This document shows positions 1 through 64,000 of a DNA stretch of 64,000 nt, piece after piece; position 1 is the first letter of the stretch; each line of letters opens with the position of its first letter. The stretch is from Alphaproteobacteria bacterium (GTDB lineage: Bacteria > Pseudomonadota > Alphaproteobacteria > MPNO01). The DNA lies in the NCBI GenBank assembly GCA_964291675.2, contig OZ219865.1:320001-384000 (forward strand), written 5' to 3'. The notes below the pieces were generated by a model. The model did not search any database. It had not been told where the DNA came from and worked only from the letters and a program-made list of their open reading frames with translations. Made by a program: the position numbers and the translations under genes.

Positions 1-723
1 CACGACGCCGCCCGCGCCCGCGGCGAGCGGAGCCCGCTGGTCTGTTTCGCGCAGATCGTGGCCCGCGACCCGTTCGTCCTGGTCGGTCGCGCGCCCAACC
101 CGGATTTCCGCTTCGCGGACCTGGTGGGCCCGCGCGTCGGCGTCGCCACCGACGTTCCCACGCCGTGGATGCTGCTCTACGACGACCTCGACCGGGCCGG
201 CATCGATCCCGCCGCCCTGACCCGCGCGCCGGACGCCCCGATGGCGGAGAACGCCGCGGCGCTCGAGCGCGGCGAGATCGACGTGGCGCAGCTCTACGAA
301 CCCCACGCCGAGGCCCTCGTCTCGGGCGGGCACGGGCATGTCTGGCATCGCTTCTCGGCGCGCGGCGACATCGCCTACACGACCTTCTACACGACAAGGC
401 GTTTCGCCGCCGAGCGCCGCGCTGCGTGCCTGGCGCTGGCCCGCGCGATGGCGGCGGCGCTGGCGCGGCTGCACGCGGCGCCGCCCGCCGAGACCGCCGC
501 GCTGGTCGGCCCGGCATTCTTCCCCGAGCTCGCCCCGGCGAGCCTCGCGCGGATCGTATCGGGATACCGCGAGGCCGGGCTCTGGCCGCGCGGGATCGCG
601 CTGCCCGCCGCCGCCTTTGCCCGCCTCAAGGCGGCGCTGCTGGCGGGCGGCCTGATCGGTTGCGACGTGCCCTATGACGAGGCGGTCGATGCCGCGCTGT
701 CGCAGCCGGGAGCGGCGGCGTGA
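1..723 (+). CDS. ABC transporter substrate-binding protein, NMT1/THI5/SsuA-like (5'-truncated by window edge)
   Basis: Open frame from the window start; 'DPFVLVGR', 'GEIDVAQLYEP', 'YTTFYTT' pattern typical of NitT/TauT SBPs; stop overlaps next start. Confidence 0.7.
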   Translation, partial: HDAARARGERSPLVCFAQIVARDPFVLVGRAPNPDFRFADLVGPRVGVATDVPTPWMLLYDDLDRAGIDPAALTRAPDAPMAENAAALERGEIDVAQLYEPHAEALVSGGHGHVWHRFSARGDIAYTTFYTTRRFAAERRAACLALARAMAAALARLHAAPPAETAALVGPAFFPELAPASLARIVSGYREAGLWPRGIALPAAAFARLKAALLAGGLIGCDVPYDEAVDAALSQPGAAA

Positions 724-1724
724 GCGGCGGCATCCCGGCCATCGACATCGCGCCGTTCCTCGACGGCAGCGCCAAGCAGGCGGTCGCCCGGGAGGTGGCC
801 GAGGCGTGCGAGCGGATCGGCTTCCTCGTGGTGTCCGGCCACGGCATCGAGCCCGGGGTCTTCGAGCGCGCGTTCGAACGGTCGCGCGCCTTCTTCGACC
901 GGCCGCGCGCCGACAAGGACCGCTGCCACCCGCGCGGCCCGTCGCGCCAGCGCGGGTTTCACGGCTTCGCTACGCGGGGGCTCGCCTACACGCTGGGCGA
1001 GGAGACGCCGCCGGATTTGCGCGAGACCTATTTCCTCGGCCCGGTCGACGACCACCGCGCCCATTTCGCGGACCTGCCGGAGGCGGCGGATGCCTACGCG
1101 CCCAACATCTACCCGGACCGCCCGGCCGGCGCCGCCGAGGCGTTGATCGCGGTCTACCGCGCCTATGAACGCCTGTCGGCGGACATGCTGCGCATCTTCG
1201 CGGTGGCGCTGCGCCAGCCCGAGGACTATTTCGCGGGGTTCGTCGGGCGCCATTTCAGCATCCTGTCGAGCCACCACTACCCGCCGCTCCGCGAGCCGCC
1301 GAAACCGGGCCAGCTGCGGACCGGCGCGCATACCGACTACGGCGCGCTGACCATCCTGGCGATGACCCGGGCGGATGGCGCGCTGGAGGTCCGCATGCCC
1401 GACGGCGCCTGGCAGCCGGTGCGGCCGGCGAGCGGCGCGCTGGTGGTCAATCTCGGCGACATGATGGCGCGCTGGACCAACGGGCGCTGGACCTCGACCC
1501 TGCACCGGGTCGCCAACCCGCGCGACCTCGACAGCGCCCGGTCGCGGCGCCAGACCATCGGCTATTTCTTGCATCCCGACTACGATGCGCCGATCGCCGC
1601 GATCCCGTCCTGCGTGCCGGATGGCGAGGCGCCGCGGTTCCCCACGATCTCGGCCGGCGAGCACATCGCGGTGAAGATCGCGGCCAGCCACGACGGCGCC
1701 GCGGCCGCCCGGGACGCGGGGTAG
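720..1724 (+). CDS. 2-oxoglutarate/Fe(II) oxygenase, isopenicillin-N-synthase family
   Basis: IPxID N-terminus, ACERIGF, HTD...H...R facial triad (AHTDYG, STLHRV, RQTIGYF). Confidence 0.9.
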   Translation: MSGGIPAIDIAPFLDGSAKQAVAREVAEACERIGFLVVSGHGIEPGVFERAFERSRAFFDRPRADKDRCHPRGPSRQRGFHGFATRGLAYTLGEETPPDLRETYFLGPVDDHRAHFADLPEAADAYAPNIYPDRPAGAAEALIAVYRAYERLSADMLRIFAVALRQPEDYFAGFVGRHFSILSSHHYPPLREPPKPGQLRTGAHTDYGALTILAMTRADGALEVRMPDGAWQPVRPASGALVVNLGDMMARWTNGRWTSTLHRVANPRDLDSARSRRQTIGYFLHPDYDAPIAAIPSCVPDGEAPRFPTISAGEHIAVKIAASHDGAAAARDAG

Positions 1725-1960
1725 CCCGGAACTCTCGCCGGGATCGCTGCCCGTATCGCGTCCAGGCGTTCGCTCCGCCACGGAAGGTGGCCGTCAAACG
1801 CAAGACCGTGCAATATGTCGCGTTGCAGCGGACCGATCGCGGCGCACGGAAATCGGTCCCGGGTCGGGCAGGGCGGCGGTTCGCCCGACCTGAACCAATG
1901 AATCGAGGGCTGGCCCGCCGTCCTGCCGACATCCTGCCCTTGGACAATGGGGAGAGGAAT

Positions 1961-2995
1961 ATGATCAATTCCGCGCAGAAATGTATCGGTGCGCTTGCCG
2001 TGGTGCTGGTTGCGTGCGGCATCTCGCTGGGTGCCGCTGGCGCGCAGACGACCAAGGTCAAGTTCGTGCTCGACTGGACCTGGCAGGGACAGCACGGGAT
2101 CTGGACCCTGGCGCAGGATAACGGCCACTTCGCCGCCGAGGGCCTGGACGTCACCATCGACCGCGGCTTCGGTTCCGGCGACACGATCGCCAAGGTGGCT
2201 GCCAAGACTTACGACATCGGATTTGCCGAGGGCAACTTGCTGTTGAAATTCAATGCAGCGAACCCGAACGATCAACTGATAACGGTGATGATCATCTTCG
2301 ACGCCTCGCCGAACGCGGTCATCTTCCTCAAGAAGAGCGGCATAAAGGGGCCGAAGGATATGGAGGGCAAGGTGTTCTCCACGACGAAGAACGACGCGAC
2401 GAACCTGATTTTCCCGATCTTCGGCAAGGCCAACGATCTCGACCTCGGCAAGATCGGTCTCAAACACGTTGCGTCCAATCTGCGCGATACGCTGGTCCTG
2501 AAAGGCCAGGCCGACGGGACGCTGGGCTGGGCGACCACGGCGGTGATGAACATGATGGCCGCCGGCGTGAAGCGAGAGGATATCGGCTACCTGGCATTCA
2601 GGGATTACGGCGTGCGGATGTTCAGCAGCGGATTGCAGGTGCGCAAGGACTTTGCCGACCAGCATCCCGAGGTCGTGCGCGGCTTCGTCCGTGCGACCAT
2701 GAAGGGCATCAAGGACCTGGTGGCCAACCCCAAGGCGGCGATCGCGTCGGTCAAGAAGCGCGACCGCCTGCTGGACGAGCGGATCGAGCTGATCCGTTAC
2801 AATTTGATCCGCGACGTCGCCCTGGCCACGCCTCATGTCAAGGCGAACGGGATCAGCACCGTGGGTCGCGAGAGGTTCGAGCTTGCCGCGCGCCAGGTTG
2901 CCGAAGCCTTCAACCTGAGCGGAACCGTCAAGATGGAAAACACCTACACCGACCGGTTCCTGCCCGCGAAATCGGAGCGAATGCTTCCGCGCTAG
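1961..2995 (+). CDS. NMT1/THI5-like ABC substrate-binding protein
   Basis: Signal peptide, 'FVLDWTWQG', 'GHFAAEGLDVTIDRGFGS'; RBS GGAGAGG upstream of ATG 1961. Confidence 0.85.
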   Translation: MINSAQKCIGALAVVLVACGISLGAAGAQTTKVKFVLDWTWQGQHGIWTLAQDNGHFAAEGLDVTIDRGFGSGDTIAKVAAKTYDIGFAEGNLLLKFNAANPNDQLITVMIIFDASPNAVIFLKKSGIKGPKDMEGKVFSTTKNDATNLIFPIFGKANDLDLGKIGLKHVASNLRDTLVLKGQADGTLGWATTAVMNMMAAGVKREDIGYLAFRDYGVRMFSSGLQVRKDFADQHPEVVRGFVRATMKGIKDLVANPKAAIASVKKRDRLLDERIELIRYNLIRDVALATPHVKANGISTVGRERFELAARQVAEAFNLSGTVKMENTYTDRFLPAKSERMLPR

Positions 2996-3033
2996 TCGAG
3001 GATGCGAGCGGCCGCTGACTCCGGCCCGAGGAG

Positions 3034-4440
3034 TCAGCGGCCGCCGGCGGCGCGGGGCCAGCGCTTGAGCAATCCGCGCGCCGCCGCGATCGACCACAGC
3101 TTTTCGAGGGCGCGGCCGGCGCGGTCCATGATGTCGTCCGCGTCGCCGCGCAGGAACCTCCCGTCCCGCACCAGGATCTCCCCGTCCACCATGACGGCCG
3201 AGACATCGGCGCCCGAGCCGTTCCAGACCAGCGCGCGCAGCGGGTCCCACACCGGAAAGAGATGGGGCCGGCGCATGTCGACGACGATGAGATCGGCCTT
3301 GGCCCCGGGGGCGATGACGCCGAGGTCTTCGCGCCCCAGCGCGGCGGCGCCGCCCGCGGTGGCGGCCGAGATCAGATCGAAGGCCGAGCCGGCGTCGCCG
3401 CGACCGGAATGGGTCTTGGCGAGAAGCCCGGAGGTGCGGAACTCCGACAGCATGTCCAGGCAATAGCCGTCGGTGCCGATGCCGAGCCCGACGCCGCTCG
3501 CGCGGAAGCGATGATAGGGCGCGGTCACCCCGACCCGGGCATAGGTGAGCGGACAGGTGGCCACCGTGGTGCCGGCGTCGCGCAGGATCGCGAGATCGGC
3601 GTCGGTCGCGTAGATGCAGTGCCCGGCCACCACGTCGGGGCCGAGAAAGCCGAGATCGCGGAGGTGCTCGACCGAGGTCTTGCCGTGACGGGCGCGGATG
3701 GTATCGACCTCCAGCGGGCTCTGGGAGACGTGGATCGAAATCGGACAGCCCAGATCGGTGGCGGCGGCGCGCACTTCGCGCAGCAGGTCCGGCGCGCAGG
3801 TGTCCACGCCGTGCGGGGCGAGCCCGACCCGGAGGCGGCCGTCCGGGCCCTCGTCGTAGCGCTGGAACATCTCGATCGCCCGCGCCAGGCCCGTATCGGC
3901 TCCGGTCCCGCCATAGACGGGGCGGCCATCGGCATCGACGCCGGGGCTGGCGGACGACCATTGATAGGGGCAGCCATAGGCGCGAATGCCCATCCGGCGG
4001 GCCACGTCGAAGAAGAAATCCTGGTTGATGCGCCACATGTCGAGGATCGTCGTCGAGCCGGTCATGATCAGCTCGAGGATCGCGATCTCGACGATCGCGC
4101 GCTGCTCGTCCCGGTCCAGCACGTCGACCGCCATCTCGCCCATCGGCAGCAGGAAGCTGTAGACGTAGTTGCCGCCGAGCGTCGCTTCGCTCACGTCTTC
4201 GATGAGCCCGCGGAACACCGGCGCGCTAAAGCTGTGGTTGTGGATGTTGACGAACCCCGGCAGCACCAGGGCCTGAGCGAACCCGATCGCATCGTCGGCG
4301 TCGGCCGGGCGCTCGCCGGTGACCGCCACGATGGTGGAACCCTCCACGACGACGTACCGGTCTTCGACGATCTCGGGCCCGTCATCGGTGCCCGCCAGGA
4401 TCCAGCGCCCGGCAATAACGGTGCGCTTGTCAGGTTTCAT
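3034..4440 (-). CDS. Metal-dependent amidohydrolase (AtzA/TrzA/MTA-deaminase-like)
   Basis: PGFVNIHNH metal motif, IHVSQ, AGHC, GTDG, GAKADLIVVD. Confidence 0.9.
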   Translation of the reverse strand: MKPDKRTVIAGRWILAGTDDGPEIVEDRYVVVEGSTIVAVTGERPADADDAIGFAQALVLPGFVNIHNHSFSAPVFRGLIEDVSEATLGGNYVYSFLLPMGEMAVDVLDRDEQRAIVEIAILELIMTGSTTILDMWRINQDFFFDVARRMGIRAYGCPYQWSSASPGVDADGRPVYGGTGADTGLARAIEMFQRYDEGPDGRLRVGLAPHGVDTCAPDLLREVRAAATDLGCPISIHVSQSPLEVDTIRARHGKTSVEHLRDLGFLGPDVVAGHCIYATDADLAILRDAGTTVATCPLTYARVGVTAPYHRFRASGVGLGIGTDGYCLDMLSEFRTSGLLAKTHSGRGDAGSAFDLISAATAGGAAALGREDLGVIAPGAKADLIVVDMRRPHLFPVWDPLRALVWNGSGADVSAVMVDGEILVRDGRFLRGDADDIMDRAGRALEKLWSIAAARGLLKRWPRAAGGR

Positions 4441-4479
4441 GCCATCCGCTCCATTGCGCTCAAGGTGAGGCGGGGCCGG

Positions 4480-5262
4480 TCAGGCCCCGGCCGCGGGGAT
4501 GTCCAGCTTCCGCGTGGCCCATCCGGTGAACCGCCGCTCCAGATGCGCGAAGACGGCATAGATCCCCACCCCCATGAGGGCGACCACGACGAGCCCGGCG
4601 AACACCAGGGCCACATCGAATCTCGAGCTGGCCGAGATCATCAGGAAACCGATGCCGGAGTTCGACGCAATCGTTTCCGAGACCACCGAGCCGACCAGGG
4701 CCAGCGTTATCGCAACCTTCAGCGATGCAAAAAAATAGGGCAGCGTTCCGGGGATGCCGATCTTCAGCAGGATGTCCGACCGTCGGGCCCCGAGCGAGCG
4801 GAGCACATCCTCCAGCTCCGGCTCGATTGTCGCCAGGCCGGTGGCGACGTTCACCAGGATGGGAAAAAACGCCAACATGAACGCGGTGATGATCGCAGGG
4901 ATTTCTCCGATCCCGAACCAGATCACGAGCACCGGAACGATGGCCACCTTCGGTATCGAATTGAACGCGATCAGCAGGGGATACAGACCGCTATAGACGA
5001 CCCGCGACGCGCCGATGGCGATCCCGAGAAGCATGCCGCCCGCCACCGCGAGGCCGAACCCGACCAGGGTGGTGAGCAGGGTCCAACCCGCATGGTACCC
5101 GATCTCGGCATGCCATTTCGCCAGACTCTCGCCGATCGCGCTCGGCGAGGGCAGGATGAACTTGGGAATGCCGAACGCGAAAGAGGCGAGCTCCCACAAT
5201 CCCAACGACACGATCGTCACCACCCAGGGCATGGCCTTTTCCAACCGGCGGCGGTCGGTCAT
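4480..5262 (-). CDS. NitT/TauT-family ABC permease
   Basis: 'ILPSPSAI', 'NSIPKVAIVP', EAA-like loop 'DVLRSLGA', hydrophobic segments; start moved to MTDRRR. Confidence 0.9.
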   Translation of the reverse strand: MTDRRRLEKAMPWVVTIVSLGLWELASFAFGIPKFILPSPSAIGESLAKWHAEIGYHAGWTLLTTLVGFGLAVAGGMLLGIAIGASRVVYSGLYPLLIAFNSIPKVAIVPVLVIWFGIGEIPAIITAFMLAFFPILVNVATGLATIEPELEDVLRSLGARRSDILLKIGIPGTLPYFFASLKVAITLALVGSVVSETIASNSGIGFLMISASSRFDVALVFAGLVVVALMGVGIYAVFAHLERRFTGWATRKLDIPAAGA

Positions 5263-5408
5263 GATGCACGCTCGGGGCTGCCATGATTTCGCACGCCCGA
5301 ACGGTAGCGCCGGCCGGGGACGCGAACAAGCTCGCGGAATTTGCCGGCCGCCGGCACGCCGGCAGGCGTTCCCGGCGGCGCACCGGCCGCCCGCATCCGA
5401 GGAGAGGC

Positions 5409-6848
5409 ATGACGCCAGGGGACCCGGTCCTGGAGCGGTCGGACGGCGAGGCGGTGGCCGACGGCGTGACCTCTCTCTGCCGATGGGCGGCCGGGGTCGA
5501 TTTCGCCGCCCTGCCGGACGCGGTATGGCGCCGCGCCGCGCTGGTTGCAACGGACGATCTCGCCGCGGTCGTCGCGGCCCGCGACGAGCCCGAGCTGCGC
5601 CCGCTCCACGACCAGCTCCTGCGCCGCGCCGCGCCGCCCGAGGCGACGGTGTTCCGCGGCGGCCGGCCGCGCGCCGACCGCTACTCGGCCGCCGTCGCCA
5701 ACGGCGCGGCGGCCGGCTGGTGCGAGCTCGACGAGGGCTATCGCGAGGTGCCCTGCCATGGCGGGCTGTGCGTCCTGCCCGCGCTGTGGGCCGAGGCGGA
5801 AGCCGAGGGACGCACGGTGCGCGAGATGCTGCGGGCGCTGGCGATCGGCTACGAGGTGGTCACCCGCTTCGCCCGGGGGTTCCGGTTTCCCGACCAGCGG
5901 CTGCATCCCCACGCGGCGCTGCCGGCCATCGGGGCCGCGGCCGGCGTTGCCGCGATTCGCCGGCTGCCGGCCGAGACCTTTCTCGATGCGATCGCCGGCG
6001 CGTCCACCATGGTGGCGCCGGGTCCGTTCGACCACGCGGTGAAAGGGGCGCTGGTGCGAAACGTGTGGGCCGGCGTGGGCGCCTGGACCGGCCTCCGTGC
6101 GGTCGACTGGGCGGGCTTCGGCATCGGCGGCGCGGCTTGCTCGCCGCACGACGTGTTCGTGGGCGGCCTGGGCGCGCAGGCCCGGCCCGGCGAGCTTGCC
6201 GGGGCTCTCGGCCGGTCCTGGGGCATCGCCGACGGTTTCCACAAGATCTACGCCTGCTGCCAGTACGCGCACGCCGCCGTGGAGTCCCTGGAGGCGCTGC
6301 TGGCGCGGAGGCCGGACATCGAGGCCGCGAGCGACATCGAGCGCATTGTCGTGGAGACCCATCGGCGCGCGCTGGCCCTGGAGAACAGGCGGCCGGCGAC
6401 CGGCCTTGCCGCGAAGTTCTCGCTGCCGCATATCGTGGCCAGCGTCAGCCATCTCCGCCATGCCGGCGCCGCGGCGTTCTCCGCCGCCACGCTGGACGAT
6501 CCGGCGATCGCCGCGCTGCGCGAGCGTGTCGCGCTCGCGCCCTACGAGCCGGAGCGCCCGTGGCCCGAGGACCGGCCGGCCCGGGTCACCTGGCATCTGC
6601 GCACCGGCGAGCGTCTCCAGGCGGAGTGCCGGAGCGCGCGAGGCGGTCCGGACCGCCCGTTCGCGCCGTCGCAGATCCTCGACAAGCTGCGCGGCATCGC
6701 CGCCCCGGTCTACCCGCGCATGGCCGAAATCTGCCGGACCCTGGTCGACCTCGACGGCGCTCTGCTGGAGACGCCGTGGACCGAAGCGGTCGCCCTGATG
6801 ACCGGCGGCGCGCCGCCCGGTCCGCCGCCGGGACCGGGACCCGGCTGA
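5409..6848 (+). CDS. MmgE/PrpD family protein
   Basis: 'ANGAAAGWCELDEG', 'KIYACCQYAH', 'AKFSLPH' motifs; RBS GGAGAGG. Confidence 0.85.
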   Translation: MTPGDPVLERSDGEAVADGVTSLCRWAAGVDFAALPDAVWRRAALVATDDLAAVVAARDEPELRPLHDQLLRRAAPPEATVFRGGRPRADRYSAAVANGAAAGWCELDEGYREVPCHGGLCVLPALWAEAEAEGRTVREMLRALAIGYEVVTRFARGFRFPDQRLHPHAALPAIGAAAGVAAIRRLPAETFLDAIAGASTMVAPGPFDHAVKGALVRNVWAGVGAWTGLRAVDWAGFGIGGAACSPHDVFVGGLGAQARPGELAGALGRSWGIADGFHKIYACCQYAHAAVESLEALLARRPDIEAASDIERIVVETHRRALALENRRPATGLAAKFSLPHIVASVSHLRHAGAAAFSAATLDDPAIAALRERVALAPYEPERPWPEDRPARVTWHLRTGERLQAECRSARGGPDRPFAPSQILDKLRGIAAPVYPRMAEICRTLVDLDGALLETPWTEAVALMTGGAPPGPPPGPGPG

Positions 6849-6899
6849 ACGTCCGGATCCCGGCCCCTCGGGCGAGCGCGAGCGTGCCGGGCGGTCGGG

Positions 6900-7928
6900 C
6901 TACTTCTCGTTCCGCTTTATCGAGGCCTTCAGGAGCGCGTACATCTCGCGCACCTGCGCGTTGTCGTGCTTGCCCAGGAAGTCGTCGCCGAGGGTGCGGA
7001 CCCGGTTCATGAAATCGGCCTGGTCGGCCGCCGACAGGCGTATCACCTCGGCGCCGTTGTCCTTCCAGAGCTTCTCGGCCCGCGCGCCGAATTCGAGGCC
7101 GATCTTCGTGCACTCCTCCGCCATTTCGCCCGTCGTGTCCAGCACGAGCTTGAGCAGGTCCGGCGAGAGCTTCTTCAGCCATGCCTCGCTGGCGAAGATG
7201 GCGCTCGGGATCTGGCCGCTCTCGACGACCGTGATGTACTTGGTCACGGTAAAGAACTTCGACCCGCCCATGACGATGATGCTCGACCGCACGCCGTCGA
7301 TGGTCTTGCGCGACAGGCCGGGCAGCACCTCGATATAGGACATGGGAACGCCGGTCGCGCCCAGCTTGCCGACCAGCGCGGTCTCCATCTTGGACGCTAG
7401 GACCCGGATCTTCTTGCCCCTGAAGTCGTCCATCGTGCGGATCGGGCGCAGGCTGGCGAACGACGTGGGCCCGTAGACGTAGAGCGAGAGCACCCGGATG
7501 CCGGTGCCGAGGGCGAGCTTGGAGTAGGGCTCCCTGAACGCCGGATCGTTGAGCGCCCGGTGGGCATGCCAGACGTCCTTGAACACGCCCGGCGCGTCCG
7601 GCACCTGGAATGCCGCGTTGTGTCCGACCAGGAACCCGGGCGGGGCGATCAGCAGCTCCTGCGTCCCGAGCTGGATGCCCTCGATCATCCGGGCGATCTT
7701 GCCGAGCTGGCCGGCGGGGAAGATGCGCGCGGCGAGCTTGCCGCCGGAACGCTCGTTCAACCGCTCGGCCAGAATCTCGCCGATACGATGCTGCGGATCC
7801 TGGACGGTCGCGAATCCGATCTTGACCGCCATCCCCTCGCCCAGCGCCCCGCCGGACAGGCCGAGAAGCGCGACGGCCGCGCCGAATGCCGAAATCGCGC
7901 TGGTGCCGCGCCGTGCTTTACCGATCAT
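6900..7928 (-). CDS. TRAP transporter substrate-binding protein DctP family
   Basis: Signal peptide, 'FPAGQLG', 'IEGIQLGTQE', 'DFRGKKIRV', 'LGATGVPM'. Confidence 0.9.
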   Translation of the reverse strand: MIGKARRGTSAISAFGAAVALLGLSGGALGEGMAVKIGFATVQDPQHRIGEILAERLNERSGGKLAARIFPAGQLGKIARMIEGIQLGTQELLIAPPGFLVGHNAAFQVPDAPGVFKDVWHAHRALNDPAFREPYSKLALGTGIRVLSLYVYGPTSFASLRPIRTMDDFRGKKIRVLASKMETALVGKLGATGVPMSYIEVLPGLSRKTIDGVRSSIIVMGGSKFFTVTKYITVVESGQIPSAIFASEAWLKKLSPDLLKLVLDTTGEMAEECTKIGLEFGARAEKLWKDNGAEVIRLSAADQADFMNRVRTLGDDFLGKHDNAQVREMYALLKASIKRNEK

Positions 7929-8147
7929 GTTCCTGCTTCTCCCTCGGGTTGGTGCATGGATTGTCGCGTTGCCCCGGGCTTGCCGCACGACCGCCCCGAG
8001 GTAACGAGACAGTAGCCGAGCCCCGCGGCGCCGGCAAACGCGCCGCCCGGCTGGCCGGTGCAAGGGGGGCGGGGTATGGTCGGCGACGGTGGGCGCGCAG
8101 CGCCGGTCCCCCGGCGGGCATGCGGCGCCGACGTCACGGAGACGCGG

Positions 8148-8816
8148 ATGAAGTCCTCGCACGCCCATCCCCCGGAGTCGCTCGACCGGCCGCTGGAGCA
8201 CGACCCGTCGGACTGGCCGGCGCAGGAGAACTACCGCCTGCTGACGGCGCTCGTCATACCGCGGCCGATCGCCTGGATCTCCAGCCTGTCCGCGGACGGC
8301 GTGCGCAACATCGCGCCGCACTCCTTCTTCAACGCGGTGTCGACCGACCCGCCGCATGTCATGGTCAGCTCCACCGGGGTCAAGGACTCGGTGCGCAACA
8401 TTCGCGCGACCGGGGAGTTCGTGCTCAATATCGTGACCATGGACGTCATCGAGGACATGGTCTTCACCTCGACCGACTTTCCGCCCGAGGAGGACGAGTT
8501 CGACTGGAGCGGGCTGACCGCAATGCCCGCGGCGAAGGTGGCGCCGCCGCGGATCGGGCAGGCCAGGGCGCATCTGGAATGCGTGTCGGTCGACGAGATG
8601 ACGCTCGGCGACGCGACGCTGATCTTCGGCCGGGTGGTCCACATGCATATCGATCCCCGGGTGTGGCGCAACGGGCGGGTGGACCCGGCGCTGCTCGACC
8701 CGGTGTGCCGCCTGTCCGGCAGCCTCTACGCCGCGCTCGGCGAACGGTCCAGCCTGGCGATCCCCAGATGGGAGGACGTGGCCGGCTCGGGGCATCGCTG
8801 CCCGCGCCCCGGCTGA
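8148..8816 (+). CDS. Flavin reductase-like (DIM6/NTAB) protein
   Basis: 'VIPRPIAWISS', 'NIAPHSFFN', 'KDSVRNIRATGEFVLN'. Confidence 0.9.
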   Translation: MKSSHAHPPESLDRPLEHDPSDWPAQENYRLLTALVIPRPIAWISSLSADGVRNIAPHSFFNAVSTDPPHVMVSSTGVKDSVRNIRATGEFVLNIVTMDVIEDMVFTSTDFPPEEDEFDWSGLTAMPAAKVAPPRIGQARAHLECVSVDEMTLGDATLIFGRVVHMHIDPRVWRNGRVDPALLDPVCRLSGSLYAALGERSSLAIPRWEDVAGSGHRCPRPG

Positions 8817-8910
8817 CCCGCGTCCGGGCGGCCCGTCCCGCGGCTGCGATTCTCCTGTGGGAAACCCGCCTTTGACGGTGCCGTCGGCCGGCCGATTCGC
8901 TATGATGGGG

Positions 8911-8925
8911 GAACAAACCGGGAAT
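8911..8925 (+). promoter_or_regulatory. Putative alphaproteobacterial LexA (SOS) box upstream of ssb
   Basis: GAAC-AAACCGG-GAAT (GAAC-N7-GAAY) just after TATGAT (8901-8906) and before the ssb RBS. Confidence 0.6.
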
Positions 8926-8936
8926 AGGAGGATTCG

Positions 8937-9398
8937 GTGGCCGGAAGCGTCAACAAGGTCATTCTCGTCGGCAATCTCGGAGCCGATCCGGAGGTCCGTC
9001 ACACCAATGACGGCAACCCGATCGTCAACCTGCGTGTCGCCACCTCCGAGCGGTGGCGCGACCGCACCAGCGGCGAACGGCGCGAGCGCACCGAATGGCA
9101 TCGCGTCGTCATCTTCAACGACCGCCTCGGCGAGGTGGCGCAGAAATACCTGCACAAGGGCTCGAAGGTCTATCTGGAAGGCCAGCTCCAGACCCGCAAA
9201 TGGACCGGCCAGGACGGCCAGGAGCGCTACACCACCGAGGTCGTGCTGCAACGCTTCCGCGGCGAGCTCACCATGCTCGACAGCCGCGGCGAGGGCGGCG
9301 GCGGGTACGATGCGCCGGGCGGCGCGCCGGGCGGCGAAATCGACCGCGGCGGCCCGGCCCGGGGCGGCGCCGACCTGGACGACGAGATCCCGTTCTAG
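8937..9398 (+). CDS. ssb: Single-stranded DNA-binding protein
   Basis: [24 protein letters not shown]-terminal DDEIPF. Confidence 0.98.
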
Positions 9399-9411
9399 CG
9401 TCCCGCCCCCC

Positions 9412-10061
9412 CGTCATGGCCGGACTCGCTCCACTGCTGTCCGGTTTATGTAGCTGGACCGGGCGCAAAGCCTTGTTCCGGGCGGGATATCGGCGCGTCC
9501 GCCGGATCGGGACACGGATCGCCGCACGCCCGCACTTGCCGTCCGTGCCCCTCTGTTGTCACCCCGGCCTCGTTCCGGGCACCCACGGGCGGGGCGGGCC
9601 GCCCCCGGCTCCCGTGCTCCTCCACCGCCACCCCCACCCCGTCATGGCCGGACTTGATCCGGCCACCCATGCGCGGACTTGATCCGCGCAACCACTGGCA
9701 CCACCGATACAACGCCCCGTCGGGAGAGGCGGCGGCGACAGTGGATGCCCGGATCAAGTCCGGGCATGACGATGGGGGGAGGCATGGTGATGGGGCGGGA
9801 AACGCCGGGCGCGACGCGGGTCGAAGGCTAAACCGGACAGCAGTGGACTCGATCCGGGCATCCATGGGCGCCGCCGCCCCTCTCGTCGGACCGTCGTGCG
9901 GGCGGAGAGGCCGCGTGGATGGCCGGATCACCCCCGGACTTGATCCGGGGGCCGGCCATGACGTAGGGGTAACAGCGGGAGCGGAGATGCAGATGCTCAC
10001 GGGCGCGGAGCCCGCGTCGAAGGCTAAACCGGACAGCAGTGGAACAAGTCCGGGCATGACG
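9412..10061. repeat. Cluster of CGTC-tagged REP-like palindromes containing a MITE copy
   Basis: Multiple CGTCATG(G/C)CCGGACTTGATCCGG.. units and inverted partners ..CCGGATCAAGTCCGGGCATGACG. Confidence 0.9.
9432..9845. mobile_element. ~413-bp non-autonomous MITE, copy 1
   Basis: TIR CACTGCTGTCCGGTTTA (9432-9448) / TAAACCGGACAGCAGTG (9829-9845); flanks GGACTCGCTCC / GGACTCGATCC; highly similar to 42065-42479. Confidence 0.8.
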
Positions 10062-10217
10062 GGAGAGGGGGCATGGCATCGCGTGGTGAGGAACCCGGGA
10101 AACACCGAAATGGATGGAAATAACTTCGTTTGATATCAGATAATTAAGAAACAATATTCATATAGAAAATCAAAAATCCAACCGTACTCTCCGCGGCCCC
10201 CGAACGCCCCGCCGAGA

Positions 10218-10246
10218 TTGAGCGCGCGGGGCGATTCTGCTACACT
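10218..10246 (+). promoter_or_regulatory. Putative sigma70 promoter of gyrA
   Basis: TTGAGC-N17-TACACT downstream of an AT-rich tract. Confidence 0.5.
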
Positions 10247-10336
10247 CCGCGAACGGGTTTTGCGGCGTCTCCGAACCGGTCGGGGGGCCGCGTCTGAACC
10301 GGTCCCGAACGTCCCGAACCGGACAAGCGAAGCGCC

Positions 10337-13045
10337 TTGACCGACACGCTGGCCCCGCCGCCGCCGCCCGAATTCGACATCGTGCCGGTGAGCCTCGAGG
10401 AGGAGATGGAACGCTCCTACCTCGACTACGCGATGAGCGTGATCGTCTCGCGCGCGCTGCCCGATGCGCGCGACGGGCTCAAGCCGGTGCACCGGCGCAT
10501 CCTCTACGCCATGCACGAGGAGGGCTATGCGTGGAACCGGCCCTACCGCAAGTCGGCGCGCATCGTCGGCGACGTGATGGGCAAGTACCACCCGCATGGC
10601 GACCAGGCGATCTACGACGCCATGGTGCGCATGGCGCAGGACTTCTCGATGCGCCTGCCGCTGATCGACGGGCAGGGCAATTTCGGCTCGATGGACGGCG
10701 ACCCGCCGGCGGCGATGCGCTACACCGAGGTGCGGCTGACCCGCGCGGCGCACGAGATGCTCGACGACATCGAGCGCGACACCGTGGCCTTCCGCGCCAA
10801 CTACGACGACAGCGCGCACGAGCCGGAAGTCCTGCCGGCGCGCATCCCCAATTTGCTGGTCAACGGCGCCGGCGGCATCGCCGTCGGCATGGCGACCAAC
10901 GTGCCGCCGCACAATCTGGGCGAAATCGTCGATGCCTGCCTCGCCATGCTCGACGAGCCCGGCATCTCCATCGACCGGCTGATCGAGATCGTGCCCGGGC
11001 CCGACTTCCCGACCGGCGGGTTCGTGCTCGGCCGCCATGGCATCAGGGAGGCCTATCGTTCCGGGCGCGGCTCGGTCGTCATGCGCGGGCGCACCCATGT
11101 CGAGGAGATCCGCAAGAACCGCGAGGCGATCGTCGTCACCGAGATCCCCTACCAGGTGAACAAGGCGCGGATGATCGAGAAGATCGCCGAGCTGGTGCGC
11201 GAGAAGCGGATCGAGGGCATATCGGACCTGCGCGACGAGTCCGACCGCACCGGGGTCCGCGTGGTGATCGAGCTGCGCCGCGACGCGATGGCCGACATCG
11301 TGCTCAACCAGCTGTTTCGCTACTCGCCGCTGCAGACCAGCTTCGGCGTCAACACGCTGGCGCTCGACCGCGGCAGGCCCGAGACGATGGATTTGCGGGC
11401 GCTGCTGCGCGCCTTCCTCGACTTTCGCGAGGAGGTGGTGCGCCGGCGCACCGCCTACGAGCTCGGCAAGGCGCGCGAACGCGCCCACGTGCTCGCCGGG
11501 CTCGCCGTCGCGGTGGCCAATATCGACGACATGATCGCGCTGATCCGCGCCGCCCCCGACCCGGTCGCCGCGCGCAGCCGGCTGATGGAGCGGCAATGGC
11601 CGGCGGACGACGTGGCGCCGATCATCGCGCTGCTCGACGAGCCGGGGCGCGCGGTGGTCGAGGGGCGCTACGCCCTGTCGGAAGCCCAGGCGCGGGCCAT
11701 CCTCGAGCTCCGCCTGCAACGCCTGACCGCGCTGGAGCGCGACAAGATCGGCGAGGAGCTGGAGGCGCTGTCCGAAAAGATCGTCGAGTATCTGGCGATT
11801 CTCGATTCGCGCGAGCGGGTGATCGAGGTGCTGCGCGGCGAACTGCGGGCGGTCAAGGAGGCGTTCGCGACGCCGCGGCGCACCGAGATCCTCGATTCGG
11901 AGGCCGACCAGGACATCGAGGATCTGATCCAGCGCGAGGCGATGGTCGTCACCGTGACCCATGCCGGCTACATCAAGCGGGTCGCGCTCTCCACCTACCG
12001 GGCGCAGAAGCGGGGCGGCAAGGGGCGCGCCGGCATGACGACCAAGGACGGGGATTTCTTGCAAAAACTGTTCGTCTGCGACACCCATACGCCGGTGCTG
12101 TTCTTCTCCTCGCGCGGCATGGCCTACCGGCTAAAGGTCTACCGCCTGCCGGAGACGCCGCCGCGGTCGCGCGGCAAGGCGCTGGTCAACCTGCTGCCGC
12201 TGGAGAAGGACGAGACCATCACCACGGTCATGCCGATGCCGGAAGACGAGGCCGAGTGGCAAGACCTCGACATCATGTTCGCCACCGCGAGCGGCCGGGT
12301 CCGGCGCAACCGGCTGAGCGACTTCGCCAGCGTCAAGGCGAACGGCAAGATCGCGATGAAGCTGGACAACGGCGACCGGCTGGTCGGCGTCGAGACCTGC
12401 GCGGCGGGCGACAACGTGCTGCTGGCCGCGCGGAGCGGCAAGTGCATCCGCTTCCCGGTCGACGACGTGCGGGTGTTCTCGGGCCGCACCTCGACCGGGG
12501 TGCGCGGCATGAGGCTCGCGAAGACGGACCGCATCGTCTCGATGACGATCTTGCGCCACCGCGCCATCGACACCGCCTCGCGCGACGCCTATCTGCGCTA
12601 CGCCAACGCCAGGCGGCGCACCGACGGCAACGGGGAGGGTGCGGAGAACGGGCTCGCGCCGGAGACCATCGCCCGCATGGCGGCGGAGGAGGAGTTCATC
12701 CTCTCGATCACCGAGAACGGCTACGGCAAGCGGACCTCCGCCTACGAGTACCGCACCGCCGGCCGCGGCGGGCAGGGGATCGTCAATATCGAGACCTCGA
12801 AGCGCAACGGCCCGGTGGTGGCGACCTTCCCGGTCGCGGAGTCCGACGAGATCATGCTGGTGAGCGACGGCGGCACGCTGATCCGCTCGCCGGTCGCCGA
12901 TATCCGCATCGCCGGGCGCAACACCCAGGGGGTGACGCTGTTCGACACCGCCGAGGGCGAGCGCGTGGTCTCGGCCGCACGCTTCGCCGCCGGGTTCGAC
13001 GAGATCGGCAACGGCAACGGCAACGGAAACGGGGGGCCGGCATGA
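10337..13045 (+). CDS. gyrA: DNA gyrase subunit A
   Basis: [22 protein letters not shown] catalytic Tyr, GyrA box QKRGGKG; ssb-gyrA-coaD synteny. Confidence 0.97.
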
Positions 13046-13089
13046 CGCTTGAGAGAGGCCCGGCCTGACCGCCGGCGAAGGGGAGGGGC

Positions 13090-13596
13090 ATGGCGAGCGA
13101 ACGCATCGGGGTCTATCCCGGGACTTTCGACCCGATCACCAACGGGCATCTCGACATCATCCGGCGCGCCGCGACGGTGATGGACCGGCTCGTCGTCGGC
13201 GTCGCGGTCAACGCCGGCAAGGGGCCGCTGTTCTCGGTCGGGGAGCGCGTCGACATGGTGCGCGCCGAGGTCGCCGCGCTCAACCGCGGCAACGGCGAGC
13301 GGGTGCAGGTGGCCGCCTTCGACAATTTGCTGATGGACTTCGCCGTCGAGCACGGCGCCTGCATGATCGTCCGCGGGCTGCGCGCGGTGTCGGATTTCGA
13401 CTACGAGTTCCAGATGGCGAGCATGAACGCCAAGCTCAACGGCGACGTCGAGACGGTCTGCCTGATGGCCTCCGACAAGCACCAGTTCATCGCCTCGCGG
13501 CTGGTCAAGGAGATCGCCATGCTGGGCGGCGACATCTCCGCCTTCGTCTCCCCCCGCGTCGCCGACCTCCTGACCGCCCGCCGCGACGGTCGCTAG
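13090..13596 (+). CDS. coaD: Phosphopantetheine adenylyltransferase
   Basis: YPGTFDPITNGHLDI, RGLRAVSDFDYE, VKEIA. Confidence 0.97.
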   Translation: MASERIGVYPGTFDPITNGHLDIIRRAATVMDRLVVGVAVNAGKGPLFSVGERVDMVRAEVAALNRGNGERVQVAAFDNLLMDFAVEHGACMIVRGLRAVSDFDYEFQMASMNAKLNGDVETVCLMASDKHQFIASRLVKEIAMLGGDISAFVSPRVADLLTARRDGR

Positions 13597-13634
13597 GGTC
13601 CCCCCCGCGTCGGCCTTCGCCCCCCTTTCCCCCC

Positions 13635-14221
13635 CGTCATGCGCGGACTTGATCCGCGCACCCATGCCCGGACTTGATCCGGGCAACCACTGCCGCCACC
13701 GCCCCTCCCCACGGGGCGTTGTGCCGGTAGCGCCAGTGGGTGCCCGGATCAAGTCCGGGCATGACGGGGGGGTGGAGCAGCGGGGGGAAGGACCGGGGCC
13801 GGGCATCGCGTTTGCGGCGGCGCGGCCGGAAGGTCCGACGGCCCCCACGCCCCACGCCTCGCCCCCTCATCATTCCCCCCCCTCGTCATGCCCGGACTTG
13901 ATCCGGGCAACCACTGCCGCCGCCGCGCACGGCGAACGGGCGGGAGAGGCGGTGGTGCCAGTGCGTGCCCCCCGGCCCCCGGCCCCCGGCCCCCCGTCAT
14001 GCGCGGACTTGATCCGCGCACCCATGCCCGGACTTGATCCGGGCAACCACTGCCGCCACCGCCCCTCCCCACAGGGCGTTGTGCCGGCGGCGCCAGTTGG
14101 TGCGCGGATCAAGTCCGCGCATGACGGGGGGGAATGGCGGGCGGACCGCGCCCGGCTCTCCCTGCTCCTCCACCGCCACCACGCCGTCATGGCCGGCCCC
14201 GGATCAAGTCCGCGCATGACG
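13635..14221. repeat. REP-like palindrome cluster with a ~135-bp unit repeated directly (about 13635-13770 and 13995-14130)
   Basis: Repeated CGTCATGCGCGGACTTGATCCGCGCACCCATGCCCGGACTTGATCCGGGCAACCAC...GGATCAAGTCCG.GCATGACG. Confidence 0.9.
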
Positions 14222-14313
14222 AGAGCGGAACGAGGCGGGGGGGCAGGGAGGTTTCTCCGCTACGGCGCGCGCCGCGCGGCTCCGGTCGAGACGACGAAGG
14301 GGCTGGCGGGGCG

Positions 14314-15630
14314 ATGCCCGTGGGTATATCGATAGCACCGGCGCCGGCCGGCAACGCCACTGGTCCGCCGCAGAGAACGCTGGAGCACGCCTTGCCGTCC
14401 GAGCGCGACCGCGAAGCCCGGGTCGTCGACCCGCGCTATGCCGCCTTCCGCCTCGCCGTCACCCTGGTGCTGGCGACGATCGGCAGCATCGGGCTGTGGT
14501 CCTATGTGATCGTGATGCCGGCGGTGCAGGCCGAGTTCGGCGTCGACCGGGCGACCGCCTCGATCCCCTACACCACCTCGATGGTGTTCTTCGCGCTCGG
14601 CAACATCGTGGTCGGGCGGCTGATCGACCGGATCGGCATGATGCTGCCGGCGCTCGCCGCCGGCGTCGCGCTCGGGGCCGGCTTCGCCGCCGCGTCGGCG
14701 GTGGAGGCGATGTGGCAGCTCTCCATCGTCCACGGCGTGCTGATCGGCATCGGCACCGGCTCGATGTTCGGGCCGCTGATGGCCAATATCTCGCACTGGT
14801 TCGTGCGCCGCCGCGGCATCGCCGTCGCCACCGTGGCCTGCGGCAACTACTTCGCCGGCATGCTGCTGCCGCTGGTCCTCCAGGATGCGGTGACGGTCGA
14901 GGGCTGGCGGCCGATCTACCTCGCGATCGGCCTGTTCAGCGCGGCCACCATCCTGCCGCTCGCCTTCCTGCTGCGCCGCGAGGGGCCCAAGCGCGACCAT
15001 GTCGACCGGGTAACCGGCATCGCCGGCACCGAGCAGCTGCGCATGGCCGCCTTCACGCCGCGCACCATGCAGACCCTGCTCGCCGTCGCCGGCTTCGGCT
15101 GCTGCGTCGCCATGTCGATGCCGCAGGTCCACATCGTCGCCTACTGCGTCGATCTCGGCTACGGCATCGCGCGCGGGGCGGAGATGCTGTCCCTGATGCT
15201 GGCCGCCGGCGTGGTCAGCCGGCTCGCCTCCGGCGTGCTCGCCGACTATATCGGCGGGGTGCGGACGCTGCTGCTCGGATCGGTGCTGCAATGCGTCGCG
15301 CTCGCGCTCTACCTGCCGTTCGACGGGCTGGTCGCGCTCTACGTCATCTCCTTCGTGTTCGGCCTGTTCCAGGGCGGTATCGTGCCGTCCTACGCGATCA
15401 TCATCCGCGAGTACCTGCCGGCGCGCGAGGCGGGGCAGCGCATCGGGCTGGTGATCTTCGCCACCATCGGCGGCATGGCCTTCGGCGGCTGGGTGTGCGG
15501 CTGGATCTACGACCTGACGGCGTCCTACCGGGTGGCGCTGCTCAACGGCATGGCGTGGAACTTCGTCAACATGGCGGTCATGACGCTGATCCTCTGGCGC
15601 ACCATGCGCCCGCGGGAGGCGGCGGCGTGA
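14314..15630 (+). CDS. MFS transporter (start uncertain)
   Basis: About 12 hydrophobic segments, 'GRLIDRIG', 'WFVRRRGIA', 'GVLADYIG' MFS motif A repeats. Confidence 0.88.
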   Translation: MPVGISIAPAPAGNATGPPQRTLEHALPSERDREARVVDPRYAAFRLAVTLVLATIGSIGLWSYVIVMPAVQAEFGVDRATASIPYTTSMVFFALGNIVVGRLIDRIGMMLPALAAGVALGAGFAAASAVEAMWQLSIVHGVLIGIGTGSMFGPLMANISHWFVRRRGIAVATVACGNYFAGMLLPLVLQDAVTVEGWRPIYLAIGLFSAATILPLAFLLRREGPKRDHVDRVTGIAGTEQLRMAAFTPRTMQTLLAVAGFGCCVAMSMPQVHIVAYCVDLGYGIARGAEMLSLMLAAGVVSRLASGVLADYIGGVRTLLLGSVLQCVALALYLPFDGLVALYVISFVFGLFQGGIVPSYAIIIREYLPAREAGQRIGLVIFATIGGMAFGGWVCGWIYDLTASYRVALLNGMAWNFVNMAVMTLILWRTMRPREAAA

Positions 15631-15690
15631 GCCCTGCGATAGGGGCTTATACCGAATACTTGACCGGCGGGACGCCAACGACACTTCTTC

Positions 15691-15826
15691 CGTCATGCCC
15701 GGACTTGATCCGGGCACCCATGGCCGGACTCGATCCGGCCACCCACCGGCGCCGCCACCCCTCCTCACGGCCCGCCGTGCGCGCCGATGGGCCGCATGGG
15801 TGCCCGGATCAAGTCCGGGCATGACG
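15691..15826. repeat. REP doublet (BIME-like) between convergent genes
   Basis: CGTCATGCCCGGACTTGATCCGGGCACCCATG ... CATGGGTGCCCGGATCAAGTCCGGGCATGACG long inverted repeat. Confidence 0.9.
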
Positions 15827-15998
15827 AGGTGGGGAGGCATGGCGAGCGTTCCGACGTTCGGCCGCGACGCCCCGTCGCCGCGCGGCCGGGTCCGACCCCC
15901 GCTGTCAGGTCTCGCGGCGATCGGAGACCATGACGGGCGCCCCTTGCGTCGGGTAGCGGGTCCGTCGCCGGCATCGTGTTCGACCGGGAGGCGGAGGG

Positions 15999-16508
15999 CT
16001 AGAGCGTGAGTTGCTCGAAGGTCCGAAGCGGGAGGTACAGGCGCAGCGGTTGCGACTGGAAGGGCACGAAGCCGTACCGCTCGTAGAACGCGCTGGCGCG
16101 CTCGTGCAGCGCATCGACCGCGACGGCGTAGACGCCGATGGCGTCGCCCGCGCGGACCACCCGACGGATCGCGTCGAGCAGCAGAACCTCGCCGAGCCCG
16201 CCCCCCTGGCTGCGAAGATCGACGGCCAGCCGCCCGATCACGGCCGCCGGCACGGGATAGTGCGGCAGGCGCCTTGCGAGCTCTGTCGGCAGGTTGTCCT
16301 TCTCGAAGCTCGCCGCGCTCAGCGTGTAGTAGCCGGCGACCCGTTCGGGCGGGTCGCCCGACGCGACGAAGACCCGTGCAACGCGCCGCCTTGCGTCCTG
16401 GGACGCCTGCCGGCGGATGTAGCGGTCGAGGGACGGTTCCCCGCAGGAGAAGGACGCGCGGTCGCGATGCGCTCCGAGCGGCTCGATCGTCGGCGGCGGT
16501 TCATCCAC
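15999..16508 (-). CDS. GNAT-family acetyltransferase toxin (AtaT/TacT-like)
   Basis: 'FSCGEPSLDRY', 'GYYTLSA', 'IGRLAVD..QGGGLG', 'FYERYGF'; overlaps DUF1778 gene. Confidence 0.9.
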   Translation of the reverse strand: MDEPPPTIEPLGAHRDRASFSCGEPSLDRYIRRQASQDARRRVARVFVASGDPPERVAGYYTLSAASFEKDNLPTELARRLPHYPVPAAVIGRLAVDLRSQGGGLGEVLLLDAIRRVVRAGDAIGVYAVAVDALHERASAFYERYGFVPFQSQPLRLYLPLRTFEQLTL

Positions 16509-16785
16509 CGATGCGCTCGCGGTAACGGCGCGCGGCCCGCTTCAGCGCCGCGTTCGGCGCGGGCGGGTCGAGCAGCGCGTCATGGAAGGCGTCCCAATCC
16601 GTCGCCGGGAGCACGACCCGCTCGCGCGCCTCGATCACCCGCTCGGCCGCGGCGACGGCGCTGTGCAGCACGAAACGGCTGACCGTGGTTTCCTCGTAGG
16701 CCGCCGCGCGTTCGAGCTTGCGCTTGCTCCGGGCGTCGAGACGCAGATGGACGCGCGCGTGCTTCGTCTCGGCTGTTTCGGCCAT
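16501..16785 (-). CDS. DUF1778 ribbon-helix-helix antitoxin
   Basis: 'KLERAA', 'VSRFVL..A', 'DWDAFHDALLDPPAPNAALKRA'. Confidence 0.9.
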   Translation of the reverse strand: MAETAETKHARVHLRLDARSKRKLERAAAYEETTVSRFVLHSAVAAAERVIEARERVVLPATDWDAFHDALLDPPAPNAALKRAARRYRERIGG

Positions 16786-17061
16786 TGCGATGTCTCCCGC
16801 GTGAGAGGGCGATGAATATATGCACCAAAACGGCGTACATCGCAAGCGTGCCGGCGGACGGAGCCGGCGCGGGAAAGCAGACCCGGGACCATGACCCTGC
16901 GGGCTGCGCTCCATGCCCGCTACCCGTGCGACCGGCAGGGGGCGGCTTCCATCGGGGACCGGCTCCCGGTGTGCCGGGAAATCGGCTAATTTAATACCTT
17001 AGACTATCACCATATAACGTTGTTAATAAATAATTATATGATTTCCGTCCCCCGGGGGCAA

Positions 17062-17077
17062 TGTTTCACGTGAAACA
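17062..17077. promoter_or_regulatory. parS centromere site 1
   Basis: Perfect TGTTTCACGTGAAACA. Confidence 0.92.
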
Positions 17078-17087
17078 TTAGGCCGGC

Positions 17088-17549
17088 TCACACCGTCCAG
17101 TAGCGGCCGGACGCGCCGATGGCGGCGTTGATCAGCCCGAGCGCGAGGTTGACGGTCACGGTCTGGCGGATGCGTTCCAGCGCCGCCGCCGCAACCGGCG
17201 GGTCGCCGGCGGCGAGCCCGGCCCTGAAGCGGCGATAGGGGCCGAACCAGAGATAGAGGAAGATGGCGATCATGATCCAGCCGAGCCCCTGCATCAGGTG
17301 GGCGTGCAGCGGCATGCCGGCGAGCCCGCCCCACTGGCCCCACACCATGACATAGCCGGTGAGCGGGAGCAGCACGGCGGCGGCCCAGACCCAGGCGAAG
17401 AAGCGCCCGAACACGCGCTGCCAGAGCGCCAGGCGAACCGGGCCGTCGAGCGGGAAGGCGGCGGGCCGGAGCGCGTAGAGCGCGAACCCCATCCCGCCGA
17501 CCCAGACGATGGCGGCGAGCGCGTGCAGCGCGACAGACAGAGCGAGCAA
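17088..17549 (-). CDS. Small integral membrane protein (CopD/DUF2269-like)
   Basis: 'LHALAAIVWVGGM.FA', four TM segments; TTG start after GGGGAGG. Confidence 0.75.
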   Translation of the reverse strand: MLALSVALHALAAIVWVGGMGFALYALRPAAFPLDGPVRLALWQRVFGRFFAWVWAAAVLLPLTGYVMVWGQWGGLAGMPLHAHLMQGLGWIMIAIFLYLWFGPYRRFRAGLAAGDPPVAAAALERIRQTVTVNLALGLINAAIGASGRYWTV

Positions 17550-17637
17550 TTGGTCCTCCCCGGCGGCGCCCGGCTTGATCGGCCGGGGGGGCTCGACTAC
17601 CGTGCCCCGCCTTCCCGACAGCGAGCGCCGCGCGCCC

Positions 17638-19667
<2,030 letters not shown>

Positions 19668-19674
19668 GGCCTAA

Positions 19675-19690
19675 TGTTTCACGTGAAACA
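19675..19690. promoter_or_regulatory. parS centromere site 2
   Basis: Perfect TGTTTCACGTGAAACA. Confidence 0.92.
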
Positions 19691-19711
19691 ATGGTCAACC
19701 ATGCTGACCTA

Positions 19712-19727
19712 TGTTTCACGTGAAACA
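19712..19727. promoter_or_regulatory. parS centromere site 3
   Basis: Perfect TGTTTCACGTGAAACA, 21 bp after site 2. Confidence 0.92.
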
Positions 19728-19817
19728 TTAGCCTGAAACGGTCAATTGCCTGTCCCCAGGGGACGCGCCGTGCGCGCCTCAAGGGCTTGGCCGGCGATGC
19801 TGAGAGACCGCTCGAGG

Positions 19818-21206
19818 TCAGCCGCGCGCGGCGATCCCGCGCACCGCATGCACCAGCCAGTGCGCCGTGGCGACGATGCGGGCGTCGGCGCGGAAGAAGC
19901 CCATCAGCTGCACCCCGAGCGGCAGGCCGGCGACCGCGAGCAGCGGCAGGTTCAGCGCCGGGCAGCCGAGCACCGAGGACGGCTCGCCATAGACCATGTC
20001 GCCGACCGCCATGCCGACCGGCGCCGGGTCGACCTGGTTGAGGGTGACGAACCCGTCCGCCCTTGCGGCGAACGCCGCGTGCCGCGCGCGGAACGCGATG
20101 CACCATTCGAGCGCCTCCGCGTAGTCCTCCGGCGCGAGCTCGCGCCCGGCCACGACGCGGTCCCGCACCCGCTGGCTCAGCCTGTCCCATTCGCGCTCGG
20201 CGTACATCGCGAGCGGCCAGCGCCCCTCATATGTCAGGATCAGCGCGATCACCTCGCGCAGCGTCACTAGGTCGCGCTCATAGGCCTCGATCTCGGGGTC
20301 GTCGGCGCGCCCGGCGATCTCGATCCCGGAATCGGCGAGGGTGCCGAGCCAGGCCTCGAAGGCGGCCTTGGTCTCTTCGGTGGTGGCGGCCCAGCCGGCG
20401 GTCTCCAGCCGGATCAGCCGCCGGGGCTTCTCGGGCCGGGGCAGCGTCGCCGGCCCGGCGAGGCTCGGATGTCCCGGGTCGCCGCCGGCGATGCGCGAGA
20501 CGGCGTGCGAGGCGGTCCACAAATCGGCCAGCGTGCCGGTTATGAAGCCGACATGGACCAGGCTCGGCGCCGAGGGAAACCCGCCGAGCGAGTTGATCGC
20601 GCCGTAGGACGCCTTGAGCGTGTAGGCGCCGCAATAGGCGGCGGGCCGGAGGATCGACCCGCGCACCTGCGAGCCGGTGGCGGCCGGCAGCATGCGGGCG
20701 CCGATTGCAGCCCCGCTGCCGCTCGACGAGCCGCCGGGGGTGCGGCTCTCGTCCCACGGGTTGCGCGACGGGCCGGGCGTGGCGAAGGCGAACTCGGTGG
20801 TGACCGTCTTGCCGACGATCGCCGCGCCCGCCTTGCGCAGCGCGAACACGCAGGCGCCGTCCCAGCCCGACGACCAGTTCTCGAAGATCGGGCTGCCCAC
20901 CTGCATCGGCATGTCCGCGGTCTCGTGCACGTCCTTGATGCCGACCGGCATGCCGTCGAGCGCCGACAGCGCCCGCCCGGCCCGGTAGCGTTCCGTGGAG
21001 GCGTCCGCCGCCGCGCGCGCGGCGTCGAGATTGAGGGTGACGAAGGCGCGGATGCGGGGCTCCAGCGCCTCGACGGTCTCGATGCAGCGCTCCAGATAGG
21101 CGCGCGGCGTATCGCTGCCGTCGAGGAAGCCGGGGACGGCATCGCCGAACGAGAGCAGCGTCGTCGTCTTCGGATCGTAGGATTCGCTCGTTGCTGGGTC
21201 GTTCAT
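19818..21206 (-). CDS. Amidase signature family protein
   Basis: 'GMPVGIKD', 'GKTVTTEFA', 'TPGGSSSGS', 'GSILRPAAYCG'. Confidence 0.92.
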   Translation of the reverse strand: MNDPATSESYDPKTTTLLSFGDAVPGFLDGSDTPRAYLERCIETVEALEPRIRAFVTLNLDAARAAADASTERYRAGRALSALDGMPVGIKDVHETADMPMQVGSPIFENWSSGWDGACVFALRKAGAAIVGKTVTTEFAFATPGPSRNPWDESRTPGGSSSGSGAAIGARMLPAATGSQVRGSILRPAAYCGAYTLKASYGAINSLGGFPSAPSLVHVGFITGTLADLWTASHAVSRIAGGDPGHPSLAGPATLPRPEKPRRLIRLETAGWAATTEETKAAFEAWLGTLADSGIEIAGRADDPEIEAYERDLVTLREVIALILTYEGRWPLAMYAEREWDRLSQRVRDRVVAGRELAPEDYAEALEWCIAFRARHAAFAARADGFVTLNQVDPAPVGMAVGDMVYGEPSSVLGCPALNLPLLAVAGLPLGVQLMGFFRADARIVATAHWLVHAVRGIAARG

Positions 21207-21355
21207 CGACGCCTCCCGGTCATGCATCGGTGCGGTTTCCGAGCCGTCGCGGCCCGCCCCGGCATCCTATACGCTCGGCCGGACACATGGGCGGTTCATG
21301 CAGGCCCGCGACCGGGGTGGGCGAACCTGCGCGCCGAAGGGCGACCGCGCCGGCC

Positions 21356-21851
21356 ACCCATGCGGCCTCGCCGCATGCACGGCGACCCGGCGGGAGGGGC
21401 GGTGGCGCCAGTGGGTGCCCGGATCAAGTCCGGGCATGACGGGAGGAGGCATGGCGACGGGGCGGGCCGCACCCGGCTCTCCACGCTCTCTCACCGCCAC
21501 CCCCACCACGTCATGGCTGGCCCCCGGATCACAGTCCGGGGGTGATCCGGCCATCCATGCGGCCTCGCCGCATGCATGGCGGCCGGCAGGGAGGGGCGGT
21601 GGCGCCAGTGGGTGCCGGCCGGCCCCGGCCCCCCCACGTCATGCCCGGCCCCCGGATCAAGTCCGGGGGTGATCCGGGCACCCATGCGGCCTCGCGGCGC
21701 GCACGGCGACCCGGCGGGAGGGGCGGTGGCGCCAGTGGGTGCCCGGATCAAGTCCGGGCATGACGGGAGGGGAGGCATGGCGACCGGGCGGGCCGCGCCC
21801 AGCTTTTCCCATACCGCCAATGGATGCCCGGATCACCCCCGGACTTGATCC
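21356..21851. repeat. REP-like palindrome cluster, left of the IS
   Basis: Several GGATCAAGTCCGGGCATGACG units; a ~90-bp unit repeated at about 21355 and 21680; last REP is cut by the IS. Confidence 0.88.
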
Positions 21852-22028
21852 CATAAGCGCTAACTTGTCTACATGAAGTATGTGTCTCGCTGCGGTCTGC
21901 GTCGGCGCGGCGGTTCGGCGAGGTCTCTTGAGATGTCGTTCCACTGCGCGATCGTGCGGGCGAGGCCACAGGGCGGCTCGATGGCCCTTTGCACCTCGTT
22001 GAGGACGAAGCGGAACTCGCGCCACGGG

Positions 22029-22542
22029 CTATGCGGCCTGCGGCGCCGCCAGCCGGTATCCCCAGGGGGAAACGGCGCGGGCGTGGTCGACCAGCTTGTC
22101 GACCAGAAGCGCGACGAAGAGCTTTCCGTACAGCCAGGCGCGGGCGCTGTCGTCGTCGCGCTTGGGCAGATGGCCGAGCCGGGCGAGCGACTTGAGGCGC
22201 TTGAAGACCAGCTCGACCTGCCAGCGCAGGCGGTACCATTCGAGAACCTCGCTTGCGCTGAAGCGCTGTTCGCAGAACGTGGTAAAGACGATGACGTAAT
22301 CGGCGAAGGCAAGGGTTGCGGGCTTGACCTCGCCGCCCTGGCGCCTGGCCTCGCGGCGCGCCCTCTTGCGCGCCCGCCGGGCGGCCTGGGCCGACTTGCG
22401 CACCGCGCAGACGCGCCCGTGCACCCCGCCCGCCGCCGCCGGCCAGCACCCCACGGCCCCGGCGCGGTCCAGCCCGGACAGCGCCGCAAGCAGATCGAAG
22501 CGCGCCCCGTCCGGGGTCCAGAGCGGCAACGCCCCGGTGTTC
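22029..22542 (-). pseudogene. IS4-family transposase, 3' fragment
   Basis: YREK motif 'YRLRWQVELVFKRLKS'; in frame with 5' fragment once the nested element is removed. Confidence 0.9.
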
Positions 22543-22692
22543 ACCCGTGAGCAGGCGCAGGCTTTCAGCGGGGATTGGGGGCTGATCCGCTTGGATTAAT
22601 CGAGGTTTTGGGGAAGGTGCCCCCCGGCGATCTTGCAAGAAGGCCGCCGGAGGGCTTGTCTCGGTGACAGCTACATCAACTGAGACGCCCCA

Positions 22693-23307
22693 ATGTCGCA
22701 CAAGCTGTTCCGTCACTCCATCCTCTGCAACGCCCGGGTTTGGGACTTTCTGAAGCAGGTCGACGCAGCCGAGGCGGAGGCCTGCCGTGCGGTGGGCTGT
22801 CCTCACTGCGGCGGGACGCTTCACAGCGCGGCCTACCCTCGCAAGCCGTACGGTCTGGCGGCGGATCTTCGGGACGATGTGCGGCGCTTCAGCCTGTGCT
22901 GTTCGGTGTGCAGGCGCCGGGTGCGTCCTGCCTCGGTGCGTTTCTTCGGTCGGAGGTTCTACGTCGGTGCGCTGTTCCTGCTGGTGAGCGCACTGGCGCT
23001 GACCGGCGGGGTGCGGTTGCAGACGATCGCGCGGCGCTGTGGGGTTCCGGTCTCGACGCTGAAGCGCTGGCGTCGCTGGTGGCTGGACGCCTTCCCGGCG
23101 ACCCCGGAGTGGGCGGCGAAGCGGGGCGAGCTGGCGACACCGGCCGGGGAAGCGCCTGTGCGCCGGCTGCTGCGCCTGATGCGGGGCCGGGGCCTGCGGG
23201 CGCGGCTGCTGCGGAGCCTGGTCTGGCTGATGCCGTGGACCGGTTCTTGCGCGCTCGGCGCCGGGCCGGCTTCGCCCGCAGAAAGCGTTTCTGTCATGAA
23301 CGGATAG
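22693..23307 (+). CDS. Hypothetical transposon protein with Cys-rich Zn-ribbon and HTH-like segment
   Basis: CPHCGGTLH, CCSVC, 'TIARRCGVPVSTLKRWRRWW'; first ORF inside the element. Confidence 0.7.
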   Translation: MSHKLFRHSILCNARVWDFLKQVDAAEAEACRAVGCPHCGGTLHSAAYPRKPYGLAADLRDDVRRFSLCCSVCRRRVRPASVRFFGRRFYVGALFLLVSALALTGGVRLQTIARRCGVPVSTLKRWRRWWLDAFPATPEWAAKRGELATPAGEAPVRRLLRLMRGRGLRARLLRSLVWLMPWTGSCALGAGPASPAESVSVMNG

Positions 23308-23356
23308 GGGCTCTTACACCGGCATCTCCCCAACAGGGCGAGGGAGGGATGCCGGG

Positions 23357-24811
23357 ATGGACAGCAACGACGGGAGCGAGCGTCGCGACCGGTGGGCGCG
23401 GCTGCGCTTCGCGGTGGTCGGGCCGCTTCTGGCCTCGCCGCCGCCGAAGGGGAAGCTGCGGGCCGAGCTGGAGCGGCTGGCCGGACGCGAGTGGGAACAT
23501 CCGTCCGGCAAGGGGCCGGTGCGCTTCTCGGCCTCCACGATCGAGCGCTGGTACTACCAGGCGCGGGCGCAGGAGCAGGACCCGGTCAAGGCGCTTCGCC
23601 GAAAGCCACGGGCCGACATCGGCCGCGAACGGGCGATATCGGCGGCACTGATCGAGGTGTTGCGCGATCAGTACCGGGCGCATCCGTCGTGGTCGGCACA
23701 GCTGCACCATGAGAACCTGGCGGCGCTGGTCGCGGCCGATCCGGCGCTCGGCCCGATGCCGTCCTATGCGACGCTCACCCGGGCGATGCGGGCTCGCGGG
23801 CTGGTGCGCAAGCGCCGGCGCAAGTGGCACGAGAGCGAGGCGCGGCCGCCTGTCCAGGCCCGCGAGGTACTGAGCTACGAGGTCACGCGCAGCCACGCCC
23901 TGTGGCACAGCGATATGCATACCGCCAAGTGTCGTGTGCTGACGGCCTCGGGCGAGTGGAAGACGCCGATCCTTCTGGGCTTTCTCGACGACCACTCCCG
24001 GCTCGGCTGCCACCTTCAGTGGTATCTCGCCGAGACCGCAGAGGTCTTCGTCCATGGGCTGTGCCAGGCGTTGATGAAGCGGGGCCTGCCGCGGTCCCTG
24101 CTGACCGACAACGGCTCGGCGATGACCGCCGGCGAGGTCGAGGAAGGGTTGCTCCGGCTCGGCATCGCGGGGGTCACGACGCTCGCGTACAGCCCGCATC
24201 AAAATGGAAAGATCGAGACTTTCTGGGGCACGGTCGAATCACGCCTGATGGCCCAGCTCGAAGGCGTCGACGCGCTCACCCTGAAGATGCTCAACGACGC
24301 CACCGTCGCCTGGCTGGAGCAGGACTATCACCGCCGCGAGCACCGCGAACTCGGCATGTCGCCGCATCGGCGCCTCGCCGGGAGCGTCGACGCATCGCGG
24401 CCCTGCCCCGGCGCGGCCGAGCTCAAGGCGGCCTTCCGCATCACGAGGAAGCGCATGCTCCGGCGCTCGGACGGCACCGTCTCGGTCGAGAACATCCGCT
24501 ACCAGATACCGCCGCCGTGGCGCCACCTGCGCGAGGCCTGGGTCCGCTATGCGCGCTGGGACCTCAGCAGCGTCGATCTGGTCGACGGCCGGGGCGGCGA
24601 ACGGCTGTGCACGCTCTATCCCCTCGACAAGCGCGGCAACGCCGATGGTGTGCGCCGTCCCATCGGCCCCGGCGACGACGATGGCAAGGGCGGCGAGGGG
24701 ACAGGCGGACTGCCGCCGCTGCTCAAGAGCATGCTCGACGCGCAGGCTGCAACCGGCCTGCCGCCGGCATGGCTTGCCTTCGATGACACCCGCGATGATG
24801 GAGAACGCTGA
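23357..24811 (+). CDS. DDE transposase/integrase (rve core, Mu/IS481-like)
   Basis: N-terminal HTH 'SASTIERWY'; D in WHSDM, D in LTDNGS, E in NGKIETF; C-terminal 'DGTVSVENIRYQIP'. Confidence 0.92.
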   Translation: MDSNDGSERRDRWARLRFAVVGPLLASPPPKGKLRAELERLAGREWEHPSGKGPVRFSASTIERWYYQARAQEQDPVKALRRKPRADIGRERAISAALIEVLRDQYRAHPSWSAQLHHENLAALVAADPALGPMPSYATLTRAMRARGLVRKRRRKWHESEARPPVQAREVLSYEVTRSHALWHSDMHTAKCRVLTASGEWKTPILLGFLDDHSRLGCHLQWYLAETAEVFVHGLCQALMKRGLPRSLLTDNGSAMTAGEVEEGLLRLGIAGVTTLAYSPHQNGKIETFWGTVESRLMAQLEGVDALTLKMLNDATVAWLEQDYHRREHRELGMSPHRRLAGSVDASRPCPGAAELKAAFRITRKRMLRRSDGTVSVENIRYQIPPPWRHLREAWVRYARWDLSSVDLVDGRGGERLCTLYPLDKRGNADGVRRPIGPGDDDGKGGEGTGGLPPLLKSMLDAQAATGLPPAWLAFDDTRDDGER

Positions 24812-25644
24812 TGAACCGCGAACACCTCACCCTGTACGGGCTCAAGTGGAACCCGTTCGCCCCTGACCTCCCGGTCGACAGCCTGATGGCGACTGGCGCC
24901 GTCGACAGCTTCTGCCTCAGGATCGAACGCCATCTCGTGCGCCACGGCGGCTTCGCACTGATCGCCGGAGAGCCCGGAACCGGAAAGAGCGTTGCCCTGC
25001 GCCTGCTCGCCCACCGGCTCGGGCGATGCGACGGGCTCAGGGTCGCCGCCATCACCCACCCGTCCTCGAGACTGTCGGACTTCTACCGCGAGATCGGCGA
25101 GCTGTTTGGCGTCGACCTGCTGTACAACAATCGCTGGGCCAGCTTCAAAAACCTGCGCCAGCGCTGGCTCGCGCATCTCGATGACACCCGCATGCGCCCG
25201 GTGTTGCTCATCGACGAGGCCCAGGAACTGCTGCCCTCGGTGTTCTCCGAGATCCGCCTGCTCGCGTCGACCGACTTCGACTCGCGCGCCATCCTCTCCG
25301 TCGTCTTCGCCGGTGACAACCGCCTGCTCGACCGGCTCCGCCAGCCCGACCTGCAGCCCATCGCCTCGCGTATCCGACAGCGTCTGCTGATGACCCGGAC
25401 CGAGGACGCCGACCTGGCCGGCCTGCTCGACCATCTGCTCGAAGAGGCCGGCAATCCGGCGCTGATGACCGCCGGGCTCAGGGACACCCTCGTCACCCAT
25501 GCCGCAGGAAACCCCAGGGCACTCACCGTCATGGCTGATGCCGTGCTCGCAGCCGGTGCCGAGAAGGATCGCGAGGTGCTCGACGAGAAGCTCTTCATCG
25601 AGACCCTCGGCGAGGCACCGCCAGCCAGGCGGGCCCGGCGATGA
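24811..25644 (+). CDS. ExeA-like AAA+ ATPase (MuB/TnsC/IstB-type transposition regulator)
   Basis: 'LYGLKWNPF', Walker A GEPGTGKS, Walker B LLIDEAQ, 'AGNPR'; TGATG overlap with transposase. Confidence 0.88.
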   Translation: MNREHLTLYGLKWNPFAPDLPVDSLMATGAVDSFCLRIERHLVRHGGFALIAGEPGTGKSVALRLLAHRLGRCDGLRVAAITHPSSRLSDFYREIGELFGVDLLYNNRWASFKNLRQRWLAHLDDTRMRPVLLIDEAQELLPSVFSEIRLLASTDFDSRAILSVVFAGDNRLLDRLRQPDLQPIASRIRQRLLMTRTEDADLAGLLDHLLEEAGNPALMTAGLRDTLVTHAAGNPRALTVMADAVLAAGAEKDREVLDEKLFIETLGEAPPARRARR

Positions 25645-26630
25645 CCGGCTTCCCGACACGGCCACCGGCCGAACTCGAGGAGCGGCCGCGGGAGCGGCAG
25701 TGGCTGGTCGATGCCCTGTGGAGCGAACAGGGGGTCGGCATCGTCGGCGGCGAGCCCAAGTGCGGCAAGTCCTTCCTCGCGCTGGACCTCGCCGTCGCGG
25801 TGGCTGCAGGAGTGCCCTGCCTGCGCCACTTCCGCCCCGCGGCAAGCGGCACCGTGTTGCTCTTCGCCGCCGAGGACGCCGGTCACATCGTGCGCGACCG
25901 CCTCAAGGGCATCGCCCGGGCCGCCGGCGCCGACTTCGAGGCCCTCGACATCGCCGTCATCGACGTGCCCACGCTCCGCCTCGATCATCGCCTCGACCGG
26001 CAGCGGCTGCTGGAGACCGTCGAACGGATCGGACCGCGCCTCCTCGTCCTCGATCCCCTGGTCCGCCTGCATGGCGTCGACGAGAACGCGGTTGCGGAAG
26101 TCGCTCCCATCCTCGGCTTCCTGCGCGACCTGCAGCGCCGCTTCGGGACCGCTGTGCTGCTCGTCCACCACGCTCGCAAGAGTGGCGCCAGCCGCCCCGG
26201 CCAGGCGCTGCGCGGCAGCAGCGAGCTGCATGCCTGGGGCGACAGCAATCTCTACCTGCGCCGGCGCGACGGGCAGATCGTCATGACCGCCGAGCATCGC
26301 GCCGCACCCGGCCTCAACAATATCGAGATCGAGCTTGCCGATGACGGCGAAGGACCAGCGCTGCAGCTCCGGCGGACAGGACCTCACCAGGCTCCGCCGC
26401 AGCCGGACAGCGCCGAACAGCGGATCGCCCAGGTGCTCGCGACAGCCGAATCCCCACTCGTGCAGTCCGAGATCCGAAAACGCGCCGGGGTACGCAACGC
26501 GACTGTCTCCGCGGCACTGCACGGGCTTGTGCGCGAGGGACGGGTCGAGCGCGGGACGGGAGGTCGCTACCGCTTCCTCGGAACCGCGGCGAACCAAGCC
26601 GACAACCCGACGGACAGCCACAACCCGTAG
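25641..26630 (+). CDS. RepA-like (AAA_25, RecA-superfamily) helicase with C-terminal winged HTH
   Basis: GGEPKCGKS, 'LLFAAED', 'LLVLDPL', 'LLVHHARK', 'LRGSSELHAWGD'; tail 'QSEIRKRAGVRNATVSAALHGLVREGRV'; ATGA overlap. Confidence 0.85.
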   Translation: MTGFPTRPPAELEERPRERQWLVDALWSEQGVGIVGGEPKCGKSFLALDLAVAVAAGVPCLRHFRPAASGTVLLFAAEDAGHIVRDRLKGIARAAGADFEALDIAVIDVPTLRLDHRLDRQRLLETVERIGPRLLVLDPLVRLHGVDENAVAEVAPILGFLRDLQRRFGTAVLLVHHARKSGASRPGQALRGSSELHAWGDSNLYLRRRDGQIVMTAEHRAAPGLNNIEIELADDGEGPALQLRRTGPHQAPPQPDSAEQRIAQVLATAESPLVQSEIRKRAGVRNATVSAALHGLVREGRVERGTGGRYRFLGTAANQADNPTDSHNP

Positions 26631-26645
26631 GCGAAGCAGCCCCTC

Positions 26646-26699
26646 TTCCCGTTCCCGTTCCGGCGAACCCTTAAGCGTTGCAGGGAACGGGAACGGGAA
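26646..26699. repeat. Perfect 16-bp inverted repeat built from GGGAAC hexamers (iteron-like)
   Basis: TTCCCGTTCCCGTTCC (26646-26661) - 22 nt - GGAACGGGAACGGGAA (26684-26699). Confidence 0.85.
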
Positions 26700-26956
26700 C
26701 ACCAGCGCACAATGCCCCACGAAACTGCCTGAAGCGATCGGCCAATGGCCGAAAGCTCTGCTTACGGCCATGGCAGCCCTCTGGCGCGGGGACGGCGGCG
26801 GGTCACCCGAAGGGCCGTAGCGGAGCGAAGGAGCCGCGAAGCGGCTTGAAGCGCCGACGGCCTCGCGACACTCCCCGCCCGGCCTTCCTGCAAACGGCAG
26901 ACGATCCCCATCGAATAACGCGAAATCCGCACCATCAAACAACGTGCGCGCGCTCA

Positions 26957-27540
26957 ACCCGCACCGCGATGCGACCGCCCGCCGCCGCCACATGGCCAAT
27001 CCCGGCCGCCGTCGCATACCCCCGGTCGGCCAGGATGTGGTCGCCCGCGCGCACCGGAAACCGCGCCAGATACTCCGCGCTGCCCGCCCCGCGCGTCGGC
27101 GTCACCGCGAAGTAATCGCAGCGCAGCGAGGACAGGCACAGGCTGTAATGCACCCGCCACACAGAGCCCGTCCGCCCCGGCTCGCGCACCGTGGTGGCGT
27201 CGAACGCGCGCACCCGCAAGCCCGAACCCGGTCGCGAACCCGGCGGGCGCGCCAGGCCGCGCTCGCGAAACAGCGCAACGCACAGCCCGTGCAGCCAGTC
27301 CGACGATTTGCGAAGCCGCTTGAGCAGCGCAACGTCCGACAGATCCGCCAGACCCGCCTGGCGCGCCCGAACCGCCGTCTCGCGCAGCGAATGCCCGCAG
27401 CCCAGATGCAGCAGCAGAACCCGCAGCGCCGCCTGTGCCGACTTGTCCTTGCGCAGACCCTTCAACGCCCCGCTGGAACGGCCCAAATCCTCCCAGCCGG
27501 CCGGCAGAAACGACCGCAGAACCGCCCAGTCCTCGTCCAT
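26957..27540 (-). pseudogene. IS4-family transposase, 5' fragment
   Basis: 'SLRETA', 'LSDVALLKRL', 'FDATTV', 'ILADRGYA' catalytic Asp motifs; cut at ...AVR|V. Confidence 0.9.
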
Positions 27541-27611
27541 CGCAGGTCTCCGAGCCCAAACACTCGGGAACCCTAGCCAAAATGACCGATCGAAACAAGT
27601 TAGCGCTTATG

Positions 27612-27805
27612 GGACTTGATCCGGGGGCCGCGCATGACGGGAGGAGGCATGGCGATGGGGCGGGCCGCGCCCGGCTCTCCACGCTCTCTCACCGCCACCC
27701 CCACCACGTCATGGCCGGACTTGATCCGGCCATCCATGCGGCGGCTCCGCCTGCACGGCGGTCCCACGAGAGGGGCGGCGCCGCCGGTGGATGCCCGGAT
27801 CGCCC
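27612..27805. repeat. REP-like palindrome cluster, right of the IS
   Basis: Remainder of the cut REP plus CGTCATGGCCGGACTTGATCCGGCCATCCA; similar to about 21441-21560. Confidence 0.85.
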
Positions 27806-27819
27806 CCCGGCCCCGGCGG

Positions 27820-28788
27820 TCAGCTCTTGGGCGGCCAGAGGCCGGCCTCCTTGTAGAACTTGATCGCGCCCGGGTGGTAGGGGTTCGAGTGCCGGGCCGC
27901 CATCTCGTCCGGCACCATGCGGTTGAACGGCCCGAAGGCGAGCGCCAGCGCCTTCTTGTTGTTGTAGAGCGTCTTGGTGGTCAGATAGACCACCTCGTCC
28001 GACACGTGCGCGCCGGTCACCAGGTAGAACTGCACCCGCATCATCGCCGTCGGCTCGACCACCCCGGTATTGGTCTTTTTGGGCGACACCACGTTGGGCT
28101 CGGCATAGGGCAGCACGCCGTGCATGCGCTTGGCGCCCTCGGGCGTCACGTCGAAGGTGATGTAGCGCCAGCCGTTGCTCATGGTGGCCATCGCCTTCTT
28201 GCCGGCGCCCGCATTCAGCGGGATATAGGCGGTGTCCACCTTGCCCTGGACCAGCGCGTCGATGCCGCGGATGAAGGTCGGCACCGGGAAGCGGCGCACG
28301 TCGTCGAAGCTCATCTCCCGGGTCGCCAGGATTCCGCCGGTGATGTAGTGGAAGATGCGCCCGCTGGTGTAGTCGGACGGCACCCGCTTGCCCTTCAGAT
28401 CGTCGATCTTGCGGATCGCCGAGTCCTTGGGCACGGCGAAGGTGCCGTTGATGCGGTACATCACGCCGAGATTGCGCAGCCCCGTGTTGGGCCTTCCGTC
28501 GAAGATCTGCGTCCCGTCATAGGCGAAGGCGATCTCGCCCTGGTTGGCGAAGCCGAAATCGAGCTTCTTGGCGTGGATCAGCGGCAGATAGGTCGAGGAG
28601 CCGCCATAGGGGGCGACCCGGAACTGCAGCTTGCCCTTCTGGGCCATCACCTTGGCCACGGCGGTCCCCGAGGCGAAGGCGAGCGAGCCCTGCGGGTTGG
28701 TGCCGACGCTGTAGGTCTGGCCGTGGGAAGCGGTGGCGGCGGCGAGCGCGGCGAGCCCCGCGACCGCCGCTGTGGTGAGCTTGTGCAT
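27820..28788 (-). CDS. TAXI-family TRAP solute-binding protein
   Basis: Signal peptide, 'GTNPQGS', 'PYGGS', 'DLKGKRV', 'YHPGAIKFYKEAG'. Confidence 0.9.
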   Translation of the reverse strand: MHKLTTAAVAGLAALAAATASHGQTYSVGTNPQGSLAFASGTAVAKVMAQKGKLQFRVAPYGGSSTYLPLIHAKKLDFGFANQGEIAFAYDGTQIFDGRPNTGLRNLGVMYRINGTFAVPKDSAIRKIDDLKGKRVPSDYTSGRIFHYITGGILATREMSFDDVRRFPVPTFIRGIDALVQGKVDTAYIPLNAGAGKKAMATMSNGWRYITFDVTPEGAKRMHGVLPYAEPNVVSPKKTNTGVVEPTAMMRVQFYLVTGAHVSDEVVYLTTKTLYNNKKALALAFGPFNRMVPDEMAARHSNPYHPGAIKFYKEAGLWPPKS

Positions 28789-28827
28789 GGTTGTCCTCCC
28801 GTTTCGGTTATGCGTTGCGGAAATATC

Positions 28828-30762
28828 TCACTCGCCGGCCCCGGCCGCCGGGGTGTCCCGGAGCCGCGCGCGGCGCGACGCGAAAAGCTCGTGCGCGACG
28901 ATCGCCAGCCCCACCCCGGAGCCGGCGATGGCGGCGGTGCCTTCGAGCCCGAGCGCGGTGTCGGGCGTCATCGCGACCAGGCCGACGATGGCGAGCGCGA
29001 TGCGGCGCGCCGGGTCGAGCGGGCGCATGAAGTACCCCTCGACGGCGATCGCGACGAGGTAGACGCCGATCGTCGCCGTCGCCACGTTGATCGCGATCTG
29101 CCCCGCCTCGCCCTGCATGATCAGGGTGGGCGACAGCACGAACAGGAACGGCACCACATAGGCGACCCAGCCCAGCTTCATGGCCATGAACCCGGTGCGG
29201 GTCGGGCTCTCTCGTGAAAGTGTCGCCGCGGCGAAGGCGGCCAGCGCGATCGGCGGGGTGATCATCGACATCATGCCGAAATAGAGGATGAACACATGCG
29301 CGGCGAGCGGCAGCACCCCGGCCTCGACCAGCGACGGCGCGACCAGGGCGGCGAGCAGCACGTAGACCCCGGTGGTCGGCATCCCCATCCCCAGCAGGAT
29401 GCAGATGCCGGCCGCGATCAGCAGCAGCACCGCGAGCTGGTCGCCGCCGAGCTCGATCAGGAACAGGGTGAGCGCGAACCCGCCGCCGCTCAGATTGAGG
29501 ATGCCGATCACGAAGCCCGCGGCGGCGACGATGATGTTGAGCTCCACCATCGCGATGCCGGTGTCCCAGAACGTGGCGAAGAACTCGCGCAGGCGCAGCC
29601 GCTTGCCCTTGTAGGAGCGCAGCGCGCCGCCCACGGCGATGGTCGCCGCGGCGTAGAGCGCGGCGATCTCCGGCTCGGCGTTGAGCTCGAACAGCGCGTA
29701 GATCAGCACCGCGAAGGGGACGATGAAATGCCAGCCCTCCTTCAGCACGGTCCGCGCCCTGGGCAGCGATTCGGCGGCCGACGTGATGTCGTCGCGCGCC
29801 GCCACCAGGTCGACCTGGACGAACACCGCGAAGTAGTAGAGCAGCGCCGGTATCAGCCCGGCGACGATCACGTCGGTATAGGGCAGCTCCAGGAACTCGG
29901 CCATCAGGAAGGCCGCCGCGCCCATGATCGGCGGCATGAACTGGCCCCCGGTCGAGGCGATCGCCTCGATGGCGCCGGCCTGGACGCCGGTATAGCCCGA
30001 GCGCTGCATCAGCGGGATGGTGATCACCCCGGTGGTGGCGACGTTGGAGACCGCGCTGCCCGAGATCGAGCCGAACATCGCCGATGCGACGACCGAGATC
30101 TTCGCCGCCCCGCCCCGCCTGCGCCCCATGGTGGCCATCGCCAGGTCGGTGAAGAACTCGCCGCCGCCGGTCTTGAACAGGAGCTGGCCGAGGAAGATGA
30201 ACAGGATCACGATGGTGACCGAGACGCTCAGCGCCGCGCCGAGCAGCGCGCTCGGGTCGAAGCCGAGATAGATCGGCAGCTCGTCGATGCCGATCGAGCG
30301 GCCGGTCAGCGGCGCCGGCACCAGATGGCCGACCATCGCGTAGGCGATGAAGCCGAGCACGATGAAGAACAGGAAGAGGCCGGCGGTCCGCCTCAACGCC
30401 TCCATGACCAGCAACACGATGACGCTGCCCATGATCAGCATCTCCGGCGGGCCGAAGGGCTGCTCGCGCAGGAAATAGGCGTACCAGACGGCGATCGAGA
30501 ACAGCACGGCCGGCGCGATCAGCGCGAGGATCCAGTCGTACCAGGGCACCCGCCGGGACTTGCTCCGGTTGGCGCGGTTGAGCAGGAAGACCGTCGTGAG
30601 CGTGAGCCCGGCGGCCACCGCCAGGAACTGCTCCTTGTAGAGCGCGATGCCCAGATAGGACGGTATCTGCAAGGCGAGCACCAGGGAGAACAGGGTCATC
30701 ACCCCGGCGCATGCGCGCGCTGAGTAGAGCGCTAGCAAGCCATGTCCCTTCGCCCCCCGCAC
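28828..30762 (-). CDS. TRAP 4TM/12TM fused permease (TAXI type; start uncertain)
   Basis: 'GSISGSAVSNV', 'EAIASTGGQFMPPIMGAAAFLMAE', 'LGMGMPTTG', 'ITPPIALAAFAAA'. Confidence 0.92.
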   Translation of the reverse strand: MRGAKGHGLLALYSARACAGVMTLFSLVLALQIPSYLGIALYKEQFLAVAAGLTLTTVFLLNRANRSKSRRVPWYDWILALIAPAVLFSIAVWYAYFLREQPFGPPEMLIMGSVIVLLVMEALRRTAGLFLFFIVLGFIAYAMVGHLVPAPLTGRSIGIDELPIYLGFDPSALLGAALSVSVTIVILFIFLGQLLFKTGGGEFFTDLAMATMGRRRGGAAKISVVASAMFGSISGSAVSNVATTGVITIPLMQRSGYTGVQAGAIEAIASTGGQFMPPIMGAAAFLMAEFLELPYTDVIVAGLIPALLYYFAVFVQVDLVAARDDITSAAESLPRARTVLKEGWHFIVPFAVLIYALFELNAEPEIAALYAAATIAVGGALRSYKGKRLRLREFFATFWDTGIAMVELNIIVAAAGFVIGILNLSGGGFALTLFLIELGGDQLAVLLLIAAGICILLGMGMPTTGVYVLLAALVAPSLVEAGVLPLAAHVFILYFGMMSMITPPIALAAFAAATLSRESPTRTGFMAMKLGWVAYVVPFLFVLSPTLIMQGEAGQIAINVATATIGVYLVAIAVEGYFMRPLDPARRIALAIVGLVAMTPDTALGLEGTAAIAGSGVGLAIVAHELFASRRARLRDTPAAGAGE

Positions 30763-30880
30763 GGGGAAGGCGGCCGCCGCGCCGCCCAGGGGTTCAGCCT
30801 AGCGGAACCCGCCCGGCGCCGCCAATCCCGGCGGCGGGGCGGGATTTTGCGCTTCGTCACGGTCGGGCCTGCCCCCCCTT

Positions 30881-31397
30881 CGTCATGCCCGCCCCCGGAT
30901 CGAGTCCGGGGGTGATCCGGGCACCCACTGGCGCCGCCGCTCCTTCCGACGGGGCGTTGTACCGGTGGCGCCAGTGGTTGCGCGGATCAAGTCCGCGCAT
31001 GGGTGGCCGGATCAAGTCCGGCCATGACGGGGTGGGGGTGGCGGTGGAGAAGCACGGGAGCCGGGGGCGGACCGCCCCGCCCGTGGGTGCCCGGAACGAG
31101 GCCGGGGTGACAACGGAGGGGCAGGGACGGCAAGCGCGGGCGTGCGGCGATCCGTGTCCCGATCCGGCGGATGCGCCGATATCCCGCCCGGAACAAGGCT
31201 TTGCGCCCGGTCCAGCTCATATAAGCCGGACAGCAGTGGATCAAGTCCGGGCATGACGGGGAGGGGGCACCCACTGGCGCCGCCGCCTCTCCCACCCGGT
31301 CGCTGTGCGCGCGGAGAGGCCGCATGGGTGGCCGGATCACCCCCGGATCAAGTCCGGGGGCCGGGCATGACGGGGTGGGGCGATCCGGGCACCCATG
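30881..31397. repeat. REP cluster containing an inverted partial MITE copy (about 30920-31238)
   Basis: Reverse complement of much of 42065-42380; one TIR TAAGCCGGACAGCAGTG at 31222-31238. Confidence 0.85.
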
Positions 31398-31406
31398 GGC
31401 GCCGGC

Positions 31407-32996
31407 TCAGCCCCATTCCGCCAGCGCCGCCGCGCCGGTGCCGGCGATGCGGCCGGAGACGAAGCACTCGGCGATGTTGCCGCCCGACATGTAGAGATGG
31501 CCGAAGGCGCTGCCGAGCTCGCCCGCGGCATACAGCCTCGGGATCGGCGCGCCGAACACGTCGACGATCCGCTGGCGGCGGTCGTGCACCGGCCCGCCCT
31601 GGGTGTTGGACACCACCGGCCACACCGGGGCGCCGTAGAACGGCGGCTCGGCGACCGGCATCATGGTGCCCGGCGGGCGGCCGAAATCCTCGTCGCGCCC
31701 GGCCGCGCAGAGGGCGTTCCAGCGCGCGACGCTGCGCTCCACCGCATCGGGGTCGAGCCCGAGCGCCGCGGCGAGCCCGGCGAGCGTGCCGGCGCGGGCG
31801 AGAATGCCGGATTCGACCTCCGCCAGGTTGTCGGCGCTCCAGTCGAGGCGCAGCCCCCGGTCGTTCGATGTCGGCCGGCCGAGCGGGTAGAGCTTGCGCC
31901 CCGCCTCGTCGCAGACCAGGTAGCTCGGGATGCGCGGAAAATCCTGGCGCACGGTGTCGAAGAGCTGCATCTGGCGGTGGCCGGTGTCGTGGGTGTAGGG
32001 CGGGTACTCGTTCATGTAGCGGCTGCCGTCGCGGTCGAGCAGGATCCAGGTCATCTTGACCTGGGCGTCGCTGATCTCGCCGGTCTCGTCGCGCCGCGCC
32101 ATGAAGCCGCCGCCGCCGGGCCGCCAGTCGGGCAGGCGCTTGACCCGGATGGCGTAGGGGTAGTCCGGGTCGGGGTTGCGGAAGCCGTAGGCGCCGTGGA
32201 AGTGCCACATGTGCCACAGCTCGGCGCCCACGTCCTGGGCCATGACGATGCCGTCGCCGGTGTTGTGGCGCGCCGCGGCGGGCAGCACCGGCCGGCCCTC
32301 CCAGTACTGGTCCTGCCGCTCGGGGCTGCCCTCGAACCCGCCGCAGGCGAGGATGACGCCGCGCCTTGCCGCGATCCGGCTCACCCCGTCCGGCCCCTCC
32401 ACCGTGATGCCGCGGATCTCCGAGCCGTCCGCCGAGGCGAGCAGCCGCACGCCGCGGGTGTTCAGCCTGATGTCGACGCTCTCCCTGGCCAGGTTGTCGT
32501 CGATGATCTTGAACAGCATCGGCCCGCCCGGCGCGCCGTTGGCCCAGGGGTAGACCGCGCGGGCGTCGAAATTGGGCACCGAGACGACCACCGTCTGGTA
32601 GAACGCGTCGAACCCGGGGAGCGGGTAGTTGGCCCCGGTCTTGCCGGTCTCGATGGTGGTCATCAGCTCGGCGTCGTTGACCCTGGCGAGCGCGCGCACA
32701 TAGGGCTCCAGGCCCGACATCCCCTCGGCGAGAGTGCGGACCACCTCGTCCGAGGTCCGCCCGGCATTGGTGGCGGCGAGGTAGGCGTAGGCGCGCTCGG
32801 CGTCCATGGCGCAGCGCACCGCCCCGTAGGAGCAGATCGAGATGCCGCCCGGCACGGCGGTCTTCTCGATCAGCAGCACGCGGGCGCCGGCGCGCGCGGC
32901 CTCCAGCGCCGAGATCGACCCCGCGAAGCCGTAGCCGACGACGACGACGTCGAAGCTCTCGTCATAGCGCTCCACCGAGCGAGGGATGCCGTCCAT
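31407..32996 (-). CDS. FAD-dependent oxidoreductase (flavocytochrome c / 3-ketosteroid dehydrogenase-like)
   Basis: 'DVVVVGYGFAG', 'VILACGGF', 'NTGDG', 'NTQGG', 'RLYAAGE'. Confidence 0.88.
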   Translation of the reverse strand: MDGIPRSVERYDESFDVVVVGYGFAGSISALEAARAGARVLLIEKTAVPGGISICSYGAVRCAMDAERAYAYLAATNAGRTSDEVVRTLAEGMSGLEPYVRALARVNDAELMTTIETGKTGANYPLPGFDAFYQTVVVSVPNFDARAVYPWANGAPGGPMLFKIIDDNLARESVDIRLNTRGVRLLASADGSEIRGITVEGPDGVSRIAARRGVILACGGFEGSPERQDQYWEGRPVLPAAARHNTGDGIVMAQDVGAELWHMWHFHGAYGFRNPDPDYPYAIRVKRLPDWRPGGGGFMARRDETGEISDAQVKMTWILLDRDGSRYMNEYPPYTHDTGHRQMQLFDTVRQDFPRIPSYLVCDEAGRKLYPLGRPTSNDRGLRLDWSADNLAEVESGILARAGTLAGLAAALGLDPDAVERSVARWNALCAAGRDEDFGRPPGTMMPVAEPPFYGAPVWPVVSNTQGGPVHDRRQRIVDVFGAPIPRLYAAGELGSAFGHLYMSGGNIAECFVSGRIAGTGAAALAEWG

Positions 32997-33086
32997 GTCC
33001 GCTCCTTGCCAGGGTCCGGGAGGGCGCCGGCGGCGTGGGCCGGCGGGGGGATTTTAGCCCGGTGACGCGGACCGCGCGATTCGCCG

Positions 33087-33197
33087 GGTCCTTCGATACG
33101 CCCGCCTGCGGCGGGCTACTCAGGATGAGGGGTGGGTGAGCGGCCGCTCACCAATTCCCTCATCCTGAGTAGCGGCGAAGCCGCGTATCGAAGGACC
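33087..33197. repeat. Second family of palindromic repeat, copy 1
   Basis: GGTCCTTCGATACGC..CTACTCAGGATGAGG ... CCTCATCCTGAGTAG..GCGTATCGAAGGACC. Confidence 0.85.
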
Positions 33198-33279
33198 GCC
33201 CCGCCATTTCCCCCCATCCGTCATGCTCGGCCCCCGGATCAGGGCCGGCCATGACGGGGGTGGGCCGTATCGAGGGGCG

Positions 33280-34308
<1,029 letters not shown>

Positions 34309-34360
34309 CTAGCGAATTTCCGAGCCGTGCCCTCGCTCCGGTCACGCCGGGGCGAGAGTT

Positions 34361-34693
34361 CTAACCCTCGCGGCGCGCGCCGGCGTGGAAGAAATCGCCC
34401 GGGATCGCCTCGATGACCGGGTCGATCGAGCGCGCCCGGGCGATCTCCCGTCCCGAGCGGTGGTCCGCCAGGCGGTAGGAGCCGTCGCCGCGCCGCGAGA
34501 TCCGGTAGCAGGCATAGGGCGCGTTGCTGCGGTCGCCCGAATAGATCCGGACCTCGTCGGCCTCGCCGCCGGGGATGCGCTCGCTGCGGTACCAGCGGTG
34601 CATCAGCTCCAGCTTGCGCGCGAGCGCGGCGACCTTCTCCAGGTCGCGCGCGGTGAACCGGGCGAGGTCGAGGCGGAGGAGATCGGCTTGCAT
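34361..34693 (-). CDS. Hypothetical protein
   Basis: Host-like codon usage, 110 aa, same strand as the downstream genes; no recognised motif. Confidence 0.55.
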   Translation of the reverse strand: MQADLLRLDLARFTARDLEKVAALARKLELMHRWYRSERIPGGEADEVRIYSGDRSNAPYACYRISRRGDGSYRLADHRSGREIARARSIDPVIEAIPGDFFHAGARREG

Positions 34694-34820
34694 GGGCGGG
34701 GTCCCACTCCGGCTGGCGTCGGCGAACCACCGCATGCCGCAATGTCGAAGGATGTACAAGGAAATTCGCGCCGTCCGGTTCGCCACGATCCCCCGGCCGT
34801 CATTCCGCCGAGACTCGTGT

Positions 34821-34844
34821 TTTGATACTGATTATGGTACCAAA
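34821..34844. promoter_or_regulatory. Putative HicB operator palindrome
   Basis: TTTGATAC-N8-GTACCAAA imperfect inverted repeat directly before hicA ATG. Confidence 0.5.
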
Positions 34845-34850
34845 GTCCAT

Positions 34851-35105
34851 ATGCGGACGAAGCATCGACGCACCCTGAACAGCGTGTTCAGGAAGCCGAC
34901 GCCCGCGGGGATCCGGTGGTCCGACATCGTTTCCATGCTCGAGGCGGCAGGCGTCGAGGTTTCCGAGCGCGCCGGGTCGCGCGTAATGTTGAAGAAGGGA
35001 CGGGAGAGAATGCTGGTCCATCGGCCTCACCCGGAGACCGAAACCGGGAGAGCGACGGTGCGCGACATCGCCGCCTTTCTCGGGGCGGCAGGAATCGAGC
35101 CATGA
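34851..35105 (+). CDS. hicA: HicA-family toxin
   Basis: 'KHRRTL..VF..P', 'IRWSDI', 'GSRV', 'HRPHP'. Confidence 0.9.
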   Translation: MRTKHRRTLNSVFRKPTPAGIRWSDIVSMLEAAGVEVSERAGSRVMLKKGRERMLVHRPHPETETGRATVRDIAAFLGAAGIEP

Positions 35106-35431
35106 TGGAATACAAGGGATACCTCGCCCGGGTCGAATTCGACGACTCGGTGGGCCGGCTTCACGGGCGGGTGGTCAACAGCGGCGCCTATCCGATCGCA
35201 ACCTTCGAGGCGGTCGACGTCGACGGGCTGCAGCGCGAGTTTCGCCGGTCCGTCGACGAATATCTCGCATCCTGTCGCGAGGACGGCGTGGAGCCCAAAA
35301 GGCCATTCTCGGGCAAGCTCAACGTTCGCCTCGGCCCCGACCTGCACCGGCGCCTCGCCCGGCTGGCGGCGGAAAGCGGCATGAGCCTGAACGGCTGGAT
35401 CAGGCAGGCGCTGGAGAAGAGCGCCTCCTAG
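35102..35431 (+). CDS. hicB: HicB-family antitoxin
   Basis: 'MEYKGY', 'SVDEYL..C', 'PFSGKLNVRL.PDLH', 'SLNGWI'; ATGA overlap. Confidence 0.92.
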   Translation: MMEYKGYLARVEFDDSVGRLHGRVVNSGAYPIATFEAVDVDGLQREFRRSVDEYLASCREDGVEPKRPFSGKLNVRLGPDLHRRLARLAAESGMSLNGWIRQALEKSAS

Positions 35432-35449
35432 CCCGGTCGCGAGGCGCCG

Positions 35450-36874
35450 TCAGCCGGCCCGGCGGCGGGCGGGCTCGGGCTGCGCGCGGGTATGGAGCGC
35501 GTCCTCGACCTTGCCGCCCACGGCATAGGACACCAGCTCGGCGAGGGTGACCGGCGCGCCGCGCACGTCGTGCTTGCCGGTCACCACGTCGGCGATCAGC
35601 CGGGCGTGCAGCTCCGCGGCCAGCTCGATCTGGCGCCTGGCGCGGGCGATGCGGTCGTCGATCGCCGCCTCCGCCCGCTCCAGGTAGGACACGATGGCGT
35701 GCTGTTCGGCGAGCGGCGGGCGGGCGATGCGCAGGCAGCCGAGGCCGCTCCACTCCGCCCGTTTCACCGCCGACCCGCCGGCGAGCCGGTCGGTCGCCGC
35801 CACCACCGGGCGGGAGCGCAGCACCCGCTCGACGTAGCGGCCGGAGAAGGCGGAGCGGCGCGGGCGCAGCACCAGGAACTCGCCGGCGCACAGCCCTCCG
35901 GTCTGCGGGCTGACCACCCGGGCGAGATGGGGGCGGAGCTTTCCGAACAGGACGTCGCCCGGCTCGAAACGCTTCAGCCTCGCGTCGGGCGGGGCGTCGG
36001 GCTCGCCGCGTTGCAGCCGCCCGGTCCAGCTCTCGACATGTTCAAGCGCGACATAGGCGTCGGCATGGCGCCATTCGCTGGCGACCCGCCCGGCACTGGC
36101 CATCGACGCCTTCAGCCGTTCGACCACCCAGTGCTCCGGCACCGTGCCGAGCCAGGCCGCGCCGGACTCCTTGCAGTCGCGGTAGGGGCGCCCGGTGCGG
36201 ACGTCGAGCTTGCCGGTGACCGCGCGATGCACGGTGACCAGCTTCTGCTCTTCCAGCAGCGCGACCAGCCGCTTCTTGGCGCGGACGAAATTCCGCATCC
36301 GCCGTTCGACCCGGTCGAGGAAGCGCACGATGGCGCCCTGCTCGTCGAGCGGCGGCAGCGTCACGGTCAGCCGCTTGAGCTGTTCGGCATAGATGTGGGC
36401 GACCGTGACGCCCTGGCCCATCGCGCCCTTCTGGCCGGCCGCCGGCAGGCAGTTGGTGGCGTAGCCCAGATAGCGCGCATCGACCGTCCGGCCGGGCCGG
36501 AAGCGGATCACGTCGCGGCCGCAGCAGGCCTCGGAGCGGATCAGGTTGACCGCCGATTCGCCGATCTCCTCGGCGGTCTCGCCGGTCGCCGCGAACAGCA
36601 CGTCGCCGAACCGGATCGGCGAGTACTTCGCGGCCCTGGCCCTGGGGACGAAGGACCGGCTCTCGGTGACGAAGCGGCGATGCGTGGTGTACAGGTCGCC
36701 GTAGCGGATGCAGGGAATCCCCGACGCGCGCTCGTCCAGCCGGTTGCCGCCCTTGCCGGTGGAGAACGAGCCGAACCGGCCGAGCGGTTCGACGTCCCAG
36801 TGCTCGGGCACAAGGCCGAGCCAGTCCAGGCCGGAGTCCTTCATCTCGGGATAGCGGAGGAAGGCGGCGGTCAT
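35450..36874 (-). CDS. hsdS: Type I R-M specificity subunit
   Basis: Two repeats 'KDSGLDWLG.VPEHW' / 'KESGAAWLG.VPEHW', two 'PPLxEQ' motifs, 'VTGK' repeats. Confidence 0.88.
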   Translation of the reverse strand: MTAAFLRYPEMKDSGLDWLGLVPEHWDVEPLGRFGSFSTGKGGNRLDERASGIPCIRYGDLYTTHRRFVTESRSFVPRARAAKYSPIRFGDVLFAATGETAEEIGESAVNLIRSEACCGRDVIRFRPGRTVDARYLGYATNCLPAAGQKGAMGQGVTVAHIYAEQLKRLTVTLPPLDEQGAIVRFLDRVERRMRNFVRAKKRLVALLEEQKLVTVHRAVTGKLDVRTGRPYRDCKESGAAWLGTVPEHWVVERLKASMASAGRVASEWRHADAYVALEHVESWTGRLQRGEPDAPPDARLKRFEPGDVLFGKLRPHLARVVSPQTGGLCAGEFLVLRPRRSAFSGRYVERVLRSRPVVAATDRLAGGSAVKRAEWSGLGCLRIARPPLAEQHAIVSYLERAEAAIDDRIARARRQIELAAELHARLIADVVTGKHDVRGAPVTLAELVSYAVGGKVEDALHTRAQPEPARRRAG

Positions 36875-38844
36875 CGTCCCGCCCCCTGGAAGATGTTCTC
36901 GATCAGGGTTCCGGTCTCCCGTTCCAAAGCGAGGATCTCGGCCCGGATCTCGTCCAGCCCGCGCATCGGCTCGGGGCGGTAGAAATGGCGCCGGAAATCG
37001 ATCCGGTAGCCGATCTTCTCGCTGTCCGGCCGGTACCACGCATCCGGCGCGTAGGGCAGCACCTCGCGCTCCATGAAGGCTTCGATCCCGCCCTCTTCCC
37101 GCAGCGGCACCCGTTCGGTGTCGCGCAGCCCGGAATCCGGCTCGTACTCCACCACCGCCGGCCGGCCGCCGATCTCGGCGGCGAACCGGCCGCGCAGCGG
37201 ATCGGCCGCGGCGCCCCTGCCGTGGATCCTCGCGATCACCGGCGGCGCGGTTTCCCGCCGCCTGCCGTAATCCCGCAACCGCGCGACCTCGTCGGCGGAG
37301 TGGATTTTTCCGGGCTCGGCGCCCTCGACGCGCAGCGGTCGCTCGACCGTCACCCTGCGGTAGCCGAACGCGGCGTTGTCGAGGATCCTGCTGTGCTCGG
37401 ACTCCTCGAAGTCGCGGAAGGTCTCGCAGATGCGCGCGACATGTTCCTCGCCGAGCTCGCGGCTCTTCTTGCCGACGCTCCTCTGCAGGTCGGCGAACCA
37501 GCCGGTGGCGTCGATCAACTGCACCCGGCCCCGGCGGCGCGCCGGCTTGCGGTTGGTGAGCACCCAGACATAGGCGGCGATCGCGGTGTCGTAGAAGATG
37601 TTGCTGGGCAGGGCGACGATGGCCTCCAGCCAGTCGTTCTCCAGGATCCAGCGGCGGATGTTGCTCTCGCCCTGCCCGGCATCGCCGGTCAGCAGCGACG
37701 CGCCGTTGTGGACCTCGGCGATGCGGCTGCCGAGCGGCGTGTCCCGCTTCATCTTCGACAGCGCGTTGACCAGGTACAGCATCTGGCTGTCGCTCGAACG
37801 CGGCGCCAGCGAGTACCCGGGATCGCCGGCGTGCACGACGGCAAAGCGCGCATCCCGCATGGCCTTCCTGCCGCCCATGCGGTCGAGCTCCGCCTTCCAT
37901 CTCCGTCCATGCGGCGGGTTGGACAGCATGAAGTCGAACTGGTGCGCCGCGAACGCGTCCTGCGACACCGCCGACCGCCCGGCCCCGCCTGCGATGGTGC
38001 AGGCGGCGTCGCCCCGTCCGGCGAGCAGCATGCCGGCCTTGCAGACGGCGGAGCTGTCGCGGTCGGCCTCCTGGCCGTAGAGCTGGATCGAGACCTCGCC
38101 GCGGTTCGGCCGCACCAGCTCGCGCAGGCTCTCGCCGGCCGCGTCCAGCATCTCGCCGATACCGCACGCCCCGTCATAGAGCGAGTAGGCGCCGGGCCGG
38201 ATATTCGCCGCGACCGGCTCGAAGACGAGCCGCGCCATCAGCCCGATCGCATCGCGCGGGGTCCGGTGCTCGCCGGACCCTTCGCCGCTCTCGGCCCTGC
38301 CGCGCCGCACCAGCTCCTCGAACAGCGCGCGCATGGCGGCCTCGTCGAGGCCGGTCTCGGCGATGGTGCCGTCGGCGTTGCGCACCGCGTCCGGGCCGAA
38401 ATGGATGTCGCCGGCGGTGAATTTGCGGATCAGCCTGGCCAGGGCCGCCGTCTCGCCGAGACGCTCGACCCGTTCGCGGAAGCCGAATCGGTCGAGAATG
38501 TCCCGCACGTTGGGCGAGAAGCCGTCGAGATAGGCGGCGAAATCGGCTGCCAGACGTCCGCGTCCCCCGCGTTTCCGGAGACTGCCGAGGGCGAGCCCGG
38601 AGAGGTTGTAACAGGGCTGCCCGGAGATCCCGCAGAGGGCGTCGTCCCGTTCCGCCGGGTCGGCGTCGTCGAGCTCCGCGGCGCGCGCCAGGACGGCCTT
38701 CCTGGACGGTTCCAGCAGCGCATCGAGGCGGACGACGAAGACCATGGGCAGGACGATATCCCGGCACCGGACGGGGGCGTCGCAATTGCGCAGCGCGTCC
38801 CTGGCGATTTTCCAGACCTGGTTGGCGATCCGCTGAACGTTCAC
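36871..38844 (-). CDS. hsdM: Type I R-M methyltransferase subunit with atypical motifs
   Basis: 'GEHRTPRD', motif I 'YDGACGIGEM', 'LYGQE', motif IV 'LSNPPHG', 'LRDTERVPL'; GTG start after GGAAGGAG. Confidence 0.88.
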   Translation of the reverse strand: MNVQRIANQVWKIARDALRNCDAPVRCRDIVLPMVFVVRLDALLEPSRKAVLARAAELDDADPAERDDALCGISGQPCYNLSGLALGSLRKRGGRGRLAADFAAYLDGFSPNVRDILDRFGFRERVERLGETAALARLIRKFTAGDIHFGPDAVRNADGTIAETGLDEAAMRALFEELVRRGRAESGEGSGEHRTPRDAIGLMARLVFEPVAANIRPGAYSLYDGACGIGEMLDAAGESLRELVRPNRGEVSIQLYGQEADRDSSAVCKAGMLLAGRGDAACTIAGGAGRSAVSQDAFAAHQFDFMLSNPPHGRRWKAELDRMGGRKAMRDARFAVVHAGDPGYSLAPRSSDSQMLYLVNALSKMKRDTPLGSRIAEVHNGASLLTGDAGQGESNIRRWILENDWLEAIVALPSNIFYDTAIAAYVWVLTNRKPARRRGRVQLIDATGWFADLQRSVGKKSRELGEEHVARICETFRDFEESEHSRILDNAAFGYRRVTVERPLRVEGAEPGKIHSADEVARLRDYGRRRETAPPVIARIHGRGAAADPLRGRFAAEIGGRPAVVEYEPDSGLRDTERVPLREEGGIEAFMEREVLPYAPDAWYRPDSEKIGYRIDFRRHFYRPEPMRGLDEIRAEILALERETGTLIENIFQGAGR

Positions 38845-39082
38845 GCAAACTCTCCTTCCCCGGCGCCGCGGCGGGCGCCGACCCGAAATGGCCCCCGCAT
38901 GCTCGCTCGCCGAAATGCCGGGAAGTCCGGGTCTGGCCCCTAGGTGTCCGCTCCCGCCCCCGGGCGCAAGGCCCTGTCGCCGGGCTGCGACGAAGAGCCG
39001 CGCCGCGGCGCAGGATTTCGGGGACCCCCCACGGAACCTGTGAGCGGGCAAGAAAAAAACCCGGCATTCCGCAGTTTCGAGG
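38783..39082. repeat. Diverged direct repeat, copy A (hsdM 5' end plus upstream leader)
   Basis: Colinear with about 40062-40412. Confidence 0.8.
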
Positions 39083-39255
39083 GATCGCGTCCCGGTCCGT
39101 GGCGGCCGGCGTGCGGAACCCGGTCGAGGCCGGGCGGCGGTGGCGTTGCGGAGGTGCGGTCGGATATGGAACCTGGCCTATCGGGTCTGGCCTTTGCGCA
39201 GCGAGAGCCAGTATGTAGGCGTCGAAACCGTATCTCGGGGAGGGACGAGGAACGG

Positions 39256-39483
39256 ATGGCACGTACGACCAGGGTTTTCATTCCCTACCTCCAAGGGGCA
39301 GGCTCGATTCTCGAAATCGTTCCGTCCTCTTCATACCGGCATTTCGTACCGCGGGAATCCTTCAACACCCGCATTCAGGCTGATTTCTATCGGGTAGGCG
39401 CTGCGGTACGCCATAGCATGGGCCTCTGGAACGAGGAGAACCCTCAAGCTGGGGAGCAGTCCGAACTCCGCGCTGCCGGCTAA
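39256..39483 (+). CDS. Small hypothetical protein preceding a DUF2335-like gene
   Basis: RBS GAGG, 'GAGSILEI...DFYRVG' pattern; lower-GC context. Confidence 0.55.
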   Translation: MARTTRVFIPYLQGAGSILEIVPSSSYRHFVPRESFNTRIQADFYRVGAAVRHSMGLWNEENPQAGEQSELRAAG

Positions 39484-39497
39484 CGAACAGTTCGAGG

Positions 39498-39996
39498 ATG
39501 TCAGAGGACCGCCCATCGGAGTCCGGGTCGGAAGAACGCCCTTCGGAACCCGGCACTCAAGAAATCGTACCGCCGGTCGACGACGATCCCGAAGCGCAAG
39601 AGGTCCATGCCCGCACGGCCGTTCACGTGCGGACCACGGAGTCATAGTCGGGTCCGCTCCCGCCCGCAGATCAGCTTGCAGCTTACAACTGAGGTGGAGC
39701 CTGGCGCGGCGAAACGCATCATCGTCATGGCCGAGGAGTACGCCGCGCACAGTCGGGAGATGGAGCGGACAGCGCTCAGTCTGGAGGGGAAGGCGCGACT
39801 CAGAGGGCAGTTGCTCGGTGTCCTGGTCGTCTTGGCTGTCCTCGGTGCGTGCCTGATCGCCCTCGATCTCGGTTATGAAGCCTTCGCGACCGCGCTGGGG
39901 AGCGGAACCCTGGTCGCCCTGGCAATTGTGTTCGTCTTGGGCAAGGTTCCGGAATGGCTCAAGAAACGGGAACCCAAAGACCCGGAATCGAATTGA
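39498..39996 (+). pseudogene. DUF2335-like membrane protein, disrupted
   Basis: 'SGPLPP..L.AYN' then 'EVEPGAAKRIIVMAE' in another frame; in-frame TAG 39645-39647 and extra T at 39690; two TM segments. Confidence 0.75.
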
Positions 39997-40061
39997 AGTA
40001 GAGCCATTCCCAGCCTACACGTAGCGTTGAATGGAGACCGCCGGGTCTGCCCGCGGCGGCA

Positions 40062-40412
40062 CAATTGCGCAGCGCATCGCTGGCGAGTTTCCAGACCCGG
40101 TTGGCGATCCGCGGAACGTTCAGGCAAGCTCTCGTTCCTCAGCGCCGCGGCGGGCGCCGGCCCGAACCCGCAACCGCACAAACGAACGACCGAGGGAAGA
40201 CCCCGGACGGCTGCCCGCCCGCGGCCCCGAACGGTCCCCCGCATGCCTGCTCGCTGAAATGCCGGGAAATCCGGGTCTGGCCCCTGGGTGTCCACTCCCG
40301 CCCCCGGGCGCAAGGCCATATCGCAAGGCTGCGACGATGGGCCGCGGCGCGCAGGGGATTTCGGGGGACTCGAACGGGAACGAAAAAGCCCCGGAATTCC
40401 GGGGCTTCGAGG
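40062..40412. repeat. Diverged direct repeat, copy B (with ~60-bp insertion; hsdM-like start truncated)
   Basis: Colinear with about 38783-39082; lies just 3' of tRNA-Asn. Confidence 0.8.
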
Positions 40413-40453
40413 TGGGTTTTCGAAAATTCTTGGGTCTCTCGGGACCTCGAAAC

Positions 40454-40529
40454 TGGCTCCCCGGGCCGGACTCGAACCAGCGACATGGTGGTTAACAGCC
40501 ACCCGCTCTACCAACTGAGCTACCGGGGA
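40454..40529 (-). tRNA. tRNA-Asn (GTT)
   Basis: TCCCCGGTAGCTCAGTTGGTAGAGC...CTGTTAA...GGTTCGAGTCC...GGGGAGCCA, 76 nt. Confidence 0.97.
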
Positions 40530-40592
40530 ACGGCATCCGCCTTGCGTCGGGCCGCTATATAACAACCCGGGATGGGGTTGTCAGCCTCGCCG

Positions 40593-41849
40593 TCACGCCG
40601 CCGCGTCGGCGAGGCGGTCGCGGTAGTGGGCGAGGAGCGCGGGCGAGGCGTGGTAGATCGGGGTGTGGCCGCGGATCAGGATCTGGGCGCTGCGCATATA
40701 GGCGGCGCTGTCGATCTTCACCGCGTCGCCGTCGCGCGCGCCGCTTATCACCGCCCCCAGCACGCCGGCCGGGTTGCCGATGCCGACCTCGCGCTCGGCG
40801 GGCTCGGGGCCGAGCGGCTCCAGCCCCGCCGCCGTTTCGTGCGCCACCGTGCCCGGGATCAGCGCCGCCGCGGCGAGGCACGACCCGCCGGTCACCGCCA
40901 TCGTCCGGTGGCAGGTCTGCGGCGTGAAGTAGCGCGCGCGGATATGGGCGCCGGCCGCCGCCTCGGCCTCGTCCGGCGCGGCGACCAGGCAGACCTTTGG
41001 CACCGTCTCGCTGGACGCGAGCTCTTCCGCGGTCATCCGGCGCCCGTCGCGCTCCAGCCCCATGGCGAGCCCGGCGGCGACCCAGAGCGGCTGCATTCTC
41101 GCCCGCAACCCCGCGTCCCGTTCGAGCGCTTCCGGCGCCTCGTCCGCGCGCACCCCGAGATCGGCGGCGCGGGCGATCGCCATCGGCATGGCGAAGTCGA
41201 GGCAGGACACCTCGATCCCTTCGAAGACGTCGCGCCTGGCGCCGGTGGGGAACAGCCTGCCGGTCTTCGAGCCGACCGGGTCGACCAGCGACAGCGCCAC
41301 CCCCGGCCAGCGCCCCATCACGCCCGGCATCTCGGTGTCGGGGGCGAGCGGCGCGCCGGGCGGGGGCATCCCGATCGCGGCGTCGACCGCGACGCCGGTA
41401 TTGGTGTTGAGGATGCGCAGCCGGTTCTGCCCCGGCGCCGGCGCCGCGAGGCCGGCCTCGAACGCCACCAGGGGCAGCGCGGCCGACATGTTGCCGCAAT
41501 TGACGCTCCAGTCGATCGCCGCCTTCCGGGCGGCGAGCTGGGCAAGCGTGCTCTCCAGGTCGAACCCCGCGCGCTGCGAGGCATCGAGGATGAACACCTT
41601 GTTGCTGGTCGTGATGCCGCGGCCGAGCCCGGTGATCTGCCGGTTGCCCGGCACCTCGCCGGCGAGCGGCACCCCCATCACGTTGCGGATCGCCTCTTCG
41701 CGCAGCCCGACCGACCGCGGCAGGTGTCGGGCCAGCAGGACGATTCCGGTCGAGGTGCCGCCGCGCGCATGCCAGACCGGGATCTCCAGCGTCCCGCCGG
41801 CGAAGCGCGGCAGAAGCCCGTCGATCGAGGGCTGTCGTGACGGGCTCAT
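40593..41849 (-). CDS. PrpF/GalD-family isomerase
   Basis: 'RGGTS', 'TTSNKV', 'NCGNMSAA', 'GSKTGRLFPTG', 'HRTMAVTG'. Confidence 0.85.
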   Translation of the reverse strand: MSPSRQPSIDGLLPRFAGGTLEIPVWHARGGTSTGIVLLARHLPRSVGLREEAIRNVMGVPLAGEVPGNRQITGLGRGITTSNKVFILDASQRAGFDLESTLAQLAARKAAIDWSVNCGNMSAALPLVAFEAGLAAPAPGQNRLRILNTNTGVAVDAAIGMPPPGAPLAPDTEMPGVMGRWPGVALSLVDPVGSKTGRLFPTGARRDVFEGIEVSCLDFAMPMAIARAADLGVRADEAPEALERDAGLRARMQPLWVAAGLAMGLERDGRRMTAEELASSETVPKVCLVAAPDEAEAAAGAHIRARYFTPQTCHRTMAVTGGSCLAAAALIPGTVAHETAAGLEPLGPEPAEREVGIGNPAGVLGAVISGARDGDAVKIDSAAYMRSAQILIRGHTPIYHASPALLAHYRDRLADAAA

Positions 41850-41980
41850 CCTGCGGCCTCCGCGCTCGGTCCGGTGGGGCGGCATGTTAGCCGGTCGGCC
41901 GCGGCGGCGAAACGCGGCCTGTCGTCCCAAGCCGGTGTCCCGGTCCCGAAGCTCCGTCCGTTGATACGCCGCCCGTACCG

Positions 41981-42499
41981 CGTCATGCCCGGACCCGTTC
42001 CGGCCGTCCATCCGTTTGCCTGGCGACAGGCGGCTCTTGCCGGGAGAGATGCCCGGAACGAGTCCACTGCTGTCCGGTTTGGATGAGCTGGACCGGGCGC
42101 AAAGCCTTGTTCCGGGCGGGATATCGGCGCATCCGCCGGATCGGGACACGGATCGCCGCACGCCCGCACCTGCCGTCCCTGCCCCTCCGTTGTCACCCCG
42201 GCCTCGTTCCGGGCACCCACGGGCGGGGCGGGCCGCACCCGGCTCCCGTACTCCTCCACCGCGACCACCACCTCGTCATGGCCGGACTTGATCCGGCCAC
42301 CCATGCGCGGACTTGATCCGCGCAACCACTGGCGCCACCGGTACAACGCCCCGTCGGGAGGAGCGGCGGCGCCAGTGGGTGCCCGGATCAAGTCCGGGCA
42401 TGACGATGGGGGGAGGCATGGTGATGGGGCGGGAAACGCCGGGCGCGACGCGCGTCGAAGGCTAAACCGGACAGCAGTGGAACGAGTCCGGGCATGACG
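41981..42499. repeat. REP doublet containing a MITE
   Basis: CGTCATGCCCGGACCCGTTCC ... GGAACGAGTCCGGGCATGACG. Confidence 0.85.
42066..42478. mobile_element. 413-bp MITE, copy 2
   Basis: TIR ACTGCTGTCCGGTTT / AAACCGGACAGCAGT; perfect direct repeat GGAACGAGTCC at 42055-42065 and 42479-42489. Confidence 0.88.
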
Positions 42500-42620
42500 A
42501 GGTATGGGAAGGGCCCGGCCGGAGGACCGCAAATCGACCCGATGCGGGGCGGGCGGCGAGTTCGTTGACATCCTTCGTCCCCGGGCCGAGGATCGCAGCC
42601 GATCCTTGGGAGGCGAGACC

Positions 42621-43049
42621 ATGCAGACACCCAATACCGACGCCCATGCCGGCATCGACGCGCTGGCGTCGCGCTATGTCGACGTCGAGTCCCTCGACTG
42701 GCAGACGACCCCGTTCGAGGGCGTGTCCGCCAAGATCCTGCTGCAGGACGGGAACGGCGGCGTGCGCACCATGCTGGTGAAGATGGAGCCGGGCGCGACG
42801 ATCCCGGACCACAAGCATACCGGGCTGGAGCAGAGCTACATCCTCGAAGGTACGCTTGAGGACCATGACGGGGTGTGCGGGCCGGGCCAGTATGTCTGGC
42901 GCCCGCCCGGCAACCGCCATGTCGCGACCTCGCCCGGCGGGGCGCTGATGCTGGTGATGTTCGAGACGCCCAACGTCTATTACGACGGACCCGCCAAGGG
43001 CGGGACGATGGAGGCATACATGGCCGGCAAGGTGCCGGCCGAGGCCTGA
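42621..43049 (+). CDS. Cupin (ChrR-like) protein
   Basis: 'PGATIPDHKH..LEQSYILEG', 'WRPPGNRH'. Confidence 0.85.
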   Translation: MQTPNTDAHAGIDALASRYVDVESLDWQTTPFEGVSAKILLQDGNGGVRTMLVKMEPGATIPDHKHTGLEQSYILEGTLEDHDGVCGPGQYVWRPPGNRHVATSPGGALMLVMFETPNVYYDGPAKGGTMEAYMAGKVPAEA

Positions 43050-43052
43050 GCG

Positions 43053-43337
43053 ATGGCGGCCTATCTGATCGCCGAGACCCGCGAGGTGCGGGACGCGGAT
43101 CTGCTGAAGGAATATGTCGGGCTCGCGGTCGCCGACTCCGAGGCCGCCGGCGGCAGGGTGGTCGCGATGGGGCCGGGCGAGAGGCTGGAGGGCGACTGGA
43201 CCCCCGAGCGCCTGGTCGTGGTCGAGTTCGAGTCGATGGCCGCCCTCAGGGCCTGGTACGAAGCGCCCTCGTACCAGCAATTGATCCCGATGCGGGAGCG
43301 GGCCTGCGACTCCCGGCTGGTGATCGTCGGCGAATGA
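43053..43337 (+). CDS. DUF1330 protein
   Basis: 'LEGDW', 'VVVEFES', 'WYEAPSYQ..IPMR'. Confidence 0.88.
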   Translation: MAAYLIAETREVRDADLLKEYVGLAVADSEAAGGRVVAMGPGERLEGDWTPERLVVVEFESMAALRAWYEAPSYQQLIPMRERACDSRLVIVGE

Positions 43338-44218
43338 GCCAGCGCTGGTCGGTGGGTGCGGTCCGCATCGACCGGGTCGTGGAGTTCGAGCAGCCGCTGC
43401 TGCCGCCGCTCGCACTCCTGCCCGACATCGACGACGAGATTCTCGCGCGCCACCGCGGCTGGCTCGAACCCGATCTGCTGGACCCCGACACCGGCAGGCT
43501 GGTGCTCGCCTTCCACAGCTTCGCGATCCGCACGCCCGAAAGCACGATCCTGGTCGACACCTGCAGCGGCAACGACCGCGAGCGGCCGGGCAAGCCGCGC
43601 TATCACAGGAAGAGCTGGCCCTATCTGGAAAACCTCGCCGCGGCGGGGATTTCGCCGGAGGCGGTCGACTACGTGCTCTGCACCCATCTCCATGTCGACC
43701 ATGTCGGCTGGAACACCCGCCTGCTCGACGGGCGCTTCGTGCCGACCTTTCCCAACGCGCGCTATCTGTTCGACCGGCGGGAATGGGCGTTCTGGCAGGC
43801 GGAGTACGAGACCGAGCGCTTCACCGACGACCCCTATCACGAGGACAGCATCCTGCCGGTGATCGCCGCCGGCCAGGTCGATCTGGTCTCCGGCGAGCAT
43901 GAGATCGACCCCTGGGTGCGGCTCGAGCCGTCGCCCGGCCACACGCCGGGCCATGTTTGCGTCCGCATCCGCGACGGCGCCTGGGAGGCGGTGATGACCG
44001 GCGACATGATGCATCACCCGCTGCAATGCGCCGAGCCCGCGCTCAACTCCTGCTTCTGCGTCGACCCCGGGCAGTCCTTCCGCACCCGGCTCGCCTTCCT
44101 CGAACGCCACGCCGACGGCGGCGCCCTGGTGCTGCCGGCGCATTTCCCGACGCCCACCGGCGGCCGGATCCTCGGCGTCGGCGCCGGCTTCCGGTTTTCC
44201 TTCGCGCGGCGCCGCTGA
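43334..44218 (+). CDS. Metallo-beta-lactamase-fold hydrolase
   Basis: THLHVDHVGWN, PGHTPGH, TGDMMH, AHF. Confidence 0.92.
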   Translation: MSQRWSVGAVRIDRVVEFEQPLLPPLALLPDIDDEILARHRGWLEPDLLDPDTGRLVLAFHSFAIRTPESTILVDTCSGNDRERPGKPRYHRKSWPYLENLAAAGISPEAVDYVLCTHLHVDHVGWNTRLLDGRFVPTFPNARYLFDRREWAFWQAEYETERFTDDPYHEDSILPVIAAGQVDLVSGEHEIDPWVRLEPSPGHTPGHVCVRIRDGAWEAVMTGDMMHHPLQCAEPALNSCFCVDPGQSFRTRLAFLERHADGGALVLPAHFPTPTGGRILGVGAGFRFSFARRR

Positions 44219-44265
44219 GGTGCCGAGCGACATACATCGCATAGTTCAACCCATTGGAGGTGGAG

Positions 44266-44466
44266 ATGATCTTTTTCGACAGGTCCGGAACCCGGACAAG
44301 ACGTTGGCTGCGCGGCGGCGCCGCGATGTTGCTGGCGGCTTCGCTCGCCGGCTGCGAAACGGCCGGCGATGTGGGCTCGGCCGTGGTCTCGGGGGTGGAA
44401 TCCGTTGGCGACTGGATCGCGGACGCCTTTGACGGCGGGGACGAAGGCAAGGACAAGGCCGAGTAG
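44266..44466 (+). CDS. Small lipoprotein (entericidin-like)
   Basis: Lipobox LAGC after a hydrophobic stretch; RBS GGAGG. Confidence 0.6.
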   Translation: MIFFDRSGTRTRRWLRGGAAMLLAASLAGCETAGDVGSAVVSGVESVGDWIADAFDGGDEGKDKAE

Positions 44467-44555
44467 CGTTCCGCCGTTCGATCGTTGCGTGTCGGTTGCT
44501 TCCCCCGAAGCCCGGCCTATGCTCTCGGCCGTCGCCATTCTTGGAAGGGTTGGAC

Positions 44556-46208
44556 ATGTCCGACGGCGCCGCGCGACGCGACAACCCGTATGACAGCGGG
44601 CTGGAGAAGAACGCGGCCAATTTCGCCGCGCTGACGCCGCTCAGCTTCCTCAAGCGCACCGCCGCGGTCTATCCCGACCGTCCTTCGGCGATCCACGGCG
44701 GACGCCGCTTCACCTGGCGCGAGACCGAGCGGCGCTGCCGCGCGCTGGCCTCTGCGCTCGCCGGGCTCGGAATCCGCAGGGGCGACACGGTGGCGGTCTT
44801 CGCGCCCAACGTGCCGGCCATCCTGGAGGCCCATTTCGGCGTGCCGATGACGGGCGCGGTGCTGAACGCGATCAACATCCGGCTCGACGCCGAGACCGTC
44901 GCCTTCATCCTCGCCCACGGCGAGGCGCGCGTGCTGCTGACCGACCGCGAGTTCTCGCCGGTGATCGCGGACGCGCTCGGCCGGCTGGAGCGCCGGCCCC
45001 GCGTGATCGACATCGACGATGCGGCGGCCGGCGGCGGCGAGCTCATCGGCGACGTCGAGTACGAGGATTTCGTCGCCTCCGGCGATCCCGAATTCGACTG
45101 GAACCCGCCGGCGGACGAGTGGGACGCGATCGCGCTCAACTACACCTCGGGCACGACCGGCAATCCGAAGGGCGTCGTCTACCACCACCGGGGCGCCTAT
45201 CTCAACGCGCTCGGCAATCTGGTCGCCCAGGCGATCCCGCCGCACCCGGTCTATCTCTGGACCCTGCCGATGTTCCACTGCAACGGCTGGTGCTTTCCGT
45301 GGACGATCACCGCGCTTGCCGGCACCCATGTCTGCCTGCGCCGGGTCGAGGCGGAGCCGGTCTACCGGGCGATCGCCGACGACGGGGTGACCCATTTCTG
45401 CGGCGCCCCGGTGGTGCTCAACATGCTGGCCAACGCGCCGGCCGGGCACAGGCGGGCGCTGCCGCGCCGGGTCGAGGCGATGACCGCGGGCGCGCCGCCG
45501 CCGGCCACCGTCATCGAGGCGATGGAGGCGGCGGGCTTTCGCATCACCCATGTCTACGGCCTGACCGAGACCTACGGTCCCGACGTGGTGTGCGCCTGGA
45601 ACGGCGACTGGGACGCCCTGCCGGCGGCCGACCGGGCCGGGCTCAAGGCGCGCCAGGGCGTCGCCTACCCGGTGCAGGAGGACATCATGGTCGCCGATGC
45701 CGGGACGCTGGAGCCGGTGCCGAAGGACGGCGCGACGATGGGCGAGGTGATGCATCGCGGCAACATCGTCATGAAGGGCTATCTCAAGAACGGCCAGGCG
45801 ACGGAAGAGGCGTTCGCCGGCGGCTGGTTCCACTCGGGCGATCTCGGGGTGTGGCACGCGGACGGCTATGTCGAGCTCAAGGACCGCTCCAAGGACATCA
45901 TCATCTCGGGCGGCGAGAACATATCGAGCATCGAGGTCGAGGAGGTGCTCTACCGCCACCCCGCCGTGCTCGAGGCCGCGGTCACCGCCCGGCCCGACGA
46001 CAAGTGGGGCGAGACGCCGTGTGCCTTCGTCACGCTGAAAGAGGGCGGTCGCGCGACCGAGGCGGAGATCGTCGCGTTCTGCCGCGACAACCTCGCGCAT
46101 TTCAAGGCGCCGAAGACGGTGGTGTTCTGCGACCTGCCCAAGACGTCTACCGGGAAGGTGCAGAAATTCGTGCTGCGCGAGCGCGCCCGCGCCCTCGACG
46201 GCGGCTGA
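44556..46208 (+). CDS. Acyl-CoA synthetase (AMP-forming)
   Basis: YTSGTTGNPKG, YGLTE, FHSGD, DIIISGGENI, LPKTSTGKVQK. Confidence 0.93.
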   Translation: MSDGAARRDNPYDSGLEKNAANFAALTPLSFLKRTAAVYPDRPSAIHGGRRFTWRETERRCRALASALAGLGIRRGDTVAVFAPNVPAILEAHFGVPMTGAVLNAINIRLDAETVAFILAHGEARVLLTDREFSPVIADALGRLERRPRVIDIDDAAAGGGELIGDVEYEDFVASGDPEFDWNPPADEWDAIALNYTSGTTGNPKGVVYHHRGAYLNALGNLVAQAIPPHPVYLWTLPMFHCNGWCFPWTITALAGTHVCLRRVEAEPVYRAIADDGVTHFCGAPVVLNMLANAPAGHRRALPRRVEAMTAGAPPPATVIEAMEAAGFRITHVYGLTETYGPDVVCAWNGDWDALPAADRAGLKARQGVAYPVQEDIMVADAGTLEPVPKDGATMGEVMHRGNIVMKGYLKNGQATEEAFAGGWFHSGDLGVWHADGYVELKDRSKDIIISGGENISSIEVEEVLYRHPAVLEAAVTARPDDKWGETPCAFVTLKEGGRATEAEIVAFCRDNLAHFKAPKTVVFCDLPKTSTGKVQKFVLRERARALDGG

Positions 46209-46218
46209 GGGTGCGGCC

Positions 46219-47529
46219 GTGGCGCAGCCCGAATACCCCCTCCCGCTGCCGCGCTCGCGCGACGAGATCGCGGCGATCTGGCGCGAGCGCCTGCCGATCG
46301 CCGTCGAGCGCGCCAGGCTCTCGCGGTTCTTCGCCGGGCGTCTCGACCATGTCGACACCGCCCGGCTCGACGACCCCGAAGAGTGGCGCAAGATCCCGAT
46401 CCTGACCAAGGACGAGCTGCGCGGACTCCCGGCCGAGACCTTCCACGAGGATTTCTGCATATCCGGCCGCGACGCGGCGGTCGAGTACTGGCGCTCCGGC
46501 GGGGTGACCGGAAAGCCGCTGTTCTACCCGCGCTCGGCGGCCGACATGCGCTACGGCATGGAGGGGTTCCGGCGCCTCCAGACCGCCGCCTGCTGCGGGC
46601 CCGGCGACCTGGTCCATGTCTGCTTCCCGCTCGGCATCCACCCGGTCGGCCTCGCCTATGCCCGCGCCGCCCAGCAGCTCGGCGCCGGGGTGGTGACCTG
46701 CGGGTCGGGCAACAACACCCCGACCGCGCTCCAGATCGAGCTGATCCGCACCCTGCGCCCGACCGTGATCGCCGGCATGGCGAGCTACGCGCTGCAGCTC
46801 GCCCAGCACGCCGAACGCCTCGGCATCGACCTCGCGTCCGGCTCGGTGCGCAAGATCCTGACCGCCGCCGAGCCGGTCTCGCCCGGCAAGCGCGAACGGC
46901 TGGAACGGCTCTGGGGCGCCGAGCTCTACGACCAGTTCGGCGTCACCGAGGGCTCGGCGATGGCGAGCGAGAGCGAGCGCCACGACGGCATGCATATCTG
47001 GACCGACCAGTATTTCGTCGAGGTGGTCGACGCCGATACCGGACAACCGGTGCCGGACGGCGAGATGGGGCTGCTGGTGGTCACGCCGCTGTGGAACAAC
47101 ACGATGACGCCGTTCCTGCGCTGGGAGACCGGCGACTATGTCCGCCTGGTCGACCGCGGCGCGACCGACGGGCCGTTCGGCGTCTTCCCGATGATCCGCC
47201 ACGCTGCGCGGACGGCGGGGTTCTTCAAGGTGCGCGGCATCAACATCAACCAGGCCGATATCGAGGATTTTCTCTACCGCAAGCCGGCGATCGCCGATTT
47301 CAAGATCGAGGCGGTCGAGACCGGGACCCTCGATGCGCTAAGAATCTCGGTCGAGCTGGCCGCCGGCACGGACGCGGCGGCCGCCGGCGCCGAGCTCGTC
47401 CGGTCGGTGCGGCAGGTCTTCGAGCTCACCCCTGAGGTCCAGGTCATTCCGCCCGGCACGCTGGAGCGCGAATTCGCCGGCGCGGTCAAGCAGAACCGCT
47501 TCGTCGACCGGCGCGGCACGCCGGCGTGA
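46219..47529 (+). CDS. Phenylacetate-CoA ligase family protein
   Basis: 'IPILTKDELR', 'SGGVTGKP', 'FGVTE', 'LRWETGD', 'KVRGINI'. Confidence 0.85.
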   Translation: MAQPEYPLPLPRSRDEIAAIWRERLPIAVERARLSRFFAGRLDHVDTARLDDPEEWRKIPILTKDELRGLPAETFHEDFCISGRDAAVEYWRSGGVTGKPLFYPRSAADMRYGMEGFRRLQTAACCGPGDLVHVCFPLGIHPVGLAYARAAQQLGAGVVTCGSGNNTPTALQIELIRTLRPTVIAGMASYALQLAQHAERLGIDLASGSVRKILTAAEPVSPGKRERLERLWGAELYDQFGVTEGSAMASESERHDGMHIWTDQYFVEVVDADTGQPVPDGEMGLLVVTPLWNNTMTPFLRWETGDYVRLVDRGATDGPFGVFPMIRHAARTAGFFKVRGININQADIEDFLYRKPAIADFKIEAVETGTLDALRISVELAAGTDAAAAGAELVRSVRQVFELTPEVQVIPPGTLEREFAGAVKQNRFVDRRGTPA

Positions 47530-47530
47530 G

Positions 47531-47577
47531 CGTCGCTCGATACGCGCCGGATCGAGTACCGGGCGTATCGAGGGACG
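47531..47577. terminator. Hairpin between convergent genes (possible relic of the second repeat family)
   Basis: CGTCGCTCGATACGC ... GCGTATCGAGGGACG. Confidence 0.5.
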
Positions 47578-47578
47578 C

Positions 47579-48541
47579 TCAGACCAGCTCGCGGCGGTAA
47601 TACTTCGCGAACCTCATCAGCGGCTCGTCGCTCATGCGGAAGAGCACCGCGTCCTCGTCCACGCTGTGCGAGACGCCGCGCCACATCGGACCGGCGAAGG
47701 TGTCGCCGCGCTCCCAGCAGATCGCCTCGCCGTCGATCGTCGTGGTGCCGCGCCCCTGCATGACGCAGAAGATCGCGTTGGTCGTCGCGCGCGCCGGCCG
47801 CGTCGTCTCGCCCGATTCGAGACGCAGCACGTCGAGCGCCATGCTCGGCATGTCGGGCGCGGCGAGGCGGATGCGCGTCCCCTCGACCCCCTCGGGGTCG
47901 GGCTCGGCGGCGTCCAGCGCCCGTTGCAGCCCGTCCCAGGAGAAGCGGAGCGGCGAGTCCTCGGTGACCAGCTCGACCTCCTCGAACCCGTCCGGGTGGT
48001 CCTCGACGAACATCGGCTCCAGCAGCTGCACCAGCGGCACGTCGAGCCCGTCGAACCAGTAGGCCGGGGCGTCCCCGTCATGGCCGTGGCCGTGCCACTG
48101 CCAGCCCGGGGTGAGCACGATGTCGCCGGTCTCCATCGGCGTCTTGATCCCGTCCACCGTCGAGTAGGCGCCTTCGGCGTCGATGATGACGCGGAGCGCG
48201 TGCGGCGCATGGCGGTGCGAGCGCGCCTTCTCGCCCGGCAAGATCATCTGGTAGGCCGAGACCAGGGTGCGGGTCGTCGCGATCCCGTCCGGGTCGGCCG
48301 GGTTGCGCATCACCAGGTTGCGCCGCTCGGCGAGCTCGGTGTTGATCAGCCGCCCGGCGGCATCGAGCGCCGGCTTGGCGACCGCGTAGCGCCAATGCGC
48401 CGGGCGGAAGGCGGTATCCGGCTCGGGCCGCAGGATCGGCTCGTCGCGGTCGATCCACCCCGGGGTCATCTCCACCCCGCCGAGCGCGGCGTAAAGCTCC
48501 TCCAGCGATCCCACCTCGGCGATGCTCGGTTCGGCGGTCAT
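47579..48541 (-). CDS. Gentisate 1,2-dioxygenase-like bicupin
   Basis: 'AERRNL', 'QMILPGE.ARSHRH..ALR', 'TP.W.WHGH', 'DGLDVPLV'. Confidence 0.88.
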   Translation of the reverse strand: MTAEPSIAEVGSLEELYAALGGVEMTPGWIDRDEPILRPEPDTAFRPAHWRYAVAKPALDAAGRLINTELAERRNLVMRNPADPDGIATTRTLVSAYQMILPGEKARSHRHAPHALRVIIDAEGAYSTVDGIKTPMETGDIVLTPGWQWHGHGHDGDAPAYWFDGLDVPLVQLLEPMFVEDHPDGFEEVELVTEDSPLRFSWDGLQRALDAAEPDPEGVEGTRIRLAAPDMPSMALDVLRLESGETTRPARATTNAIFCVMQGRGTTTIDGEAICWERGDTFAGPMWRGVSHSVDEDAVLFRMSDEPLMRFAKYYRRELV

Positions 48542-48708
48542 GGCGCGGGCTCCGTCGGTCGATGTTCGGGATTTGGACTATAGGGCGACGGCGCCCGGAA
48601 GGCGAACCGCGAACGGCCTGCCCGGAGCGGCAGAATTAGTCACCCATTCTACTGTAGGAGGTTGGTCTGCCGACAAATCCCGAAGCGGTCTGTTTGCCAA
48701 GGGCATTT

Positions 48709-49149
48709 TCAAGGTACGGAAGCGGCCCTGTCCTGCCATCTGCTCAAACTGAGGAATGCTCGCAGGTGGACCTCTGCGTCTTCCCAATCTCTTGCGTGCT
48801 CTTCCGGCAGGACTATTTCCGCATGGTAAATGTTGTCCTCTTGAGGGGTATACACAACTGTACGGCGACCCGAGCAAGCATCGCGTTTCGTGATAATCAA
48901 CCATCCTTGGATGCAATCTGACCCATCGATTCGGGCCGCTCTACTGTCTCCTTCGGCAGTGGCGAATTCCAAGCTTACGCCGTCGTACCTGTTGGTGGAG
49001 ATTCGAGCGTCGGGCCCTCGCGAGCCGCCGAACACGTCCTTTGTCCTTCTGCTGACTATTCGTTCTTCCAAGGGGCAATCCAATGCCCGCTTCTGCCGCT
49101 CCCGATAGACGTCCCTCCAGAGACCTTCGTCCTCGCCGATATCCTCCAC
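48709..49149 (-). CDS. Hypothetical protein, candidate toxin/effector (possible ART/RES-like fold)
   Basis: GTG start 5 nt after upstream stop; 'IGEDEGLWRDV...F...ISTNR...DNIYHAEI'. Confidence 0.55.
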   Translation of the reverse strand: MEDIGEDEGLWRDVYRERQKRALDCPLEERIVSRRTKDVFGGSRGPDARISTNRYDGVSLEFATAEGDSRAARIDGSDCIQGWLIITKRDACSGRRTVVYTPQEDNIYHAEIVLPEEHARDWEDAEVHLRAFLSLSRWQDRAASVP

Positions 49150-49154
49150 GGTGC

Positions 49155-49949
49155 CTAACCTGCGGCAAGATCGCGCAGAGCCTTCTCGATGAACACGTCC
49201 GGGAGGCCGTCCATTTGATAGAACTTTGCTCGGCGGCTGTTTCCGCCAATCGTGGCGAAGCAATAGACGGTATCGTCGGGAGCGCACTCCACGGCCACGG
49301 ATGCACCCCACTTCATAGGCGCATCGATGGCGACCCCGCGTCTTTCCGTAGGCGACACCCGGTACCGCGCTGGCAGAATCGCGTAGAGCCTTGGCAGCAA
49401 GGTACGAGCATTGGCCACGGCCTCTGCATCCGGTTCCGGCAGGTCGTCCGCCTTCGCTTCCTCGTTCAGCGAATCCAGGTCCGAGAGAGCTTCCCGAAGG
49501 TCTCGGTCATCATGGGGCAACAGTTCGGCCGTGCCGGCGCCGCAGCCCTGCACCGCGTGCCGTGACATGCTCGCGGAAGGGGATAAGCCGGTACCTGCTA
49601 GGTACCCCTGCTCAAAGGCATCGAACGCTCCTTCGACAGGCCGAAGCCATCCAGCTGGATGAGGCCCGGAGCGTCCCGTGCGCATGACCAAGGACGCATC
49701 TTCCTTTCCAAGGGCTGCCAAGCGAAGAAGCCGCTCCAGCGTTTCGCGCTCAGCGGAAGCCTCATCGAAAGGAACGTACATGCCGCGTCCGTGCAGCTCG
49801 CCCAACTCATCCACCAGAGAGTGCCGTGTGGGTTCGCCACTAAACCCGCGCGTGGATGCCGTATTCTGGGTCCGCGACGCTGCCGTTGCCGGACTCCTCC
49901 CGAAAACCTGGTGATATGCCCGTTGCGCCACGTTCGCTGTGTCACTCAT
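49155..49949 (-). CDS. Hypothetical protein
   Basis: ATGA overlap with upstream gene; low-complexity N-half, structured-looking C-domain 'EPDAEAVANARTLL...VSPTERRGVAI'. Confidence 0.65.
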   Translation of the reverse strand: MSDTANVAQRAYHQVFGRSPATAASRTQNTASTRGFSGEPTRHSLVDELGELHGRGMYVPFDEASAERETLERLLRLAALGKEDASLVMRTGRSGPHPAGWLRPVEGAFDAFEQGYLAGTGLSPSASMSRHAVQGCGAGTAELLPHDDRDLREALSDLDSLNEEAKADDLPEPDAEAVANARTLLPRLYAILPARYRVSPTERRGVAIDAPMKWGASVAVECAPDDTVYCFATIGGNSRRAKFYQMDGLPDVFIEKALRDLAAG

Positions 49950-50575
49950 TTCCATTCACCCTGGAAACTGCGAGTCAGGCTGTCGAACGCCGACCGGATG
50001 TAGTCCCTCGCGTCCGCTGCTTCGCTCAGCTTGGACGACAGTTCGTCGGTTGGGGCGACGTTTTGATGTCCGTTGATCGAGAAAAACAGGTTTGCTCCAC
50101 CGGAGCTGACATGCGGCTCAATCCTCAACGTGTATTGCACTGCCCCACGGAGGACGACCACGTGGCATTGGGTTTCGTCGAAGGATGAGCCGATCGCCTG
50201 CTGTACTTGGTCAGCGTCGTACATGCCCTTGCAGAACTCTGTCCCGGAAAGGCCGCCGATCCCTTGAGACAGCACGGCACTGAAGTTGAACCCCAGCCCC
50301 GTGACGCCATGCCCTTGGCTCAGAGCTTCCAATTCGGCAGCGACCCGCGCCGCCGCTGCCTCCAATTCATCAGAGAGGACGGCATCGGCGTTGTGGTCGA
50401 GCGAGATTCGGTCGTTTAGGACGGAGAACCGGTAGGTGTTCGATCCGTAGGCGTAGATTGCGAAATCGCCCACCGCCGTATAGTCCTTCGCCATCCGCTC
50501 GGGAAATAGCTCGTGCTCATCGAACAGCTGACGCCTAAAGCTGCCACCGACGAAAACAACGCTGGACGCGCCCAC
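49946..50575 (-). CDS. Hypothetical protein
   Basis: RBS AGAGGAG; 'SVVFVG', 'GLGFNF', 'LRIEP', 'INGH' beta-rich pattern. Confidence 0.65.
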   Translation of the reverse strand: MGASSVVFVGGSFRRQLFDEHELFPERMAKDYTAVGDFAIYAYGSNTYRFSVLNDRISLDHNADAVLSDELEAAAARVAAELEALSQGHGVTGLGFNFSAVLSQGIGGLSGTEFCKGMYDADQVQQAIGSSFDETQCHVVVLRGAVQYTLRIEPHVSSGGANLFFSINGHQNVAPTDELSSKLSEAADARDYIRSAFDSLTRSFQGEWK

Positions 50576-51189
50576 TCGAAGCTCCTCTCTTGACCCTCCT
50601 GGTCTCGACCCACGCAGTACCCGGCAGTTCCCGTGTGGGCTTCGTTCCTTTCCGCTAGTCTAGGCAAGCCCAAACGACGGAGTCCACCACGCGCCCTCGC
50701 CAATTGCGTCTTGCGCTACGGTCCCAACAGGGCCTGGGGTGTCCTGTGGAAGCGGAGGGGCGTGGTCGTACCGCGCTCTTCCCTAAAGATTGGCACTGGC
50801 CCGGAATTCTCAAGAACAGGGGTACGTTGGGCCTCTCAGGTGATGAACGACTCCTGCGCCCGGGCTGAAGCGAACCGGTTGGTCCGTCAGACCGCATGAG
50901 TGGCCGCGGCGAACGCGACACAGAAGTCGCTGCTACCTCCTTGCAAGACGACCGTCAGTGCGGGTGTCGGGCGTCGAGAGGGGGACGGCCAGGTAGATGC
51001 TTGCTGTTCTTGGGCGCGCGCTTGGAGTCGGGTCTTGCAATTCCTTGCCTCCCGACCTCGTCGAGAAGCTCGGGTCGGCACCGCTCGGACATCGTTCGCA
51101 TGGCGTCATCCTTCCCAGCGATCTGCCCACGTAGTACCGACATGAGCGCTTCTTGAGTTGACGAAAATCTTCTAACCCCTTGAAAAAAC

Positions 51190-51263
51190 TGGAGGCCCGG
51201 AGCGGATTCGAACCGCTGTGAACGGATTTGCAGTCCGCTGGATAGCCACTCTCCCACCGGGCC
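51190..51263 (-). tRNA. tRNA-Cys (GCA)
   Basis: GGCCCGGTGGGAGAGTGG...ACTGCAAAT...GGTTCGAATCCGCTCCGGGCCTCCA, 74 nt. Confidence 0.96.
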
Positions 51264-51393
51264 GGGAGGTCGGGGGGAGGTTTTACGCGATTCCGCGGGG
51301 CAGGGGAACGGGTGGCGTTGTGTCGGCGCCGGGGATTTCGTATAGCTCGGGCAGAGCACAGGCCCGCGCGGTCGCGGGCCGGGAGGAGGCGCG

Positions 51394-52050
51394 ATGGCCG
51401 GGTCCGCCGAGCCGCGTCTGTCCATGGTGGACAGCCAGATTCGCACCAACAGGGTGGTCGACGAGGCCCTGATCGGCGCGATGCTGGAGCTGCCGCGCGA
51501 GGACTTCGTCCCCGACCGGCTGGCCGCGGTCGCCTATGTCGACAAGGACCTGCCGCTCGACGGCGGGCGCTTCCTGATGGAGCCGATGGTGTTTGCCCGG
51601 CTGGTGCAGATGCTCGCCGTGTCGCCCGGCGACATCGTGCTCGATATCGGCTGCGGCACCGGCTATTCCAGCGCCGTGCTGGCCCGGCTCTGCTCCACCG
51701 TGGTGGCGCTCGAATGCGATGCGGGGATGGCCGAGACCGCGCGGCGCAACCTCGCGCGCGCCGACATCGACAACGTGATAGTCGTCGACGGGGAGCTGGC
51801 GGCGGGCTATCCTGACCAGGCGCCCTATAACGCGATTCTTCTGGGTGGAGCGGTGCCGGAGATTGGAACGGCGCTTACCGATCAACTGGCGGAGAACGGC
51901 CGGCTGGCGGCGGTGGTGACGCGGGGCGCCCCGCCGGGGCGCGCGACATGCGCGGTGCGCGGCGGCGGCGGGGTGTCCCGGCGCGTCGCGTTCGATGCCG
52001 CCACCCTGCCGCTTCCGGGGTTCGAGAGAGCGGAGCGGTTCGTATTATGA
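51394..52050 (+). CDS. pcm: Protein-L-isoaspartate O-methyltransferase
   Basis: 'MVDSQIR', 'PREDFVP', SAM motif 'LDIGCGTGY', 'APYNAI'. Confidence 0.9.
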   Translation: MAGSAEPRLSMVDSQIRTNRVVDEALIGAMLELPREDFVPDRLAAVAYVDKDLPLDGGRFLMEPMVFARLVQMLAVSPGDIVLDIGCGTGYSSAVLARLCSTVVALECDAGMAETARRNLARADIDNVIVVDGELAAGYPDQAPYNAILLGGAVPEIGTALTDQLAENGRLAAVVTRGAPPGRATCAVRGGGGVSRRVAFDAATLPLPGFERAERFVL

Positions 52051-53435
52051 ACGCGACACTGTCCAGGGCGGCGCCGATACCGGTTCTTGCCGCAACGCTC
52101 GTCGCCGCGCTGGCCGCGCCGGCGGATGCGCTGACCATCCGCGAGGCGCTGGTCCAGGCCTATCAGAACAGCCCCCGGCTCGCCGCGGAGCGCGCCCGGC
52201 TGCGGGGCACCGACGAGCAGGTCAGCCAGGCGCTCTCGAGCTGGCGGCCCAGGGTGGTCGTCGAGGGCACGGCGGCGATGCAGGAACGCCGCTTCATCCC
52301 CACGGTGGGTCCGAACGCCGGCGAGAGGGAGGGGGACAGCTCGCACCCCTACCAGATCGGCGTCACGGTTACCCAGAACGTCTATCGCGGCGGCCGCAAC
52401 GAAGCGCAGACCCGGCGGGCCGAGGAGAACATCCTGGCCGGCCGTGCGCGGCTCTCCTCGGTCGAGCAGGAGGTGCTGCTGTCGGCGCTCACCGCCTACG
52501 TCAACGTGGTGCGCGACCGGGCGGTGGTCGAGCTCAACGTCAACAACGAGCGGGTGCTCAAACGCCAGCTCGAAGCCACCAGCGACCGTTTCCGCGTCGG
52601 CGAGGTCACGCGCACCGACGTGGCGCTGGCCCGGTCGCGGCTGTCGCGGGCGACCGCCGAGCTGATCCGGGCGCGCGGAAATCTCGCCGACTCGCGGGCC
52701 ATCTTCGCCGACATCGTGGGCGTCGCGGCGGACGGTCTCAGCGAGGTGGAGCCGCTCGGCAACCTGCCGGAGACCGAGAAGGACGCGGTCGCCAGGGCCC
52801 GGTCGGACAGCTTCGCGGTGGCCGCCGCGCGCCATGCCGAACGCGCCGCGCGCCACGCGGTCGACGCCGTCCAGGGCGAGCTGCTTCCCACCGTGAGCCT
52901 GTCGGGGCGCCTGAGCCGCGCGCTCGATGCGAGCGATTCGGACGTCGAGACCGACGTCTTCGCGGTCACGGGGCGGGTGAGCGTGCCGCTCTACCAGTCG
53001 GGCGCGGTGTCGTCGCGAATCCGCGAGGCCAAGCACGGCGTCGTCCGGCTGCGCAACGAATCGGTGCGCGCGGTCCGCGCCGCGGCCACCGCCGCGACCC
53101 AGAGATGGGAGGACTACACGACCGCCGAGGCCGGCATTTCCGCGTTCTCGGAAGCCGAGCGCGCGGCCGGGATCGCGCTCGAGGGCGTCGAGCAGGAGGC
53201 CCTGGTCGGGTCGCGCACCGTGCTGCACGTGCTCGATGCCGAGCAGGAATTGCTCGATGCGCGGGTGAGCCTGGTGCGGGCGCGCCGCGACCTGGTCGTG
53301 GCCAGCTATGCCCTGCGCTCGGCGGTGGGACAGCTCACCGCGGACAGCCTCGGACTTGAGGTGGATCTGTACGACCCGAAGGCGAATTACCGCAAGACCC
53401 GCGAGCGCTGGTACGGCCTCGATATCGCGAAATGA
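52047..53435 (+). CDS. tolC: TolC-family outer membrane protein
   Basis: Signal peptide, 'RFRVGEVTRTDV', 'PLYQSG', 'VGSRTVL.VLDAEQEL'; synteny. Confidence 0.9.
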   Translation: MNATLSRAAPIPVLAATLVAALAAPADALTIREALVQAYQNSPRLAAERARLRGTDEQVSQALSSWRPRVVVEGTAAMQERRFIPTVGPNAGEREGDSSHPYQIGVTVTQNVYRGGRNEAQTRRAEENILAGRARLSSVEQEVLLSALTAYVNVVRDRAVVELNVNNERVLKRQLEATSDRFRVGEVTRTDVALARSRLSRATAELIRARGNLADSRAIFADIVGVAADGLSEVEPLGNLPETEKDAVARARSDSFAVAAARHAERAARHAVDAVQGELLPTVSLSGRLSRALDASDSDVETDVFAVTGRVSVPLYQSGAVSSRIREAKHGVVRLRNESVRAVRAAATAATQRWEDYTTAEAGISAFSEAERAAGIALEGVEQEALVGSRTVLHVLDAEQELLDARVSLVRARRDLVVASYALRSAVGQLTADSLGLEVDLYDPKANYRKTRERWYGLDIAK

Positions 53436-53467
53436 CGGGGCGGCCGGCGGATGCAGGAAGGCCGACG

Positions 53468-53944
53468 ATGACGGAGCCCGGTGCGCGCCCCGAGCATTCG
53501 AAAGAAGAGATCCTGGCCTCGATACGCGAGGTCGTCTCGGAACGCGCGCGGACGGCGCCGGACGGCGAAGCGGACGACTCGACGATCCTCGACCTGACCC
53601 AGGAGATCCGCGACGACGGGTCGGTGGTCGATATCGGAACCGGCGCGGCGGTGGCCGGCACCGCCGGGGACGAGCCGACGGCCGAGGCGCCGGGGGAGGG
53701 ACTCGTCGCGCGGGAGACGGAGAGCGCCGCATCGGCTGGCTTCGCGGCCGTCGCCGAAACCGCCGCCGGGCTCGATCCGCTGCACGATCCCGACGGCAAG
53801 ACCGTCGAGCAGATGGCGCGGGAGGTGATGCGGCCGCTGATCAAGGAGTGGCTCGACGCCAACCTCCCGGAGATCGTCGAACGCCTGGTCCAGCGCGAGA
53901 TCGAGCGCCTGTCGCGCCGGGGAGAGTCCGCCGCCGAGGGTTGA
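53468..53944 (+). CDS. popZ: Polar organizing protein PopZ (DUF2497)
   Basis: N-terminal 'EEILASIR', acidic linker, C-terminal 'RPLIKEWLDANLPEIVERLVQREIERL'; tolC-popZ-valS synteny. Confidence 0.9.
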   Translation: MTEPGARPEHSKEEILASIREVVSERARTAPDGEADDSTILDLTQEIRDDGSVVDIGTGAAVAGTAGDEPTAEAPGEGLVARETESAASAGFAAVAETAAGLDPLHDPDGKTVEQMAREVMRPLIKEWLDANLPEIVERLVQREIERLSRRGESAAEG

Positions 53945-53981
53945 GCGGCATCCGAATTTCCTGAACCGTATCAAGACGAAA

Positions 53982-56654
53982 ATGGACAAGACCTATCGGC
54001 CCGCCGAAGTCGAAGACCGCATCTACGCGCGCTGGGAGGAGGCGGGCGCGTTCGCCTGCGGCCGCGCCGGCGGTGCGGACGCCGAACCCGCGCCCTATTC
54101 GATCGTCATCCCGCCGCCCAACGTCACCGGCAGCCTGCATATGGGCCACGCGCTCAACAACACGCTGCAGGACATCCTGATCCGCTTCGCGCGCCTGGCC
54201 GGCCGCGACGCGCTGTGGCAGCCGGGCACCGACCACGCCGGCATCGCCACCCAGATGGTGGTGGAGCGCCAGCTCGCGGCGGAGGGCAAGACGCGCCACG
54301 ATCTCGGCCGCGAGGCTTTCATCCGGCGGGTCTGGGCGTGGAAGGCGGAATCGGGCGGCACCATCAGCGGCCAGCTCCGCCGGCTCGGCGCGTCCTGCGA
54401 CTGGAGCCGCGAACGCTTCACCATGGACGACGGTCTGTCGCAGGCGGTCCGCCGGGTGTTCGTCGAGCTCTACAAGGACGGGCTGATCTATCGCGACAAG
54501 CGGCTGGTCAACTGGGATCCCGAGCTGCACACCGCGATCTCCGACCTCGAGGTCGAGCAGCGCGATGTCAGCGGAAAGCTGTGGTACATCGCCTACCCGA
54601 TCGAGGACGGCGGCGGGCGCAGGATCGTCGTCGCCACGACCCGGCCGGAGACCATGCTGGGCGACACCGCGGTGGCGGTCCATCCCGACGACGGGCGCTA
54701 CCGCGACCTGGTCGGGAAATGCGCCGTCCTGCCCATCGTCGGGCGCCGTCTGCCGATCGTCGCCGACGCGTATTCCGACCCGGAGAAGGGCTCGGGCGCG
54801 GTCAAGATCACGCCGGGCCACGACTTCAACGATTTCGAGGTGGGGCGGCGCCACGGCCTCGACATGGTGTCGATCTTCGATGCCGACGCCATTCTCAACG
54901 ACAACGTGCCGGAACATCTGCGCGGCCTGACCCGCGAGGCGGCGAGGACGCGGGTCCTCGAGGAGCTGGAGGCGGCGGGGCTCGTCGAATCGGTCGAGGA
55001 CAACCCGATGACGATCCCGCATGGCGACCGGTCCGGGGTGGTCATCGAGCCGATGTTGACCGACCAGTGGTTCGTCGACGCCGAGGCCCTCGCCGGGCCC
55101 GCCATCGAGGCGGTCGAGAGCGGCCGCATCCGTTTCGTGCCCAAGCACTGGGAGCACACCTATTTCGAGTGGATGAAGAAGATCCAGCCCTGGTGCATCT
55201 CGCGCCAGATCTGGTGGGGGCACCGCATCCCGGCCTGGTTCGGCCCCGACGGGACGTACTTCGTCGAGATGACGGAAGACGAGGCGCGCGCCGCCGCCCG
55301 CGCGCATTACGGCGGGGACGTCGCGCTGGTCCAGGACTCGGACGTGCTCGACACCTGGTTCTCCTCGGCGCTGTGGCCGTTCTCGACGCTGGGCTGGCCG
55401 GAGGAGACCGACGAGCTTGCGCGCTACTACCCGACCAGCGTGCTGGTGACCGGCTTCGACATCATCTTCTTCTGGGTCGCGCGGATGGCGATGATGGGGC
55501 TCCGCTTCCAGCGCGAGATCCCCTTCGAGACCGTCTACATCCACGCTCTGGTGCGCGACGAGCGCGGCCAGAAGATGTCGAAGAGCAAGGGCAACGTGCT
55601 CGATCCGCTGGAGCTGATCGAGACCTATGGCGCGGACGCGCTGCGCTTCACCCTGACCGCGCTCGCCGCCCAGGGGCGCGACATCAAGCTCTCGCCGGGG
55701 CGGATCGCCGGCTACCGCAACTTCGTCACCAAGATCTGGAACGCCGCCCGCTATGCGCAGATGAACCTCTGCCAGGCGGACCCGGAATTCGATCCCGCGG
55801 CGGCGGCGCTGACCGTCAACCGCTGGATCGTCGGCGAGACCGCTTCGGCCGCGGCGGAAGCGGCGGAGGCGATCTCGGCCTACCGCTTCAACGATGCCGC
55901 GCAGGCGCTCTACCGCTTCACCTGGAACACGTTCTGCGACTGGTACATCGAGTTCACCAAGCCGATCCTCGACGCCGGTACCGAAGCCGAGCGGTCCGAG
56001 ACCCGCGCCGCCACGGCGTGGACGCTGGATGCGCTGCTGCACATGCTGCACCCGATCATGCCCTTCGTGACCGAAGAGCTGTGGGACGCGACGGCGCCCG
56101 AGGGCGCGCCGCGCGGGAGCCTGCTGATCGACGGGCGCTGGCCGGAGCTTCCCGCCTCGCTGGTACGGCCGGACGCCAAGGCGGAGATGGACTGGGTGGT
56201 CCGCGCGGTGTCCACCGTCCGGGCGGTGCGCGCCGAGATCAACGTGCCGCCCGGCGCCAGGCTCGGCCTGGTCGTGCGCGGCGCCGGGGCGGATACCAGG
56301 GCGCGGATCGGGCGTCACGACGGATTGTTGCGGCGTCTCGCGAGGCTGGAGGGCATCGTCCTCGACGACGACGCGCCGCTGCCGGACGGCGCCGTCCAGG
56401 CGGTGGTCGACGAGGCGGTGTTCGCGCTCCCGGTCGGCGCGGTGATCGACATCGCCGCCGAGAAGTCGCGGCTGGAGAAGGAGCTCGGCAAGCTAGCCGG
56501 CGAGATCGGCAAGATCGACGCCAAGCTCGCCAACGACAAATTCGTCTCCCGCGCGCCCGAAGAGGTGGTCGAGGAGCAGCGCGAGCGCCTCGCCGAGCTG
56601 CACCGCTCCCGCGACCGTCTGACCGAAGCCATAGACCGCCTGGCCGCGGCGTAG
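53982..56654 (+). CDS. valS: Valine--tRNA ligase
   Basis: PPPNVTGSLHMGH, WCISRQ, KMSKS, C-terminal coiled coil. Confidence 0.98.
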   Translation: MDKTYRPAEVEDRIYARWEEAGAFACGRAGGADAEPAPYSIVIPPPNVTGSLHMGHALNNTLQDILIRFARLAGRDALWQPGTDHAGIATQMVVERQLAAEGKTRHDLGREAFIRRVWAWKAESGGTISGQLRRLGASCDWSRERFTMDDGLSQAVRRVFVELYKDGLIYRDKRLVNWDPELHTAISDLEVEQRDVSGKLWYIAYPIEDGGGRRIVVATTRPETMLGDTAVAVHPDDGRYRDLVGKCAVLPIVGRRLPIVADAYSDPEKGSGAVKITPGHDFNDFEVGRRHGLDMVSIFDADAILNDNVPEHLRGLTREAARTRVLEELEAAGLVESVEDNPMTIPHGDRSGVVIEPMLTDQWFVDAEALAGPAIEAVESGRIRFVPKHWEHTYFEWMKKIQPWCISRQIWWGHRIPAWFGPDGTYFVEMTEDEARAAARAHYGGDVALVQDSDVLDTWFSSALWPFSTLGWPEETDELARYYPTSVLVTGFDIIFFWVARMAMMGLRFQREIPFETVYIHALVRDERGQKMSKSKGNVLDPLELIETYGADALRFTLTALAAQGRDIKLSPGRIAGYRNFVTKIWNAARYAQMNLCQADPEFDPAAAALTVNRWIVGETASAAAEAAEAISAYRFNDAAQALYRFTWNTFCDWYIEFTKPILDAGTEAERSETRAATAWTLDALLHMLHPIMPFVTEELWDATAPEGAPRGSLLIDGRWPELPASLVRPDAKAEMDWVVRAVSTVRAVRAEINVPPGARLGLVVRGAGADTRARIGRHDGLLRRLARLEGIVLDDDAPLPDGAVQAVVDEAVFALPVGAVIDIAAEKSRLEKELGKLAGEIGKIDAKLANDKFVSRAPEEVVEEQRERLAELHRSRDRLTEAIDRLAAA

Positions 56655-56693
56655 AGCCCGGCTTGGTCGGCACCGCCGACACGGCCGGCGGGC

Positions 56694-56798
56694 GTCCTTC
56701 GATACGCGGCTTCGCCGCTACTCAGGATGAGGAGTGGGTTGTGCGCGCCCACCCACCTCATCCTGAGTAGCCCGCCGCAGGCGGGCGTATCGAAGGAC
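56694..56798. repeat. Second family of palindromic repeat, copy 2 (opposite orientation)
   Basis: GTCCTTCGATACGC..CTACTCAGGATGAGG ... CCTCATCCTGAGTAG..GCGTATCGAAGGAC. Confidence 0.85.
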
Positions 56799-56868
56799 CG
56801 GTCGCGGTTTCGCCGCGACCCGGCCCCGGCTATGGTGCGGCGGATTTCCGCACCGGACGGGGGGCGAC

Positions 56869-58626
56869 ATGCCGGATTCGACGACACGGGCGCGCGGCCG
56901 CAGGACGCGCAGGGGTTTCGACAAGGCGAAGCTGCCCAGCCGCCATGTGACCGAGGGGCCCGAACGGGCGCCGCACCGCGCGTTCCTGTACGCGATGGGG
57001 CTGACCGACGAGGAGGTGCACCAGCCGCTGGTCGGCGTCGCCACCTGCTGGAACGAGGCCGCGCCCTGCAACATCTCGCTGTCGCGCCAGGCGCAGGCGG
57101 CCAAGCGTGGGGTCTCCGACGCCGGCGGCACGCCGCGCGAATTCGCCACCATCACCGTCACCGACGGGATCGCGATGGGCCATGACGGCATGAAGTCCTC
57201 GCTGGTCAGCCGCGAGGTCATCGCCGATTCGGTCGAGCTCACCATGCGCGGGCACTGCTACGACGCGCTGGTCGGGCTCGCCGGCTGCGACAAGTCGCTG
57301 CCGGGCATGATGATGGCCATGGTCAGGCTCAACGTGCCGTCGGTGTTCGTCTATGGCGGCACCATCCTGCCGGGCCGGTTCCGGGGCCGCGACGTGACCA
57401 TCGTCGACGTGTTCGAGGGGGTGGGGCAGCACGCCGCCGGCAAGATGTCGAGGGCGGCGCTCGACGAGCTGGAAGCGGCCGCGTGTCCCTGCGCCGGGTC
57501 CTGCGGCGGCCAGTTCACCGCCAACACGATGGCCTGCGTCTCGGAGGCGATCGGCCTCGCCTTGCCGGCCTCGGCGGGGGCGCCGGCGGTCTACGAATCC
57601 CGCGATTCGATGGTCGAGGCCTCGGGCCGCGCGGTGATGGGCGCGCTGAAGAAGGGGATACGTCCGCGCGACGTGGTGACCCGCGAGGCGCTCGACAACG
57701 CGGCGACGGTGGTGGCGGCGACCGGCGGCTCGACCAATGCCGGGCTGCATCTGCCGGCGATCGCCAACGAGGCGGGGATCCGCTACACGCTCGACGACGT
57801 GGCGAAGATCTTCAAGCGCACGCCCTATATCGCCGACTTGATGCCGGGCGGGAAGCACACCGCCCGCGCCATGTACGAGGCCGGCGGCGTCGGCGTGGTG
57901 ATCAAGGAGCTGCTCGATGCCGGGCTGCTCGACGGCGACTGCCCGACGGTGACCGGCAGGACGCTTGCCCAGAACTACGCCAAGGTGCGCTTCCCCAGGG
58001 ACCAGGACGTGTTCTACCGGGTGTCCGAGCCGCTCTCGCCGACCGGCGGCGTCGTCGGGCTCAAGGGCAACCTCGCGCCCGAGGGGGCGATCGTGAAGGT
58101 CGCCGGGCTCGCCCGGCTGCAATTCGAGGGCCCGGCGCGGGTGTTCGACTGCGAGGAGGATGCCTTCGATGCGGTGGTCAACCGCCGCATCGCCGAGGGC
58201 GAGGTGATCGTCATCCGCTACGAGGGGCCGCGCGGCGGTCCCGGCATGCGCGAGATGCTGTCGACCACCGCCGCGCTCTACGGGCTTGGCCTCGGCGAGA
58301 GCGTGGCGCTGATCACCGACGGGCGGTTTTCCGGCGGCACGCGGGGCTTCTGCATCGGCCATGTCGGGCCGGAGGCCGCATTGGGCGGGCCGATCGGGCT
58401 GATCGAGAACGGCGACAGGATCTCGATCGACGCGGTGAAGGGCAGGCTCGACGTGGCGTTGACGAAGAAGGAGCTCGCCGCGCGCAAGAAGAAGTGGAAG
58501 CCGCGCGGGACCGACCACAACTCGGGCGCGCTGTGGCGCTACGCCCAGACCGTGGGGCCGGCGGTGAACGGCGCGGTGGTGCATCCGGGCGCCGCGGCCG
58601 AGACCCACGTCTACGCCGATATCTGA
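56869..58626 (+). CDS. ilvD: Dihydroxy-acid dehydratase
   Basis: [47 protein letters not shown]. Confidence 0.95.
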
Positions 58627-58630
58627 GGGG

Positions 58631-58816
58631 TCAGGGGCGGCGGCGCCTTCCGGCCAGCCGGAGCAGCGCCGCCCGCAGCCCCCAGAGCAGCGCGCCGAAC
58701 GCCCCGCACAGCAGCACCGGCCCGGCCAGCGCCGGCAGCGCCGTCGTCTCGCCGCGCAGATACTGGATCGCCGCCCAGGCGCAGCCGAAGGCGAGCCCGA
58801 CCGCGATATAGCGCAT
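58631..58816 (-). CDS. Small two-TM hypothetical protein
   Basis: 61 aa, two hydrophobic helices, basic tail. Confidence 0.5.
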   Translation of the reverse strand: MRYIAVGLAFGCAWAAIQYLRGETTALPALAGPVLLCGAFGALLWGLRAALLRLAGRRRRP

Positions 58817-59041
58817 CCCGGTTCAACGCCGCCGGTGAAGGCGGCAGAAGGCGGACCGCCGCGCCTGCGCCGGTTGGATGTCGTTCATCGGGCGGACTAT
58901 ACGGCGGCCGGATGAGGTCCGGTACCCCATCGATCCGAAGACCGCGATCCGACCTGCGGGATCGCAAGTACCGCGCTTCGTGATACTATCTATGATTGAA
59001 TATGTCGGCCTGTGGTGCAAGCAGGCCCCGGGGAGGTGCCG

Positions 59042-59815
59042 ATGGCGCGCGGCAAACTCTGCAAGACGGCGATAATCCTGTCCCTGGCGTTGGTCGGCGG
59101 GACGGCGCGCAGTGCCTTGGCGGCACCGGATTGCGTCCACTGGCTCGCCGAAGGCTTTTGGAGAATGGCGGTCGCGGCGGACATAGGCCGCTGCCTCGCC
59201 GCCGGAGCAAGGCTCGACGCGCGAAACCGGAATGGGGAAGGTCCGCTGCACCTCGCCGCCGAATTCGGCGATGCGGCGACTGTCGGTGCGCTGATCGCCG
59301 CCGGGGCGGCGGTCGGCGTGCGCGGCGAGAGGGGTATGACGCCGCTGCACATCGCGGTGGTTGACCGGCAATTCGTGCAGATATTGCTTGAACGGTGGTC
59401 ATCTGGGGCCCGTCCCGCCGCTCCGCAAAGGCGGAGCGTGAGCGCCACATGGCAAGCCGCGATCGAGGATCGCGTGGCCAAGGTCAAGGCCCTGATCGCC
59501 GCCGGGGCGGACGTAGAAGCGCGGAGCGGGGAGAGGGGAAAGACGCCGTTGCACCTGGCAGCCGGCTCGAGCGACGCGAAGACGATCAATGCCTTGATCA
59601 AGGGCGGCGCAAGACTGGAGATACGCGACAAGCATGGTTTGACCCCTCTGCACGATGCGTCGCTCTGGAACCCGGAAGCGGTTCACGCCCTGCTCGACGC
59701 GGGCGCCGATGGCGCGGCGACAACGCCAGATGGATTAACGCCGTTCCACCTGGCCGATAGGGAAATGCCCGGTACCGATGCTTGGCGTCGGCTGCGCGCG
59801 GCCCGATCCCGTTGA
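59042..59815 (+). CDS. Secreted ankyrin-repeat protein
   Basis: Signal peptide; repeats GEGPLHLAA, GMTPLHIA, GKTPLHLAA, GLTPLHDA, GLTPFHLA. Confidence 0.88.
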   Translation: MARGKLCKTAIILSLALVGGTARSALAAPDCVHWLAEGFWRMAVAADIGRCLAAGARLDARNRNGEGPLHLAAEFGDAATVGALIAAGAAVGVRGERGMTPLHIAVVDRQFVQILLERWSSGARPAAPQRRSVSATWQAAIEDRVAKVKALIAAGADVEARSGERGKTPLHLAAGSSDAKTINALIKGGARLEIRDKHGLTPLHDASLWNPEAVHALLDAGADGAATTPDGLTPFHLADREMPGTDAWRRLRAARSR

Positions 59816-59995
59816 TCGACAGCCGCACCGCTCGGCCACGCGGGTTCATGCGCTGGCACGGCTGGATCGCCGTGCGAGCGGGCGAGATGACCTCACAATA
59901 GGTTTACCTGACCGAAACACTTCTTCGCGCCCGGCGCTATGGTCATCCTCACGACGCCGTGTATCCTTGTCTCCGTCGGGAGGGGGTTTCGCGCC

Positions 59996-60919
59996 ATGGA
60001 CGTGCGCCAGCTGCGCTATTTCGTGGAAGTCGTCCAGGCAAAGAGCTTCACCAAGGCGGCAGAACGGGTCCGCGTGGCGCAGCCCGCGCTCGGGTTTCAG
60101 GTCCGCAAGCTGGAGGACGAGCTGGGCTCGGCGCTGCTGGTGCGCCATTCGCGCGGCGTGAAGACCACCGAGGCGGGCGATGCGCTGCTCAAGCACGCCT
60201 ATGCGATCCTGCGCCAGATAGAGCTCGCCAGGCAGGAGGTGATCGACCTCGCCGGCCCGCCGCGCGGCCCGCTCGCGCTGGGCGTGACGCCGACGGCGAG
60301 CGCGCTGCTGGCGACCCGCATCGTGCAGCAATGCGGCGAGACCTTTCCCGGCATCGCGCTCAACCTGGTCGAAGGGCTGAGCGAAGAGGTCATGAAATGG
60401 CTCGACGAGGGCCGCATCGATCTCGGCTTCTCCTACAACCCGACCGCGATCAAGGGAATCGACAGCAAGCCTCTGCTGATCGAGGACCTGTTCTACATCG
60501 CGTCCGACGACGACGGTTTCGACGGGACCGAAAAAATTGCCTTGGCCAAGCTGCGCAACCGCCCGCTGATCCTGCCGAGCCGGCCGCACGGCACCCGCAT
60601 GCTGGTGGAACGGGCGGCGGAAGAGCGCGGCATCGCCATCGAGATCTCCTGCGAGGTCGATTCGGTGGCCACCGTGCGCGAGCTCGTCGAGGCCGGAATC
60701 GGAGCGACGATCCTGCCGCTCGGCGCGGTGCAGGACGCGGTGCGCAACGGACGGCTGCATGCGGCGAGGATCTCCCGCCCCCGGATCTCGCGCACCCTCC
60801 ACCTCGCCTGGTCCAGCCGCTCGGCCCAGACCAATGCGGCGCTGGTGGTTTGCGATATAATCGACCGCCTCGCCGAAGAGCGAATCCAGTCAGGCAGCGG
60901 TTTCTGGCGGGCGCCCTAG
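59996..60919 (+). CDS. LysR-family regulator (Nac-like)
   Basis: 'QLRYFV', 'SFTKAA..VAQPAL..Q..LEDELG' HTH; LysR substrate domain. Confidence 0.93.
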   Translation: MDVRQLRYFVEVVQAKSFTKAAERVRVAQPALGFQVRKLEDELGSALLVRHSRGVKTTEAGDALLKHAYAILRQIELARQEVIDLAGPPRGPLALGVTPTASALLATRIVQQCGETFPGIALNLVEGLSEEVMKWLDEGRIDLGFSYNPTAIKGIDSKPLLIEDLFYIASDDDGFDGTEKIALAKLRNRPLILPSRPHGTRMLVERAAEERGIAIEISCEVDSVATVRELVEAGIGATILPLGAVQDAVRNGRLHAARISRPRISRTLHLAWSSRSAQTNAALVVCDIIDRLAEERIQSGSGFWRAP

Positions 60920-60975
60920 CCGCGCCTCCAACCCTCCGAAACGCATTTGCCCGAACCAGCAGGGAGCGCGCCCCG

Positions 60976-61698
60976 ATGAGTGCCAGCAACGTGATCGACC
61001 GGCTCGACGAGGTGGTCGACGAATTCGCCCGGCGGGTCCGCATCTACAACGAAGACGCGACGATGGAGCGCGCCCGCATCTTCGTGAAGCAGCACCGGCA
61101 GAACACGCGGTTCCGCAATTCGGTCCTGAAGCTGCGGGTGGCCACCAACTGCCCGGAATGGGACATCAAGCTCGACATCATCCACGCCTGCTCGCAGGAA
61201 ATCATCGCCGACCACGAATACGGCGGCGGTCAGCCGCACTGGGAGATCGTCGAGGACCTCGGGGTGTGCCTCGGTCTCGACCGGGAGGAGATCCGCGCCG
61301 CCTCTCTGCTCGACTCCACCCGGCTGAGCTGGCTCGCCTGGGAGGCGCTGATGACCAACCGGCACTGGCTGGAGGGGCTGATCGCAAACACCTGCGCCGA
61401 GCGCTCGGCCCTGCCGGGCTACGGCGCGGGCGAGCTGCGCGAGCTCGGCTGGCTCGGGCTGGAACGCAAGCGCTGGCGCGAGACGCTCGGCATCGACGAC
61501 GACAAGCTCAGCTTCTTCAAGATCCACGGCGAGGCCGATGTCGAACACTCCGACATCGGCTGGAACGCGGTCGCCCGGTTCGCCGCCGAGCTCGGCATGG
61601 AGGACGCGGTGGTGGAGGCCTGCCGGGTCAACCTGATGGTGTGGGAGAATTACTGGAACGGCATCTGCGCCGCCGCCGACGGGGCCGGGGCGGGCTGA
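60976..61698 (+). CDS. Heme-oxygenase-like diiron protein (PqqC/TenA/CADD-like)
   Basis: 'QE...PH', 'CAE', 'FFKIHGEADVEH' E/H ligand pattern. Confidence 0.75.
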   Translation: MSASNVIDRLDEVVDEFARRVRIYNEDATMERARIFVKQHRQNTRFRNSVLKLRVATNCPEWDIKLDIIHACSQEIIADHEYGGGQPHWEIVEDLGVCLGLDREEIRAASLLDSTRLSWLAWEALMTNRHWLEGLIANTCAERSALPGYGAGELRELGWLGLERKRWRETLGIDDDKLSFFKIHGEADVEHSDIGWNAVARFAAELGMEDAVVEACRVNLMVWENYWNGICAAADGAGAG

Positions 61699-61711
61699 GC
61701 CGGAAGATCGC

Positions 61712-62701
61712 ATGGCCCCGCTCACCCTCACCTTCGCCGCCAGCGAGTACGACCACTTCCACGATCTCGTCTCCGGCGAGGTGAGGGCGGAAGGAATCGC
61801 GCTCAACTACCTCAAGCTCGCCATCGAGGAGATTTTTTTTCGCTTCACCAGGTTCCGCGAGTGGGACGTCTCCGAGATGTCGATGGGCAAGTACGTCTCG
61901 CTCAAGTCGCAGGGCGATACCTCGCTCACCGCGATCCCGGTGTTCCCCTCGCGCGTGTTCCGCCAGTCCTCGCTCTATGTGCGCGCCGGCAGCCCGCTCA
62001 GCGGCGCCGAGGAGCTCGCCGGCAAGCGGGTCGGCATACCGGAATGGGCGCAGACCGCCTCGATCTACACGCGCGGCTGGATCGCCCACCAGGTGGGCGT
62101 GCCGCTGACCGCCATCGAATGGGTGCAGGCCGGGGTCAACCAGCCGGGTCGGGCGGAGAAGGTTGCGCTCCGCCTGCCCGACGGCATTCTCTACCGCCCG
62201 GAGCCCGAGCGCAGCCTCAACGACATGCTGCTGGCGGGCGACATCGACGCGGCGATGAGCGCCCACCCGCCGGAAGCCGCCGAGGATGGCAGCGGCCGCG
62301 TCGTCCGGCTCTACCCCGACTACCGCGCGATCGAGGAGGCGTATTACCGGGAGACCGGGATCTTCCCGATCATGCACGTGATCGCGCTCCGGGGAGATGT
62401 CTTCGAGGCCAACCGCTGGATCGCGATGAACCTGCTGACGGCGTTCGAGCAGGCCAAGCGGAACGCGATGCGCCGGGCCCAGGAAATCACCGCCACGCGG
62501 TTTCCCTTCGCCTGGTGCTTCGACGCGGCGGCGGAGGCGCGCGCGCTGTTCGGCGAGGATTTCTTTCCCTACGGCATCGAGCCCAACCGGACGACGCTGG
62601 AAGCGTTCCTGCAATACGGATTCGAGCAGGGCGTCTGCCACAAGCCGATCGCGCCGGAGGATCTGTTCCCGCCCGAGGTCCGGGCGGTGTTCAAGGTCTG
62701 A
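61712..62701 (+). CDS. 4,5-dihydroxyphthalate decarboxylase-like protein, paralog 1
   Basis: 'EYD', 'WDVSEMS', 'IPVFPSR.FR.S', 'IFPIMH', 'YGIEPNR'; no signal peptide. Confidence 0.8.
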   Translation: MAPLTLTFAASEYDHFHDLVSGEVRAEGIALNYLKLAIEEIFFRFTRFREWDVSEMSMGKYVSLKSQGDTSLTAIPVFPSRVFRQSSLYVRAGSPLSGAEELAGKRVGIPEWAQTASIYTRGWIAHQVGVPLTAIEWVQAGVNQPGRAEKVALRLPDGILYRPEPERSLNDMLLAGDIDAAMSAHPPEAAEDGSGRVVRLYPDYRAIEEAYYRETGIFPIMHVIALRGDVFEANRWIAMNLLTAFEQAKRNAMRRAQEITATRFPFAWCFDAAAEARALFGEDFFPYGIEPNRTTLEAFLQYGFEQGVCHKPIAPEDLFPPEVRAVFKV

Positions 62702-62762
62702 GCATTGCGGGGCCATGGCCGGGGCGCTACTTTCCGGCGACGGCAAGGGCAGGGAGGCATCC

Positions 62763-63758
62763 ATGGTCGCCAAGGTTCCGCTTACCATCGCGTGCGGCGA
62801 TTACGACCGGGTCGCGGCGATCAAGGACGGACGGGTCGAGGTCGAGGGCTGCGAGGTCACCTTCATCCCGATGGAGCCGGAAGAGGTTTTCTTCCGCGCC
62901 TTCCGCTTCCAGGAATTCGACTGCTGCGAGCTGTCGTTCTCCAGCTTCATGATCGTCACGGCGCGCAACGAGAGCCCGTTCGTCGGCATTCCCGCCTTCG
63001 TCTCCCGCGTGTTCCGCCATTCCGGGATCTATATCCGTACGGACAAGGGCATCGAGAAGCCGGAAGACCTGCGCGGCAAGACGGTCGGCCTGCCGGAATA
63101 CCAGATGACCGCGCCGGTCTGGATGCGCGGCATGCTGGAGGACGAGTACGGCGTGAAGCCGAACGAGATCCACTGGCGCTCGGGCGGGCAGGAGGAGGCC
63201 GGGCGGGACGAACGGACCCCGCTGGTGCTGACCAACGGCGTCGACCTCCAGCCGATCCCCGAGGACAAGACCCTGGTCGAGCTGTTCGAGGCGGGCGAGC
63301 TGGACGCGCTGCTCACCGCCCGCGCGCCGTCCAGCTTCCTCCAGGGCAAGCCCAATATCGCGCGCCTGTTCCCCGACTACCGGGCGGTCGAGCGGGCCTA
63401 TTGGGAGAAGACCAGGCTGTTCCCGATCATGCACCTGATGGGGGTGAAGAAATCGCTCGCCGAGCAATATCCCTGGCTGCCGGGCAGCCTCTACAAGGCG
63501 CTCTTGAAGGCCAAGGCGATCGCCCTCGAGGAGGTGCGCGAGATCGCGGCGCTCAACGTCACCCTGCCCTGGGTGGAAGCCGAGGCGCTGGAGACGCGGG
63601 CGTTCATGGGCGAGGATTACTGGCGCTACGGGGTCGCCGAATGCGCGCACGAGATCGAGACGATCACGCGCTACTCCTACGACCAGGGGCTGTCGGTCCG
63701 CAAGCTCGCCGCCGAGGACCTGTTCGCCCCGTCGACCTTCGAGATCTCCAAGATCTGA
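62763..63758 (+). CDS. 4,5-dihydroxyphthalate decarboxylase-like protein, paralog 2
   Basis: 'CGDYDR', 'FDCCELS', 'SRVFRHS', 'PEYQMTA.VW.RG', 'FPIMH'. Confidence 0.8.
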   Translation: MVAKVPLTIACGDYDRVAAIKDGRVEVEGCEVTFIPMEPEEVFFRAFRFQEFDCCELSFSSFMIVTARNESPFVGIPAFVSRVFRHSGIYIRTDKGIEKPEDLRGKTVGLPEYQMTAPVWMRGMLEDEYGVKPNEIHWRSGGQEEAGRDERTPLVLTNGVDLQPIPEDKTLVELFEAGELDALLTARAPSSFLQGKPNIARLFPDYRAVERAYWEKTRLFPIMHLMGVKKSLAEQYPWLPGSLYKALLKAKAIALEEVREIAALNVTLPWVEAEALETRAFMGEDYWRYGVAECAHEIETITRYSYDQGLSVRKLAAEDLFAPSTFEISKI

Positions 63759-63778
63759 GCGGCGGGCGGAGACGGAAG

Positions 63779-64000
63779 ATGGACGAGGTGCCGCTGGAGA
63801 TTTCGATCGAGGAGCTCGACCGCATGCGCAAGGCGGGCGAGAGCCACGTCCTGCTCGACATACGCGAGCCGCACGAGCTCGCGATCAGCGCGCTGTCCGG
63901 CAGCCTCGACATCCCCATGGGAAGCGTGCCGGAACGCCTCGACGAGCTGCCCAGGGACGCGACCATCGCCGTTCTCTGCCGCACCGGCAACCGCAGCATG
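63779..64000 (+). CDS. Rhodanese-like protein (3'-truncated by window edge)
   Basis: 'LLDIREPHE', 'IPMG', active loop 'CRTGNRS'; not in ORF track because there is no stop in the window. Confidence 0.85.
   Translation, partial: MDEVPLEISIEELDRMRKAGESHVLLDIREPHELAISALSGSLDIPMGSVPERLDELPRDATIAVLCRTGNRSM

What the first reader, a model, noticed from the sequence alone, without database searches (positions are those of the whole stretch)
22548..26956. Compact TG...CA transposon carrying a RepA-like helicase in its core operon
Seen: exact ends, because removing 22548-26956 plus one ACCCG restores the host IS4 transposase in frame (..AVR-V-NTG.., 365 aa). Also seen: 5-bp TSD, TG/CA termini with imperfect TIRs, and a 13/14 subterminal inverted motif. 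The four co-oriented intact ORFs are a Zn/HTH protein, DDE transposase, AAA+ ATPase and helicase-wHTH; the last three are translationally coupled. Known: transposase + AAA+ ATPase with TG..CA ends and ~5-bp TSD is the Mu/Tn7/IS21 design, and in Tn7-like elements the genes after the ATPase are target selectors (TniQ/TnsD, TnsE, Cas). Inference: the helicase fills that slot and may drive self-replication of the element or a circular intermediate, or target selection. I know of no characterised element with this organisation.
Basis: partly seen in the sequence, partly recalled or inferred. Interest (0 to 1): 0.88.

Follow-up and report, generated by a model that had tools for sequence, protein, structure and literature searches.

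The report
Mu-like transposon with its own helicase
This is an active 4.4-kb jumping gene of the little-studied Tn6049 family that also carries a replication-type helicase next to a conserved repeat site, which suggests that the element helps copy its own DNA.

Summary
Window 22548-26956 is a 4,409-bp transposon. It has four identical copies in this genome, TG..CA ends and 4-5-bp target duplications. Removing it restores a 365-aa IS4 transposase.

The backbone is not new. The Zn-ribbon/HTH protein, the rve DDE transposase and the AAA_22 ATPase are 40-52% identical to those of Tn6049 of Cupriavidus metallidurans. Tn6049 is named but has no worked-out mechanism, and it has a 71-aa ORF where this element has the helicase.

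The fourth gene is a RepA/DnaB-fold ATPase with a C-terminal winged helix. Its best solved match is RSF1010 RepA.

It does not look like random cargo:
- It is present in 18 of 20 related genomes.
- It is shared with at least two other very divergent Mu-like transposase/ATPase lineages.
- Its dN/dS is like that of the core genes.
- Inverted GGGAAC repeats follow its stop codon even in lineages only about 40% identical.
- In sister lineages a DUF3991-Toprim primase-like gene follows it.

I read it as a Rep/ori-like replication module rather than a target selector. However, in one genome copies with a disrupted helicase gene still spread, so it is not needed in cis. I found no published description of it. 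No read evidence for circles could be obtained.

The parts
22543..22547 (.). Left copy of the 5-bp target-site duplication ACCCG
   Evidence: Read directly from the sequence.
22548..26956 (+). Whole transposon, 4,409 bp, Tn6049-family backbone plus helicase module
   Evidence: Four 100% identical copies whose identity ends at these coordinates.
22548..22567 (+). Left terminal inverted repeat (TGAGCAGGCGCAGG...)
   Evidence: 13 of 20 bases match the right end. The terminus TGAGCG is conserved in 9 lineages.
22633..22646 (+). Left subterminal motif TTGCAAGAAGGCCG, conserved in relatives. It may be a promoter or operator region in front of ORF1.
   Evidence: 13/14 match with 26880-26893 in inverted orientation, reached by 3 of 200 shuffles. 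CTTGCAAGAAG is conserved in the left-end alignment. No sigma-70 consensus promoter was called.
22693..23307 (+). ORF1, 204 aa: Cys-rich (CxxC...CxxC) N-terminus plus HTH. It is the homologue of the 181-aa 'transposase' ORF of Tn6049.
   Evidence: HTH_23 at 2.5e-6. 37-42% identity to the Tn6049-type ORF. The language-model neighbours include DUF6431/HTH clusters, which is a lead only.
23357..24811 (+). DDE (rve) transposase, 484 aa, Mu/IS481-like
   Evidence: rve and HTH_32. NCBIfam IS481 scores 114 bits, below its cut-off of 224. PHROG phrog_310 transposase at 2.3e-38. 50-52% identity to the Tn6049 transposase.
24811..25644 (+). AAA+ ATPase, 277 aa (AAA_22; called 'GspA/ExeA-like' in the Tn6049 literature), MuB-type partner of the transposase
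   Evidence: AAA_22 at 2.4e-21. PHROG phrog_296 'DNA transposition protein' at 2.6e-20. Walker A and B motifs are invariant. The start overlaps the transposase stop, TGATG.
25641..26630 (+). RepA/DnaB-fold ATPase (residues about 9-245) fused to a C-terminal winged helix (about 255-312), 329 aa
   Evidence: AAA_25 at 1.1e-37. Profile match to RSF1010 RepA 1g8y at 8.9e-18. AlphaFold model with pLDDT 90.7. Foldseek top hit is 1g8y, TM 0.75 normalised to the target. K43, E78, D138 and R191 are invariant in 65 homologues. The start overlaps the ATPase stop, ATGA.
26646..26699 (.). Palindrome of iteron-like hexamers, (TTCCCG)x3 ... (GGGAAC)x3, 16 bases after the helicase stop codon. Candidate binding or loading site (ori-like).
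   Evidence: Inverted repeat I4. In this genome the triple unit occurs only in the four copies. The motif is conserved downstream of the helicase gene in most lineages, including those about 40% identical. Tandem units are in 21 of 32 downstream windows against 4 of 3,483 background windows. No T-run terminator was called.
26880..26893 (-). Right partner of the 13/14 subterminal inverted motif
   Evidence: It is not conserved in the right ends of other lineages.
26908..26937 (-). Two subterminal YGATGG repeats in the right end (positions 20-25 and 44-49 from the tip). Candidate transposase-binding sites.
   Evidence: Conserved columns in the right-end alignment of 9 lineages.
26937..26956 (-). 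Right terminal inverted repeat (...GCGCGCTCA)
26957..26961 (.). Right copy of the target-site duplication ACCCG
22029..22547 (-). C-terminal part of the interrupted host IS4-family transposase gene
   Evidence: DDE_Tnp_1 at 3.3e-13. NF033592 at 1.7e-21. Restored in frame.
26957..27540 (-). N-terminal part of the interrupted host IS4-family transposase gene
   Evidence: NF033592 at 7.9e-18. Restored in frame to 365 aa.

Best explanation
The element is an active member of the Tn6049 family, which is a compact Mu-like transposon.

Shown or well supported: the rve DDE transposase and its MuB-type AAA_22 ATPase cut at TG..CA ends and join them to target DNA with a stagger of mostly 5 bp. There is a weak N-C-N-G-N preference in the duplicated bases.

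Inferred: ORF1, the Zn-ribbon/HTH protein, is a DNA-binding regulator or end/target-binding subunit.

Downstream of the ATPase the element carries a module that did not come with the Tn6049 backbone. The module is a RepA/DnaB-fold ATPase fused to a winged helix, followed at once by inverted arrays of GGGAAC units. In sister lineages a DUF3991-Toprim primase-like gene also follows.

Inferred mechanism: the winged helix binds the GGGAAC arrays. The ATPase assembles there as a ring helicase and opens the DNA. DNA synthesis then starts on the element, primed by the element's Toprim protein where present and otherwise by the host primase. That replication could act on the transposition intermediate, on an excised circle, or on the element in place. 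In each case it raises the number of donor copies.

The module is an accessory to the strand-transfer chemistry, not a requirement for it.
For: Activity and chemistry:
- Four identical copies at unrelated sites.
- Of 60 copies in 10 genomes, 34 have exact 5-bp duplications, 18 have 4 bp, 1 has 6 bp, 1 has 3 bp and 6 have none. Within the 5-bp duplications, position 2 is C in 24 of 34 and position 4 is G in 20 of 34.

Backbone:
- ORF1, transposase and ATPase are 40%, 50-52% and 52% identical to those of Tn6049 on pMOL30.
- PHROG hits to phage 'transposase' (2.3e-38) and 'DNA transposition protein' (2.6e-20).

Helicase identity:
- Pfam AAA_25 at 130 bits.
- Profile match to RSF1010 RepA at 8.9e-18, followed by DnaB and RadA.
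- Confident model whose best fold match is RepA 1g8y, followed by DnaB.
- Catalytic-type residues are invariant in 65 homologues.

The helicase is part of the element:
- 77 of 80 related loci, from 18 of 20 genomes, have it directly after the ATPase gene.
- dN/dS is 0.13-0.45, against 0.21-0.33 for the transposase.
- A second element type has a transposase only 27% and an ATPase only 25% identical, yet its helicase is 71-73% identical and sits in the same slot.
- A third lineage has a helicase 40-44% identical.
- All 12 metagenome contigs that encode a 40-50% relative and have upstream sequence also encode a Mu-like transposase and/or AAA_22 ATPase on the same strand.

Replication reading:
- A 289-aa DUF3991+Toprim_2 gene follows the helicase gene in 21 loci of at least 10 genomes.
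- The transposase tree nests the window's lineage among Toprim-bearing ones, so the window's lineage most likely lost Toprim.
- GGGAAC-type repeats sit right after the helicase stop codon in 21 of 32 lineage windows, against 4 of 3,483 background windows.
- In this genome they occur only in the four copies.
- The residue after a conserved Arg in the winged helix partitions with the repeat unit. It is N with GGGAAC in 9 of 9, P or T with GGTAAC in 6 of 6, and K with GGGAACAC in 5 of 5.
Against: - No helicase, primase or origin activity has been measured, and no circle junction or raised copy number was seen. The only usable public data were assembled contigs plus one raw read, and they showed no joints.
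- In one 7-Mb genome, every one of about 8 copies has the helicase gene split at residues about 156-163 by a three-recombinase element. No intact homologue was found there at E<=1e-8. Three such composite copies sit at different sites with their own duplications. The element therefore spread without an intact helicase gene in cis, unless the recombinase element entered each copy separately.
- Tn6049 itself reached 12 copies in one strain without this gene (passages of PMC2864759).
- The repeats could instead be an operator, or a hairpin without a T-run.
- The lineages counted are relatives, so the enrichment and the residue/repeat partition overstate independence.
- The transposase model was too poor to place its fold (pLDDT 55.7).
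Confidence: 0.5

Rival explanations
1. Target selector or adaptor. The helicase-like protein sits in the slot that TniQ/TnsD/TnsE occupy in Tn7-type elements. It would steer the ATPase/transposase to particular DNA, such as forks, single-stranded gaps or a sequence read by its winged helix.
For: It lies directly after the AAA+ ATPase gene and is translationally coupled to it. That position is conserved across divergent lineages. The protein has a DNA-binding winged helix.
Against: - Insertion sites are diverse. They show only the weak N-C-N-G-N bias within the duplication, which I recall as Mu-like, and no shared flanking sequence.
- The GGGAAC motif lies inside the element, not at targets.
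- Nearly the same helicase (71-73% identical) serves ATPases that are only 25% identical to each other, which is hard to fit with a specific adaptor contact.
- A primase-like gene travels with it.
- Copies without an intact helicase gene still inserted with normal duplications.
Confidence: 0.15
2. Regulator, immunity or maintenance factor. The protein binds the internal GGGAAC arrays to mark the element as 'self', to control expression or transposition, or to stabilise the element. It would do this without driving DNA synthesis.
For: The gene and the repeat site move together as a unit. The gene is dispensable for insertion.
Against: The ATPase motifs of a ring helicase are invariant, and a mere binder would not need them. 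The site lies at the 3' end of the operon, not at the promoter. The Toprim partner has no obvious role in regulation.
Confidence: 0.15
3. Passenger gene (cargo) with a host-directed role, for example anti-phage defence, that is unrelated to the element's own life cycle.
For: The nearest named relatives lack it. It can be disrupted without stopping spread. Toprim-plus-helicase pairs do occur in defence systems (PMC8649781, passage seen).
Against: - No PADLOC family matched the helicase. The Toprim protein gave only a partial match with no passing stretch.
- Cargo is normally variable, but this gene is fixed in position in several transposase lineages.
- In 401 sampled genomes, all three relatives at 42-43% identity lie in a transposase-ATPase-helicase unit. 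The 26 loci fetched for the more distant AAA_25 matches showed neither a transposase nor an AAA_22 gene within about 1.5 kb.
Confidence: 0.08

Closest known systems
Tn6049 of Cupriavidus metallidurans CH34 (3.5 kb, 12 copies; also on Pseudomonas plasmid pHS87a)
   Same: The first three genes come in the same order and are homologous: a Zn/HTH ORF (40% identity), an rve transposase (50-52%) and an AAA_22 'gspA' ATPase (52%). Both have TG..CA ends with short imperfect inverted repeats and 4-5-bp duplications (passages of PMC4739549). Both are multicopy and often lie inside other mobile DNA (passages of PMC2864759).
   Different: Tn6049 has a 71-aa ORF after the ATPase gene. That ORF shows no similarity to the helicase. 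The helicase found no match in any of 72,556 PLSDB plasmids. Tn6049 has no GGGAAC array module. I found no mechanistic study of Tn6049.
Phage Mu A/B transposition system, and the wider Mu/Tn7/Tn5053/Tn552 group of DDE transposase plus AAA+ ATPase
   Same: An rve transposase is paired with an AAA+ ATPase encoded just downstream. The ends are TG..CA and the duplications 5 bp. PHROG families of phage transposases and 'DNA transposition protein' match. The second element type has a Pfam Mu-transpos_C domain, and 2 of 22 close homologues show it weakly. That Mu prefers N-Y-S-R-N pentamers is recalled, not tested.
   Different: The element is 4.4 kb and not a phage. No ORF gave a TnsA, TniQ or resolvase match. 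By recall, Mu relies on the host restart primosome for replication, whereas this family brings a helicase and sometimes a primase-like protein.
IncQ plasmid RSF1010 replication proteins (RepA helicase, RepB' primase, RepC iteron-binding initiator)
   Same: RepA is the best solved-structure match by sequence profile (8.9e-18) and by fold. Both show the combination of helicase, primase-like gene and short repeats. The roles of RepB' and RepC are recalled.
   Different: Sequence identity is only about 20%. Here the DNA-binding domain is fused to the helicase rather than being a separate initiator. The primase-like protein is DUF3991-Toprim. The whole module sits inside a DDE transposon.
Initiator-helicase plus adjacent origin modules of satellites and small viruses (SaPI pri-rep-ori, P4 alpha, SV40 T antigen on inverted pentamers). 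All recalled; none was tested here.
   Same: They share the design: a helicase with a sequence-specific DNA-binding domain, short repeats in inverted sets right next to its gene, and an optional primase gene alongside.
   Different: By recall those helicases belong to a different superfamily (SF3), so this is a likeness of design, not membership. Those elements integrate with tyrosine or serine recombinases, not DDE transposases.
Self-synthesising transposons (casposons; eukaryotic Polintons)
   Same: These are transposons that carry their own replication protein (PMC4779613, abstract seen in the listing).
   Different: They encode a DNA polymerase and use Cas1 or retroviral-type integrases. 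This family encodes a helicase, with or without a primase-like protein, and no polymerase.

Membership tests
Tn6049 family | Homologous Zn/HTH ORF, rve transposase and AAA_22 ATPase in this order | tested here: met
   40%, 50-52% and 52% identity to the pMOL30 copy, in the same order and on the same strand.
Tn6049 family | TG..CA ends with short imperfect inverted repeats and 4-5-bp direct repeats | tested here: met
   The published Tn6049 values come from passages of PMC4739549.
Tn6049 family | About 3.5 kb, with only a small ORF after the ATPase gene | tested here: not met
   The element is 4,409 bp and has a 329-aa AAA_25 protein in that slot. The 71-aa ORF of Tn6049 is unrelated to it.
Tn7-like transposons | TniQ/TnsD-family target selector (and usually TnsA) alongside TnsB and TnsC | tested here: not met
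   No ORF gave a TniQ or TnsA Pfam hit at E<=0.01. TniB scores only 16.5 bits, below its cut-off of 22.4.
Mu-type transposase superfamily | rve catalytic core followed by the Mu-transpos_C barrel domain | tested here: inconclusive
   rve is found in 22 of 22 homologues. Mu-transpos_C is found in only 2 of 22, best E 0.0016. The model shows a beta-rich stretch at residues 362-420 but is poor overall. The second element type has the domain at 2.5e-7.
IS21 family | IstA transposase plus an IstB_IS21-type ATPase | tested here: not met
   NCBIfam IS21 scores 40 bits against a cut-off of 160. IstB_IS21 is not among the ATPase's Pfam hits.
IS481 family | Transposase reaches the curated NCBIfam IS481 score; a single-gene insertion sequence | tested here: not met
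   114 bits against a cut-off of 224, and the element has four genes. PGAP nevertheless labels the Tn6049 protein 'IS481 family transposase'.
RepA/DnaB-type ring helicases (Pfam AAA_25) | AAA_25 domain above the curated score, RecA-type fold closest to RepA/DnaB, conserved Walker A/B and arginine | tested here: met
   130 bits against a cut-off of 27. 1g8y at 8.9e-18. Fold match. Invariant K43, E78, D138 and R191.
RepA/DnaB-type ring helicases (Pfam AAA_25) | Hexamer formation and DNA unwinding | not testable with these tools
   A hexamer (1,974 residues) exceeds the size limit of the complex tool. No biochemical data exist.
Plasmid-type replicon (Rep protein plus iterons) | Rep protein binds adjacent repeats and supports autonomous replication | not testable with these tools
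   Only the co-occurrence of gene and repeats and a residue/repeat partition could be shown.
Known anti-phage defence systems (PADLOC) | Match to a defence protein model | tested here: not met
   No family matched the helicase. The ATPase and the Toprim protein gave only short partial matches.

The most novel reading that the evidence does not exclude
A widespread and so far undescribed class of compact Mu-like DDE transposons carries a portable mini-replicon: an initiator-helicase, its repeat origin and sometimes a primase. A 4-5-kb insertion element could then start its own DNA replication, either as an excised circle or in place. That would blur the line between transposon and plasmid, and it would make replicative spread independent of the host's restart machinery. 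The module has been exchanged between transposon lineages that share only about 25% identity in their transposition proteins.
Probability: 0.35. Interest if true: 0.85.

Novelty: new variant of a known kind. Interest (0 to 1): 0.7.

Why it matters
How replicative and copy-out transposons recruit a replisome is poorly understood. A 2026 preprint on Tn4430 says so in its abstract (10.64898/2026.05.30.728999, abstract seen in the listing).

A family that encodes its own helicase, sometimes a primase-like protein, and a candidate loading site would make the question directly testable in a very small system of four or five genes with defined ends.

The family is also abundant. More than 7,800 protein clusters were found for both the transposase and the helicase. 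Some genomes in the sample hold many copies: 18 of the 80 loci returned came from one of them. It has escaped description because most members come from uncultured bacteria.

The module's movement between unrelated transposase lineages is a clear case of modular evolution of mobile elements.

Tried and rejected
- Complex prediction on the AAA_22 ATPase against the helicase returned 'no answer' with score 0.00. That is no evidence either way.
- Reads. Only assembled contigs of three runs, and a single raw read of a fourth run, lay on the stretch. There were no joints, and the flank is itself a repeat (IS4), so depth says nothing. No verdict on circles, excision or copy number.
- The AlphaFold model of the transposase was poor (pLDDT 55.7). 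I did not fold-search it. Its profile found only retroviral integrase cores in the PDB, at about 1e-5.
- tblastn of the helicase against PLSDB plasmids found nothing.
- The AAA_22 profile search of 401 genomes was swamped by housekeeping ExeA/GspA-like genes: 228 genomes had hits. Only G000, G364, G050, G158, G166 and G222 had transposon-type hits.
- The sigma-70 and terminator scans found nothing in the element.
- In the transposase tree the backbone is unresolved and the outgroup branch is very long. It therefore does not show whether helicase-bearing elements form one clade apart from Tn6049. I use it only for the starred 8-row clade.
- The 71-aa ORF of Tn6049 as a remnant of the helicase's winged helix: rejected, no similarity.
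- ORF1 of the second element type as a homologue of the window's ORF1: no similarity.
- Literature. Searches found no description of an AAA_25/RepA-like gene in Tn6049-like or other compact Mu-like transposons. I saw passages of PMC2864759, PMC4739549, PMC3384475, PMC10293859, PMC8649781 and 10.1101/2024.11.13.623437, and otherwise listings and abstracts only.
- The 2009 paper that first named Tn6049 (reference 59 of PMC2864759) is not in the library and I did not read it. ISfinder and TnCentral could not be consulted. Any of these may hold a description that I missed.

Full report
OBSERVATION

The stretch 22548-26956 (4,409 bp) is present four times at 100% identity in the window's genome, and each match runs exactly from base 1 to base 4,409. 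The four copies have unrelated flanks. Three are bracketed by exact 5-bp repeats (ACCCG in the window, CCGGA, CCGGT), and the fourth by only 4 bp (CTGT).

Removing the element and one ACCCG restores a 365-aa open frame. Its halves match the NCBIfam IS4 model at 7.9e-18 and 1.7e-21.

The termini read TGAGC...GCTCA, and 13 of the first 20 bases match between the ends.

The four co-oriented ORFs carry HTH_23; rve plus HTH_32; AAA_22; and AAA_25 plus a winged helix. The last three overlap by TGATG and ATGA.

THE BACKBONE IS A KNOWN FAMILY

A translated search of PLSDB plasmids with the transposase gave 572 records, all below 60% identity. The best 21 are at 49-52% identity, mostly in Cupriavidus metallidurans.

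The annotated region on pMOL30 holds four ORFs in order:
- a 181-aa 'transposase';
- a 479-aa 'IS481 family transposase';
- a 277-aa 'AAA family ATPase';
- a 71-aa hypothetical ORF.

A Paraburkholderia plasmid has the same four. The first three are homologous to the window's ORF1, transposase and ATPase, at 40%, 50-52% and 52% identity.

This is Tn6049. Passages of PMC2864759 describe it as 3.5 kb, with 12 copies in strain CH34, an ATPase gene provisionally called gspA, and a frequent association with genomic islands. Passages of PMC4739549 give 12-bp imperfect inverted repeats starting TG and 4-bp direct repeats. I found only descriptive mentions and no mechanism.

WHAT KIND OF TRANSPOSITION MACHINERY

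The transposase's best curated family is IS481, but at 114 bits against a cut-off of 224. Against phage protein families it matches a 'transposase' family at 2.3e-38, and the ATPase matches 'DNA transposition protein' at 2.6e-20. From recall, I take these to be the Mu A and Mu B types.

No ORF gave a TniQ, TnsA or IstB match, so the element is neither Tn7-like in the strict sense nor IS21.

Across 60 copies from 10 genomes in which I could locate both ends, the duplications were 5 bp in 34, 4 bp in 18, 6 bp in 1, 3 bp in 1 and absent in 6. Within the 5-bp duplications, position 2 is C in 24 of 34 and position 4 is G in 20 of 34. This resembles the Mu pentamer preference as I recall it.

The ends carry conserved subterminal repeats. 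YGATGG occurs twice in the right end. A conserved CTTGCAAGAAG block and a GTCTC..GAGAC inverted repeat lie before ORF1 in the left end.

THE FOURTH GENE

The 329-aa protein scores 130 bits on Pfam AAA_25. A profile of 65 homologues finds RSF1010 RepA (1g8y) at 8.9e-18, then DnaB and RadA. Its residues 255-315 weakly resemble small winged-helix domains.

The AlphaFold model is confident (pLDDT 90.7). Its best fold match is again RepA (TM 0.75 on the target), followed by DnaB, RadA, KaiC and Rad51. K43, E78, D138, R142, E148 and R191 are invariant, and the HHARK and LRGSS blocks are nearly so. An active NTPase is therefore expected. 'RepA-like helicase with a winged helix' is a fair description.

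IS IT CARGO OR CORE?

Among 80 loci fetched with a transposase profile from 20 genomes, 77 have the helicase gene, whole or interrupted, directly after the ATPase gene. The three exceptions are one truncated copy (L080) and the two most distant loci (L089 and L090, with transposase 52-54% identical), which are Tn6049-like.

dN/dS between close pairs is 0.13-0.45 for the helicase, 0.21-0.33 for the transposase and 0.15-0.56 for the ATPase.

More telling, two loci contain a second kind of element. One sits inside the ORF1 gene of a first-type copy. It is 4,385-4,386 bp long, with TGTTG..CAACA ends and a TCTGG duplication. Its transposase is only 27% identical and has a Pfam Mu-transpos_C domain. 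Its AAA_22 ATPase is only 25% identical. Yet its helicase is 71-73% identical and lies in the same slot.

In a sample of 401 genomes of the phylum, 35 had some AAA_25 match. Apart from the window's own genome, only three had a match at 42-43% identity, and all three are transposase-ATPase-helicase units of this second kind. The 26 loci fetched for the more distant matches showed neither a transposase nor an AAA_22 gene within about 1.5 kb.

I also fetched metagenome contigs with a representative only 38% identical to the window's protein. Of the 16 contigs returned, 12 have at least 280 bp upstream. All 12 encode a Mu-like transposase and/or an AAA_22 ATPase on the same strand. In ten the ATPase gene is immediately upstream, and in two (L157 and L162) it is immediately downstream. 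The other four contigs start too close to the gene to tell.

So this helicase subfamily is tied to Mu-like transposase/ATPase pairs across deep divergence. The Tn6049-type backbone of the window most likely acquired it from the other lineage.

NEW EVIDENCE FOR A REPLICATION ROLE

First, the 5.2-kb variants of the family carry a fifth gene after the helicase gene. It is a 289-aa protein with DUF3991 (8.2e-9) and Toprim_2 (4.8e-10) domains. It is present in 21 of the fetched loci, from at least 10 genomes, at 49-100% identity to the L029 copy. In the transposase tree, the window's lineage (with L011 and L014) is nested in a well-supported 8-row clade whose other five members have the Toprim gene. 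Toprim-bearing elements occur in three separate supported clades. The simplest reading is that the window's lineage lost it.

Second, short repeats follow right after the helicase stop codon. In the window this is a palindrome of three TTCCCG and three GGGAAC units around a 22-base spacer (26646-26699). In this genome the triple unit occurs only in the four copies. Other lineages have the same palindrome, or one arm only (GGGTAACGGTAACGGGTAAC), or heptamers.

The motif persists in the lineages whose helicase is only 40-50% identical, for example TGTTCCCGTGTTCCC...GGAACACGGGAACA. A strict tandem pattern is found in 21 of 32 downstream 100-base windows, against 4 of 3,483 other windows of the same loci. 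The lineages are relatives, so this is not an independent-sample statistic.

Because the sequence itself is kept, and because single-arm versions exist that cannot form a hairpin, I read it as a protein-binding site rather than a terminator. No T-run terminator is called there.

The residue after a conserved arginine in the winged helix partitions with the repeat unit. It is N with GGGAAC or GGGAACC in 9 of 9, P or T with GGTAAC in 6 of 6, A with GGAAAC in 1, and K with GGGAACAC in 5 of 5. This is suggestive, but it is confounded by shared descent.

A helicase with a fused DNA-binding domain, inverted repeat arrays beside its gene and an optional primase is the design of initiator-helicase/origin modules. 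I recall SaPI pri-rep-ori, P4 alpha and SV40 T antigen as examples, and the RSF1010 trio RepA, RepB' and RepC as the closest by sequence.

EVIDENCE AGAINST, AND LIMITS

In one 7-Mb genome (G401), about eight copies all have the helicase gene split at residues about 156-163 by an element encoding three tyrosine recombinases. No intact homologue was found there at E<=1e-8. Three of these composites lie at different sites with their own duplications: GCGGC, GCCTT and GCCC.

So either the element kept transposing after the helicase was broken, or the recombinase element entered each copy at the same site. Together with Tn6049's success without the gene, this makes the helicase an accessory, not part of the strand-transfer machinery.

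No read-level evidence for circles or amplification could be had. The complex prediction of ATPase with helicase gave no answer. No defence family matched the helicase.

MOST LIKELY MECHANISM

Shown or strongly supported:
- The element is an active transposon with Mu-like ends and stagger.
- The backbone is homologous to Tn6049.
- The fourth protein has a RepA-fold ATPase with intact motifs.
- The link between helicase gene and repeats is conserved, with Toprim present in sister lineages.

Inferred:
- The winged helix binds the repeats.
- The ATPase loads there as a ring and unwinds DNA.
- Synthesis then starts on the element. It could act on the fork-like transposition intermediate, on an excised circle, or in place, and in each case it increases donor copies.

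I put about 0.5 on this. I give about 0.15 each to a target-selector role and a non-replicative regulator or immunity role, and under 0.1 to unrelated cargo.

COMPARISON AND NOVELTY

The element is a member of the Tn6049 family by three of its genes and by its ends, but it fails the family's gene content at the fourth slot. It works like Mu A/B for insertion.

Its extra module is closest in sequence to IncQ RepA. In design it is closest to satellite and viral initiator-helicase/origin units. It differs from the self-synthesising casposons in having no polymerase.

Eight full-text searches found no account of such a module in compact DDE transposons. ISfinder, TnCentral, the 2009 Tn6049 paper and all supplements could not be checked.

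I rate it a new variant of a known kind, with interest 0.7.

Noticed in passing
window 21350-21850: A cluster of imperfect direct and inverted repeats of about 100-130 bases lies next to the interrupted IS4: three copies of a 97-base unit at 73-100% identity, plus 26-32-base inverted repeats at 96-97% complementarity. They look like REP- or MITE-like intergenic repeats.
   Followed up: partly
G000:C1:13-2889 (L005) and G000:C2:3241689-3241842 (L006): The same genome holds a second, 77%-identical relative of the element, cut off by the contig start. It has ORF1, a transposase with an apparent frame break, and the first 200 residues of the ATPase. There is also a lone 73%-identical left-end fragment.
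   Followed up: partly
L070, L071, L072, L078, L087 (genome G401); L060; L024: The helicase gene is interrupted at nearly the same codon (about 152-163) in three different genomes. A three-tyrosine-recombinase element does it in every copy in G401, with its interior inverted in one copy. An IS66-type element does it in L060. In L024 the match is truncated there. This could be an insertion hot spot or coincidence.
   Followed up: partly
L033:2219-6603; L070 flanks (5827-6159 and 14239-14712): These elements insert into one another. A second-type element sits inside the ORF1 gene of a first-type copy. One first-type copy sits inside a Toprim gene, split at residue about 178. The window's copy sits inside an IS4 transposase gene.
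   Followed up: partly
Pairs L011/L014, L023/L029, L039/L043: The genes of one element differ strongly in divergence between the same two lineages. For L011 against L014 the transposase is 92% identical but the helicase only 65%. For L023 against L029 the transposase is 89%, the ATPase 66% and the helicase 88% identical. This indicates frequent recombination between co-resident elements.
   Followed up: partly
L157:4230-4991 and L162:3654-4415: In two metagenome contigs the AAA_22 gene lies just after the helicase gene and its GGGAAC repeats, not before it, so the gene order of the trio is not fixed.
   Followed up: no
Record titles of L011, L036, L067, L069, L089, L090: Close relatives of the element are filed under bins labelled Chloroflexota, Actinomycetota, Acidobacteriota, Gammaproteobacteria and Myxococcota as well as Alphaproteobacteria. 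This means either wide horizontal spread or mis-binning of short repeat-rich contigs.
   Followed up: no
window 22687: Contigs of two public runs carry an extra C after position 22687, just upstream of the ORF1 start, in about half of the summed depth. This is a variant among copies or strains.
   Followed up: no
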